Positions 1 through 64,000 of a DNA stretch of 64,000 nucleotides are shown here, piece after piece. Source of the DNA: Camelus dromedarius (lineage: Eukaryota). Where the stretch lies: positions 8,742,001 to 8,806,000 of the forward strand of contig NC_087436.1 in NCBI RefSeq assembly GCF_036321535.1, read 5' to 3'. The translations under genes and the position numbers were made by a program. The first letter of the stretch is position 1. The number at the start of each line of letters is the position of its first letter. Under the pieces are notes generated by a model. It ran no database searches, was not told the origin of the DNA, and saw only the letters and a program-made list of their open reading frames with translations.

Positions 1-1653
1 AGGTTCATCTGTCTCATGAGAGAACCAGCATGATGGTAATGCTAATTCAAAGTCCATTGGTGGAGTAGAGATTTGCATCACTTGGTTCAAGCATGAGGTA
101 ATAAGTTTGTTAAGTTAAACACAAAACTCGTTAATGTCCCACAGGGCAACAAGCAATTATTTTGTAGCTATCTTTTTTATAGAACGGAAGTCATTTGCAT
201 CTTTTTTTTAATGTACAAGTTAACATGCATATTCACAGATTCGGCGCCCTCATCAGGAGTTAATGGACACGCAAAGGTACCTCCTAGAGAATTAAGTCAT
301 CCTTAGCCGGGAGTGAGTACTGTAGTATGACTTTGAAAGACACGTTGTCCTTCCACAGCTTCTAATGCCTTTGATACCTCGTCTCAAGCAATTGATTCTA
401 CAGCATTAGGCAGAAGACAGCCTCTAATTACTCTAACCTAGAAAAAAGCCAAGGTTACAATGTATCATTGCAACTACCTTTGTCCTGACTTGTTTCTCTC
501 TAAAATATAAGTTCTTCTGGTTTGCCTTACACACATAGTGGCAATCCATGGACGATCATCTTTATTTCCGATGTCACGATTTTTTCTGGCCGTAAGTCAA
601 AATAGAGCTTACAGCTATAAACTCTAGAAGCATAGATAATAAAATATCTCCCCTGCCATAAACTTGTACAGATCTGCTGATTCTTTACAATGACTCACTG
701 GTAAAGATCTTGCAGAGGCATATTCAAATTAAATAATTAGCCTTAAATATGCCATAGTGGAATAGAAATGACTAAAACAGGGAGGGGATCAGTATCTTCT
801 TTTGAACAAGAGCTGGTTTATTATTTTTAGATAAAAGCTGTAGTAAAATTGCAATTCATTTTCCCCATTGAAAGATTTTATGAATCATGATAATGTCAGT
901 ATAAATATGCATAACACTGGTTATGTGAGTTTAAAAATGTTTACCAGAGTTATTTATGATAAACAGAATTTATTTGCAGGAGGAATAGCAGTAATTTATA
1001 AGCAATTGCTAGTCAACATGCTTCACTAACATAACTTTGATTTCACACACTTCTACATAAAGTTCCTTCAGTGAGCAAAAAAAAAAAGTTCTTTATTAAT
1101 TGTATTTTTATTCCCTTGTCTAACATTTAATAGTGTATGCTGTTAGGAAGAAAATATGTCTCCAACCTTTGCCAAAACCCTGCTAATTGAACAGAATTAA
1201 AATAACAAATCCTTGAAGGGACAACAAAATTGGGTCATATTTTACAACTTCTTTTCTTGTTGGTAATCACCTCTTTTAGCCTTCTTAAATTTCTTTCTCT
1301 GAAACATTGAATATTCAGAAATATAAAGCTGATAACTAATATGGGTACTGTTACATCCAGATCACAGAACTATCTATAATACCGTTTATTTTAAATCATA
1401 CTGTAAACTGCTGCTTCTTGCACAAAAGGACAAAGATAAGAAAAATAAGAATCAACAATTACTGTTAAAGTGATTGGTTGTCAAAAATTCTCAATCTATT
1501 TAATTATGTAATAAGATTTTGATTTTAAACACTGTGATTTGTTTGTGGTTGTGAAGCAATTATCTCTCTATAAATTTTCCTTAGTTTTTTTTTTAAATAC
1601 ATTTTGTAGCAGATATATCTCCCACAAGCTGGGCATTATTTAAAAGATTAGGA

Positions 1654-1910
1654 CTAGTGGGAAGGAATAAATTGGGAGCTTGAGATTTGCACATACTAAC
1701 TATTATATATAAAACAGATAAACAAGAAGTTTCTACTGTATAGCACAGGGAGCTATATTCAATATCTTGTAGTCACCTAAAATGAAAAAGAATATGAAAA
1801 GAAATATATGTATGGCTGAAGCATGATGCTGTACACCAGAAATTGACACAACATTGTAAGCTGACCATACTTCAATAAAAAAGAATGAAAACATAATAAA
1901 ACAAACAAAA
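1654..1910 (+). mobile_element. 5'-truncated L1 3'-UTR fragment (cetartiodactyl/camelid type)
   Basis: Reads ataaattgggagcttgagatttgc...tatagcacaggg...ttcaataaaa plus an A-rich tail, with an imperfect TSD (aaaagattagga / aaaagtgttagga). Matches other L1 3' ends in the window. Confidence 0.85.
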
Positions 1911-3339
1911 AGTGTTAGGAATAAACTTAACTGAAATTAAAGGGCAACAAAATATCTCCTGTGAAGTTAGTGGTATGTCCTTTAGGGAGTCTGTTATATC
2001 AACTGGCATGAGCTATGCACCTTTGAATGGAGTGTGCTATTCTCCTTTGCTACAGCACTTAAAAATTGCTTAAAACTTTATGGATGTACTATTTGCTTAA
2101 ATTATAGTTCAATTTGCACATACCAACCAAAGTGACTGGAGAAAGAGAAACTACAAAGAGAACGAAATTATTGAAATTATACTGTTAAAAATCAACTTAA
2201 ATGTCATCTTATATGGGTATAGTTCCATGGGTTTCCATAGGTCTTGTTTTGAGAAGTAAATGAGTTAATGAACTTTTTAAGGACAATTTAGAATGGTTGA
2301 TAAATATTAAGTTTTCATCAAACGTTATCTTGCATAGTATGTCCTAAGTGTATAAGTGTAAGTGTGCAGCTCTACAATCAAATGCAAAAGCCTGGTTTCA
2401 TCTGATGTATTCAAGCCATTTATTAATCTACCGACTTCGTTACTCTGAGACAGAACAGGGACTTTGAGATTGCTGAATGAACCATGCTGTCTCAAGCCCG
2501 CTGTGCACTTTCCCAAGAATTCCTATTCACCATTCCTTCATCTAGTTAGTATCTAAACTACAATACTAGCGTATTCGTAGAAGTCTTCTATGACTCTTAA
2601 AACTTAAAGTTTACTCCCCCTTACTATTATTTATATATTTGTATATGACATGTAGATGTATACATTTATGAATGTATACTGTTTCATTTTGCATTATTAA
2701 ATATAATGCACTTCTTTTCTTTCTTGACTATTTAAAATCTATGAGATTTGAAGACAGAAATGGTGTCTCTTATCGGTATATCCTCACCATTTAGCTGAGG
2801 GCCTGAAAAACTGTGGTCATTAAATCAATATTTGGGGGTGCATAAAGATGAAACAGTAACCAAATATGTTTCTCCTCATCTTTTTCTTTTCCCCACCTTA
2901 TTGCATATGATGGGAGATTAAATTGAAACTGTAGTTAAAAATCAATATGCTTAATGAAAAATGTTATTAAAGAAATTGAATCTAAAAGTTGTTGAGCTGT
3001 GCTAGACTTAAATGATCGACTGCCAATAAACGTCAGTTGATTGAGGATCCTTTACGTGGTTAAGAAAGTAAATAAAACCCCAGCAAGTTTTAAATATAAA
3101 AGCCCACGAATAAACTCTTTACCACAGAACAGCAAATATAAGAAATGTCACTATGTCATGTGTGATTTGATTTGAGCATTTAAAAATGATTGAGCAGCTT
3201 CGGAGTCAGTACAGTGCTAACATCATTAACACAACGTTGACCAGGTAAAGGTCCTTCCGCTCAGAGTTTCTAGTCCAAAGAAGAAAGATGAGAGTGTTAA
3301 TAGTTTCATTGTGATACAAGAACTGTAGTTATTGGACTT

Positions 3340-4090
3340 AGTTAAGTAGTAAAGTAGTAGTAAAGAACTTAAAAACAAATCAAGTTTAGGCATAAGCATT
3401 TGTCTATTTCTAAATGACAACTGGACTTGGGTAGATGAAAGAGACAAGGGGAGGTTTCCCAGAAGAGATGCTTTTGACAAACGGGGTAATAACACAGCAC
3501 GTCAGAGAACAGCTAATGCTGTGGAAAGTTTGTTGTAAAGCGTGAATGTGAGTTGGGGGGTAGGAAGAACTAATAGAGAACAGGCTTTTTTCTGAATACA
3601 GTAAATGATTTTAATCTTTTCTTTTTCCCAGAAACTTACAAGAAGCCATTAAAGGGTGTTAACGAGGAAAATGAGAAGTCCAGATGTAAACCTTACAAAG
3701 CTACGTCTGGCTGTATTGTGAATTAAAGGGCTTCTCAGTAGGTGAGGATAAATTTTGAAGGTGAGAAATGATAAGAACTTAAACTAAGGCAGCCGTGGTG
3801 GACATGAGATGACAGAATTGATTTAAGATAAATAAAAAGTTAAATTCACAAGGTTTTGTGACTTACTAGATTTGAGGGCGAAACTGAGAGAGAATGCTAG
3901 CAGGACTCAGTTTTGGGCTATGCTTACGTGCAATAGGAAACACACAAATCTGGTAGGTTCAGGGGTAAAGATATTGCTTTGAATTTTGCACATTGAAATG
4001 AAGAAAATAGTGCTCAGAGGAGACATTTCAAGTAAAAGTATAATTTGGAATATATCAGCTTAAACATAGTAATTGAAGCCATGGGTTCAG
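3340..4090 (-). mobile_element. Degenerate L2 fragment
   Basis: Purine-rich stretch with L2-like motifs (gaagccattaaagggtgtt, aattgaagccatggg). Boundaries approximate. Confidence 0.5.
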
Positions 4091-5799
4091 AGACATAATA
4101 TTAAAAAAACTTCAAAAAACATACTTCATCATTTTAAGAATCTGTGTAGTTATTTGGCCATGGCTTTATTGAAAGAAAAAAAGTCCCAGTGAAGTCATGT
4201 TTCTACATTACTATCCATCAAAAACTGATTTAAATAACATGATTTTCCATAATTTTGAAGACTGAACCTAAATTAAAAATTAAAAAATTGTCAGGTACTC
4301 AGTAAACCTGTATTTATTCTACTCATTCACATGCGGGCATTTTATTTTTACGTTTGCTATTGGCAAGGGTAAGTTCCAAAAGAATATGACCAAAGACATT
4401 TCAAAATGTTTTTCTAAAGCACTGATTTTAAGACTTTTTTTGAGAAGTGAATTGTAAAATGCAGTGTTCTGTTATAACAGCAGGAAAAAAAAAAGTAATT
4501 TAGAAATAATATTCATTTTAAAGCAGCACACTGCTAGGAAGTATTTATGATCACATAAATTTTACCAAATTAACAGTGAGTATTGAAACTTCATAGCATA
4601 TTTAAGTGAAAGATGAATGTATATTGTACGTTTGGTATTTGTGGAAGAAATTCAACTTCCGCAGCCATGACAAAGCTTTGCTTTATTTGGATTGGAAGAT
4701 TCTGAATCATAAATATACTCTGATTTCCACTGGATTTGAAAAGCCACAATGGCCTCAGGCTTATATGAAAAATGAATTAGTGGTAAAAATTACATGCTGA
4801 ATGATGTATTATAATTCAAACATTAAATGTCTCCACTTTTAGTGGAAGGGGAAGAAGAAATGGATTACTTATAGTCTAGAGAAGAAAAAAGTCAATGGCT
4901 TTTTTTTTAAATAGCTAGTTTTAATGGTATATTCTAATAATTCCGTATTAGAAGACAGCACTAGGGTTCTAAAAGATTTAAAAAGAAATCTTACTAATTA
5001 AATTATTTTTCTTGGTGATATATATTCTGGGCTTTGTTATCAGTGAAGAGCCTAAAGGGTAATATTGTCCCTTGCATACACATAAGATTTCAACCTTCAT
5101 ACATGAGAAGAAAAAAAGTTATATTTTCATACTGCTTTAAATATTAAAATTGAGTAACAGTGTCTTTTCAGTCTCTGGGAACTAAATATGACTTAGGGAT
5201 TTTACTTCTAAATTTAAGTACAGTACGTATTCCAGAACTGTATTTTATTTTATTTTTTTACCAGAATAAAGTATACTATTTATATTAAGCACTTGATGAC
5301 TTTGTATGTCTGGATAGACATATAAAGAACATTTTATTTGTTATACTTTGATAGGTTTTCTCCCAGTGCTAGTTCTGCCAACTATGTACTAGAAAATCTA
5401 CTATTAAAAAAAAAACTAGTAATATGACAAGCTGCCACACCAGCAATTGGATCCTGATATGAATGAAAATGTTTGTTTTAATTGTCTTATTGTTCGTGAT
5501 TTTTTTCCCAACAGAATGCTTAGCTTTAAAGGGAGATCAACTGTACACAGTGAGAATCACCTCCAATAAGTTGTAGGGATAGAGCTATCTCAAGAATGGT
5601 TAGAAGGAAAAATCATCCAACTGAATGCAAAAAATGTGAGTAGACTTCTTAAGGAGAGGACTCTGAAAGCAAAACGATCAAAGAAACTGAAGGCTGATAC
5701 CACCACGTGAAGAACTAAAATGGTGGGCAGAGACGTTCCAGTTAGATTCAAAGGGATAATCCTTCTTCATCAATGCAGAAAGACAAAGTTTAAATAAAA

Positions 5800-6290
5800 C
5801 GTCTTATATCCTCTTAGCCGGCCTTGTAGAGGGAGGTCGAAATTGCTCTCCGGGTCCTCCTTTGTAACAGATGGCGAAACGGTACATCCAACTAAAGGAT
5901 TGTATTTACCGGCCTCCCTGGCATAGTTTTTACTGTTATAGCACATCGGTGACCTATTAACAGTGTGGGATTTTGAGGAATAAGTACCATTTGTCTTTCA
6001 CTTGCTTTGGACTACTGCAAGCCTGGATTATAAATTGATGGAATATATGGACTGGTGGCTGGAGCTCCTACAGCCCTCTTGAACCCTGAGATGATCTTGG
6101 AGATGAAAACCATGCTCTTGGAATGCCAGAAAAGATAGGAGATTGAGTTCCAGATGCTACACAGATCTATCAGCTCAGCTGTGGGTAGCATGTTTTATGA
6201 AAGAATAAACTTCTGTCCATTTCCTTCACTGTTTTTTTTTTTTTTTTTCTGAGTCTTTTACTGAGTGCTGGAAACAATTACTAACACAGG
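5800..6290 (+). mobile_element. Old MaLR LTR (MLT1J/I-like)
   Basis: ggctggagctcctacagccctcttgaaccctgag...gaataaacttctg...ctaacaca resembles the 3' half of MLT1. Confidence 0.55.
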
Positions 6291-6489
6291 TTAGGCAGAT
6301 GTAGAAAAACAAAAATCCCAGAAAAATGCTAGGAATGAGAAAACAAAAGGAATTTACAAAGCCAAGTGTTTAACTTCACAGGAACTTTCCACAGTTCAAA
6401 CACTTCATTTCACTGATACAAGCCACAGTAACATTTTTAGCAATTATCATTTTAATGCAGTATTCAAACCAATTTGAGTTTCATGTAAA

Positions 6490-6674
6490 TTGTTGCCAGA
6501 CATAACAAGTAAAATATGACACTCAACTAGAGTTGAATTTCAGATCGGCAAGAATGATTTTTGTATAAGTATATCCCATGCAACATCTGGTATATGCCTC
6601 TAGTAAAAGTTGATTTGTTGTACATCTAAAATTCAAATTAACCTTGGAGATCTGCATTTTATCTAGCAAGTCTA
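6490..6674. mobile_element. MER53 (palindromic hAT MITE)
   Basis: gttgccaga...ttgaatttcagat...gtataagtatatccca...atctaaaattcaaattaa...ttttatctagcaagtcta follows the recalled MER53 inverted-repeat consensus. Confidence 0.8.
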
Positions 6675-7899
6675 CTTGTAAAGTTGTTGAAAGTCATAGT
6701 AACAGTAATTACATTACGTTGTTTTTCAAAGAGATAATATTTTCCTGGGGCATTGTTAATCAATATGATCGACAATGCCACATTGAATCAAGCTACTGGT
6801 AATGATAAGAAAATTCCATATATTTCATTGAGCAAGTGTAATATGTCATTGAATTTGACAATAATCTCTTCTTTATAGATGAAGAGACAGAAGCTTAAGC
6901 GTCAATTCTTTGTGATCACATAATTAAAAGTAGCAAAACTAGGATTGAAATCTAGTAAGACAAATTTGATAAGATAAAGTTTGATTTCAATGTTAAATGT
7001 AGACCAAGATGTACTACAAGTTAATAAATGGTGAAAAACACAGATATTATAAATAGGATACAAACAAGGATTTTTAGACCTATATTTTCACAGGTGAAAA
7101 CAAAGGAAAACAAAATTTTGCTATCCGAAGATGAACTGAAAATTTTCTTGGTAAAGTCAAAACATGTGAAAAAGTGCTATATTTCAACTTGTCTCTTTCC
7201 TTCACTTCTGATTACTAAGACTGTTAGGCAATTCTATTTTCTACCCACATTTCTCTCAATTCTATACCTTTGTTTCTATGTTCACCTTGCCTTCCTTAAT
7301 TGAGCTTTCTTAATAAAAGAAAATTGCAAATCAGGAATGAGTTGGTGAGAAGTAATGTCAATAGGAGAGTGTTTCTCTATACCTTGTGGTCTTCATCCTC
7401 ATCCCCTGGGCAGAGCTCATCAGACCAGGATTAGGACTCAAGCTTAGTCCCAGTAATACCAAAATTGAAGTTTGTGTGCCAAGCTCCACCCAGAACAGGA
7501 TGATCCAAATAAGTCAATTATGTTTTTCCAAAATTTGGGCAGACAGAGAATTAAAGACACATATTCCCCCAAAATGGATAAATATATAATAGCTGAGTGA
7601 ATCTAATAGCCTCTCTGTAGAACAAAGATTAATACAAGATTGCTAATAGGGAGAGACAACAGCACAATCTTAAAGCTTCATTGAATAGAAAAAATTTTTC
7701 AAATTTCAGTGACTATAATTGGATATGATTTGGTTCTGGCATTTTCTACACATTTCCAAACTCCTTCATTACTGTATGTATTCTAACAATGAATTCACGT
7801 TGTTTTCATCAGGTTGATGTATCTATGCTCCTTGAAACATATATTAGGAGGAAGAGAAGAAAGAGGAAGAGGGAGGAGGAGGAAGAGAAGATGAGGGAA

Positions 7900-8165
7900 C
7901 TAAAAACAAAGAACTAGTTTAACTGAACATTTACAATGTGCCTCATCAAGTTTTATCAGCTGTGAAATGTTTTATCTCATTAGTTCTCACACAAAAATGA
8001 GTTCATTCTACTAGTGTATACAATTTTCAGATAAGGAAGCTGGGGCATAGGGAGGTTATATAATTTGCTTGAGGGAAAATCACTCCCAAGAGACTTTATA
8101 CTAATTAGAATTCAGATAGTCTGAATCCCAGCCCATGTTGCAAATCCCAGTATCATACTTACTCC
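7900..8165 (-). mobile_element. MIR SINE
   Basis: Contains the MIR core caattttcagataaggaagctggggcatagggaggttatataatttgc. Confidence 0.65.
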
Positions 8166-9124
8166 AGGAGTTCAGTGATGTTGTTTTTACTTATTTGGTG
8201 CAAAACAGAAGGCAGGCAAAATGAAAGACTCTAAATATCCACTGATCGTCAACAAGCTTCATACATAATAGCAGAATATATCAGATCTATTTGTAATATA
8301 CAGGAGCCAGAATTATTTGGGTTACATTTTACAAAGGGCAGCAGAAAACTACAGAACATCTCATCTCCATGCAGTGGATAACCTCATGATCTAGAGTAAA
8401 TCAGGTCACGTAAACATCCCAAGATGTACGACCTATAAGATCAACAACTTGGGGTGAATATCTCTCTTGGCATAAATTCCCACAGGTGCAAATGGTAAGT
8501 TCCTTCCTTGCTTTGTGGAGTTGTTCTTAGGGCTAATGAGATAATGAGGTAGTGAGGTAATGAGAAGTAATATAAATCTGTCTAATTAAATAAACAAAAT
8601 TATATTTGCAATGCATGGGAAAGGAATTAAAAATGTACTCACAGGCTTTCTTCACCTGAGATTGGAAGTAAGGGGATATAAAAGGTGAAGGATAGCTATG
8701 CTTTTTAAAAAATATGCCTATTATTTTCATCTTTTGCAATCAGAAGGTATTCACCTATTGACTGGGTGAATAAATACTAAATCTTGTCTAATATATATTA
8801 AGGAATCAGAAAGAATATTGCAAATTGTTTCTGATTCTCTTTGACATAAAGAGTACATATAATTTTAAATTTACATAATTTAATAAAACTTAAACCCACT
8901 TTCTTGAAAACAGACAATATACCAATAGGGTATAAAATCTGATTAATATCTGAGCTTTTTGAAAGTATTCTTTGCTTATAAACAAACTGAGGATGTGTTT
9001 TACTACAGTAAGGTCATCTTGATCTTTCAAAACATTGGAAATTCATATGTAACAATTAAAAATATATTTTAAGGAGATAAAAATATAGACATTGCTTAAA
9101 ACATTAAATCCAAAAAAAAATTGG

Positions 9125-9850
9125 ACAGTGTTCTTAGTGGCAAACAATAGAAATTATTTTTTTAGTTCTAAGCAGGAAAAGGATTTAATAAAGATATTAG
9201 GAAGGTCAGAGAATAACCAGAAGATCAGAACTTTAGTCTTGTGGAATGAGAAGCCAGGAAGGTGCACAAGCCACGTGCTAAGACTGGCCAATTGGAGACC
9301 CCATTGAAGCTGAACACTGACCAGCTCCAGAGTTTTTGTCACAATGTCCTTGAAAGTGGGAGCTTGTTGCCCCAGCACTCACGAGGGAGGATGCGTAGGG
9401 AGAGTCAACTCTGTAAAGCACCTGCATTCCCCTGTTCCTTTTTCTTTTTTTTTTAATTGATGTATAGTCAGTTACAATGTGTCAATTTCTGATGTACAGC
9501 ATCATGTCCCAGGCGTGCATATATATACATATATTCATTTTAATATTCTTTTTCATTAAAGGTTACTATAAGATATTGAATAGAGTTTCCTGTGCTATAT
9601 AGAAGAAATTTGTTTTTTTATCAATTTTTATACATAGTGGTTAACATTCTTGCTTATGAAAGGAAGTCTTGTTCAGCATTCCTTTTATCAGAGCCTTATC
9701 CACATATCCTCTCCCTAACTGCAAAGAAGGCCAAATAAGAAGACTCAGTTTTCACCGTGGGGTAAGCAAAAATCAAAGCATCACCAAAATATTGAAGGGG
9801 AATTCAAAAGTGTTGGGTAACCAAAAACACACTAGATGTCCACCACAGAC
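9125..9850 (-). mobile_element. Old MaLR LTR (MLT1K/L-like) interrupted by an L1 fragment
   Basis: Starts cttagtggcaaacaatagaaa...aagcaggaaaaggatttaat, typical of MLT1 in reverse orientation. Boundaries approximate. Confidence 0.45.
9437..9650 (-). mobile_element. 5'-truncated L1 3'-UTR fragment
   Basis: A poly-T run is followed by aattgatgtatagtcagttacaatgtgtcaatttctg..., the reverse complement of the L1 end at 48679-48899. Confidence 0.85.
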
Positions 9851-9861
9851 AGTAATGAATT

Positions 9862-10022
9862 TGTATATGTATGTATACACACACATGTATATAATATATA
9901 TATATAGTTTATTTATATATATTTATATGTATAAAATTTATATACATATTAAACTTTATAGATATGTAAATACGTATAAATAAACTATAAATATACTTAC
10001 ATATATAGTTTATTTATATGTA
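9862..10022. repeat. (TA)-rich low-complexity tract
   Basis: Degenerate atat/tatg repeats. Confidence 0.8.
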
Positions 10023-10774
10023 GAGGACTTTATTTTGGCAGACTTTAAGCAGAAATAAGGACAAAGAAAAACATACTAAGTGATATTTTATAATTTTTAT
10101 TTCACATTTTATTATATTGGTAAATTCTTTAAAAATATTTTGATAATTTCACAGCTGATGTCATAGCACTTAATGAAAATATTAGGAGTGTATTGAGAAG
10201 TTGAATGTGTATCCCTTTTTAATAAGGCTTTGGCTTTTCCCTGCAGCTTTACTTCAAAAGCTTGTAGTTCTGTGTACACTATACATCATGAATGCTTGTT
10301 CAACTTAATTAAATATGGCTTGAAATGAAATTGAAACTTTCTGAATATTGGAAGCATTTTTAAAATTCTCAATATTTACCTGTTCTATGAAATGTATCCA
10401 AAAATAACTTCAACCAATTCAATTCAATTTATGGATACCAGAATTCATCTAATATTGACATATATTTTAGAGAGCTAACTTATCTGCAATCATTTTTTTC
10501 TCTAGAAATTTCGAGATTCTAGAACAGTCCAGAATAAAACGTAAGCAAAATAATTTACAAGATCCAGTCACAAGAATGTGTCCACTTTTGCAAGTTGTCC
10601 ACAGACTAGTGCTTTGTGAGTATTACTCATAGCATACTCTTCTGATTCTTGAAACAATTCAAATCAGCTTGTTTTGAGGTATTCAAACTAAACACTGAAG
10701 AATGCATGGGCTTATTAAAAATAATCGTGGTATACTAAGGATTAAGGTAGAAAAGGAAAGATAAAATGCAGACA

Positions 10775-13700
10775 GTAGTTTAAGATGGTGACATAGAAAG
10801 ATCCTAAACTTACCTCCACACACATCAAATCTACAGCTACATATTGCTCAATTCCCTCTGAAAAAGACCTAGAAACTAGCTGAACAGCTGCTCCACAACA
10901 AAAGAAAGCCCACCCTGAGATGGGTAGAAGAGGCAGAAATACAGTCTCCCCCAAAATGTTACACCCAGTTTTCTCCCCAAACCAGAGAAAGTCCACAATT
11001 ACAGACTTCACCCTGAGGAGCAATGGGTTCAAGCCCCACCCCAAACACCCCAAACCTGGGAACCTGCACTGGAGAGACAAACCCCCAAAGGCCAGCTTTA
11101 AAACCAGTGGGGCTTATGTTCAGGTGCCCAAAATGCTGTGGAGATTGGAAAGTCTGGTTTCAAAGGGTTCACCTGCAGACTCACCCTACCCCCCAAGCCC
11201 AGGGTAAAAACACCATTTGAAAAATACCTAGACCATATGGAAAGAGATTCCTCAGCTAATCTTAAAGTGTTTCCCGGGGCACAGGAATCTGCTGGGGCTT
11301 TCTCCAGGGGCAGAGGCATGGCTGGGTGCCATTTTGCTCTCTCACTCCACCTTGGTAGAGCCAGCACTGATGGGCACCAGTTTTAGTGCTCCCCTTACCT
11401 TGCTAGTGCTGGCTGGCTTGCCCCTTCCACCTACTCTCCCACAGCCCTACTAAAGGCAACCATCTCTCCCCACCCATGATCCCTGTATGACCCTGCTGCA
11501 GCCTGTGGGCTTGTCTGGTGCCAGGCTCACCCATGGCCCTGGCTTCACTCATGGCTCTGTTGCAGCTGATGGGCTGCCCTCAGCCTTGGGCTCCCCCTTA
11601 GTCTCACTGAGGTTGATGGGTTTGCCCCACCCAGAAACCCTCCTGTTACCCTTGCTCCCCCCAGTCCCAGGCTAGTCTGTGACCCTCTTGAACCCGATGA
11701 GCACATAGTCCATACAGGGCACATCCCTTGAGCACCCAGTGCAGGTGGCCAAGGGGACCTAGGTTTCTGGGCCCCACAGGACTGAAACAATTGGAGAGAC
11801 AGTTCTTGGCAGGCTACCACCTCCAGGACACAACACAGGCAGCAGACTACATCACATACCCAGAATTTTTGTGACAAAGCCCTATTTACTTGTCTCTGTA
11901 TGCCAGTCTGAAGGGCAAGGTCTGAGCTTATCACACATCTAGAAGCTACAAAGGAGTTCTCAGCAAATGCAGGCTGGAGATGCCATCTTTGTGCTCTCCC
12001 TGGGCCTTGCTACAGCTCACCAGTACCTCCCAGAAAGGACCTTACATGGCTATCTGGAGCCCAGATTTTGTAACTGTCTCCAAGGAGACATCTTCCAATC
12101 ACCTGGTCTGGAGGCCAGCAGGGTTTATAAAGGCAGTCACACAGGATTGTGTATATTCGCATACTTTAAAAGCTGCCTGAGGGTCTAGCTTCCAATCAGC
12201 CTAAAACTAGGTGCTGACAGTAATCTTTCCATGTGTAATACTGACATGGCTTGGCCAACCTCAATAAGTGGAACCTACCAAGAATAAATTAGGCCAATTA
12301 GACAATCACAAAGGGTCTAGAGACGATCAGAACTAGGACAAGTTTGAACAATAACATTGTCTACACAAGGCTACACCTTCAAGGCTGGGAGAGGCAGTGT
12401 TTCACCTAATACATAGAAACAAATACAGAGAGACAAGAACAGGAGGAAACAATGGAATATGTTAAAAACAAAAGAACAAGATAAAAACACCAGGAGGAAA
12501 AAAATAAAACTTAAAAATGGAGATTTGTAATCTACCTGATAAAGAGTTATAAGTCATGGTCACCAACCATGGCAGAGGATGGATGAACACAGTGAGAGCT
12601 TCAGCAAAGACAAAAAATACACAAAAGTACCAAATAGAAGTCACAGAGCTGAAGAATACAATAACTGAAATAAAAAATATACTAGAAGAGTTCTAAAGCA
12701 GATTAGATGAAGAAAAGAATGTATCAGTCACCTGGAAGCTGAACAGCAAAACTCACCCAGAGTGGTAAAAAGAAAAAAATAATTTAAAAAAAAATTAAAA
12801 ATAACTTGAGGTATCTGTGGGATAAAATCAAGCAGAATAATATTCAGATAATAGGTGTACCAGAAGGAGGAAACACAAAGAAAGGGGAAGAAGATATATT
12901 TGAAGAAATAATGACTGAAATCTTCCCTAATCTGGGGGAGAAAACAAACATTCAGATCTAGGAAGCAAAGAGAATTCAAAACAAGATCCACAGCAAGCAC
13001 ATTATAATTAAAATGTCAAAAGTAAAAGATAAAGAGAGAATTTTTAAAACAGAAAAGAAAAAAACAAAACAAAACTGCTGTGTACAAGAAAGCCCCGATA
13101 AGAATATCACCTGTCTTCTCAACAGACACTTTGCAGGCCAGAAAGAAGTGGCAATGATAAATTCAAACTGCAGAAAGTAAAACAAAAAAACAAAAAAGTC
13201 TAACTAGAGTACTCTACCCAGCAAAGTTTCATTCAGAATTGAATTGAAGTAGACACCAAGAGCTTTCCAGATAAGCAAAAGTTAAAAGAGTTAATCACCT
13301 GCAAACCAGCCTTACAAGAACTATTAAAGGGACTTCTTTAAGCTGAAAAGAAAAGGCACTAACTAGTAATAAGAAAATATAAGAGGTAAAAATCTCACTG
13401 GTAACGGCAAATGTATAATAAAGGTAGTGGATTAACCACTTAACTAACCTTAACTAGCCTTAACTAACATAAAGGCTAAAGGACAAAAGTAGCAAAATTA
13501 ACTATAACTACTATAGTTAGTTAATAAATATGCAAAATAAAATGATGTAAAATATGACATCAAAAATGTAAAACATGGGGAGTGCCTAAAAATGTAGATT
13601 TTAAAAAATGTGTTAAAACTTGAGTTGCTATCAGCTTAAAATAGGCTGTTACATGTGCACTCATGGTAACAACAAAACAAATACTTAAGTACATACCCAA

Positions 13701-16700
13701 AAGATACTGACACAGAAATCTAAACATAACACTGAAGAAAGTCATCAAATCACAAGAAGGGAGAGCAAGTGATGAAAATAAAGAGGAACTATAAAAACAG
13801 GCAAAAAACAAGTAGCAAATGGCAATAAGTATATACTTATCAATAATGACCTTAAATGTAAGTGGACTGAATAATCTAAACATATTGAGTGACTCAATAA
13901 AGTAAAAACAAAACAAACAAACAAACAAACAAGTCCCATCTATATGCTGCCTACAAGAGACACACTTCAGATCTAAAGACACTAAGGACACACACAGACT
14001 GAAAGTGAAAGAACAGAAAAGACATCTAATGCAAATAAAAATAAAAAGTGGTGTAGCCATACTCATAACAAAATAGACTCTAAAACAAAGACTATAATAA
14101 AAGACAAAAAGGACATTACATTATGATAAAGGGGTCAATCCAACAGGAAGATAGAGCATTTGTAAATATAAAATCATTCAGTATAGGAGTACCTAACTAC
14201 ATAAAGCAAATATTAATGGATTTAAACTGAGAAATTGACAGCAATGTAACAATAGTAGGGAACTTTAAAGCATCACTTACATCAAGAAACAGACCATCCA
14301 GACAGAAAATCAATAAGGAAACACTGGACTTAAACAATACATTATAGAAGTTGAGCTTAATAGATGTATACAGAACAATCAATCTAAAAGCAGCAGAATA
14401 CACTCTTCTCAAGTGCACGTGGAATCTTCCCCAGGATAGATTACATTTGGGCCATAAAACAGGCCTCCATAAATTTAAATAGATTGAAATAATATCAAGC
14501 ATATTTTCCGATCACAATAGCATAAAACAGAAATCAATTACAAGTAAACTAAAAAACAATCACAAAAATATAAGATTAAACAACACAATAGTGAGCAGCC
14601 AATGAGTCAACAAAGAAATCAAAGAAGAAATCAAAAGGGCTTCTGAGAAATTTTAACATCCATTTATGATAAAAACTCTCAACAAAATGGGTATAGAGGG
14701 AACATATCTCTACATAATAAAGGCCATGTATGACAAGGCCATGGCTAACATCATACTCAACAGTGAATGCTGAAAGCCTTTCCTCTAAAAATCAGGAATA
14801 AGACAAGGATGCTCACTCTAGGCTCTTTTATTCAACAAATTATTGGAAGTATCAACAATAGCAATTAGATAAGAAAAAGAAACAAAAGGAATCCAAATTG
14901 GAAAAGAAGAAGTAAAATTGCCACTATTTGCAGATCACATGATAACTACATATAGAAAACTCTAAAGACTCCAGTAAAAACACATTAGATCTAATAAATG
15001 AATTCAATAAATTTGCAGGATACAAAATCAATATACAGATATCGGTCATATTTATATATAACAATAATGAAATACCAGAAAGAAAAATTATGAAGGCTAT
15101 CTGATTTACAATTGTATTAAAAAGAATAAAATACTTAGAAATAGATTTAACTAAGGAGTTGAAAGACCTGTACACTGAAAACTATAAGATACTGATGAAA
15201 GAAATAAAAGAAGGGGCAAATGAATAGAAAGATACTTTCTGTTAACTGAGTGGAAGAATTAATGTTGTTAAAATGACCATACTACCCAAGCCATCTACAG
15301 ACTGAATGTAATTTCCATCCAAATATTAATGGCATTTTTCATGGAAATAGAACAAATAATTCTAAAATTTCTGTGGAAACACAAAGAACTTAAATGACCA
15401 ATTTTAAAAAAAGAACAAAGATGGAGGTACCATATTCCTTGACTTCAAACTACATCACAAAGCAATAGTAGTCAAAACAATTTGTTTGAGGCATAAAAAT
15501 AGACAACTAGATCAATGGAAAAGAACAGAGAGCCATGAAATAAATCCATACATAATTGTTAATTAATTTACAACAAAGAAGCCAAGAATATTCAATGGGG
15601 AAAGGACAGTCTCCTCAATATATTGTGTTAGGAAAATTGGACAGCCACATGCAAAAGAATGAAACTGAACCACTGTCCTACACCTTACATAAAAATATAC
15701 TCAAAATGGATTTAAGACTTGTATGCAAGACCTGAAAACATGAGAGCTCCTTGAAGAAAACAGGTGATAAGCTCCTCAACGTTAGCCTTGCTGTGGACTT
15801 TTTGGGTCTTATTCCAAAAGCAAAGGCAACAAAAGTGAAAATAAACAAGCGAGACTACATCAAACTAAAAAGATTTTGGGCAGCAAAGGGGATACAATTT
15901 ACAAAATAAAAAGGCAACCTAATGAATGGGAGAAAATATTTGCAAACCGTATATCTGGTAAGAGCATAATATCCAATATATATTAAAACTTCAAACACCT
16001 CAATAGCAAAATAACAAACAATCCAGTTTAAAAAATGGGCAGATGATCTAGACAGACATTTTCCCTAAGAAGACATACAGGTGGACAACAGGCACATAAA
16101 AAGATGTTCAACATCACTAATAATCAGGGAAATGCAAATCAAAATCACAGTGAGATATCATCTTACACCTGTCAGGTTGACAGTTATCAAAAAGAGAAGA
16201 AATAATGAGTTCTGGACAGGACGTGGAGAAAAAGGAACCTTTGTGCACTGTTGGTGGGAATGGCAGTTGGCGCAGCTGCCATGGACAACATTATGGAGAT
16301 TCCTCATAAAATTAAAAATAGAACTACCATATGACCCAGCTATTCCACTTCTGGATATTTATGCTAAGAACATGAAAACACTTATTCTAAAAGGTAAATG
16401 CCTTCCTATGTTCATTGCAGCATTATTTACAAAAGCCAAGATACGGAAGCAACTTATATGTGCATCCATGGATGACTGGATAAAGAAGATGTGATAGATA
16501 TACAATGGAATATTTCTCAGCTGAGTAAAAAGAAGAAAATATATTTATTTTCTATACCAGACCAGGGGGCATTATGCTAGGTGAAATCAAAGGTAAATAC
16601 CATATGATTTCACTTATATATGGAATATAAAAAAACAAAACAAATGAACAAACAAAACAAAACAAGACTCATTGATACAGAGAACAGATGGGCAGTTATC

Positions 16701-16890
16701 AGACTGGAAAGGGTAAAGGGCTTGGTGAAAATGGGTAAAAGGGGTCAATTGTATGGTAATGAGTGGTAACTAGATGTACTGAGGGGATCACCTTGTAGTG
16801 TGTACAAAGATAGATTATTTTTTACGTCTTACATCTGAAATAAAATATAATATTATACACCAAGTTTACCCCAACTTTAAAAAAAAAGCA
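10775..16890 (+). mobile_element. Near full-length inactive L1 (5'UTR, ORF1, ORF2 with about 1 kb internal deletion, 3'UTR, poly-A)
   Basis: The 5'UTR starts aagatggtg. ORF1 remnants lie at about 12440-13340. ORF2 ATG is at 13819 (MAISIYLSIMTLNVSGLN), followed by RT and C-terminal remnants ([17 protein letters not shown], 16081-16494). A-tail at 16879-16890. TSD AAAATGCAGACA 10763-10774 / AAAATGTAGACA 16891-16902. Confidence 0.93.
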
Positions 16891-17474
16891 AAAATGTAGA
16901 CACAACAATGGATGATGCGAGCCTACTATAACTTTGTCTAGGTCCATACCTCTCAAGGAATCTTGAATGCTCCTGAGTGTAGCTGTCCTAAGGCACAATG
17001 TTCTTGATATCTTAGAGCATTAGACATTATTCTCCCATATACTCTGAGGAAATTTCCCAGATGTAAGCACATTTAGAAAAATTTTATCAAAAAAAAAAAT
17101 GGAGAAGTTTTCTTTTTTTGAAGCATTCAAGGACATTAAATAAAAATATTAGTAAAATGTAGTAAATAAGAGTGACTCTTTGGGCCTGTGTTTGGGAGCT
17201 TCTTTAAGGTGCAGCAAAGAATAAGTGGACAGGTGATGGCTTTCTTGAGTGATAGTAAAGAATGACTGAAATTTATATGTAAAGACATCATAAAACTCCC
17301 AAATCACCAAGGCAGAGGATCGCCCCACCCTATGTCCACAGACATCCCATAACATATAATTTTTACTTCTTTTCATCATCTAAGATGACATTCACTTTTT
17401 CATGCTCACTTTAAACAGACAGCTTGGAAAGAACAGATGAATACCCTGGAGTTTGTTCTGCTTTTGTTTCATCT

Positions 17475-17518
17475 TTGGGGCTGGACCCTATTGAATCTTG
17501 GGGCTGGACCCTACTGAA
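17475..17518. repeat. 23-bp tandem duplication
   Basis: ttggggctggaccctattgaatc is followed by ttggggctggaccctactgaa. Confidence 0.9.
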
Positions 17519-17986
17519 CGGAGTTTAGATTCTGAATCTCTAAGAATAAATCTGAGTGATGAACCATGTTCCTTTATTCTGGGAAAATAAACCCTTTATT
17601 TGTTTGATTAATATCCATTCTTTCAAATGCTATATGAAGTATTTGAGGCAAAAATCTGCTTTTACCCACTTTAACACTTCACAAGCTAAAGACTGTTATT
17701 TGACTATAGTAGCAAATCCATAGAGATTAATTGTTGGTAATTAGAAATTCTTAAAGCCAGACCTTTATCATTTAAGTTCCTGGGATCCCACCCACACAGT
17801 GGTACATAACCTGTTTACCACACTTGTATACAAGTGATTTGGATAACTTCAAATGATCTGTAAGTGCACTTCCCAGACAGCAGAAAGGCTATGACAATGT
17901 TCCAACGACTCTCTTCTATTCTACACCCAATTTCATTAAGCTCGGCAGACTCCACAAAGTCTACCACGTGAAATGCACAAATTCTA

Positions 17987-18259
<273 letters not shown>

Positions 18260-21200
18260 TTAAGGCTTTTAATTTGAATAAAATGGAAAAAAAAAAAGCT
18301 TGAGATGAAATGAAAAAAAAATAGTAAGTTGTTTCCAATAAAAGGTCAGAATGACATTTCAATTTAATTGACTGACGGGCATCCTCGTGAGGCAAAGAAC
18401 TATTAAACACGAAATGAGTATCAGAAGGAGAGTTATAATAAGCCTAGCAGATTGCACCCAAAAGAGAGATAAATTATTTAACTGCCAAATCATCATGTAG
18501 TGTGTCATCGGCATTGAAATAAAAATGATGTTGTTTATTCACTGATAGATTTATATTGTAGGTGAGGTGAGATCATTGCTGGCTGGCTTCAGAGAACACT
18601 AGCATAGCTGAATGGGTAAAATACATCATTACGCTGGGAAATATAAATTGACTCTAAAGGAATAAGATTTATTTGGGAAGTTGAGGGAGGGAAAAAACTA
18701 AAGTTCACCAACCAAATGGCAATTTACTGAAATTCTGTCAGCTGCCTTTATCAGACGGTATGTATAGAGTGCACTCGCTTCCTTGCTCTTAAATTTTAAA
18801 TTTAAATATATTTTTAAAATAACCATCAAACATGATTCTCCTAACCACGATGCCAAAGCAGGAAATATCATTTGTAATCTCGATCTGCTTTCCTGTTCTG
18901 TCTCCAGACAATCCTTACCAACTGTGGGAAAGAACAACTCTGTCACTGTCCCTGACCATGAGAGATGCCCGGGGTAATCCCAGCAGTCTTCACCCACGTG
19001 ACAACTGCTCTTTAGTTTTCACTGACGTTCACTGACCCGCTGACATTTCTATGTCATGATGGAGTCCTGCATTTTGACTTTGTTCAGTCAGAGCCAGGGT
19101 AGACATATCAAAATCACTCTACTCACTGAAATTTCCACTGGGTTGGGAAGGACCATGATTGCCCTTTATTCCTTTGTTGTGCTTGGTGATATTTTTCATG
19201 GGTTGTGGGGGTTCAGTGTCCAACGTGGTGGCTTTTAATTTGTAATAAACATAATCATGGACAGTCTGTCTCCTCCACCAACCCCTCTTCTTCCCTTTCA
19301 CCATTTTACCTACTTCCCCTCTATTTCTGAATCCTGCCTTCATCTGGAGGAGGAATAGGAATGCTAATCAAATAATCATTATAGAATATAACTATTCAGC
19401 AAACAAGTCTTTGACTTTTTGGTACCATCACCAATTGGAATGTCAAAAATGGCACCTATCTGTTTATCCGAAGGCCAGGATCGAACATATATAATCCTCC
19501 ACATGCACTTGTTACATGTCAATGTTAAGAGATGTCTGTTGGGATGGAATACTGGCCGCCACACCATCGTTGGATAAAAATAAACAGAAAGAGACTGACC
19601 CTAGTATTCTGTTGCATAGCATCTTGTCTCTAAGTCTAAAAGCCACAGTTATTTAAGTCATCATTGTTTTGTGTTGTGAAAGATGGGGGTAGGCAAGTTT
19701 TTGAAACTGAAAAATCTTATGAGAGAGACTCTGTGCAGTTTATTCTTTTGATCTTTATGTCACCCATAGAAATGATAGAAATGGAAACGAGCATCTTGCT
19801 CAGTCATTTGTATTGACAGTTTAATGTTCCCCAATGACATTTATCCTTGTTCACATTGTATTTCAATGTCCCCTGAGTAATAAGATCAGAAGGAATATGT
19901 TCAATCTTCTTTTCTTTAATACTCATTCTGTTATATATGTATTTATATTTATATAAAGTCCCTAAAAGAAAATATATTTGACCAATTAGGCATAGGAAAA
20001 TTTTGAATTTGCAGACACAATGTTTCTTTGTCTTTTTCTCAAATATTATAAACTTACAGGAAGAGAGAAAACTATAAAAGAAATAACATCATGTAGAGTA
20101 TCCCATAAGAATTATTAATATTTTTCCATTAACATTCCTGAGTTTCAGCTTCTGGTTCCTCATCAAATCAGGTGAGAGATAATGAGACATCTGATTCTGA
20201 AAACAGAATGTTAGCACTGGCTATTCTGGCATTTAGAAACACAGTTGCTACTAAGTCACCTTGAAATGTCTTTACTAGCCTTTTGCATCTGGTATTAGGT
20301 CCCAGGACATTCACATTAGTTGTGCTTTTGGTAGTTATACATTACAGTGCTAATTAGATAATATGAACATCTTAGAATAAATGCCGAGATCTGGCATAAC
20401 ATTACGTGGGACATCCTTGTAAAATATAATTTTTGAGAGGATGCCTAATTAGAACTAAGAATTACTATTCACCCAGGGAATATTAACATGCACAGTAAAA
20501 ACTTCTTCATTAATTTGGAGATTGCATTTTTAAATGACTTTTAAAACAATCTCTGTAATATGTGTTATTAAATAATGATATGTATTTCAAAAAGTCTTTC
20601 AAATTCCTGCATATTTTATGCTACACTTGTCACCTCTTCTTTAATATATTATATAGAGCTATTTCACAAAACCAATTATGCTTACATGTTAATCCACAAA
20701 ATCAAGCGGCCCTTTCCTTAAATAAATTTAGCTGCAAGATTCCTTTCACCTACAAATTGTCATCTCATCTTTACTAGTCTTCTTGACAGTTACTACCAGG
20801 CTAAGGTTTACTCTCACAAAATCACAAATGTTAAACACTTTTGTTCCTATATTCTAATGTCATCTGAAATGCTTTAATAATGGTGACTAAATGCTTCTGA
20901 AACACATCACATTTGTAAATTTCATAGAAAAATGGTGATTATATATAGAAATGCATTAACAACCTGAAACAGTAGCTATGAATCAATCTATATACCAAAT
21001 TTAAAGTGATCTTAAAAGGTATCAGTAAGGTTGGGTGTAGCTGAGCATTTGTGATCACAGTTATTAGTTTAGAAATAAGAGTTTCAAAGAAACTTTTTGA
21101 AAAATTAATTCTTTATCAATTATGGTTAACATACACTTTTTCAATGTACGTATTTTATAATGTAGCATTTTATCCACAAACATCTTACACCAGTTATGTA

Positions 21201-22529
21201 CAAATCACTGTTATGTGAAGCAAATAACAACTATCATTTTAGTACCCTTCTCTATCTTTTTTAGCTCCTACGGTAATGCACATTTGAAAGGTCTTTTTTT
21301 TTTTTCTAAGTAAAATCATGTATCACATGACATTGAGTCTTCTGATGTCCTGACCAAAGGTAAAACTATACAGGGTAGATAAAACAGAGGGTACTGAGTT
21401 TGTCGAAACATGTCAGTACTTCTTCTGACCTACACACTTTGCCTTTTTTTGGATGCTCTCTCAACTACTCATGGAAAGAAATCAGAGCTCTAGCTGTGAT
21501 GTTTCCTTTGATCTCATGTTACGAAGACTATTAATGACACTTCCAGACCAGCTTCTTCCGTTTGCTCACTTGGAAAATCCAAGAGGCAAGTGAAATAGTT
21601 ACTTTCTGTGGATTCACAGTCTATAGTTTCTCACTTTCACGATTTGGCTTAGAGGCATGTTAAGAGTTTGTTATCAAAGGAATAAAAAAAATTGAATTCT
21701 CCCTTAGCAGAATCCAAAGTTGGAGAGACAAGTGGAGCTAAGAACAACTTCAACCACTGCAGATTAGTATTGATGAAGCATTTATTCCAATAGCAACGAA
21801 GTGATAGAAACAGAAATAGGAACCTGGATTAAAAATAGTATGTAAACTTAAAATAGTATAGAAAGGAAATAAAATATTATGAATATTTATGAAACACCAG
21901 TTAAAAATAAGATGATATTAGTAACTTTGTTTGAAAATCAATTCTGTAAAATCATAAGAAGATAATTTATCATAAACAGAATTCTCTTCTAAATACCTAC
22001 ATCTTTTCAAGTTCCTAAGTATATACTTATGTTGAATATTTTATTTATTTTAATGGTAGTCTCATAATCTTGCTGCATTGATCATGCTTATAACTTCTAT
22101 ATTATAGGAATGAAACCTAGGAGAAATTTGATGTATAATATTTTAAAATAACATGTGTTTTCCCTTTTCTATTCCACTAAATGGAATTACAAATTAAAAG
22201 CAGATAATGATTAAAATAAAAAGAAATACATCACAATTTAAGATGCTTAAGAATAGTAGAAGAAATAATTATTCTTATAACAAGAAAGTCACAATTACTC
22301 AAGACAAGCTTTTTAACTAACTGGGAAATTATGATGGTAGCTTTTTGTCAATAAATATGTGATTTCCAAATAAATGTTAAGTCTAATCTAATTCAGACAT
22401 GCCAAGATATACACTAATTTATTATGATAAAATGTCTAGAATTTTTATACTTGTTGCTCATCTGTAAACAGTTATATGCTTATATCATAATGTGTAATAT
22501 CAAAATAAAGCAAAATAAATTTAAAAAGA

Positions 22530-24900
22530 GATCTAGAAATTTCATCAATAGCAATGGATTAGATAATTTGGACTAACACTTCCACTGAAGAAATAAAACA
22601 ACAACAAACAAATAAACAACCTGGGATTAAATACACATAATATGTTTTAAAGAATATGTGAAACAGATAGCTTTCTCATTCTTATCTCATGAAAAAGATA
22701 ACACAACAGAGGGGAGTTTCCCAGCCTGTGCCCTGAAGAGAATTCTAACTTTGAGAGACGAGGTTGCACCTGGAGTCACACATTGCTTTGGGAGTTTCTG
22801 CACCTTGAGAAGATGACTGTGCAGCCTAAATGTCCCATGTGGCTTTTTCTTCCCAGAGGCATACAGGGTGGATGGGACAAGGACAGTACTGGGCGACCTC
22901 CCTCTGTGTCAGGACTTGAAAGTGCCTTACTCTGCAGGTGAATGCATGGACTGAGGACCACCTTTGTCTAGGTGTCTCATGTATCATAACGTCTTCCTCT
23001 CTATAATAAGATTGCATTATCCTAGTTCAATTAATTATTATCACAAGCAATTTTTAAATAAAACATCCAGAAAACAAAGAAGGACAATATGGCACACAAA
23101 GAGAGACAACAGCATGATCAGAATGACTAGAAATGACATACGACAGTAACAAACCCACCAGGATTAAACAACTTATATTTACGAAAATAAAATCAGTTTA
23201 GAAATTCTAAAAAGAACATAAATATATAATCTCTGCATATTATAAGTTCATGAAAGGGCCAAGTAGAAATTATATTATTTGAAAATATAGTAACTAAAAT
23301 TAAGAAAGTGATGTCCTTAAGAACAGATTAGACATAGCACAAAAGAGAATTAGTAAACTGGAAAAGAGATTAAAAGAAACATTACAGAGGGGATTCCCAA
23401 GATGGCAGAACGGAGGGAGGCGGTGCTCACCTCCCATGAATACATCAAAACCTGCACCTACATGAAGAACAATTCTCATAGAACACCTACTGAACTTCAG
23501 TAGACCATCTCTCTTACTCTCAGAACTACAAGGAAATCTTCACAAAACTGGATAACAATAACTTTCTACTGTAAAGCACAGGGAACCACATTCAATATTT
23601 TGTAGTAATCTATAATGAATATACATACGTATATGTATGACTGAATCATTATGACATATATCAGAAATTGACATAACATAGTAAATTGATAATACTTCCA
23701 TTAAAAAAAAGAAACATTACAGAATGAAAAGCAGAAGAACAAAGATTTGAAAATACAGATGAGGTTAACAAACATAGGTATATATGAAACTCAGAAGGAG
23801 AAAACAGAAAATGGGCCAGAAGCAATATTTAAAGAAATAACAGCTAAGAATTTTCCATAAATGTTAAAAAACACCAACCTATATATTTAAGAAGATCATC
23901 AAATGCCAAGCAAAGCAAATGAAAAACCAGAATAATCCACACCCAGATGCTTAGTAGTAAAATTGAAGAAAAATCAAAGGCAAATCTTAAAACTATGCAA
24001 ATGGAAAAATACAGATTGATCTTACAGTAAGGAGAATTCAGTAACTGATACATGAGCAAAAATAAGAACAAGAAGCTACTGGGATTATATTTATAAGTGA
24101 TGAAACAAAGTAAAATCAACCCTAAAATTTTATTCATATACATAAAAATTAAAATAAATATACTTTCAAAAAACAGTATGAAAATTCATCTCTAGTAACT
24201 AGCCTTAAGGTAAATTCTGAAGGATGTTCCTGAGGAAGAAGGAAAATGATCTTGGATGGAAGCTTAAAGATTCAAAAATGAAAGGAGAGAAAAGAAGATA
24301 TCTAAATATGTTAAACCTTAGTATTATAATTCAATAATTCAAGAATGCTTGATAATATGATATATGATTATATATAATTATACATATTTATACTAAATAT
24401 ATTTATAATAATATATGGTGGATATATAATGTCTTCATAATCTTGGAATATAGAAAAATTTCTTAAATAAGGCACAAAAAACTCACCATAATAATTTATA
24501 CATTCGACTATATTATAATTTAGATCATTTATTTCTCAAAAGACACTATAAAGAGACCAAAAGTGCAAGCCAATGAGCAGGAAAATATACCTGCCATCTA
24601 CGAAACTAACAAAGATCTCATATGTAGCATTAATAAAGATCTCCTAAAGATTAATAAGAAAAAGACAGTGCCAAAGAACTACCAACAAGAGACTCAAATA
24701 CATGCTTTATGAGTGAATTAATCCTTGTGGCTAAAACGAATCTCAAAAAGTGCTCAACTATACATGTAATCTGGGAGATGCAAATTTAAACCAAAGCTTT
24801 CAGCTTGGTGAATTACCAAGTCTAGGGATAACATCTGTCAGGATGAACATGCGGCAACATAAATTCTAATATACCTTGAACAGGAGACAGTGGAGTGTTC
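22530..24900 (+). mobile_element. Ancient L1M/HAL1-like remnant (5' region, ORF1, some 3' ORF2-like sequence)
   Basis: ORF1-like motifs (agattagacatagcacaaaagagaattagtaaactggaa; gaagcaatatttaaagaaataacagctaagaattttcca). It hosts the 23389-23706 insertion. Confidence 0.6.
23389..23706 (+). mobile_element. Bipartite mini-L1: L1 5' terminus (about 163 nt) joined directly to L1 3' terminus (about 155 nt)
   Basis: Perfect 17-bp TSD AAAAGAAACATTACAGA at 23372-23388 and 23707-23723. The 5' part ggggattcccaagatggcag...ctcacctccc...acaattctcatagaa is an L1 5'UTR start. The 3' part ctactgtaaagcacagggaac...cagaaattgac...A-tail matches L1 3' ends in this window. Confidence 0.85.
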
Positions 24901-26229
24901 AAGTGTTATAAAGACATAGCAGAGGTAGCAATGTATATATTTTCAGGATGTCTTTAAAAAATCCACAGGACAGAGAAAAAAAGAAGAATTGGAAAGGAAT
25001 AGGGGAAAGGAATCCCAAGTTTATCCCCCAGGAAAGGAGCTGTACTGAGGAAAATCCTGAGAATTCAAGTGAAAATGGAATTATTTCTGCCACAAGTTCT
25101 GAAAGAAACAAGACAGGCTTATAGTCACAAACATAAATATAAATATTTAGTAGTTACAACAGAAAGGTCATTTTCCTATGTCATTGGTGGGATTTAAAAA
25201 TTATGAGAAGACATTAAAAAATACTTTTCAATAAAAGATATTTTATAAAACAATGAAGGAAAAAGGTTCTTGGGCAGAATTAGAATCTCATTTCTTATTC
25301 TCTTTATCACTTTGTAATAAGGCCAATACAGTATTACAGACAGGACTGTATTTTGATGACACTTCAAGCAGTTTTGCATGCTAACAATAGTGAACCTCAT
25401 TTTCCTTTTTATTTATTCCTGATTCTGATATTCCTTCTGTAGTCTTATAAATATAATACAATTATCATTCAACATTTCTGTTCAATTTTATTTCACTTCT
25501 CTCTTTCAAATAAATTACATACCGTTGAATTTTAAACTGGAATATGTGAAGGATAAGGCCCTTCATTCAATGATATGTATGACCCTATGAGCTTGGAAAA
25601 CCATTCTCTCCTCATGAAGAGCAGTTTTCATTTGAAACCTGACCTGACAAAAATTGTATTCACAAGAGAATTTGGTGGTCACTCAAAGTCAAGTTTATTC
25701 TAATTTTATGATTTGGAAAACTTTAAGACTGCACACAACTGGATGATTTTAACATGATAGATATATAGGCTGGAATAATACGGTACTGATATTTCAAGGT
25801 ATATTACACCAAGTTCAAAATTTCTTAATAACTGAGTTGCTCCTTGTAGGACTGGGGTAAAGTAAAATAATTGTCAGCATTTACTTGGTAATTAATATTT
25901 GCCAGGAATTGTTCTAAGTAATTGATTCAGTTAATTATCACATTTATGAGGTAGGTATAACTGTTCTATTTGTGATACTATTATGTGAGGAAGAAATAAA
26001 TAATTGCAGTTTCACCAGCCATCTTGTGATCAGATAGGAACTTCCCCAACACACTAAGGTCACAAAAAGAAAAGTTCAGGTCCTTAATCACAATTGGTGA
26101 GAAGAAAGAAAGCATCCTATTATTGGATATTCAGTAAAGCAATTGTCTTAAAAAAGATACATGCTACTGACAAAGAAATCTGCATAGTGTGGGGGACAAA
26201 AGCATGAACTATATTACCAGCAAGACCCA

Positions 26230-27330
26230 AATTTCGGATGTGACCTGATGATTGCTTCAGTTTGATTTCTAATGCACACCTTTTGGAAGATAAGTGACTT
26301 AAACTTTAAGTCTCAATTTTTCCATCTTTAAAGTAAAAATGGTACCTAACATGTAAGAATATTGTGAAGATGAGATATGATATTTTAAAATACTTATGAT
26401 TGTGCTAGTGCATGAAAAAAATGCTCAGTTGCTAATTATCAGAGAAATGCAAATCAAAACTACAATGAGATTTCACCTCACATCAGTTAGAAGGGCCATC
26501 ATTCAAAAGTCCACAAATGGTAAGTGCTGGATTGGGTGTGGAGAAAAGGGAACCCTCCTACACTGCTGGTAGGAAAGTAGTTTGGTGCAGCCACTATGGA
26601 AAACAGTATGGAGGTCCCTTAAAAAACTAAAAATAGACTTGCCATATGATCAAGCAATCCCACTCCTAGGCATATATCCAGAGGGAACTCTAATTCAAAA
26701 AGATACATGCATCCCAGTGTTCATAACAGAACTATTTACATTAGCCAAGACATGGAAACAACCTAAATGTCCATCAACAGAGCACTGGATAAAAAAAGTT
26801 GTGGTATATTTATACAATGGAATACTACTCAGCCATAAAAAGGAATAAAAACAATCCCATTTGCAGCAACATGGGTGGACCTGGAGATTGTCATTCTAAG
26901 TGAAGTAAACCAGAAAGAGAAAGAAAAATACCATATGATATCACTTATGCTGAATCTAAAAAAAAAAAAAAAAAAGACACAAATGAACTTATTTACAAAA
27001 GAGAAACAGACTCACACAGAAAACCAACTTATGGTTACCAGTGGAAAAGGAGGTGGGATAAATTGGGAGTTCAAAATTTGCAGATAATAACTACTATATA
27101 TAAAATGGATATACAACAAATTTCTTCTGCAGAGCACAGGGAACTATATTCAATATCTTGTAGTAACCTACAGTGAACATGAAAATGAATATATGTATGT
27201 ATATGTATGACTGAAACATTATGCTGTACACCAGAAATTGCCCCACTGTAACTGACTGTACTTCAATAAAAAAATACTTATGCCTGTGCCTGGCCCTTAG
27301 TTCATTCTGCATAGGCTACAGCTGCTATCA
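26230..27330 (+). mobile_element. MIR split by an L1 insertion
   Basis: The MIR core aagtgacttaaactttaagtctcaatttttccatct...ttgtgaagatgaga precedes the L1 and resumes after it as gtgcctggcccttag. Confidence 0.55.
26406..27270 (+). mobile_element. 5'-truncated L1 (ORF2 C-terminus plus 3'UTR)
   Basis: Encodes [31 protein letters not shown] and ends with aataaa and an A-tail. TSD aaaatacttatgattgtgc 26387-26405 / aaaatacttatgcctgtgc 27271-27289. Confidence 0.92.
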
Positions 27331-28967
27331 CTAGCGAGGAGCTATTGAAGTGTCCGTAGGTTAAGACAGGAACCGTTTCACCAAGCTTATAATATAACAT
27401 TATGATCACTTGGAGAAAGGTAGTGCTTATGTAAAACCATACTGGTTTAATTTTCATAGACATTACTTAAGCATGAGAGGAAAAGCCCAGCTTATCACCC
27501 AGAAGGCTGTTACACTTTACTGTGGTTTTCTACTCTCACATACGAGCTAAGTGCCCTGGAGGTTGTATTTAAATATATGCTTGCGGGGGAAAAAAAAAAA
27601 ACTCTTATCGAACATAATGATGATCACTGTTCTATTCATAAAAAAGCATGAGAGATATCAAAGAAATGTTCAAGTAATCAAGTATCTTTTCTCTGTATGA
27701 TACGTTGGTATAAATATCATATATGATTTGAGAAAATTTGATATTATGACCAAAATGACTGAATGCGTAAAATACTGAATTACCTTGCTATCTTTAATCG
27801 GTTTTTAAATTTTAGGATGCTCACTTAGAGATGGAATTCAATGTGGTCATCTGGGGTGAGTGAATTATACAGACGTATGAAAGAGACAATTCAACACGAA
27901 GAGTTTGCTGTGAATACTCATTTGTCAGTCAGGATAAAGCAATCAGCCAATCAATACCCATTTCCTGTATGTTAACAGTGTGCTCAGCGGCGTGTTAAAA
28001 AGCTATTACAGACAGAAGCAAAGAACGTTAACCCGTGTTCATTCCTTCAGTTTGTCTCTGAGAAACCCCAGGGTGTTAATATGGGAGTCAATCAAATGAC
28101 ACCTTATTTGCTCTGTCTTTAATAAATTGAAAAAAAATTACCATTTTTCAGATTACAGTCAGTCAGACAGAGCTCAATGAATGAACTATTCATTTCACAG
28201 AGTGAAAGAGAATTTGAGCCTTTGCCACCGAACAAAGACTTTTAGTATTGTTTGCCTAATTTAAACAATTCAGTTAAGAGAGATTGCTATCAGCCATAAT
28301 GCACTGTTGTTACTGATAAAACTGGAACTGGGATCTGGGCCATTTGCCTTCACGGTGAAGTTCTACAGAGTTCAAGTCTCTCTAAGATGTCACAGCAAAT
28401 GGACGTGAAAAATAGGCATTGAACCCTGGCTGTTCATTTTGGCAGCTCTTCACAGCATCTGAAGACTTGGCCTCTGCTATGCAAATCCAGAAACAAATTG
28501 AACAATTCATCCAGAATTAATTAGACTACTGGGGATTGACTGAGCTCATCAAAACCGCAGGATACCTTTGTTTATACTGGAATACCAATTTATTCATGGA
28601 CAACTGGGAAAACATCAGGTTTAGTCAGCGGTGTCAGCTGTGAGCCTGGGAGTCTCCCTAGTGATGCTCAGGTCAAAAGCTTCTCAAGACTGATGAACAG
28701 AAAATTACAAAAAAGGGAGCTGGTGATCCTCAAGCCAGTCGAGCTTTAATTAGCTAATGAATTGCCCTTTTCAACCCTTAAGAGGTTTCTGTCTACAGAG
28801 CCTTTCTTTTTCTTGTCACTTTCAAGTTTATTGACAAATTCTCAGTACTGGTCCTCCTTTAAATTTTTTAACACCTTGTACATATACATTTGCAACTAGA
28901 CCATTAACTCAGGTAAGCTATAAGAGAGTATTAGAGCCTTCTTCACCTCAGCAAATGTTCCGATAGT

Positions 28968-29870
28968 CGTGGGCTTGGCAAACTATACCCATGGACCAAA
29001 TCGGACCCACCTGTAGGAGCTCATGATTGGGTTAATAAATTGTAACAGACCCCAACTACTTGTGACCTTTAGGAAGAACAAATGTGTATTGCTTGCAGGC
29101 GCCTGTGCATCTGCACTCCTGCCTTCTTGCTGTAAAAAGCAGAGACAATGCCTTGCTTACATACTTGAGGATTTAGCTAAGGGCTGCTTCCACAATGGCA
29201 AAGCCATTGTGTGTCCCTTGCTGTAAATGCAGGACACGGCTTGTTTTAAGCATAGGTCCATAGTTCAGGGTTTACTCTGCTCGTTGCAAAGTGATGACCC
29301 ATGCTCTCAGTTATAAACGCTGGGCATGCTTTCTGCTGTTTAGATAGTCTATATCCCCCAAGACAAGGAATTGGTGGTCTGGTGGTCTGTTTTGTAATCA
29401 ACTTCTTATATCTGAAGAATGTACCTTGTTCCCCTCCCCACATGACTGCCCTGAAGATAAATTAAGCCTTTGCACTCATTGTGGATTTTATGATCTCTAC
29501 CCGATCCTGCTCCTGCGTTCCATGACACAATTGTTCATGATCCTTTCTTTGATGGTGCATAATAAATATGGGAGTGTTTGAGAGGTTTGAGGAGTTGGTC
29601 TCCGACCCCCCTTCTCTCTTGACTTTCCAGAGTCTCGAGTAATTCATTCCATCTCGGTGGGACTTCTGCCGAACAGAACCCACACCCACCACCTGTTTTT
29701 ATAAATAAACTTGTTTTGGACACAACCATCCATCCATTCATGACTGTGCTGTGCATGCTACTGTCTGGCTGATTTCAGCTATATAGGCAGAGTTGAGCTG
29801 TGACTACAGAAAACTTTTGGTATGCAAAGCCTAAAATAGTTACCCTATTTACAGAAGTTGCTTAATCAAT
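28968..29870 (+). mobile_element. MER58A-like hAT element split by an LTR (pieces about 28968-29011 and 29685-29870)
   Basis: ttggcaaactatacccatggaccaaatc... resumes as cctgtttttataaataaa...gcagagttgag...caaagcctaaaata...tttacagaa. Confidence 0.75.
29012..29684 (+). mobile_element. ERV solo LTR, class II (ERVK/betaretrovirus-like)
   Basis: TG...CA termini with a perfect 6-bp TSD CCCACC (29006-29011 / 29685-29690). A 6-bp TSD is typical of class II ERVs. Confidence 0.8.
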
Positions 29871-30477
29871 TGAAATACTGCTTGGATGGTTTCACTTTCC
29901 TTTGATATGCTTTAGTTATTTAAATGTGATCTGTTTGATTCTGCTCATTCTCCAGGTTCAAAACACTAAGCAGAAAATAATTACACAGAGAATACATGAA
30001 GATCGTGCCCATTTATATATGGGTGAGCTTGTAAACTATCGATGCATTTTCTTTTTAATCTTTGAGTCCTCTGTCAATAACAAATAACTAGGACCGTTGC
30101 CACTCTTAGAGTCTAATGCACAATGTTAAAGTTTAAATTACATTTGTCTCGTCCAAGTGCAATTCCTTAGTCCCTGGTAGTGGCATCCTGCTGGGTTTAT
30201 CTTCCCCAAGTTGATCATGAACAACAGTGATCATTTCTTCCTTCTTCTTCCAATGGAAATACTAATTCCCTGGGCACATCTCTTAGCCAGAAGGAAGGCA
30301 ATCCGATTTTCCCTGGGTATGTCATTCACAATCTTAGTCTGTAAACAAGCCTGATTTCCAAGAGAGTATTTACATTTTAATAGGGAACATTTTAATTCAG
30401 ATCTGTCTTTAAACTACTAAAATGCTTAGCAGAAACACTTTTGAGAAGGAAATCTTCCAAGGCACCCTTGTCAACAC

Positions 30478-31032
30478 TGTTACTACTTTCTTTCTAAGAA
30501 ATCAGAGGGACGTAGGTCTGACCAAGATTGCCTTAATGTTTTTCTCAGTGACTAACCTTTAGACAAAACCTGTCTGGAGTACAGGCCTCTCACCTCCCTT
30601 TCCTTAGGAAAGTTGCAATTGTAAATTCTTTCTCTGCCCCTTTCAGATGTAATCTTCTCCCAACTTGTTGCCAGTTTTATAACCCAGGAATATCTTTCTC
30701 AAGGACCTGGGAACCATGCCTTTGACATGTAATCATCAGGGAAGGTAGTACCTCAATTTCAGTCTCTGTGAGAGTGTAGGAGTTGAAATCCAATAAATGC
30801 CAATTAGCAGACACGCACGTTCAAGCCAAGTTGAACAACTTCATCCCTAGGCCATTGATTTTGGTACTTTTCCACTTGCTCACCACAGTATCAGTGTCTC
30901 TCCTGCCTTTCTTTTCAGTGGAGTTGAGTTCCATCTCTCTTCCTGTTGTGACAGTCTTGACTCCTGCCATAAAAGTCTTGGACAAACTTTCCCTCATCTT
31001 TTTAACTTGTTTGGTGCAGGTTTTCATTGACC
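30478..31032 (+). mobile_element. ERV1 solo LTR (MER34/MER39-like)
   Basis: cccaggaatatctttctcaaggacctggga...atgtaatcatcaggga...gttgagttccatctctc resembles the recalled MER34-group consensus. Confidence 0.6.
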
Positions 31033-32694
31033 ATCAGAAATCAGTTTTCCTTTTTGGAAAAGTTACAAATATTTGCTTACCTTCACTCCTTCTCATTCAT
31101 GTTTAAGAGAGAGGGAGTTTACAAAGAATTAAAGAAAGAACAGGTAATATTTATGCATGAGCTATAATTTTAGAGAGGACTAGAATGGAAGAAAAACCAA
31201 GATTGGCTTGATTTATTTTTACCTCTCCCAAAATAAAAAGTCATAAATTTAAGGATTTTTATAAACCTATGATTATTGCCACAAAATGATTGTTTCTTAT
31301 CATTTATAAAGCTTGGTATGCATCTTCTCTGCATATGAATGTAGTTTTAATTACTTTAAATATGCATGTCTCTTAGAATCTTCTAGGAGTAATTTAAAAT
31401 AATATCACTACCATGGAACTACAGGTCTTTACAAATCCTCCGTAAACGCAAAACAACTGGAAGCTCTCCAGCAAATCAAATGCCTGAGAACTCAGATTTA
31501 GGGTCATTAATCTTCATCATCAAAACAAAGAGATGTGAACTTAACTCAGTAATTGTGAATAGATGTTCTGCACTTTGCTTGCTAAAATTAGCGTACTAGA
31601 TTTAAATTATACAGATTGAAAATGCATTTATATAAATTAGAACCTCCATAGCTTTAATTTAAATTAAATTCTAGAAGTACAGATTAGAGAACTACTAAGC
31701 ACATTTGATTATTTGAGAAAAGGGGTCCAGGATAATAAGCACCAGAATTACATTTTGAAGCTTTTTGTCATGCAAAAGTCTCATTTTTTAATGTCACTTC
31801 AATATTTATAATATTTCTCAATTTTGTGAAAGTTTTACTAAGTACTATATCTTTATCCTATTCATTTAAGCAAATTCTGTAAACGGTACAGACTAGAATA
31901 ATTAAATACAATTATTTTTGAAAGAAACTGCTGAAGCAAATCTAAAAGGATTTTTTGTAATCCTTAAACAATAAAAGTCTAAACTACTTATAGCATCATA
32001 TGAAAAACAAGTAAAACAGATATTTCTGGTTAAGTAAATAAAAAAGTGAAGCAAACACATATACTGATGAATTCCAGCCAATGTAATTTTTGTAATAAAT
32101 TGTCAAATGTCTCTATTTTTACATTTATTCTGAGTTTTATATTATTAATTTGTGATAGAAGTATATAATTTTTATCAGATGATATTTGTTTACATTTTTA
32201 AATTATTATTTTTGAGAATATATTTTATACATATTTTAAATTCATAAAAACATTTTATAATTGATTTTAAGGTACATATTTAACAGGATATTTCAATATA
32301 TATTTACAAAATGTCAACAGAAACATATCATTTTAAGATTTTTAATTTATTTCATTTAGAATTAAGGCTATTTTAAGATATGATCAAACACTGGGCTATA
32401 TATAAAGTTGTCAGCAAGAATAATTCTGTTTTGGCTGGTGTACAATTAAAGGAAATTGAAGGATTAATGGGAAAGAAAAACACCATGGGTTTTCACTATA
32501 AATAGAATTCTTTAACACAAATATACATTTCAGCAGGAAGCTACACTTTAAAATTTTACAGCATTGACATTGTTACAAAAGGAAATTCTTTGGAAATAAA
32601 TCAAAAGTGGGAAAGAATAGATATGAAGAAAATAAAATGAAAAGAGTAGGTACAGCTGATTCAGTGGAAGAAATGTACAGAATAAAAGGCACCA

Positions 32695-34740
32695 AATATA
32701 AGATATCAAAACCAGACAAGGAGACCACTCACACAGACACACAAAATTATAGGCTGGTATCCATGATGAACATAAATGCAAAATCCTTAACAAAATACTA
32801 AGAAACTGGTGTCAACATGCATTAAAAAGGATCATACACCACGATCAAGAGGGATTTATTCCAGGGGTGTAAGAATGGTTCAACATCTGCCAATCAGTCA
32901 GTGTGGTAGACCACATTAACAAAATAAAGAATAAAAATCATACGATCGTCTCAGCAGATACAGAAAATGCATTTGACAAAATTCAACATCACTCTCAACA
33001 AAGTAAGTATAGAGGGAGTGTACCTTAGCATAATAAATGTCAATAAGAAAAGCCTACAGTTAATGTCATACTAAACATTTAAAAGCTGAAAGCTTTCCTT
33101 CAAAGATCAGGAAAAGACAAGGATGATCACTATTGCCACTTTTATTCAACACAGTAGTGGAAGTCCTAGCCTCAGTAATCAGGAAAGAAAAAGAAATAGA
33201 AGTTATCCAAATTGGAAAAAAAGAAGTAAAATTGTCACTATTTTCATGACATAATATTATGTACAGAAAACCCTAAAGACTCCATTAAAAAAGTGTTAGA
33301 ACTAATAAACAAATTCAGTAAAGTTGCAAGTTACAAAACCAATATGCAAAAATCTGTTTATTTCTATATACTAACAATAAGCTAGCAGAGAGGAAATTAA
33401 GAAAATCTGAATTATAAGCACACCAAAAAGCATACAATATGTAGGAATATACTTAGCCAAGGAAATGAAAGGCCTGCACACTGAAAACAGTAAGACATTA
33501 ATGAGAGACACTGAAGAAGACCCAAATAAATGGAAAGATACTCCGTACTCATGGACTGGAAGAAAAAATATTGTTAAATGTCCATATAGCCCAAAGAAAT
33601 CTACAGATTCAAGAAAATCTGTATCAAAATACCAATTGCATTTTCCACGGAAATAAACAATTCTAAAATGTGTATGTAACCACAAAGACCCCAAATAGCC
33701 AAAGCAATCTGGAGGAAGAAGAACAACCCTGGAAGCATCACGCTCCCTAATTTCAAACTATACTACAAAGCTGTAGTAACCAAGACAATATAATATTGGT
33801 TTAAAAACAGACATATAGGTCAATGAAATAGAATAAAGAGCCCAGAAATAAACCAATGAATATATTGTCGATTAATTGATGACAAAAGAGCCAAGAATAT
33901 GTAATGAGGAAAGCCTTGTCTCTTCAATAAATTGTGTTGGGAAAATTGGATAGTCACATGCGAAAGAGAGAAACTGGATCAACTATCTCCCATGGTACGC
34001 AAACATTAACTCAAAATGGATTTAAGACTTGATTGTGAGACCTGAAACCATAAAACCTCTAGAAGAACACATAGGCAATAAGCTCCTCTTTGACACAGGT
34101 CTTGGCAATGATTTTTTGAATTTGGCACTAAAAGCAAAAGCAACAAAGGCAAAAGTAAAAAAGTGGGGTTATTTCAAACTAACAACTTCAGGACAACAAA
34201 GAAAATCAAAAACAAAGTGCAAAGGTACCTACCGAATGGGAAAAAAATTTGTAAAACATTTATCTGATAAGGGGTTAATATCTCAAAACTACGAAGAACT
34301 CATACAACTCAATCAAAAAATCAAACAGTGATTTTTTTTTAAAAATGAGCAGAAGATCCGAATAGACATTTTTCCAAAGAATACTTATAGATGATCAACA
34401 GATGTATGGAAAGGTGCTCTGCATCATTCATCATCAGGGAAATGTAAATCAAAAGCACAATGAGATTATCACCTCTCACCTCTTAGAATGGCTACTGTAA
34501 AAAAGGAATGCATATGTACATGTATACATGTATATATATAAGCACATATATTATATATAATAAAATATGTAAATTATATGTAAATAACTGTTAATATGTA
34601 TAAATAAATATATGTAAAAACTAGCTTACAGAAAAACAGGTTGGTGGTTGACAGTAGTAGGCGTGGGTGTGGGAGAAATGGGTGTACTGTTTTTGTTTTT
34701 CTTTTTAGTTTAAATAAAATGAGTTTAAAAAATTAAAAGA
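32695..34740 (+). mobile_element. 5'-truncated L1 ORF2 fragment with an internal gap near the 3' end
   Basis: RT-region remnants ([27 protein letters not shown]). ORF2 breaks at about 34500 into a TA-rich tract, then a short 3' UTR. TSD agaataaaaggcacca 32679-32694 / agaatgaaaggcaaca 34741-34756. Confidence 0.88.
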
Positions 34741-35529
34741 AGAATGAAAGGCAACAGGGAAAATATCTTAAGGGGAATCTTAAAACCATCACTTTCTCCA
34801 TCACTATCCTAGCCTTTAATGTAAATAATACTCAAAATAAAAAGTAATCCTTGTCTTTTTATATTTGCATCCCTTCTCAGAAAAAAACAAAATCAATTTT
34901 CAATAATTTTAAACTATTAATGCTACTGTCTTATGTGGAGACATTTCATTAGTATTATTCCCCTCAAGAAAATTCAATAAACCAATGCAAGTTTGATTTT
35001 ATTGTTGAATTTGGTTTATAAAGATTGTCACATCATATTCTCTAAATGTATATTTGCTGGTATTTCATTTACTTCAGACACAGTAGTACAAGCGAACACG
35101 CAGAACACAGTATTTCCCAAGCACTGCTTAATTATCAATTTAATATTAAATAAGTCAGACATTAAGCTCTCCATTTTGTTAAAATAGCAACCCAGGAACA
35201 AACTGAGATCCTTAACTAATTCCCCTTATGCTCATAAAAACAAAGATTTGTAATTAGCACAGTTAAATGGAAAGTATTTTTATATAATCCATTTTTTTTA
35301 TTTATCAAAATTCTAATTTGGCAGCTTCAAGGAGCAGGGATTGCCTATACTATTATGAAAGCATAAACTTTGATGTAATTTCCTCAGAAGTACAAATATT
35401 AAAATTCTAGAGGGACAAAAAATAATAATGTAATTTTCCCCAAAACCATGTGGTATAATCAGATTTTAATTTTCTGCTAAGAAATGCTTATATAAATGTG
35501 CTTTTAAGAACTTTTTTTTTAAAGCCAGA

Positions 35530-37280
35530 AGGGAGTGTTCAAAATGGTGGTGTAGGAAGATCCTTAACTTATGTCCTTTCACAGAAACAACAAATGTACA
35601 ACTTCATATGGAATAATTCCCTCAGAAAAAGACGTGAAACCTGGATGAACATCCTCCACGACAAAAAATAAAAGAAAAAGCACTGAGATGTAAAATAGAG
35701 GCAGAGATACGAGTTGGCCAAGGAAAAACCCGCACCCCAGCCATGGTGATCCACCATTGCGCGGGGTCACAAAACTAGAGATTTTTTAATCTAGATCCTG
35801 CACAGGAGAGATAAACCCCAAAATGCCTGGATTTGAAAACCAAAGATGAATACACTCAGGAGAACCACAGAACTGTAGGAAATCAAAAAACACCCTTAAA
35901 GGACCTGTGTGCAGACACCCTCAACCTGAAAGCCGGTGTAAACAAACCAGAATAAAAGGTGCAGTGTCAATAAATAGTGAAGTGTCTGCCAGGGAGGCTG
36001 GAAACAGTCGGGATGCTCCCAGGGGAGCAGTCACAGGCAGGAGCCATTTACTTGAGCTCAGGCTACGTTGTTAACACCAGCACTGCCAAGTGCAGTAATG
36101 GAATTCTCCCTCTAACCTGCTAGCACTGGGCATGCTCTGCTGAGAGCCCTGCCCACCCCTGCACCTTGGCGAGGCCTCAAGCAAGCTGAGTGACAGCCAC
36201 ACCCACCAATGCATTATAGCAGCTGCAGACAGACCGCAAACCTGGTGCGAGGGCCAGTGCCACCCACCAGTGCCCCACAGCAGCCACGGTCCCACCATAG
36301 CAGGAGGATACACACAGCCTACAGAGGGGACACCCACTGAGTGCCTGGCCCAGCCACTGAGTGGACAGGTCAGACTGCACTTCTGAGCCACATAAGACAC
36401 CATCCAAACAAGGTCCCTCTTTCAGTACTGGGAGAGACTGCTGATATCCCTAATACATAGAAAGAAGCAAAGAGAATTAAACAAAATGAGAAGATAGAGG
36501 AATAAGTTCCAATCAGAAGAACCTATGAGGGGTGGGAACCTAAATGAGCAGAGATAGGCAATCCACCTGATACGAAGTTCAAAGTCATGGTCATAATGAT
36601 GCTGACCGAACTTGGGAGAAGAATGGATGAGCACAGCAAAAATTCCAACGAAGAGGCAGAAAATATAAGAAATCACCAAACAGAAGCTATAGCTAAATGG
36701 AAAGAAAACTCAAGGGGTTTTCAATAAACAAAAGGGAATAGAGAAAGAGAAGAAAAAGAAAAAGAGAGGAGCTGCAAAGCTGGCCAGAAAGCAATTTAAA
36801 AAATGGCAATAGGTATTTAGCTATCAATAATTCCTTTACACGTAAATGGATGAAATTCACAAATCAAGACATCAAGTTTATGCGTGGATAAAAAAGACTC
36901 ATCTACCTGCTGCTTACAAGAGATTTCCTTCAAAACAAAAGACACAAAGACTGAAAGTAAAGGGATGGAAAAAGATACTCCGTACAAAAACAAAAAAGAA
37001 AGCTGTAGTAGCAATACTTGTATCTGACAAAATAGACTTTGAAAGAAACACTATAATAAGACAAGGAAGGGACTCACAAATGATAAAGGGATCAACCCAA
37101 CAGAAAGGTGTAATATTTATAAATATATATGCACCTAACAGAGAAGCATCAACGTATATAAAGCAAATATTACAAACTGAAAGGGAAAAACTGAAAGCAA
37201 TCCAATAAACTTCTGGGACTTTTACAGCTCCCTTACATCAATGCACAAATCATCCAAACAGAAAATCAATTAAAAAAAAT
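35530..37280 (+). mobile_element. L1 5' portion: 5'UTR, partial ORF1, ORF2 endonuclease domain; 3'-truncated
   Basis: The start aaaatggtggtgtaggaagatcct is homologous to the start of the 10775 element. ORF1 jumps to the inter-ORF region at about 36720. EN peptide LKVKGWKKI..VAILVSDKIDF..INIYAPN is present. Ends at cagaaaatcaat plus an A-run. Confidence 0.88.
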
Positions 37281-37799
37281 CAAACTTATTTTATCAAACA
37301 TTACCACTCCAAGTAATTCCAGCCTTATTGTGTGATGTTCTATTTGCTAAAAACAATCTTGCAATTATTCACAACTGAATTTGAGAAACATATATAAATA
37401 TAAGTTATATATTTATATATGAGATTATGCATACATCACACAAACACACACATAGAAAGTAGTACACAAGGAAATCACTTGCTTCCCCTGGGATGGGTGT
37501 CTCTAAGGTACTCTTCAGGTTTTCCAAGAATATCCATAACTATACATTAATTCTTTAACTTTTATTTGACATATTAACTAATTTAAACATTGAGCACTTA
37601 AATATATTTTAATTGTAAAAATGTAAAGATTAAGATAGCAATATTTTTCTTCCTGAATGGATCTATAAGTGTAAATTCCCTTTTCTTCAGGTAAAATATC
37701 ATTTTATGAATATTAAATGTCACTTTTAAATTAAAATATAATAAAGAATCACTCTCAATTTAGGGAATTTACGTGTCCCTGACTCTTAATTTTGATCAT

Positions 37800-37925
37800 A
37801 GCTTTATAGTAACTAAGCTTTTCATGGTGATCATTTCATAATTTATAAAAATATCAATTCACTATGTTGTACATCTGAAACTAATGTGATATTATAAGCC
37901 AATTATACTTCAATAAAATAGAAAT
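37800..37925 (+). mobile_element. Short L1 3'-end fragment
   Basis: ggtgatcatttc...atgttgtacatctgaaactaat...ttatacttcaataaaa. Confidence 0.7.
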
Positions 37926-38814
37926 CATGACAAGAATTACAAAATGTTCATTTCAGACTATTCAATAGAGTTGTTTGAGAAGTTTTCAGTCATTTAGTCC
38001 ATAGAATTGACATACATTGCAAACTCATAGGAAAAGAATAGGAGAGAGCTAAAGATACAGACAGACAGGCAGACGCAGAGTCAGAGAGACAGAGAAATAA
38101 CAGAGACAGGCAAGAAGGGAGACAATTAAGAGAAAGAAAGAGGGCAAGGAGCCCAGGAAAGCAAGAAAATACTAACAAAGTATGGTATCTCAGGGATAAA
38201 TATACACCCTAAGATGAAATCAATTGCTGCCTCTTTACAATATATTGCTTTCCTTTAATAAACTTATTATTTATTAGCCACCAAGTATTTAATGCGTGCC
38301 TCCTCATATCATACACTCGGAAATGTTGTCACTTCCCTTCTTGAGCCTGTTAGGATCCTTGGAGAATCGTAGACCCGAAACAGTTACACGTTTTCAAGTG
38401 TCAGTTCTGATCTTTGGTCAGTGCAGCTCCCAAGTGAGAACTTTCACTAACAGGCTGGAGTGTTCACTATAGTTTTCCTGAGACCAATTAAGACTGTAAG
38501 CTAATGGCAGGCAGATAATAAAGAAAACAGATTTTTATAAAGAGATCGGTCAATATACTTGTCTGTGATGGATGCAAGTATATAATATAGGTAATGGTTA
38601 TTATATGCAATATGAAATATGTAGATACAGCAATGCTTATAAATATATTATCTATATGTGCATACACATCCTGTATACTTGGATATAAGTCTCAGTGACC
38701 AAGCTCACACAAGCTGCCCTCATGGAAATCAATTCCTCCTGGAAAGGAATACGAAGGAGATTAAAGGCAATCATTTCAAATATGTTGTCTCATTTTTCAC
38801 TCATCAAGAAGCAC

Positions 38815-39330
38815 AGGCCCCGAGGTGGCGTCCGCGGACTTCAGGAGGCCAGGCCTGCCGCGCGGCGGAGGGCCCTGTGACCGTGTGCTGCGCCGCCACC
38901 GAAGGGCGGCGGGGGCTGCCGCCCCGCCTGTCCCCGCGCGCGGCCACCCTGGTGACGAACGGACACGCCGTTTCAGGACAGGAGTCCTTGCGTGAGTTTT
39001 CTGAGATGCTGCCTTCCAGCGAGTTCCAGATCCACGCGGTGGACTGCCAGCCCGTTCACGGCGGAGCCACCCGGAGCCAGACCACCGTCGTCGTGGTGAC
39101 CCGGGGGACGGGGAAGTTCGAGGGCAGCAAGCAGCGGGACGTCAACCAGAACGTCATCCTGACCGCCCAGGCCTCACCGGGCAACACGGCGTGGGAGATT
39201 GCCAGGGGCTGCTTCCGCTTCCAGAACCGGGCCCGCTAGTGGGGGCACAGTCACACCCCCAGCCCGCCCTCTGCCCTGCGCCCCGCCCCCCCCCCGGTCC
39301 AGGGCCCCTTCCTGCGCACGTGCGTGTTTG
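38815..39330. promoter_or_regulatory. CpG-island-like segment coinciding with the NXT1 retrocopy
   Basis: Hand count for 38821-39300 gives about 72% GC and about 52 CpG (obs/exp about 0.8) in an otherwise strongly AT-rich, CpG-poor window. It contains GC boxes (CCCCGCCCC near 39281) and CACGTG at 39317-39322. Regulatory activity is not shown. Confidence 0.7.
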
Positions 39331-39435
39331 CCATAGCTGCCCTTTCAAAATAGTAAGATTCTGTATTTTTCTGCTTGCCCTGTACAGACCCTGGTTCTGG
39401 AAATTCTGATGAATAAAACAGTGAGTGTTGAAAAA
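38817..39435 (+). pseudogene. NXT1: Processed pseudogene (retrocopy) of NXT1 (NTF2-related export protein 1/p15), antisense within an FSTL5 intron
   Basis: 38825-39239 aligns end to end with recalled NXT1 ([63 protein letters not shown]..stop). The start codon is ATG->GTG at 38825, and an 8-nt frameshifting deletion follows codon 7 (415 vs 423 nt). AATAAA lies at 39412-39417 and an A-tail starts at 39431. Imperfect TSD: AAGAAGCACAG 38806-38816 / AAGAAAAACAG 39436-39446. Confidence 0.92.
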
Positions 39436-40389
39436 AAGAAAAACAGAATATTTGCAACAGTCCTCGGCCCCATTTTTTAGACATGTGGGCTCAGAAAAAC
39501 GCGACAAGTAATAGCGAACCAATCTGGACAGTTTCTAAGGTCCACATTCTTTCAAGTTTTGTTTTCATTATTAACTGCTACTACTGATAACACAAATTAC
39601 AGAAATAAATCGTTGAAAATATAGAGAAAGGATGTTATAATTATATGAGTCAAGTCGAATCCACAGAAGGGGGTCTATCACTACAACTGATCAACAGAAA
39701 GGAGAGTGCGCATTTATCAGAGTTACGGATACATTTTCCAAATGAGCTGCAAACCCAGTGGAGGGGGAGAAAATTTCGGAGTGAAGAAAAGTGAGAAATG
39801 GGAAAATACCAATCCGGGCTGAGATTTAATTTAGATAAATGTAAGGTAATACCCAGAACGAATTCTGAAAGAAAGAAACACATTGATGTGGGCTGGTTAG
39901 AGACCAAACAATGTTTGGAGATTAACTGTATGTTGTTATGGGAGAGAATTTTGCTACATGACAGTGAAGCAAAACTAAATAAAAGATGAGTTATAGTATG
40001 GGAAGGGTATTACTACCCTTTGATCCATTTGCAGCAAACAATAAATGTTTAAAACAATAATAATTTTAATAACTAAATTTTTTGAACCCTAAGTATGTGC
40101 TAGACATTGTACTAAATTCTTTATCTTAGTCTTGGAAACCCCAATTAATATTGAAGCAAGTATTGTTATTATCCTGAGGTTGTAGGTGGGGTATGAGATC
40201 TTAGGAAGGTTAAATAATTATTCAGAGTTGTAGAGTTATGAGCAGTGGAGCAAAGATGATATAAAATTTGAACACTTACAGCATAAAATTTAAAGAAGAG
40301 AAAATTAAAAGCAGTATGCCAAAACACTGAATAATAATATATAGAAATTAAGGTTTCAGTAAAACACAATTTTCACAATTATTTGTAAC

Positions 40390-40630
40390 ATACATTTAAG
40401 TACTTACGAGGTGCTACACTATTTCCCATGCTTTATTAGGTTTTATTAATTTAACCCTCCAAAGTCATGTGAGGTAGAATTATTCCATTTCAAAGTTAGA
40501 AACACGGGGAGAGGGAACAATTGTGTAACTTTCCTAAGGACATCCGACGGTGAAGCGGTTGAGCTGGGACTGGAATGTAGCACTCCACACCGCCAGCTCC
40601 AGGAGTGAGGGCTCGTTAGCACCATGCTAC
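40390..40630 (-). mobile_element. MIR SINE
   Basis: gtgaggtagaattattccattt...aactttcctaaggaca...gagctgggactggaa. A second MIR-like piece lies at about 40070-40270. Confidence 0.6.
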
Positions 40631-42617
40631 ACCAGTTCTAGCACTGGGAAGAGAGGTGAGTACACAGGAGAATGTAAGTGCTGAGATAATTAAACGCAAA
40701 AAAAAAAAAAAAATGGGGATTATTGAAAAAGTATTGTGCCTCACACAGAGTATAAGTATAAATATTTATTAAATACATAGAAAATTACCTAAGTGAATTA
40801 GAAAGCTTTGGAATAAACAATAGCTCACTGAGAAAATAAAAATAATAAATCATCGTGATCTGTGCCTTCCTTCATAGACAATATTTAATGCACACATTCA
40901 ATATGCTGGAGAGTATGTATGTGTTAATTATATTTTTGAAACAGACAGAGGCAGTCCTGTCCTCAGAGAATTTAAAATTCAAGAAAACATGAAAAAATAT
41001 TACATACCAAGGCTCAAGTATTTACACTTTTGTTCCTAATTGTATTCATCCAATTAGTTTTGAAACAAAATGCAATAATGTCAGATAAAGTTAAATCCAC
41101 TATTATAGCAAGGATAATAAAAAGATGAAATTTTAACCTCAAAACTTTACATCAGTATGTTTTTATGTAAGAAGGAAATATCAGGTTAAAAATGAATGTA
41201 ATCCAGATTTCAGTTTAGGTACCTAGAGCTTTGAGATTCAAATTAAACTGATGTGAACATGGTTTTAGATGCAATGCTATGTATTTTTCATATCATATTC
41301 CAAGCTCTGAATGTACTTAATTAGATCAGTCTGAACCACTCACCCATATTGTGTGTGTTGTGTCCCAATTCTAAGCTGTTTTTTGCCCCTTCCAAGACAC
41401 ATTTTCTCATTCCTTCAACACTTCCATCTTCTTTTCAGCTTTTGTTTGCTAACTTTTACAGGAAGACTCATTATTTAATCTGCTTAATGAAGGACTACTT
41501 TAAATCTTTCACTTCTCTGCCTTTATTTGTTTTGTTTTCATCTTTCTCTCTCCACCGTCTTCATTTGGGAGGATAAGGGTTTCGTACAGACATTCATATC
41601 CTAAGTGATATGACTTACGCCACCTTTCTTAGAGATTAGAGTTTGTTTTTATTTCAAATGTTTTATTTTTTATTTCTATTAAATAAGGAAAACATGTAGA
41701 GAAGGAATTATAATGAAGTGTATATTTCCAAACATATCTCTGAATTTCTGAGTTTTCCCTGGAAGAAAATGCCTGAAAATGCAAGTATCTTGTCAAACAA
41801 GACATTTACAAAAGATCAAGCAAAAATTTTAGGTAACATACTAACAGTGGTAGTATGAAGACTTGAAAAATGAAAGGCACTGAAAGATTAAAAACAGCAA
41901 GATTCAAAATAATTCCATGTTTTCTAATATATCCTGTTTGTAAGTTCCTCTGGCATTAAAGAAAAACACATTAAATCACTCGGTGCAGTGAAGTGTAGCA
42001 CTAAAAACAGTAATAGTTTGTGGACGCTGTCCAGAAATCAAACTGAATTACAGAGTCAAAGCAAAGTTTCATTATATGAGAGAGTAACTATGGAAATCAA
42101 TTAATGAAGCAGCTAAATCCAGCCCTGGGTCATATGAGTTAAGTAAAAAAGTCTGCCTTGTGTGATTTGAAAATAATCTTCATTAAAAAGAAATGATTCC
42201 ACTAAGCATGTGTCAGTACTGGTGTTGCCAATGAGCACTTCAGGATACCATCACTTGGTTTTCCGCTTTACAAATGTAAAATCCCCCAAAACAAAAAAAT
42301 CACAGTAAATAAGAGAAATATAAAATCGAATTAGGAAACACACAGCTCCACCACTTAGTCTTATGTCCTTAAGAAAGTTACACAATTGTTCCCTATTCTG
42401 GTGTTTCTAAATTTAAAATGGAGTAAAAATTCTAACTCATGATTTTGGAAGATTAAATCAATGAAACCTAATAAAGCATGGGAAACAATGTAGCACATAG
42501 TAAGTACTTAAATATAATTTTAGGATAAATCCTTAGAATGAGTGAAACAAATTTGGTGACAAATTAAAATTTTTCATTCGTATTTGATATTTGAGCTGTC
42601 AAAATGAATGCCAACTT

Positions 42618-43134
42618 TTGTTTGTGGACATTTTAATGTTGGCCATTCTGACTAGTGTGACGTGTCACCTCATAAATGCTGGAGAGGGTGTGTAGAAAAA
42701 AGGAACCCTCCTATACCGTCAATGGGAATGTAGTTTTGTTCAGCCGTTGTAGACAACAGTATGGAGATTCTTTCAAAACCTGAAAATAGACTTACTATAT
42801 GATCCAGTGACCCCACTCCTGGGTATGTATCCACAGGAAGCTCTAATTCAAAAAGATACATGCACACCGATGTTCATAGTAGCAATCTACAATAGCCAAG
42901 ACATGGAAACAGCCTAAATGTCCATCAGCAGATAACTGGATAAAGAAGTTGTGATATATTTACACAACAGAATATTACTCAGCTATAAAAAATAATAAAA
43001 TAATGCATTTGCAGCAACATGGATGGACTTGAACATTTTCATACTAAGTGAAGTAAACCAGAATGAGAAAGAAAAATACCATTTCTATCACTGTATATGT
43101 GGACTCTTAAAAACGACACAAGTGAGCTTATTTA
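42618..43134 (+). mobile_element. L1 3' fragment with 5' inversion (twin priming), lacking its 3' tail
   Basis: About 42618-42673 is the reverse complement of the L1 segment immediately upstream of ataaatgctggagaggg. The forward part stops at gagcttattta. Confidence 0.85.
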
Positions 43135-44725
43135 TTCTCCTTCATTTCTGGAATGATAATTTTTGTCTCTTTCAGAATTCCTTTTTTACAAGGTTTCTTT
43201 TCTTGAGCACTTAGATGTTTCATCCTCTATACTTCAGCCTCTATACTTTCTTATGAGAATCCTCTGCATAAGAGGAGCAACTTCCTTTTTTGCTTTTTGT
43301 TTTTTTAAGATTCCCTCTTTGTCTTTCAACAGTTTGACTATAATGTGTCTCGGTGTAGACGTCTTTGGAGTAAATTCAGCTTTAATTCCATTCAGCTTCT
43401 TGGATATGTAGACTCATATGTTTCATCAAATTTGGGAAGTTTTCAGACATTATAGTTTAAAATACATTTTCTGTTCTCATTCTCTTTCTCTTTTCTTTCT
43501 GTGATTCCTAGAATTCCTGTTTTGCTATGTCTCTTGGTGCCTTAGGCTGTTACTTTTTCTCTATTCTTTTTGTTTATTTTCTCCAAAGATTGAGGGATTT
43601 CAATTGCCCTATCTTCAAATTTTCTGGTTTTTTTCCTGCTTGCTAAAATCTGCTGTTGAACCCCTGTCATGATTCAACATCAAGTTGTGGACGTTTTTTC
43701 TTTCAGCTACGTTACTTTTCACCTAGACGCTTTGTGTGTTTCTTTTTTTTTTCCTTAATAATTTATATCTCTTATTATTACCTATAAATTGTATCTCTGA
43801 TATTATCTAGTTATTCTTACATCAGTCTCCTGATTTGCATTATTTTGTTAATCCACAGTTTCCTTCAGCAATTTGAGAATATTTAAGACAGTTAATTTAA
43901 AGTCTTCATCTAATGAATCTAATACCTGGACTTCCTCAGAGAAGTTTTCTGACTTTATTTTTCTTCTTATGAAGGGGTTATGTTTTCATGTTTTGTTTAG
44001 GATGTTTTATAAATTTTGTTAAGAATTTGACATTTTTAATATTGTTATGTGTTAACTCTGGAAATCAAGTTATCCTCCCTCATCAGAGACTGATGATGTT
44101 ACTGGTTGAGGGCTGCAAGTTGTCCATTTGCTTAGTGACTTTTGTAAGCTTTTTTTAAATTTTTATTTTTTGCAAAGACTGTATTTTTTGTCATGTGTTA
44201 TCACTGAAATCTTTGTTCTGTTATCTCTGCAGTCATCTAATGACCTTACAGTGATTTCCTTAAATGCCTGGGGCAAATATTAACTTTCTTTTTAAAAAGA
44301 GGTTTTTTTCTTGACATTATTTTTGTAAATGTTACTTGGGAAGCCATCTGAGCCAACCTCTGCAGCAGTTGCCCACCAAACCAACAGGCATATCAACAAT
44401 GCGACCTTGATCTCTAGAGGATAAGGTCCGCATCGTCCACCCAGGCATCAGAAGCCACACCAGGAATGTGTGCTACTACTCTCACAGATGGCTGCCATGT
44501 GTGAATAGGGATGGTAGCTGTTATGTGAAATGCCAAAATTCCTCAAATTTTACCAGTCTCTTTATTCCTCAGGCACTCTCCTGGGTACTCCAATTATTTG
44601 GCTGGAATCCATAGCCCTATAGTTGAACCCCTGACTATTCCTGTAGATATATTTGCTCAATTATTGTTTCAGTGAAGGGACCATTTCCTGGAGCTTCCAA
44701 TTTACCCATCTTCCATGACATACTA
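43130..44725 (-). mobile_element. Old L1M 5'UTR/ORF1 remnant
   Basis: ttctccttcatttctggaatgataat...agtttgactataatgtgtctcggtgtag...tttcatcaaatttgggaagttttcag is ORF1 in reverse orientation. Confidence 0.7.
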
Positions 44726-45934
44726 GAGGCCAGTTTGGAACCAGTAGTGAAAGACAATAAGAAGGTCTAAAAATTGAAATTCACAGCAGTGATCAAAGTT
44801 TGGAGGAGAGTGAGGAGTCAGAGAAAGTGAAGAAGAGCAAGACTAACCTGTTTTAACAGTTCAAAGCAACAAAAAGCAATAAAGAAACATGAAAAAGCAT
44901 GAGGAATAGCAAAATGAACCGGAAACCTGATTTTAAGTTCTGTGCCTGTCCTTAACTAGCTGACCGATATCAACACATTGTTTACTCTCTGAAACTTTTG
45001 TTACTTTATTTTTAGAATAAAGAAATTACAAATTCTGTTATTAGTTTCACAAATAAAATTATGAAGTGTAACTATGTAAAATTGAAACTTTTAAATGTTT
45101 TGAGGTTTTTATTTAAAAATCATCCCCATGATGTATATATAAAAAGGAAGATATTCCTTGTAATTAGTTTATAGAAATATTTTCACTTTTAATATTAAAC
45201 ATTTGTTGGACATTTAATATCTGCTATTCAGTGCCGATCACAAGAAATAAGTCTTTTCGGCTCAAAAACAAGACAAAAGCAGTTTGCTTTCTTCCTCCCC
45301 TAACCTTCACCCCTTGTGTTTTCCAGAAGTGCGCTCTGTTTCCCAAGTAACAGCTTGTGTTGTGGTAACTTGGAATCTGCTGTATGAGTTGCAGTATATT
45401 TTCAGGCATACGTTTACATTATTTAATAGAAAATCTACAAGAAACACATTCATAAATTCACATTTAAGATATACAAAACGACTATCGTCTTGGCCATTTC
45501 TTTTGTGGCTCATAAAATATTGAATTTCTATGGAATACAATTATGTAAATTTATGCTAATTTGTACGTTTATAAGCCTGTGTTTTTATAATGCATATAAC
45601 ATGCTACTAATTATGAAATGATTAAGACAGAAAGATTTCTACTTAAAATGTATGTTTCAGTTACATATTCAATTATAAATTCTATTAGCAATAATGTAAT
45701 TTGGAGCTTCTTGTTTCTTTTTTAAGTTCTACTTCGTTGTTTCCTCAAAACGAATGCTAAAATTCTAAACTAATAAGCTTCATGGAGGCATATTCTTTCT
45801 ATCTGGAAATGAGACTAAATTAAGCTTGTGTTCATTTGGTTTGCCTCTTTAGAATGTAATTTAAAAGCCATTGAATTTTAAAACCACAGAAAGCATCCTT
45901 TAGTCAAGAGACTCTGTCCTAAGTTCAGTGAGCA

Positions 45935-47650
45935 TTACAATGTTGTGTTAGTTTCAAGTGTATAGCATAGTGATACATTTATATATATATGTATATATAT
46001 ATATATATAATATATTTAAGATTCTTATCCATTGTAGATTATAAAATATTAAATACAGTTCCCTATGCTATACAGTAGGTCCTTGTTGTTTATCTCTTTT
46101 ATACACAGAAATGTGTATCTGTTAATCCCATACTTCTAATTTATCCTTCCCTCACCTTCCCCATTGATAACCGTAAGTTTGTTTTCTATGTCTGTGAGTC
46201 TCTTCCTGTTTTGTAAATAAATTCATTTGTATCACTTTTTTTTTTAGATTCCACACACAAGCGATATCATGTGATATTTGTCTTTGTGTGACTTACTTCA
46301 CTTAGTATGATTGATTATCTCTAGGTCCATCCATGTTGCTGAAAATGTCATTATTTCATTCCTTTTTATGGCTGAGTAATGCTCTATTGTATATACATAT
46401 ACACTGTATCTTCTTTATCCATTTATCTGTCAATGAACATTCAGATTGCTTCCATGTTTTGGCTATTACAAATAGTGCTGCTATGAACATTGGGGTGCAT
46501 GTCTCTTTTTGAATTAGGATTTTCATCTTTTCTGGATATATGCCCAGGAGTGGGATTGTAGATCATATGATAACTCTATTTTCAGTTTTTTAAGGAACCT
46601 CCATGCTGTTCTTCATAATGGCTGCACCCATTTACATTCCTACCAACAGTATAAGAGGGTTTCTTTTTCTCCACACCCTTCTTCAGCATTTATTGTTTGT
46701 AGATTTTTTTGATGATGGCTATTCTGACTGGTGTGAATTGATAACTCATTTTGTTTTGATTTTCATTTCTCTAGTAATTGGTTATGTTGAGTATCTTTTC
46801 ATGTGCCTTTTGGCCATCTGTATGTCTCCAACGTATCAAAAAGAATACAATACCTGGAAATAAACCTGACCAAAGAGGCAAAAGCCCTGTACTCTAAAAA
46901 CTGTAAGACTGATGAAAGAGACTGAGAACAACACAAACGGATGTAAAGATACACTGTGTTCTGAGACTGGAAGAACTGATATTGTTAAAATGAACATACT
47001 ACCCAAGGCCATCTACAGATTCAATGCAACCCCTACCAAAATACAAATGACATATTTTACAGAACTAGGAAAAATAATTTTAAAATTTGTTTGGAAACAC
47101 AAAAGAACCCAAATAGCCAAAACAATCTTGAGAAAGTAGAACAGAGCTGGATGAATTATGAGCCCTGATTTCAGACTATACTACAAAGCTACAGTAATGA
47201 GAAAATCATGGTGCTGGCACAAAAACAGACACAGCTCAATAGAACAGGACAGAATGTCCAAAAATAAACCTATGCACTTATGGTCAATTAATCTATGACA
47301 AAGGAGGCAAGAATATACAATGGAGAAAAGATTGTCTGTTCAATAAGTGGTGCTGGGAAAACTGGACAGCTACATGTGAAAGAATGAAATGAGAACATTC
47401 TCTAACACCATATACAAAAATAAACTCCGAATGGATTAAAGACCTAAATGTAAGACCAGATACTATAGGGAGAACACTCTTTGACATAAATCACAGTAAT
47501 ATTTTTTTGGATCCATCTCCTAGAGAAACTAAAACAAAAGCAAAAATAAACAACTGAAACCTAATATAACTTAAAAGCTCTTTCACAGCAAAGGAAACTT
47601 TCCACAAAATGAAAAGACATCCTATAAAATGAGAGAAAATATTTGCAATA
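45935..47650 (-). mobile_element. L1 with 5' inversion: minus-strand 3' part (45935-46828) plus inverted ORF2 segment (46830-47650)
   Basis: Reverse 3'UTR and ORF2 C-terminus run to ggccatctgtatgtctc. Forward ORF2 follows ([16 protein letters not shown]) and ends at gagaaaatatttgcaa. Confidence 0.88.
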
Positions 47651-48678
47651 TTCACATATGAATATTCTGATGCATCAAAACATCAAGGAAGAAAAAAATT
47701 AATACATATTTTAATGAGATAGTATTTGCTATCAGTTATTTTAATCTCTGTTCATATGGATGACAAACATTCCAAGATAACTTAAAATTCACTGGAATTT
47801 ATATTTTGTGTTTTCTTAAGTGTTGTCATAAATGTCACTTACAAAAAAAATTAAATATATATTAAAACATTTTCCCAAATTTCCACAAGTAAAACAGAAG
47901 CTATTTCTACCCCCAAAGAAAACAGAAATATTTTAATATCTGTTTATAAGAATTGAGAAAAACCCAGGAAATCACAGCTTTATCATATACTATAAAATTA
48001 GCACAAGTTTTAGGAAAAACAAGATATGACTTTTACAAACCTATCAGTGCATTTTTATAAATGACTATTCATTCTCACAAATGCTAATGTTCTAAGAAAA
48101 TTCTCCATATTGTCTTACTTATTCAAAATATAAGTTAAAATATTTCATCATAATTTCACATAGTTAAGGGACAATTGATTTGACTTAAAAGAATTCTTAA
48201 GTAATTCATTCAAACACATTATTCAAATTATGTTTGAACACACTGTGTATGAAATCAACTGCTATAAAACAATTCAAAATGGTTTTATTTATGTTTTGAT
48301 GTTGGTTTATGAAATAGTTGTAATGGTTTGTATTAGATTGACATTACACATTCATTACCTACATATAAATATGTTACTATACTTAATCACCATTATATAC
48401 TATTTATAAGATATTGTGGGTTATTTATATCATAGTATATTATGAAACACACTTCCTTAGTACATATTTAAATATGTTTCCAAGAAGGCACAAATAGATC
48501 CTGAAATTGGTGGTACTAGTGGAATCTTGAAAAATTAGCTATGACAGTATCCTATTTAAAATTATTAATGATTTCCCTTGATTTACAAAATGAAATATAG
48601 GCTACTCTATAGCACTGGAATTAATTTATGACACTCAAGATGCAAGTAAATCCACATTAAAATTTAAAAATCATTTTG

Positions 48679-48899
48679 GGAGTTTGAGATTTGCAAATTA
48701 GCCACTATATAAAAAAAAGATTAAAAAAAAGTTTCTTCTGTAGAGCACAGGGAACTATATTCAATATCTTATAATAACTATTAATGAAAAAGAATATGAA
48801 AATGAACATATGCATGTATTATCATGACTGGGACATTGTGCTGTACACCAGAAATTGATGCATTGTGACTGACTATAGTTCAATAAAAAAATTTAAAAA
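48679..48899 (+). mobile_element. 5'-truncated L1 3'-UTR fragment
   Basis: Perfect TSD AAAAATCATTTTG 48666-48678 / 48900-48912, with aataaa and an A-tail. Confidence 0.92.
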
Positions 48900-49374
48900 A
48901 AAATCATTTTGAATCAAATGAAAGCTTCAGTCTTCCTGAAGCTCAGGGGAAGGGCCAGAGGAATAATATGCTTACACAGTAATGTCATGGAGCTTGTTCA
49001 TGGGGACTTTTATTAGGCTTCCATGGGCATAGGAACCTATTAATGACCATTTATCCATGAGTAGCCATGTAGTCATCCCCCCAAAAGAAGTGCCAACCCC
49101 AGGATATCACTTCAGAGAGAACTCAGGATTGTCTACCTTCTGCACTTTATTTCTTATGACATCCTAAAATGAGACAATAAAATCAATAATCAATCAATAA
49201 TTATCAGACTAGCTAACCAATCATAGGTTGATTAACTCCAAAGGTAACAAATAAACACTTTTTCACAGGCTACCCTTGCTGCTGGTTAAAGCAATCACCT
49301 TTTATTGAGTGATTTCTCCTATCATACCATTGATGTCTCTAGATCCACTTTCTTGCTCTGGTTAAAGACATTTT

Positions 49375-50300
49375 GAAATGCAAATCAAAACTATGATGAA
49401 GTATTATCTCAAACAGTCAGAATGGCTATGATCAAAGCAATCTACAAATAATAAATGCTGGAGAGGGTTTGGATAAAAGGAACCCTCCTGCACTGTTGGT
49501 GGGAAAATATATTGGTGTAGCAACTATGGAGAACAGTATGGAGGCTCCTTTGAGTACTTAAAAATAGAGGTACCATATGATCCAGCAGTCCCACTCTCAG
49601 GCATATATCTGGAAAAGGTAAACAACTCTAATTCAAAAGATACACATACTCCAGTTTTCAGAGCAGCACTCTTGACAATAGCCAAGAAGTGGAAGCAAAC
49701 TAAATATCCATCCACAGACAATTGGATAAAAAATACTGGTGTGTGTGTGTGTATATATATACACACATATATATACACATATATATATAATGGGATGCTA
49801 TTCAGCCATAAAAAAGAATGAAACAATGCCATTTGTACCAACATGGATGAACCTACAAATTATCATGCTAAGTGAGTCAAAGAAAGGCAAATACCATATG
49901 ATATCACTTGTACGTGCAATTTAAAAAATGAAGCAAATGAACTTATTTACAAAACAGAAGGTGACTCACAGACATAGAAAACAAGCTTATAGTTACCAAA
50001 AGGGAAACAGGGGCAGGGATAAGTTAGAAGTTTGGGATCAATAGATACACATCACTATATATAAAATAGATAAACAGCAAGAACCTACCATATAGCACAA
50101 GGAACTATATTCAAAATTTTGTAATAACCTAATGGAAAAGAATCTGCAAATGAATATGTGTGCGTATATGTGTGTGTGTGTGTGTGTGTGTGTATATTTT
50201 TTATATATATACAACTGAATCATTGTGCTGTACACCTGAAAATAGCACAACATTGTAAATCAACTATACTTCAAAACATCAGTAAACAAAAATTTTTAAA
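49375..50300 (+). mobile_element. 5'-truncated L1 (ORF2 C-terminus plus 3'UTR) with internal TG/TA microsatellites
   Basis: gaaatgcaaatcaaaac...ccatatgatccagcagtcccactc...caactatacttcaaaa. Confidence 0.9.
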
Positions 50301-50414
50301 AAAGATTATTGACTTAACCAATTGCTAAGTCCCCCATTGCTTTTTGACAGGAACCAAAATAAAGTTGAATTCTGTTTCCTCCAGTCTTTCCTCAGGAAAA
50401 TGCCTGATTCCCAG

Positions 50415-50796
50415 TTATGCTGGATTGAGATGTGTCCTCCCTTCATATGTTGAAGCCCTAAGCCCCAGGACCTCAGAATGTCAGTTTATTTGGAGATAGA
50501 GCTTTTAAAGGGGTAAATACAATAAGTTGAATGAGGCCATTAGGAAGGGCCTGGATCCATTACGATTGGTGTCCTTACAAAAAGTGAGGTGCCAGGGATG
50601 AACCCATAGAGAGTGACAACTGTGTGAGGGCACAGTGAGAGGGAGTTATCTGCAAACAAGGAGAAAAGACCCAGGAAGAACCACACCTGTCAGCACCTTG
50701 ATCTTGGCTTTGTAGCCTCTCAACCTGGGAGAAAATAAAGATCTATTGTTTAAGCCCCCAGGCTGTCACATTTTGCCTCAGTAGCCTGAGCTGCCC
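50415..50796 (+). mobile_element. MaLR LTR (MLT1A-C-like), apparently nested in an older LTR (pieces about 50300-50410 and 50797-50883)
   Basis: tgtgtcctcc...atatgttgaagccctaa...tatttggagatag...caccttgatcttgg...gagaaaataaa...gtttaagcc. The downstream cagcaagtgaataaacctaaatttgtttgact resembles the 3' end of another LTR. Confidence 0.75.
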
Positions 50797-51334
50797 GTGG
50801 TCTCCCTGCTACAGCAAGTGAATAAACCTAAATTTGTTTGACTCCGGGTTTACTCCTGTTGGACTTTTCTGATGGGTTTTATCACCCATTTCCTGAGGGT
50901 CAAAACTACCCTTGAGCTCAGATAACACTGCTTGAAGCAAAAAGCCTTTACTCACCACTGGTTCCCGTTGAGACTTAACTGCCAATGTCTATAAAAAACA
51001 GTGGGTGAATACAGTAGTTTAAGAACAGAAGGTGTATTAGCTTATAATAAATATAAAGAACTCACAGTAAGTGGTCGTGTGGAAATAGGTGAAAATAGTT
51101 TATTTTTATACATAGAGAAGATGTGATCATTATTATTTGTATCATTTATTATTGAATAAGATTAATTTTACTTTAGAAGAAGAAATAAGTTATCATTATT
51201 TTTTAAATGTTTTATTGGAATGGCTTATATCTAAATGCATCACTGACTTATCGAAGCAGATGTAATTAGTGCTAGAAGAATTTGGAAACTAAATGCCCAG
51301 TTGTCAAGCTGATGTTTTTCCCGTGTAAACAACA

Positions 51335-51480
51335 AAGGATGAAGGATGTTGAAGGTAGGGGAGTATGTATGTGTGGGTGGGGAGGGCTCTGTGGGATCTC
51401 TGTATTTTCTGCTCAATTCTGCTGTAAACCTGAAACTGGTCTAAAAAAAATAAAGTCTATTAAAAAAAGAAAAAATAAAG
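51335..51480 (+). mobile_element. L1MC-like 3' end
   Basis: gggatctctgtattttctgctcaattctgctgtaaacctgaaactggtctaaaaaaaataaagtctatt plus an A-tail. Confidence 0.75.
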
Positions 51481-51580
51481 GAAAATTACAAGGAGATGTT
51501 ACCGGGTATCTGCTAATACAGGGTGTCTCTTCTGCTTATATTCTTCTAATGTATGAATCATTTCAAATAATTATTTTTTA

Positions 51581-51720
51581 GGGGGGAGGGTATAGCTCAG
51601 TGGTAGAGCGCATGCTTAGCAAGCATAAGGTCCTGGGTTCAATCCCCAGTACTTCCACTAAATAAGTAAATAAATAAGCAAACAAACCTAATTACCTCCT
51701 CCCCAGATAAATAAATAAGT
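51581..51720 (+). mobile_element. tRNA-derived SINE, camelid Vic-1 type
   Basis: GGGGAGGGTATAGCTCAGTGGTAGAGCGCATGCTTAGC...GGTCCTGGGTTCAATCCCCAGTAC, with A box at 51593-51603 and B box at 51636-51646, followed by (taaa)n-acctaattacctcc-(taaa)n. Confidence 0.88.
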
Positions 51721-52621
51721 TGTACAAACAATTAAAAAATGATATTTATATATTAAGTATGATTTATAAATATTTTTGCTTTCTTAACAAAAGTGATTTT
51801 TAAAGTTAAAGCAAGAAAATGTACACCCACAGTTATCATTAGCTAAAAGAGATAAATCTGAGTGAACTAGCTTGTTTACAGTGTTACAGCATCACCCAGC
51901 TAACTAGGACAAACTCTCACAGAAAAGGGACATAAACTAATTTTAAAATATTTACGCACAAGGTCATTAATTCTTAAATTAACATTGCTTTTATACAGAT
52001 TGTAATTAGTGCTGTAATATAAATGATGATACCTTAGTTAGGAGATATATGAGTTGGAAAGGAGAAAATATGATAAAAGTTTAAAAATCATACATCATTC
52101 AGTATGCCTCAAATGTCATAATGGCATAAAAAATTCCAAAGCATAAAGATTGACGTATGTATTACATATAATCCTTTTATATAAATTAACACAGATTATT
52201 AATGAAAATAAAATCATTTAATAGGTGTATTCCAAAATTTACTTCAAAGTTTCCTCACGAAAATCTTATTTCAAAATCATTCTGCCAAAATAGTGATATA
52301 TGAAAAAATTAATTTGCTAATGCATTTTGTTCTGATTTTATAAATTTAATTTTATAACATAATGGAAAACAAGCATTACTAATCATCCTTTAATGGTGAA
52401 GTAAAATCAGAGAATGCATTCCATCGCACAAATAGAGTAGATTAAAAAACTCTTTGACAGAATTTGGTCTCTAGACAAGGCCTTTGTTTCACTGATACTT
52501 GGGATCTAAACATGGTAACACTGAAACAGAGAGCTGTAACAAGAGGAACAAAACTTCAGAAACTAAGAGATATGTACATCCCCACACAAATGTTTGTTTC
52601 CTATCTCCTTCATTAAAATTC

Positions 52622-53415
52622 AGTCCACAAATGATAAATGCTGGAGAGGGGGTGGAGAAAAGGGAACCCTCCCACACAGTTGGTGGGAATGTAGTTTAGT
52701 GCAGCCACTGTGGAAAACAGTATGAAGATTCCTCCAAAGACTAAAAATAGACCTACCATATGATCCAGCAGTCTCACTCCTGGGCATATATCTAGAGGGA
52801 GCCTTAATTCAAAGACACCTGCACCCCAGTGTCCATAGCAGCACTGTTTACAATAGTCAAGACATGGAAAAAACCTAAATGTCCATCAACAGATGACTGG
52901 ATAAAGAAGCAGTGGTATATGTATACAATGGAATAGTACTCAGTCATAAAAAAAGATAAAATGGTGTCATTTGCAGCAACATGAGTGAACTTGGAGTTTG
53001 TTATTTTAAGTGAAGTAGTCAGAAAGAGAAACAAAATTACCACATGATACCACTTATATGTGAAATCTAAAAAAATAAAAGACAAATGAACTTATTTACA
53101 AAACAGAAACAGACTCACAGACAGAAAACAAGCTTATGGCTACCAGCTGGGGAGGGAGGTGGGAAGGGATAAATTGAGAGTTCGAGATTTGCAGATACTG
53201 ACTAACATATATAAAATAAACAAGTTCATACTGTATAGCACAGAGAACTATATTCAATATCTTGTGGTAACATTTGGTGAAAAAGAATATGAAAATGAAT
53301 ATATGTATGTTTATGTATGACTGAACATTATGCTATACACCAGAAACTGACACAATATTGGAAACTGACTATACTCCAATAAAAATTTTAAAAAATTAAA
53401 AAAAAAAACAAAAAA
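52622..53415 (+). mobile_element. 5'-truncated L1 (ORF2 C-terminus plus 3'UTR)
   Basis: Highly similar to 26406-27270, with aataaa and a long A-tail. Confidence 0.92.
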
Positions 53416-55229
53416 ACTTCAGCACAGAAGATATCTAGGGTCCTGTCCCAAATTCAGATGCAAAGAAAAAATCGTAGATATTGTCATCCTTGTAACATGT
53501 CTATATCTTTTCTCTATTACTTTTTTTTAACCTGTGTCTACTTCAGAAAACTGTAGACACCTCCAAGCTTCAGCTTATATGAAATGAATTATGTATAATT
53601 AATCCTCCGCACTGTATCTCTTCTTTTACTTCATATTTACCTAAAATAAGGTTTTTGCTAGATAGTTGACTTTTGCACTTAATATTTCCTGAAATAACAT
53701 TGCTCTTTAACAGATTATTTCCCATGCTTAATGCGTAGTTGCATTTCAATACTCTAAAAACATTAATCAAAAAACAATCAAAATAAGAAACCCATAGAAA
53801 TTTGGACAAGGGTGAGTCCTGAGACAGAGGGAAACTGTTCTCTTGTTGGATGCCCTCTTAAAGCTCCTTCATACCACGTGTATCATTCAGAGCCCAGCGT
53901 TTTCCAGTCTTCATTTATAACTATATAAAGTCACGACAGAAATTATTTTTAAATTTTTTCAAACCAAAAATACCATTCCTTTATGTTATGCTTTCTTTAT
54001 GTGGCCATAACTTTTTTGTCTAAGTTTTTTCCCCATTTCTAATGATTATGTATTTTTTTAGTAATTGGGGAAAGAGAGATGAATTGTATAAAGAAAGAAA
54101 GAACAGTTTATCTTATTTGTCCAGCAGGCACAAGTATGGTGCCGACTGAAGGCCTCTTCTCTGACCTCATCAAGATGGAGGTTGGGTGCATGTAGCAATA
54201 AACTACAAGTCTAGAGCTACAGTTGCTTTCTAGAAATCAAGGTTGCCCTCACTTCTTCTTTCCTTTAGCTTCATGTTATAGAGGCTCTTTTTCATGCAAG
54301 CATGGAAGAGAAGTCTGGGGTTCCTTCTACAACTCAGTACTCATTTGTAAGTTCAAAGAACATTGGACCCAATGGCATTCATCCACTCATAGGGTGGATA
54401 CCTCAGCCTAGAAGAGTCAAGTAAGAAGACAAAGGGTGATAACCCTTACCCAATATACCTCTTATAGAACAGAAGTATCCTGCAGAGAGAAACGGGCTGC
54501 TATCTCACCAGCAGGTCCAGAGCAGTGGTGTGGAAATTGTGCCCTTGGGGAGAGGCAGGCCATAAGGGAAAGAGCTCTTCATAGCCCTCCCGAAGGGGAC
54601 TAACATCCTTCGGAACATCCTTCATAGCCCTCCCTAAGGGAGTGGCTGAAAACAGTGTTTTTTTGTGGTGAGTAGTTAAAATGAGGCTGCCAGTTCATAA
54701 TAACAACACATGAAATTGTAGACAAGCTAGACATCTAACAGAGAGAACGGGAAAAGAAATGATGACACAGAGCCGTTGGAGCAAGCCACAAAGAATCCAT
54801 CAAAATTACTCTTGCAAAATTATGCAAATTTAATCGGATCAGACTGTGGGGCAATTATTGCTCCAAGGTGTTATCAAACAATAGAACGATCAGCTCACTA
54901 ATCAGTTAGTGGAAAATAAAAACGGGATGCAGACCAGGTAGAAGCTGACCAAGGAGGTAAGGAGAAGAGACAAAGAGAGCCTAACCATAGCTGCTGACAT
55001 GCTGGGTGGTGGGGTCCAGGGTGAACATGTGATGCCCAAGATAAGCTTTGTAGCCGCAATCTCAGAGGCAGAACTTTTTTTTTTTATTCCAAAGAAAGTA
55101 GGTGTCATTGAAATATTATGGCCAAATTGCTAAACAAATAAGAAGCAAAAAAGCAAGTAGCAACAAGCTCTAGAGTGGTGGGATCAGTATTCAGAATCAC
55201 TGCAATCTTTTGTCCAAAATGAGCAGTTT

Positions 55230-55905
55230 TTGTCCCAACTCATTTATAAAATCAACCTTTTCCTAATATCAAAATTAGATAAAAACAACACAAAAAAGAA
55301 AATTACACAGCAGTATCGTTTATGAATACAGATGCAAAAATTCTCTACAAAATACAAACAAACCCCAAACAGCAGTATTTAAAGAGGACTCTCTACTATG
55401 ACCAAGTGGGATTTATCTTATGAATCTAATATTGGATTGACATCTGAAAAACCACATCAATAGAATCAAGAACAAAAGTATATGGTAATTTGAATAGATG
55501 CAGAAAGAGTATTTGACATAACCCGAAAATCTTTGTGATAAAAATACTCAATTTCTAGAAGTAGAAGGGAGATTCCTAAACTTGATAAAATGCTATCTGT
55601 GAAAATCCCACTGTGAACAGCATGCTTGATTTGAAAAATTTAAGGGCTTCCTCCTAAGATCAGGAAAAAGAAACAATGGTTTTCAATTCTTCTGTTTGAT
55701 ATTATAGAGAAGGTTGAGGTGGATGTGGAGTGACTACCAATGGATGAGGGGTTTCCTTCGTGGATTTTATAAATGTTCTAAAATTGATTGTGGTGTTGGT
55801 TGCACAGCTCTGTGAATACCCTGAAAAAACACTGAGTTGTACACTCGAAATGGGTATGAATTGTAGGTATATGAATTATATCTCAATAAAAGTGTTTTTA
55901 AAAAG
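55230..55905 (+). mobile_element. Old L1 (RT fragment joined to an L1MB-like 3' end)
   Basis: atgaatacagatgcaaaaattc...atgaccaagtgggatttat, then aatgttctaaaattgattgtggtg...gaattatatctcaataaa. Confidence 0.75.
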
Positions 55906-55991
55906 CAATAAATATGGGGCCAAGATCTGATGTTATGTAAAAAAAAAAATAAGTGCTCTTAAATATTCTTAAATTCATTTGACCATTAAGT

Positions 55992-56432
55992 TATCCATTG
56001 GGAAAAAAATGTACAACCTAAAAGTTAAGAATTCTGTTTTATTCGGTGGACAAAACTGAGAACTTAAACGTGGAAGACAGCATCTCAGATAGCTTTGAGG
56101 GACTGCTCTAAAGAGGTAAAGGAGGAGCTAGGATGTGTAAGAGTTTTGCAACAAAAACCAGGTAGTTGGAACATCCAAAGATTACTGTTAATTAAAGAAA
56201 ACCAAACATCTCAAGTGAATGAATGTAACTTTTCTATGTATGGGAGGAAGCAAGATTCTGGGCTCGCTGAAATCATTCCTTTGATATGCAGCTTAAAATA
56301 GGGCCAGCATCCTGTTTTCTCCATCCTGAATCTCCTCAGGGTGCACATTTGGGAGTGGCTGTAGTGGCTCATGGCTTGAGGACTGCAGCATCCTTTGTTT
56401 ACTGATATGACTGGCAACATTTTTCATCTATA
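55992..56432 (-). mobile_element. ERV1 solo LTR (MER41-like, cetartiodactyl)
   Basis: gttttattcggtggacaaaactgag...ctcagatagctttgagggactgctc resembles the recalled reverse MER41_BT-type LTR. Minus-strand AATAAA at about 56038-56043. Near-TSD aagt/aggt. Confidence 0.7.
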
Positions 56433-56455
56433 AGGTTAACCTTCCCAGTAGTGAC

Positions 56456-56963
56456 TGTAATAAAGAAGAACAAATCTGACTCCATAGTAGATCTGTTTCT
56501 TTGCCTCTAACCCTGTGCTCTGTTTCCTGGGCTCAGTCATGTTGGTCCTTCACCTTTTGTAAAAGAATGTTGCCTAGAGCCTGAAATAGACAGGAGAGCC
56601 CATCCTCAAGGCTCTGACCTTTAAGGGTGTAACACTTTCCCATTCATATAGAGATAAAAAGTTGCAGAACAGAGAATAACATTTGTCTTACTGGAGGTTT
56701 GCAGGGACACCATGACCTGACCTAGGTGGACAGCTGCAAGAACAAAGGATTTTGACACAAGAAGTTTGCAACCATCAACCACGTCCCCTTTCCTTTTACT
56801 ATAAAAGGAGCTTGAATTCTGATGGGGGAAGATGGTTCTCCATGACATTAGTCTGCTATCTGCTGGCTTTCCAAATAAAATCATTATTTCTTGCTCCAAC
56901 ACTTTGTTTCCTGATTTACTGGACTGTCATGTGGCCAGCAGAACGAGTCTGGACTTGGAAACA
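56456..56963 (+). mobile_element. ERV1-type solo LTR
   Basis: TGTAAT...AACA termini, TATAAAA at 56800-56806 and AATAAA at 56874-56879. Confidence 0.8.
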
Positions 56964-57146
56964 ACTCTCCAAGTGCCATCACAGACTTCACAAAGACAAC
57001 AAAAACCTTACCACAGAATTAAATCAAGACCTAGGGGAAGACACTAGCTTTCTCATTGGTAGCCTGAGATGAGAACACTTGGGAAACATGGTCATTTGCA
57101 AATCATACACAGTTGCCATGTTCAAATGAGCAGGTGCTCAGTAGTA

Positions 57147-57194
57147 GAGTGCACAGTTAATTCATCCAGGGAGTGCACAGTTAATTCATCCAGG
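57147..57194. repeat. Perfect 24-bp tandem duplication
   Basis: gagtgcacagttaattcatccagg occurs twice in tandem. Confidence 0.95.
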
Positions 57195-58434
57195 GAATAA
57201 GTCTGAACTGGCCCTGAACAACTCTTTGACTTAATGAAGGACCTCTTTTCTTGTCAATTGACTGTCAATAAGAAATAACTGCACAGTCGAGAAGTAATAA
57301 TAATAATGTGAGAGAAAAAAAAATAGCACCAAAATGTCTTTTCCCTACATGCATGCTATTATAGTTCTGCCTGAGAATGTGGAATTGACAGGTGAGGTGT
57401 GGACGCTTCAAAGAGAGTTTCTCAGACCATGTACAATAGCAGCACTTAAGTCAAATGGGATCTTCTGGCTAAGGACTTTAAGGAAAAGTCAAGTAATACA
57501 ATGTCAAATGTGTTTCTTTGCTCTGTGACATTCCTTTGAAAAGCTAATATTCACCGTAACTTTCAATATTTTCTTTCAGAGTAGACCCTTCGATTATATT
57601 AGAGAACATCTGATTAATTATATCAGAGTGTAAAAATAATGCCTGCCTTATAAAAAGAATGAAAAAATGATTGTCACCTGAAATCCCCACAAAAGCAGTG
57701 ACAAACTTACTTGATTATCCATTTAAAATTGCAACACACACACACACTTCCCGACATGTACCTCCACAGAAGTTTAAAGTTTTCCATAAATTAGATTATT
57801 CTCTCCACAGTGTTTTGCAAGTTACTTTTTCTTATGTTAATTAAAAATAGGCACACTTTCATGTAAATACCTTCTCATTTTTGATAGCCTTTGGGGTGTT
57901 TTTGGTGTATTTTATTCAACTAGCTCTATTGATAGGATTTGGACTGCTTTACATTTTCTCTAATTAGACTTGGAATTGTTTATTAAAAGGTATGCACTTT
58001 ACCTTTTCAATGTTGAATGCCAGATTCCTCCCCAGAAGTATATAATTTTCTACTATCAGGGGATACCTTTTATTCATAACCTTCTGGAAATTTTGTTGCT
58101 GTTTTTTCAAACTATTCTATTTGTAAATGTTTCAAACAATCTCACCATTTCAAATTTTCTTTCTCTATTTACTAGTGAGCTGAAAAGCGGTTCCTCTTGG
58201 TTGGTTACTTGCATTCCTACTTTGTAAAAATCGCCTCTATTCCCAAAACATTCTTTGGGAAAAGCTGTTTCAGGAGAGTCCCATCGAAAGGGACAGCTCA
58301 TTAAAGTGTGTGAAATGGTCTGAGGTCACCTCACAATACACTTTCTCAGACAAAGAGAATGTAAATGAAAACCTGAAATTCTCGTTCGGTTTTCTCAGCA
58401 CCAGAATGCACATAAGTGCATTATGTCCTCAGTC

Positions 58435-58437
<3 letters not shown>

Positions 58438-58486
<49 letters not shown>
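58438..58486. repeat. (TG)24 microsatellite
   Basis: Uninterrupted TG run. Confidence 0.97.
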
Positions 58487-58488
<2 letters not shown>

Positions 58489-59379
58489 CTTTTCAGCAAA
58501 AAGCGAACTCCATCTTACTTACTTAACGTCTAGGCATAAAACGGTTCATAAACAATAGACACAATGAGGGCTATTGTGAGGAATAAGAACGGAAAAGAAA
58601 AAAAAAAGGAATTCAAATCCCCTAATCCTTTAACAAATCTCCTAATCCACTCCTGTAATGAGCGCCCGCCCTGCTAGCAGGATTTGCTGTGCCACCAAGC
58701 CTTGCGTCCTGCCCTCAATCTGACTCTGTCACCTGCTTAGTTTTCTGGTTATTTCAGTGTCACCTTTCCCTACTAGCCTGTCTCTTCTAGAAACAAGGAC
58801 ACAGAAAAATATCAGCTCTAATTAAAAATGTTTGTACTTTCTGCCCAGGGAGAAATGAAGTTTGATTTGCACTTTGCTGATTATGGAGGCAAACAGGTAC
58901 CACTTCATTTTAGTAGATGAGTTGGGACATATTTTTCTGGCAAAAAAAAAAAAAAAAGACCTGAGGTAATTTTTTTGATCCAATAGGTAGTAGATATGAC
59001 AGGTCATTTCAATGTTAATTTCAAAATATCTCTTTCATTCTGAGTTTGAAGCCAGTTTAATAATGAGTAAATGTAATGGTTTTACTAGTTTTAAAGCAAC
59101 ACTTTTTTAGTAAAACATACTAGGTAAAACATTTAAACAACTAATAATTTTGTTTATTTAAAATAATTAATGTAGCACTATTAGGAATGCAGCCAGAATT
59201 GCTGCAATGAGAAATACCGATTTTAAAGAGTAGGATGGTGGGGGGGGGGAGGGAAAAAATTGCAGAGAATCTACTACCACTTGTGAGGCATTTAACATAC
59301 AGGTAGGTTTTCCCCTCCATTGGAAAATGGAAACCAAAGTGCAGAAAGGGCATTAGGATGAACTATGAGAAACTGATGA

Positions 59380-60270
59380 TGTATATGGCTAGTCCACATC
59401 CTTTTGTCTAATGCCCAAGTGTTTGATACCAGCCGATCCTTCTCACCTTACTGAAACAGTCTCCTCATTTGACTCCCACTCTGTAGTTTAGGGTTTTACG
59501 TTTCCAACTTCACTGGTTACTTGTTCACATCTTTTTTACTGGAGGTATCATCTTCCTGACTTTTAGAGAACAGGGTGCATTTCCACTCTCAACTCACAAT
59601 ATTTCTGCTAACTCCTCACTCTTCATTAACTCCTGCTACAAAGTACCCCCTATAAGTTCCTGCTGTCCAATTTGTACTTCCAATGCCGATCTCTCTTCTA
59701 AGTGCCAATTTAACGTCTCCACTTGGATGTCTGTAGATCCCAAACATAAGATACACCAAGTTCATTCCTTCCACCGTCTTCCCCTATCTAGGGGAAGACA
59801 ACTCCATTTGTCCAAGTGTTCAGAGTAAAATTCTAAGAGTCCATCCTTAATTTTCTTTTCTCACTCACTCTGTGTCTCATCAAAAGATACATTCTAACTC
59901 TGAAATATATACCTGAATAATCTCTAGCCTGGATCAGAGCCAGAACTACCGTCCAGTCTATCACTTCCAATCTTGCTCTCCCTTGTTCCATAGAACATTT
60001 CCTATGCAGCCATCAGACAAATGCCACTAAAAAGTAAACCATTGGCTTCTTTTCACACTCAGAATCAAGCCCAAAATTCTTATCAGGTTTCTACGTAGCA
60101 GAACAAGAATGTTAATCTCTTAATTACTCTGTCCCGTTCTCACCCCCTCCCGAGAGACTGGAAGTTCTATGAAACTTTAGAGATTTTATTCACTCTTTTG
60201 TCTTCAGTGTTAAGTAGGAACCTGGCAAGAGATTGATATACAATCTTTGTTAACTGAATGAATGAAGGAA
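59380..60270 (+). mobile_element. L2 3' portion
   Basis: Pyrimidine-rich body (gtctccacttggatgtct; agactggaagttctatga) ending in the typical L2 tail actgaatgaatgaa. Confidence 0.75.
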
Positions 60271-63200
60271 TTAATTGCTTAAGTCTAGAGAAGAGATTAT
60301 TCTGATTACTCATGGCATTCAGGAGAGAAGTGGTTAGATAAAAATATCTGTTTAGTAGTTTCAATGTAGACTTCAAAATGGTTTGAAGTTTTTTATGGCT
60401 AGAATGGAGAAAAACTACTAGGTTAAAATTGCAAATATACATTTTTTAATCTGATATTAAAATTCACTTTTTTGGGGGACAGATTTTCCCTTGGTTTTGG
60501 AAAATTGCCTTTCGAAGATCTTTTAATGCTTGGTTAAGATACGACATATGCCTATATTTCACATTGAGAAGTTAAATGGCCTTTTTAACAGAAATTGGCA
60601 GATGTACACGTGTATGCAGATCATGTTTTCTTTAGAGACTTCATTCCCTAAACAAATATTTAGACTCTGCTGAGCACTTACACTGTGGAGTTCCTACAGC
60701 TGAGAGCATCAACAGGAGAGGTCGATCTCTTCCTGTTCGTTGTGAGAATGTTACTGACTTCGGGGCAGTAACTTATGTTGGCTAATGTGGAGCTTAGTGA
60801 GACATCAGTCTTTACCCACTCGAGCTTGTGTCCCGGCAGACAGCCCCTCAAAATAGACAGAACATCAGAAACACACCTCTTGTGTAACTGTGTAACTGAA
60901 TATATTTTTTCAGTATCTCCACCTCAAAGCCCCTGTAGGATCAAATAAAAACGATTGATCTCTTCAGACAACCGGGTTCTAAGATTCTTAGAATTGTGCA
61001 GAGGGGGTCCACTTAAGGGAAAGAATGCATTTCTTGTGATCAGCTATAAGTGGATTGGTAAACATGATTTTTATGTGTCATTCTTTTATCTTAATTTAAC
61101 ATGAAGTTTAAAAATGTGTTTTTATTGTAAACCACTATATTTATGTGATTTCACATTTTCTTAAATCATTTTTCCCATAAGAATGTAATTAGAAAAAAAA
61201 TACATTTATTATATTTCTGTATAGGTAAATATTTAATCAATTATATATTTGCATAGAGATATATTTATTTTCCCATTTAATAGGTTATATAGTTACTTAA
61301 ATTATTTTAAAAATAATATATTTGACTAATGTAATAAAAAGTATGTATTATAACAATTTGATCTGGGAAATATTCATTCCAAATGCTATAGAAGTTTATT
61401 ATGTGTTATGGCATGTAGCAGAAAAAAATGTACATTTATTAACTGATACTTGAAATCACTACACTTTGTGTCTTTGAAAATCAACTGGTATACCTCTATA
61501 ATAATTGTTCTACCTTATTTATAAATGATGATACACATTTTTGAAAATTCTGGCTGTTCTTTTAAAGTACTTTTCTTTAAATATAGCAGATCTGACTATT
61601 CCGTATATTCTGTCACTGAAAAGAGAAATTAAAAGTAATCTTTACCACATTTTCAGTCTATTATCAATGATATTTAAAGTCTTAGAGATATCTTTATATA
61701 CTAAGTAAGGAATTCATTTAGATTAATGTCTTTTACTAATCTATAAGCAGCATCTTGGGGCAATTTAACAGAATTATTATCATTTTTATGTTCCTCATTA
61801 AACTGTTTTATCTCAAAATTAGTATTTCCTATATTCCCCATCTCTAAATGATGGCACTTCAGGTGTAAATTATACAGCATGCATCTACAAATAAAAACAC
61901 ATTAAAGCATTAATTCTACAGCAATTATACTCCACCAAGTAAAGTTCTGAAGCAAGAGCCATATCCCAATACGCTTATTTTATTTCCACTGACGCAGATG
62001 TTTACTTGCTGTTGAAATTAGTTACTAAAATTTTTGCTTTAAGAAGAAAGAATAATTAAGTCAAAACTCTTTGAAATTCCTATGGAAGACACTAGAAACC
62101 CACTGGTTTGCATTTAGGAACCATTAATACCAACAAATCATATACACACTATCGTCTATAGTGACATGGAAAAAACTCTGAAACTTTAAATGGTTAAAAA
62201 CTAGGCTGTTTATGTTGAGTCAGGAAGTGGAGGTCCAAGCCCCACGTGCCAGGTTTTTCCTCCCTCCCTGTGAACCAGCTCTGAGCATTACCTTTACCGC
62301 AAAGTCCCTCAGAATCACATTTTGAAGACTATGACCTCAGGGACTAGAACTCAGATATATTTATTTTTCTAAATAAACTGAAAGAAAAAAAAAAACCACT
62401 ATCCCATGGGGACAAGCTTATCTTTGGAATAAAGCTACTTAATAGAAAATATTCAAATTTTCCTTTGGTAAAGATTATACAAAATACAGTGAATTTTTAA
62501 ACAGTTTGCAAAGAGATAGTCTAAAGGAGAATAATCAGGTATCAGTACACTGGTGAGCTAGAGGTCAAAGTAATTGAATTTGTAAAAAGGCACAAAGGAT
62601 ATCTGGCGAATTAAATTATAATTAGACTGTGATAACATCTTATACATAATATGGATGCAAATACAAATGAAAAAAAAATCCTTTGAGATGTTCTTTTTCT
62701 TTCATTTCTCTGGAATAAAATGCTGAGCGTCTACTGTCTTGCCTTAAGACATCATGTGGGTGTCTGGAATTCATTCCCAGAAATGTTAATATTACTTTAT
62801 TTTCATCCTCTCACTGATGTGAAAACACATCTGGGAAATTAAATGCAAATGCAAACACTTCCTTCGCAAAATGCTCTCCACCCTTGTAAACATCTCCTTT
62901 ATCTATTTGTTTTAATGATGAATCCTATTCAACATTTTGTCATTATTAATTAACGACACGGATTTCATTCAAAATGAAAAAGCCAGGTCATCTAAGTCTG
63001 TCTGGAATGTTGCTTTCCAGGCTCTTCTTGGCTATAAAATTATTGAAATTCAAATAATTGTCTCTCCTACTCTACAGATGAATCTCATTTGACGTTCAGC
63101 TCGCATTTCATAGATCTCCTTTTAGTTCACTTATTTTAGGTGATTTTCCTTACCGGTATTTCCAGTACCTTTAAATAGTCTGATGTATGTAAATTGCAGT

Positions 63201-64000
63201 GATGTATTTCCCTATAACGACACTGTTGCTCTATATACAGGCAGAGCTAACCCTGTGGCACTTAACTAGCTACATCCTCCATCTAGACAATTTCCATTTT
63301 AATCATTCTCCCAGCCTTTATTCACTTGGATATATTGAATTATATTCTTAGCCAAACTACTTTTTAAATGGCAGACTTCATAAGGCATGATTGATTAGCT
63401 TTTCAAGCTAAATACACTAAATGTCACGAGAAGGGAATCGTGGAGACCTGTTAATCCTTTTGGGTCACCGGAATGCCTCACAGGCTTCTGGGCCCTGGAT
63501 AGCTATTGTTAAAGCGTATCTTTATTAAAAATACTCAGAGCTATATATATCCTTTTATAAGTGTCACCCTTACATTTACAGAGAATCAGCTACATTGCTT
63601 TCTAGAGAATACAGATTACAAGAACAGAAATCTGTTAAGGCCAAGGCATCCAAAAGGCCAGCCAGAAAGTGCATTTCTGAAATAAAAATGCATCTTTAGA
63701 ATTAATGGGCACATTTAAGGCATATTTTCCCCTGCTGAAATGCTATTTGTAAAGAAATGAGAAAATTGAAAGATTTGTAGCTAGAAACATTTGATTAGCA
63801 GCCCTGTCTGTCCACCAAATATGTGAAGATAAAACTAAGCCAAACTTCGACTGATAAGCAATTTATTGGCAGAGGATAGATTATTCACTAGATATAAAAC
63901 TGATGGCGTTTGAGAGTGGACCATTTATCTTTTTTGTTTGTTTCTTTGTTTGTTTTAATAAAAGAGGCAATTGATTTCCTTCCCTCTCTCTGTCCTCCAA

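Follow-up and report, generated by a model that had tools for sequence, protein, structure and literature searches.

A disabled NXT1 retrocopy with a strong A/T to G/C substitution bias in the dromedary genome: a candidate site of GC-biased gene conversion

The stretch of the dromedary genome that we analyzed (64,000 nucleotides; hereafter the window) contains a disabled retrocopy of NXT1 in which A/T has been replaced by G/C far more often than the reverse. Alignment of this window copy with the intact gene of the same genome reveals 84 differences at 589 aligned sites, comprising 53 weak-to-strong changes (A/T to G/C; W>S), 12 strong-to-weak changes (S>W), 17 S>S changes and 2 W>W changes, and the comparisons given below establish the direction, size, strand symmetry, indifference to function, narrow extent, and persistence along lineages of the bias. 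GC-biased gene conversion (gBGC) at a CpG island that would be unmethylated in the germline is probably responsible, and offers the best reading of the sequence comparisons. This mechanism is already known in kind, and no new kind of mechanism is revealed here. The locus is, however, a rare and clean natural experiment, since the ancestral sequence is known from the conserved parental mRNA, the element has no function, and a second copy is decaying normally; as a result, how strong a GC-favouring process is, and how long it lasts, can be measured free of selection. Coordinates of the features discussed in the text are collected in Table 1.

Only three NXT1-like places are found in the genome, these being the window copy, the intact gene on contig C18 (L002), and an older processed copy on contig C7 (L003) that carries sequence upstream of the exon-2 acceptor unlike the parent's intron. 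The parental gene has an intact ORF of 140 aa, with 138 of the 140 residues being identical to those of cattle NXT1, and this identity rules out drift of the parent as the source of the differences. The window copy is 83% identical to the parent at the DNA level (query positions 11-625), and its translation, which is matched by the Pfam NTF2 model (PF02136; E=3.9e-11), exhibits 66-69% identity to mammalian NXT1 sequences versus 53-60% to those of NXT2. The window copy is thus a retrocopy of an NXT1 transcript rather than of a different paralog. Alignment with the parent stops at about position 39430, corresponding to the 3' end of the mRNA, and is followed by AAAAAAAGAAAAACAG, while the parent continues in unrelated genomic DNA without an A-run. 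The only evident parental intron is located in the 5'UTR, upstream of the point at which the 5'-truncated copy starts. A metagenome scan with the parental protein returned two distant NXT-like loci (75-77% identity), which are of no help in polarising camelid sites.

Table 1. Features of the NXT1 retrocopy and its surroundings (positions within the window).
Feature	Position	Strand	Details
Processed NXT1 mRNA copy, 5'-truncated	38796..39446	+	Exon-2 5'UTR remnant, coding region, 3'UTR, A-rich tail
NXT1 5'UTR remnant	38796..38824	+	~21 nt missing; contains supposed 5' target-site duplication, 38806-38816
Former start codon, ATG to GTG	38825..38827	+	Alignment to parent, codon table
8-nt deletion site (parental codons 8-10; after 38845)	38844..38847	+	Shifts original frame
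129 leftover NXT1 codons and TAG stop	38850..39239	+	Open only within stop-free frame 38643-39239
11-nt insertion, G+C only, in 3'UTR	39278..39288	+	Absent from both parent and C7 copy
AATAAA polyadenylation signal, inherited from NXT1	39412..39417	+	Block identical in parent
A-rich tail remnant, AAAAAAAGAAAAACAG	39431..39446	+	Sequence, alignment to parent
CpG island / W>S-enriched tract	38806..39330	.	100-bp bins 66-78% GC, 7-13 CpG each; flanks 27-47% GC
Downstream flank with mild CpG enrichment ('shore')	39447..39905	.	GC 32-43%
Upstream exon of other species' gene models	36013..36094	+	GT donor 36095-36096; tblastn of C. ferus P0121: 27/27 residues identical
AG acceptor	38807..38808	+	Joins upstream exon in frame to retrocopy in C. 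ferus model

A first-pass annotation, made from the letters of the window alone, described the copy as disabled by loss of the start codon and an 8-nt deletion, with about 40 replacements in 129 codons. Comparison with NXT1 of the same genome bears this out, given that ATG has become GTG, eight nucleotides are missing, and 41 amino acids are replaced in codons 11-140. Relative to the parent, dN is 0.179 and dS is 0.165, and because dN/dS is 1.08 there is no protein constraint on the window copy. These lesions and replacements mean that the coding function is gone, and the value of dN/dS, together with the lost start codon and frame, rules out a functional retrogene having an intact ORF under purifying selection. 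The same annotation paired the two ends of the insert as an 11-nt target-site duplication (TSD) with two W>S mismatches, a claim that is not supported: among direct repeats linking the junctions, the best reaches a score of 7, which is equalled by 229 of 500 shuffles, and the supposed 5' TSD instead matches NXT1 5'UTR as preserved in the C7 copy, with a local alignment score of 12 that is reached by 4 of 500 shuffles. A decayed TSD may nevertheless be present at the window copy.

Positions 38806-39300 (495 bp) have 71.5% GC and contain 52 CpG, with an observed/expected ratio (o/e) of 0.82, in agreement with initial estimates of about 72% and about 52. The segment qualifies as a CpG island by sequence (at least 200 bp, GC of at least 50%, and CpG o/e of at least 0.6), and is the sole CpG-rich stretch of a window with 34.7% GC and a CpG o/e of 0.23 overall. 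Surroundings so rich in AT give no hint of a regionally high recombination rate over the long term. At its 5' edge the rise in GC is very sharp, with 39% GC at 38706-38805 versus 74% at 38806-38905. Downstream of the copy, the ~460 bp of the 'shore' contain 11 CpG versus 2.8 expected from the window background (Poisson 2e-4, ignoring clustering), and signs of spill-over into flanking DNA are limited to this mild excess. Both flanks are unique in the genome, there being no repeat copies to serve as a consensus, and substitutions within them are therefore not polarisable. The parental coding region is itself already GC-rich (61.2% GC, GC3 0.89), and the parent carries 38 CpG within the aligned 590 bp, so that roughly half of the CpGs and much of the GC in the window copy are inherited. 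The rise in the coding region is from 61.2% to 70.3% GC and from 38 to 54 CpG. By codon position, GC goes from 0.54 in the parent to 0.657 in the window copy at position 1 and from 0.409 to 0.569 at position 2, and is 0.891 in both at position 3.

The W>S excess claimed at first sight holds against the true parent (53 W>S versus 12 S>W, as given above), and among the 50 changes at residues conserved in the parent and four other mammals it amounts to 39 W>S and 2 S>W. When the C7 copy is used for polarisation, 51 changes are private to the window-copy branch, with 30 W>S versus 7 S>W. The parent does not carry the changes, and no GC-rich source copy already bearing them is present among the three loci, which answers an objection foreseen at the outset. 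The excess is confined to ~520 bp, and the changes are scattered evenly over roughly 420 bp, not clustered at motifs. They are also symmetric with respect to strand, with T>C seen 22 times versus 18 for A>G (p=0.64), and A>C 7 times versus 6 for T>G. This symmetry argues against RNA editing or transcription-coupled bias, and RNA editing is ruled out when the presence of transversions is taken into account as well. As for the parental CpGs, 27 of the 38 are kept in the window copy and 3 have been lost via the TG/CA deamination route. New CpGs appear at chance level (25 of the 71 changes to G/C are now within CpG, versus 23.3 expected), and the drive is therefore toward G/C generally and not toward CpG. 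A short tract in which polarised W>S changes greatly exceed S>W changes, on both strands alike and irrespective of function, is what gBGC is expected to produce.

Normal pseudogene decay runs opposite to A/T to G/C change, and the C7 copy decays in this ordinary way even though it started from the same sequence as the window copy, with which it has in common its origin in NXT1 mRNA, an A-rich tail, and disabling lesions. In the coding part, the C7 copy exhibits 12 W>S versus 38 S>W changes, compared to 26 versus 4 in the window copy (Fisher p=4e-8). When the full length of the alignment is counted, the C7 copy has 26 W>S versus 51 S>W and the window copy 30 versus 7 (p=2.5e-6). Moreover, the C7 copy has kept 15 of the 38 CpGs and lost 11 by TG/CA deamination, whereas the window copy has lost 3 in this way.

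Predicted proteins indicate that the locus is also present in two further species of Camelus and in a more remote relative (P0001). The models for C. ferus and C. bactrianus have the same peptide as the window copy with 1 difference each, and P0001 shares the upstream exon, differing at 3 of 27 residues, together with many of the same derived residues. Assigning changes to lineages from predicted proteins and inferred codons, not DNA, gives 16 W>S and 1 S>W shared by the window copy and P0001 in codons 31-140, and 12 W>S and 0 S>W specific to the window lineage after the split from P0001, of which ~9 are firm when inspected by hand. For the P0001 lineage, the scripted count is 3 W>S and 2 S>W, which hand review resolves to 4 and 1, with one ambiguous. 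The shared locus suggests that the insertion predates the split of Camelus from the more distant relative, and the counts suggest that the bias continued on both lineages. The window copy is set apart from the models for C. ferus and C. bactrianus by two changes only, each of them S>W, as against 39 W>S to 2 S>W among older changes (Fisher p=0.007, n=2). Recent S>W changes overlying old W>S changes are what biased fixation acting on ordinary S>W mutation would predict for these two cases (n=2), although they could equally mean that the process has stopped in Camelus.

We propose that a CpG-rich NXT1 mRNA was reverse-transcribed and inserted, 5'-truncated, into AT-rich DNA before Camelus split from the more distant relative sharing the locus. 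Because it would have arrived with island-level CpG density, the insert may have stayed unmethylated in the germline, a putative state that we read from the CpG retention described above. Hypomethylated, promoter-like spots would act as default (PRDM9-independent) sites of meiotic double-strand breaks, and mismatch repair of heteroduplex at such breaks would favour G/C alleles. With the ATG and reading frame lost, nothing would oppose the bias, and codon positions 1 and 2 would climb toward the ~0.9 GC already held by position 3. Retention of CpGs, and the formation of new ones at chance rate, would then maintain the island in a self-reinforcing loop. The bolder proposition that arrival of a CpG-rich retrocopy in AT-rich DNA created a new, self-reinforcing, PRDM9-independent hotspot, active since before the two camelid lineages split and still driving the sequence toward ~90% GC, is a tentative one that we regard as possible but doubtful. 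If it is true, the locus represents a natural experiment, with a date attached, on how a CpG island and hotspot come into being, having a known start sequence and an ordinary sister copy, in a family whose published PRDM9 models are without a zinc-finger array. The window copy also allows a test of whether CpG density is by itself enough to establish an enduring unmethylated island and hotspot where PRDM9 is present in a mammal.

An unlikely alternative is that the island is unmethylated in the germline without being a site of recombination, the W>S changes arising from a local bias in mutation or repair, such as error-prone or GC-favouring repair where the DNA is open and dense in CpG, combined with the absence of CpG deamination. 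The loss of only 3 of 38 CpGs by the TG/CA route would fit, as would the coincidence of the sharp edge with the inserted sequence. G<->C transversions are frequent as well (17 of the 84 differences), hinting at altered mutation rather than fixation alone; given that they are unpredicted by gBGC, they may point to an added mutagenic component. Missing methylation, however, explains the absence of S>W changes and not the conversion to G/C of 39 of the 159 coding A/T sites at conserved residues, and no mutational process known to us acts alike on both strands to yield A>G, T>C, A>C, and T>G at once. A fixation bias is also in better accord with the pair of recent S>W changes, set against the older 39:2, albeit with n=2. 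That selection drove the gain in GC and CpG after co-option of the copy, whether for a regulatory role as a CpG island or to supply the last exon of a transcript that starts in an L1 and is specific to camelids, strikes us as improbable. The value of dN/dS, the loss of start codon and frame, and the replacement of 41 of 130 residues in a protein that is almost invariant among mammals all speak against such a role, as do the creation of CpG at chance level and the even spread of changes over ~420 bp, away from motifs; an open ORF is in any case expected at 70% GC. On the other side of the balance, the C. ferus (P0121) and P0001 gene models both join the exon at 36013-36094 to the copy, and between 0.08 and 0.32 of the words of 37800-40400 occur in RNA runs, with 0.30-0.32 in RNA-run contigs, where these fractions refer to the whole stretch and are not placed within it. 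Retrocopy-borne intronic CpG islands can moreover become promoters, as described for PPP1R26P1 in RB1 (PMC3839921).

Agreement between the two retrocopies raises the question of whether the bias is largely inherited, in which case the window copy would stem not directly from today's NXT1 gene but from a GC-richer template since lost, or else from a transcript made early on by the C7 copy. At 19 of 571 sites the two copies share a base that differs from the parent, and they also have 5'UTR states in common; moreover, the same site has undergone W>S change in both copies 19 times versus 10.3 expected (p=0.0009). Seven of the 19 agreeing sites are at residues where other mammals support the parental state, and these consist of six T>C changes, five of which turn TpG into CpG, and one G>C change. 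Some of this overlap is nonetheless to be expected, since the parent has undergone S>W changes itself and the W>S loads of both copies allow for parallel change by chance, and we consider such descent very improbable given that the genome has three NXT1-like places only and that no indels are shared. In addition, the 51 private changes of the window copy are by themselves biased (30 W>S versus 7 S>W), and the bias goes on after the split from P0001. It is hardly credible that the GC-rich sequence is an artefact of assembly or sequencing, for which we found nothing specific beyond the fact that GC-rich stretches are harder to sequence. The early concern that the data might not support the assembled sequence is met by 14 DNA runs, all from one organism and including 5 whose samples carry no flag as a possible assembly source, each of which contains 0.97-0.98 of the sampled words of 37800-40400. 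Independent assemblies of the two other Camelus species also encode the same peptide with 1 difference each.

GC-biased gene conversion, as the preferred reading, has close precedents. In 39 of 52 placental mammals, the majority with an intact PRDM9, hypomethylated loci are inferred to be hotspots that are independent of PRDM9 and marked by gBGC (Joseph et al. 2024; PMC11161765). This weakens the contention of the first-pass annotation that the pattern would be notable in a PRDM9-bearing camelid. Its overall interpretation survives for the disabled retrocopy and an A/T to G/C bias with features of gBGC, and lacks support for the TSD. Camelids are absent from the text and four supplementary files of that study, and our literature search on PRDM9 in camels and alpaca found no camelid hotspot study. 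In the accounts given there and for the dog (PMC4350167, PMC3861134), PRDM9-independent hotspots and gBGC tracts are similar to the window copy in that equilibrium GC peaks locally where CpG is dense and W>S far exceeds S>W over long periods in a lineage with a PRDM9 gene. Those hotspots were, however, located using mouse or dog maps and lie at ancestral regulatory loci, whereas the island described here came into AT-rich DNA with a retrocopy and is known from its sequence. Orphan CpG islands, which are reported to arise through gBGC tracts or often to overlap them (PMC11170920), are likewise non-promoter islands in which GC and CpG rise via W>S fixation. As presented in that report, the evidence for these islands is genome-wide and statistical, whereas the window copy is a single locus with a known start sequence and a second-copy control. 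A third parallel is PPP1R26P1, a truncated retrocopy that forms a CpG island in intron 2 of RB1 (Kanber et al. 2013; PMC3839921). As described there, it too derives from a CpG-rich mRNA, lacks the 5' end, and has endured as a CpG island, and its sister retrocopies elsewhere differ in fate, as is the case for the NXT1 copies, which argues that the integration site decides. PPP1R26P1 is associated with differential methylation, imprinting, and promoter use and, unlike for the window copy, the abstract describes no W>S drive.

Supplementary table 1A of Baker et al. 2017 lists a camelid PRDM9 ortholog with KRAB-SSXRD-SET domains and intact catalytic tyrosines, and the published camelid PRDM9 models in that table are without a zinc-finger array. 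Our Pfam SSXRD search of the genome gave a single match, on contig C37, and no SET, KRAB, or zinc-finger match was obtained for 83 ORFs in a 40-kb span that reaches 30 kb below this match and 10 kb above. A search with PRDM2_PR gave 23 exon matches at many loci, none of which is assignable to PRDM9. The SSXRD and PRDM2_PR searches thus provide no evidence for or against an intact PRDM9 in the dromedary genome.

These findings also have a consequence for annotation in that the NXT1-like protein models at this locus in C. ferus and C. bactrianus are best regarded as over-annotation, and those named 'NTF2-related export protein 1-like' in Camelus species are very probably pseudogene artefacts. 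The C. ferus model of the locus is flagged LOW QUALITY. In that model (P0121), the peptide across the junction fits the last base of the upstream exon followed by AA at 38809-38810, and the DNA around the upstream exon looks, by eye, like the 5' end of an L1 element.

The stretch 38806-39300 (495 bp, 71.5% GC, 52 CpGs, observed/expected 0.82) is the sole CpG-rich stretch in the window, which overall has 34.7% GC and a CpG ratio of 0.23. GC content in 100-bp bins rises from 0.39 (38706-38805) to 0.74 (38806-38905), stays at 0.66-0.78 as far as 39305, and then falls to 0.47 and 0.39. Plus-strand translation yields NXT1 (Pfam NTF2 match, E=3.9e-11), and comparison with the parent gene bears out the description, in the first-pass annotation, of a GC- and CpG-rich copy in AT-rich DNA that has been disabled by start-codon loss and an 8-nt deletion. 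A separate 500-bp segment at 11251-11750 is also GC-rich (58.6%) yet fully CpG-depleted (2 CpGs, ratio 0.05), unlike the retrocopy island.

Features of the retrocopy and its relatives in the window's own genome
Feature	Position	Strand	Remark
Former start codon, ATG to GTG	38825-38827	+	comparison with parent
8-nt deletion	after 38845	+	comparison with parent
Stop codon TAG	39237-39239	+	
AATAAA	39412-39417	+	
A-rich tail	39431-39446	+	
Parental gene (L002)	C18:46967253-46967864		83% identical to window copy
C7 copy (L003)	G000:C7:60671895-60672500	-	68% identical to window copy

Searching the window's own 2.3-Gb assembly identified three NXT1-like places, namely the window copy and the two loci on C18 and C7. 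The C18 locus is the parental gene: it has an intact 140-aa open reading frame, an upstream splice acceptor and no A-tail, and its protein is identical to cattle NXT1 at 138 of 140 residues, with 3, 5 and 9 differences from the porpoise, rhinoceros and vole proteins. The C7 locus is an older processed pseudogene: it has many lesions, an A-rich tail and, upstream of the exon-2 acceptor point, additional sequence that does not resemble the parent's intron. Having begun as the same sequence as the window copy, it serves as a control. The parent is itself GC-rich (coding region 61.2% GC, GC3 0.89, 38 CpGs in the aligned 590 bp). Thus the proposed gain in GC and CpG is real in that the coding part rose from 61.2% to 70.3% GC after insertion, but the insert brought with it roughly half of the CpGs, as well as most of its contrast to the neighbouring DNA.

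The 5' end was less well described. The 11-nt target-site duplication that had been proposed (AAGAAGCACAG versus AAGAAAAACAG) is at chance level, 229 of 500 shuffles being as good, and the segment 38796-38817 matches the NXT1 5'UTR as kept in the C7 copy (score 12; 4 of 500 shuffles), so that the two "W>S" (A/T to G/C) mismatches in this duplication lose their value as evidence. About 21 nt are missing between this remnant and the start codon of the window copy, and the retrocopy probably begins near 38796. The exon-2 5'UTR of the present parent (L002:1457-1509) reads GGAGCACCCGGG where both retrocopies (38796-38824 and L003) have GAAGCACAGG; it may thus be the 5'UTR of the parental gene itself that has altered, in part by W>S changes, after the two copies arose.

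The window copy differs from its parent at 84 of 589 aligned sites (38826-39425), comprising 53 W>S, 12 S>W (the reverse), 17 S>S and 2 W>W differences; T>C (22), A>G (18), G>C (12), A>C (7) and T>G (6) are the most common, followed by C>T, C>G and G>A (5 each), C>A (2), T>A (1) and A>T (1). Three-way parsimony over 571 columns of the window copy, parent and C7 copy (13 sites ambiguous) assigns 30 W>S, 7 S>W, 12 S>S and 2 W>W changes to the window copy, 4, 11, 4 and 0 to the parent, and 26, 51, 18 and 6 to the C7 copy (window copy versus C7, p=2.5e-6). In the coding part the contrast is 26 W>S to 4 S>W for the window copy versus 12 to 38 for C7 (Fisher p=4e-8). A second polarisation, independent of C7, used non-synonymous changes at residues common to the parent and four other mammals; these 50 changes comprise 39 W>S, 2 S>W, 8 S>S and 1 W>W, and the remaining coding differences 7 W>S, 6 S>W and 1 S>S. 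Because 39 of 159 parental A/T coding sites in this set became G/C and only 2 of 253 changed in the opposite direction, the counts imply an equilibrium GC of about 0.97; all-site counts give roughly 0.8-0.9. The W>S bias proposed in the first-pass annotation is therefore upheld by alignment to same-genome NXT1.

The two retrocopies share a state that differs from the parent's at 19 sites (window 38825-39425 versus L003). At 7 of these (six T>C, of which five convert TpG to CpG, and one G>C), other mammals back the parental state, and these seven are therefore not parental changes; they arose either in parallel or while the copies shared a short stretch of history. Codon 28, for example, has gone from ATG to ACC in both. 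Same-site overlap exceeds expectation for W>S changes (19 versus 10.3, p=0.0009) and for TG/CA to CG changes (5 versus 2.2, p=0.036), and is due in part to genuine parental S>W changes and the heavy W>S load in both copies. Under parallel change and shared history alike, the C7-polarised figure of 30 W>S changes for the window copy is conservative.

The bias is strand-symmetric (T>C versus A>G, p=0.64; A>C 7 versus T>G 6) and blind to coding function (dN 0.179, dS 0.165, dN/dS 1.08). From parent to copy, GC goes from 0.54 to 0.657 at codon position 1, from 0.409 to 0.569 at position 2, and stays at 0.891 at position 3, i.e. the freed positions are rising towards the existing level of position 3, which is undecayed despite AT-rich surroundings. 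Of the 38 parental CpGs, the window copy has kept 27 and lost only 3 as TG/CA, compared with 15 kept and 11 so lost in C7, and it now has 54. Changes to G/C fall in CpGs at the chance rate (25 of 71 versus 23.3 expected, p=0.70), and the push is therefore towards G/C in general rather than CpG specifically. The first 175 bp diverge from the parent by 19-21% and the remaining coding region by 9-14%; in the 3'UTR, divergence is 19.5% in the GC-rich part and 6.3% (6/95) in the AT-rich last part.

The assembled sequence is supported by sequencing runs, at the level of sampled words, and by other assemblies: 14 DNA runs from one organism, five of them from samples not flagged as a possible assembly source, each contain 0.97-0.98 of sampled words of 37800-40400, and two other Camelus assemblies encode the copy's peptide. 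For the same entire stretch, contigs from two RNA-labelled runs, one labelled reproductive system, contain 0.30-0.32 of sampled words, and those from four further RNA-labelled runs 0.08-0.16.

A protein search with the window copy's translation gave three relevant matches: a 77-aa Camelus bactrianus "NXT1-like" model (P0003; one difference, I for V), a 170-aa Camelus ferus model flagged LOW QUALITY PROTEIN (P0121; one difference, D for E; in P0003's 90% cluster), and a 139-aa model (P0001) with 86% identity over 85% of the query. P0121 and P0001 open with a common 27-residue peptide encoded by the 82 nt at 36013-36094 (+), which is identical to P0121 at 27/27 residues and to P0001 at 24/27; this peptide identifies P0001 as a model of this locus in a less closely related species. 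A GT donor at 36095 follows this upstream exon, which the P0121 model splices to the AG at 38807-38808, suggesting an L1-initiated chimeric transcript that would end at the retrocopy's AATAAA. On reading, the surroundings (35900-37300) resemble the 5' end of an L1.

For codons 31-140, codon states were deduced from protein only, which makes the counts approximate. Changes common with P0001 number 16 W>S and 1 S>W, plus 4 S>S and 1 W>W; those on the window lineage only number 12 W>S, 0 S>W and 2 S>S (about 9 W>S being firm non-synonymous changes by hand review); and those on the P0001 lineage only number 3 W>S, 2 S>W and 3 S>S, or 4, 1 and 3 with one ambiguous when codons are chosen by hand. 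The bias therefore predates the P0001 split and persisted in both lineages, with greater strength in that of Camelus. Camelus species differ at two sites, and both differences are S>W: the window has C>A, and C. bactrianus has G>A within a CpG. Set beside the older 39:2, this gives p=0.007 (n=2). The pair is compatible with ordinary S>W mutation passed through a fixation filter that favours W>S, and also with a process that stopped recently.

GC-biased gene conversion (gBGC) at a germline-unmethylated island brought in by the retrocopy is the best-supported reading, with hotspot, methylation state and fixation bias all putative, and every sequence-level prediction of it that we examined was borne out. 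Dense CpG would leave the insert unmethylated in the germline, such promoter-like DNA would be a default site of meiotic breaks, heteroduplex mismatch repair would favour G/C, and the climbing GC and CpG content would keep the island alive. Against this stand the very sharp 5' edge, the lack of any hint of flank spill-over beyond a downstream CpG excess (11 versus 2.8 expected), the AT-rich regional context, and the frequency of G<->C transversions (17/84), which suggests some added mutagenesis. On balance gBGC at an unmethylated CpG island is probably the cause, and it is more likely still that some G/C-favouring process tied to an unmethylated island state is at work. Known elements of this picture include orphan CpG islands, many of which overlap gBGC tracts according to PMC11170920; the truncated retrocopy that makes up a CpG island within intron 2 of RB1, with fully methylated sister copies, described by Kanber et al. 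2013 (PMC3839921); and the link between retrocopy promoters and CpG islands drawn by Carelli et al. 2016. The mechanism is thus known rather than new, in an unusually clean case whose value lies in the controls it contains: its ancestor is known, the element has no function, and a sister copy has gone the opposite way.

The first-pass interpretation is thus partly supported: it holds for the A/T to G/C direction of change and its agreement with gBGC, but not for the target-site duplication, and the pattern is less surprising in a PRDM9-bearing mammal than was supposed. In Joseph et al. 2024 (PMC11161765), a GC* signal exactly of the kind found here leads to active PRDM9-independent hotspots being inferred in 39 of 52 placental mammals, most of them species with intact PRDM9, and in 33 of the 52 the hotspots lie at hypomethylated loci that are conserved; camelids are not named in its text or in four of its supplementary files. 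Baker et al. 2017 (supplementary table 1A) list PRDM9 orthologs in C. bactrianus, C. dromedarius and Vicugna pacos as KRAB-SSXRD-SET; the models contain all three catalytic tyrosines and no zinc-finger array. The SSXRD of this ortholog was not picked up in a genome-wide Pfam SSXRD search, which gave one match (L008, G000:C37:77887805-77887885, minus strand); no SET, KRAB or zinc-finger match was present among 83 ORFs in the 40 kb scanned around it. PR/SET-domain (PRDM2_PR) exon matches with internal in-frame stops at G000:C3:85118540-85122298 (+) and G000:C30:11842032-11843580 (-) may represent intron edges or broken PRDM genes.

Two metagenome contigs (L004, L005) encode NXT-like peptides 75-77% identical to camel NXT1, presumably from a eukaryotic host or eukaryote DNA within the metagenomes. 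The intron proposed in the first-pass annotation to hold the retrocopy is putative: in the window itself, the only exon-like signal seen for a host gene is an ORF at 17987-18259 (-) whose Ig I-set match falls below threshold (E=3e-4; 21.1 bits versus a cut-off of 23.7), which is possibly an exon of an opposite-strand host gene.
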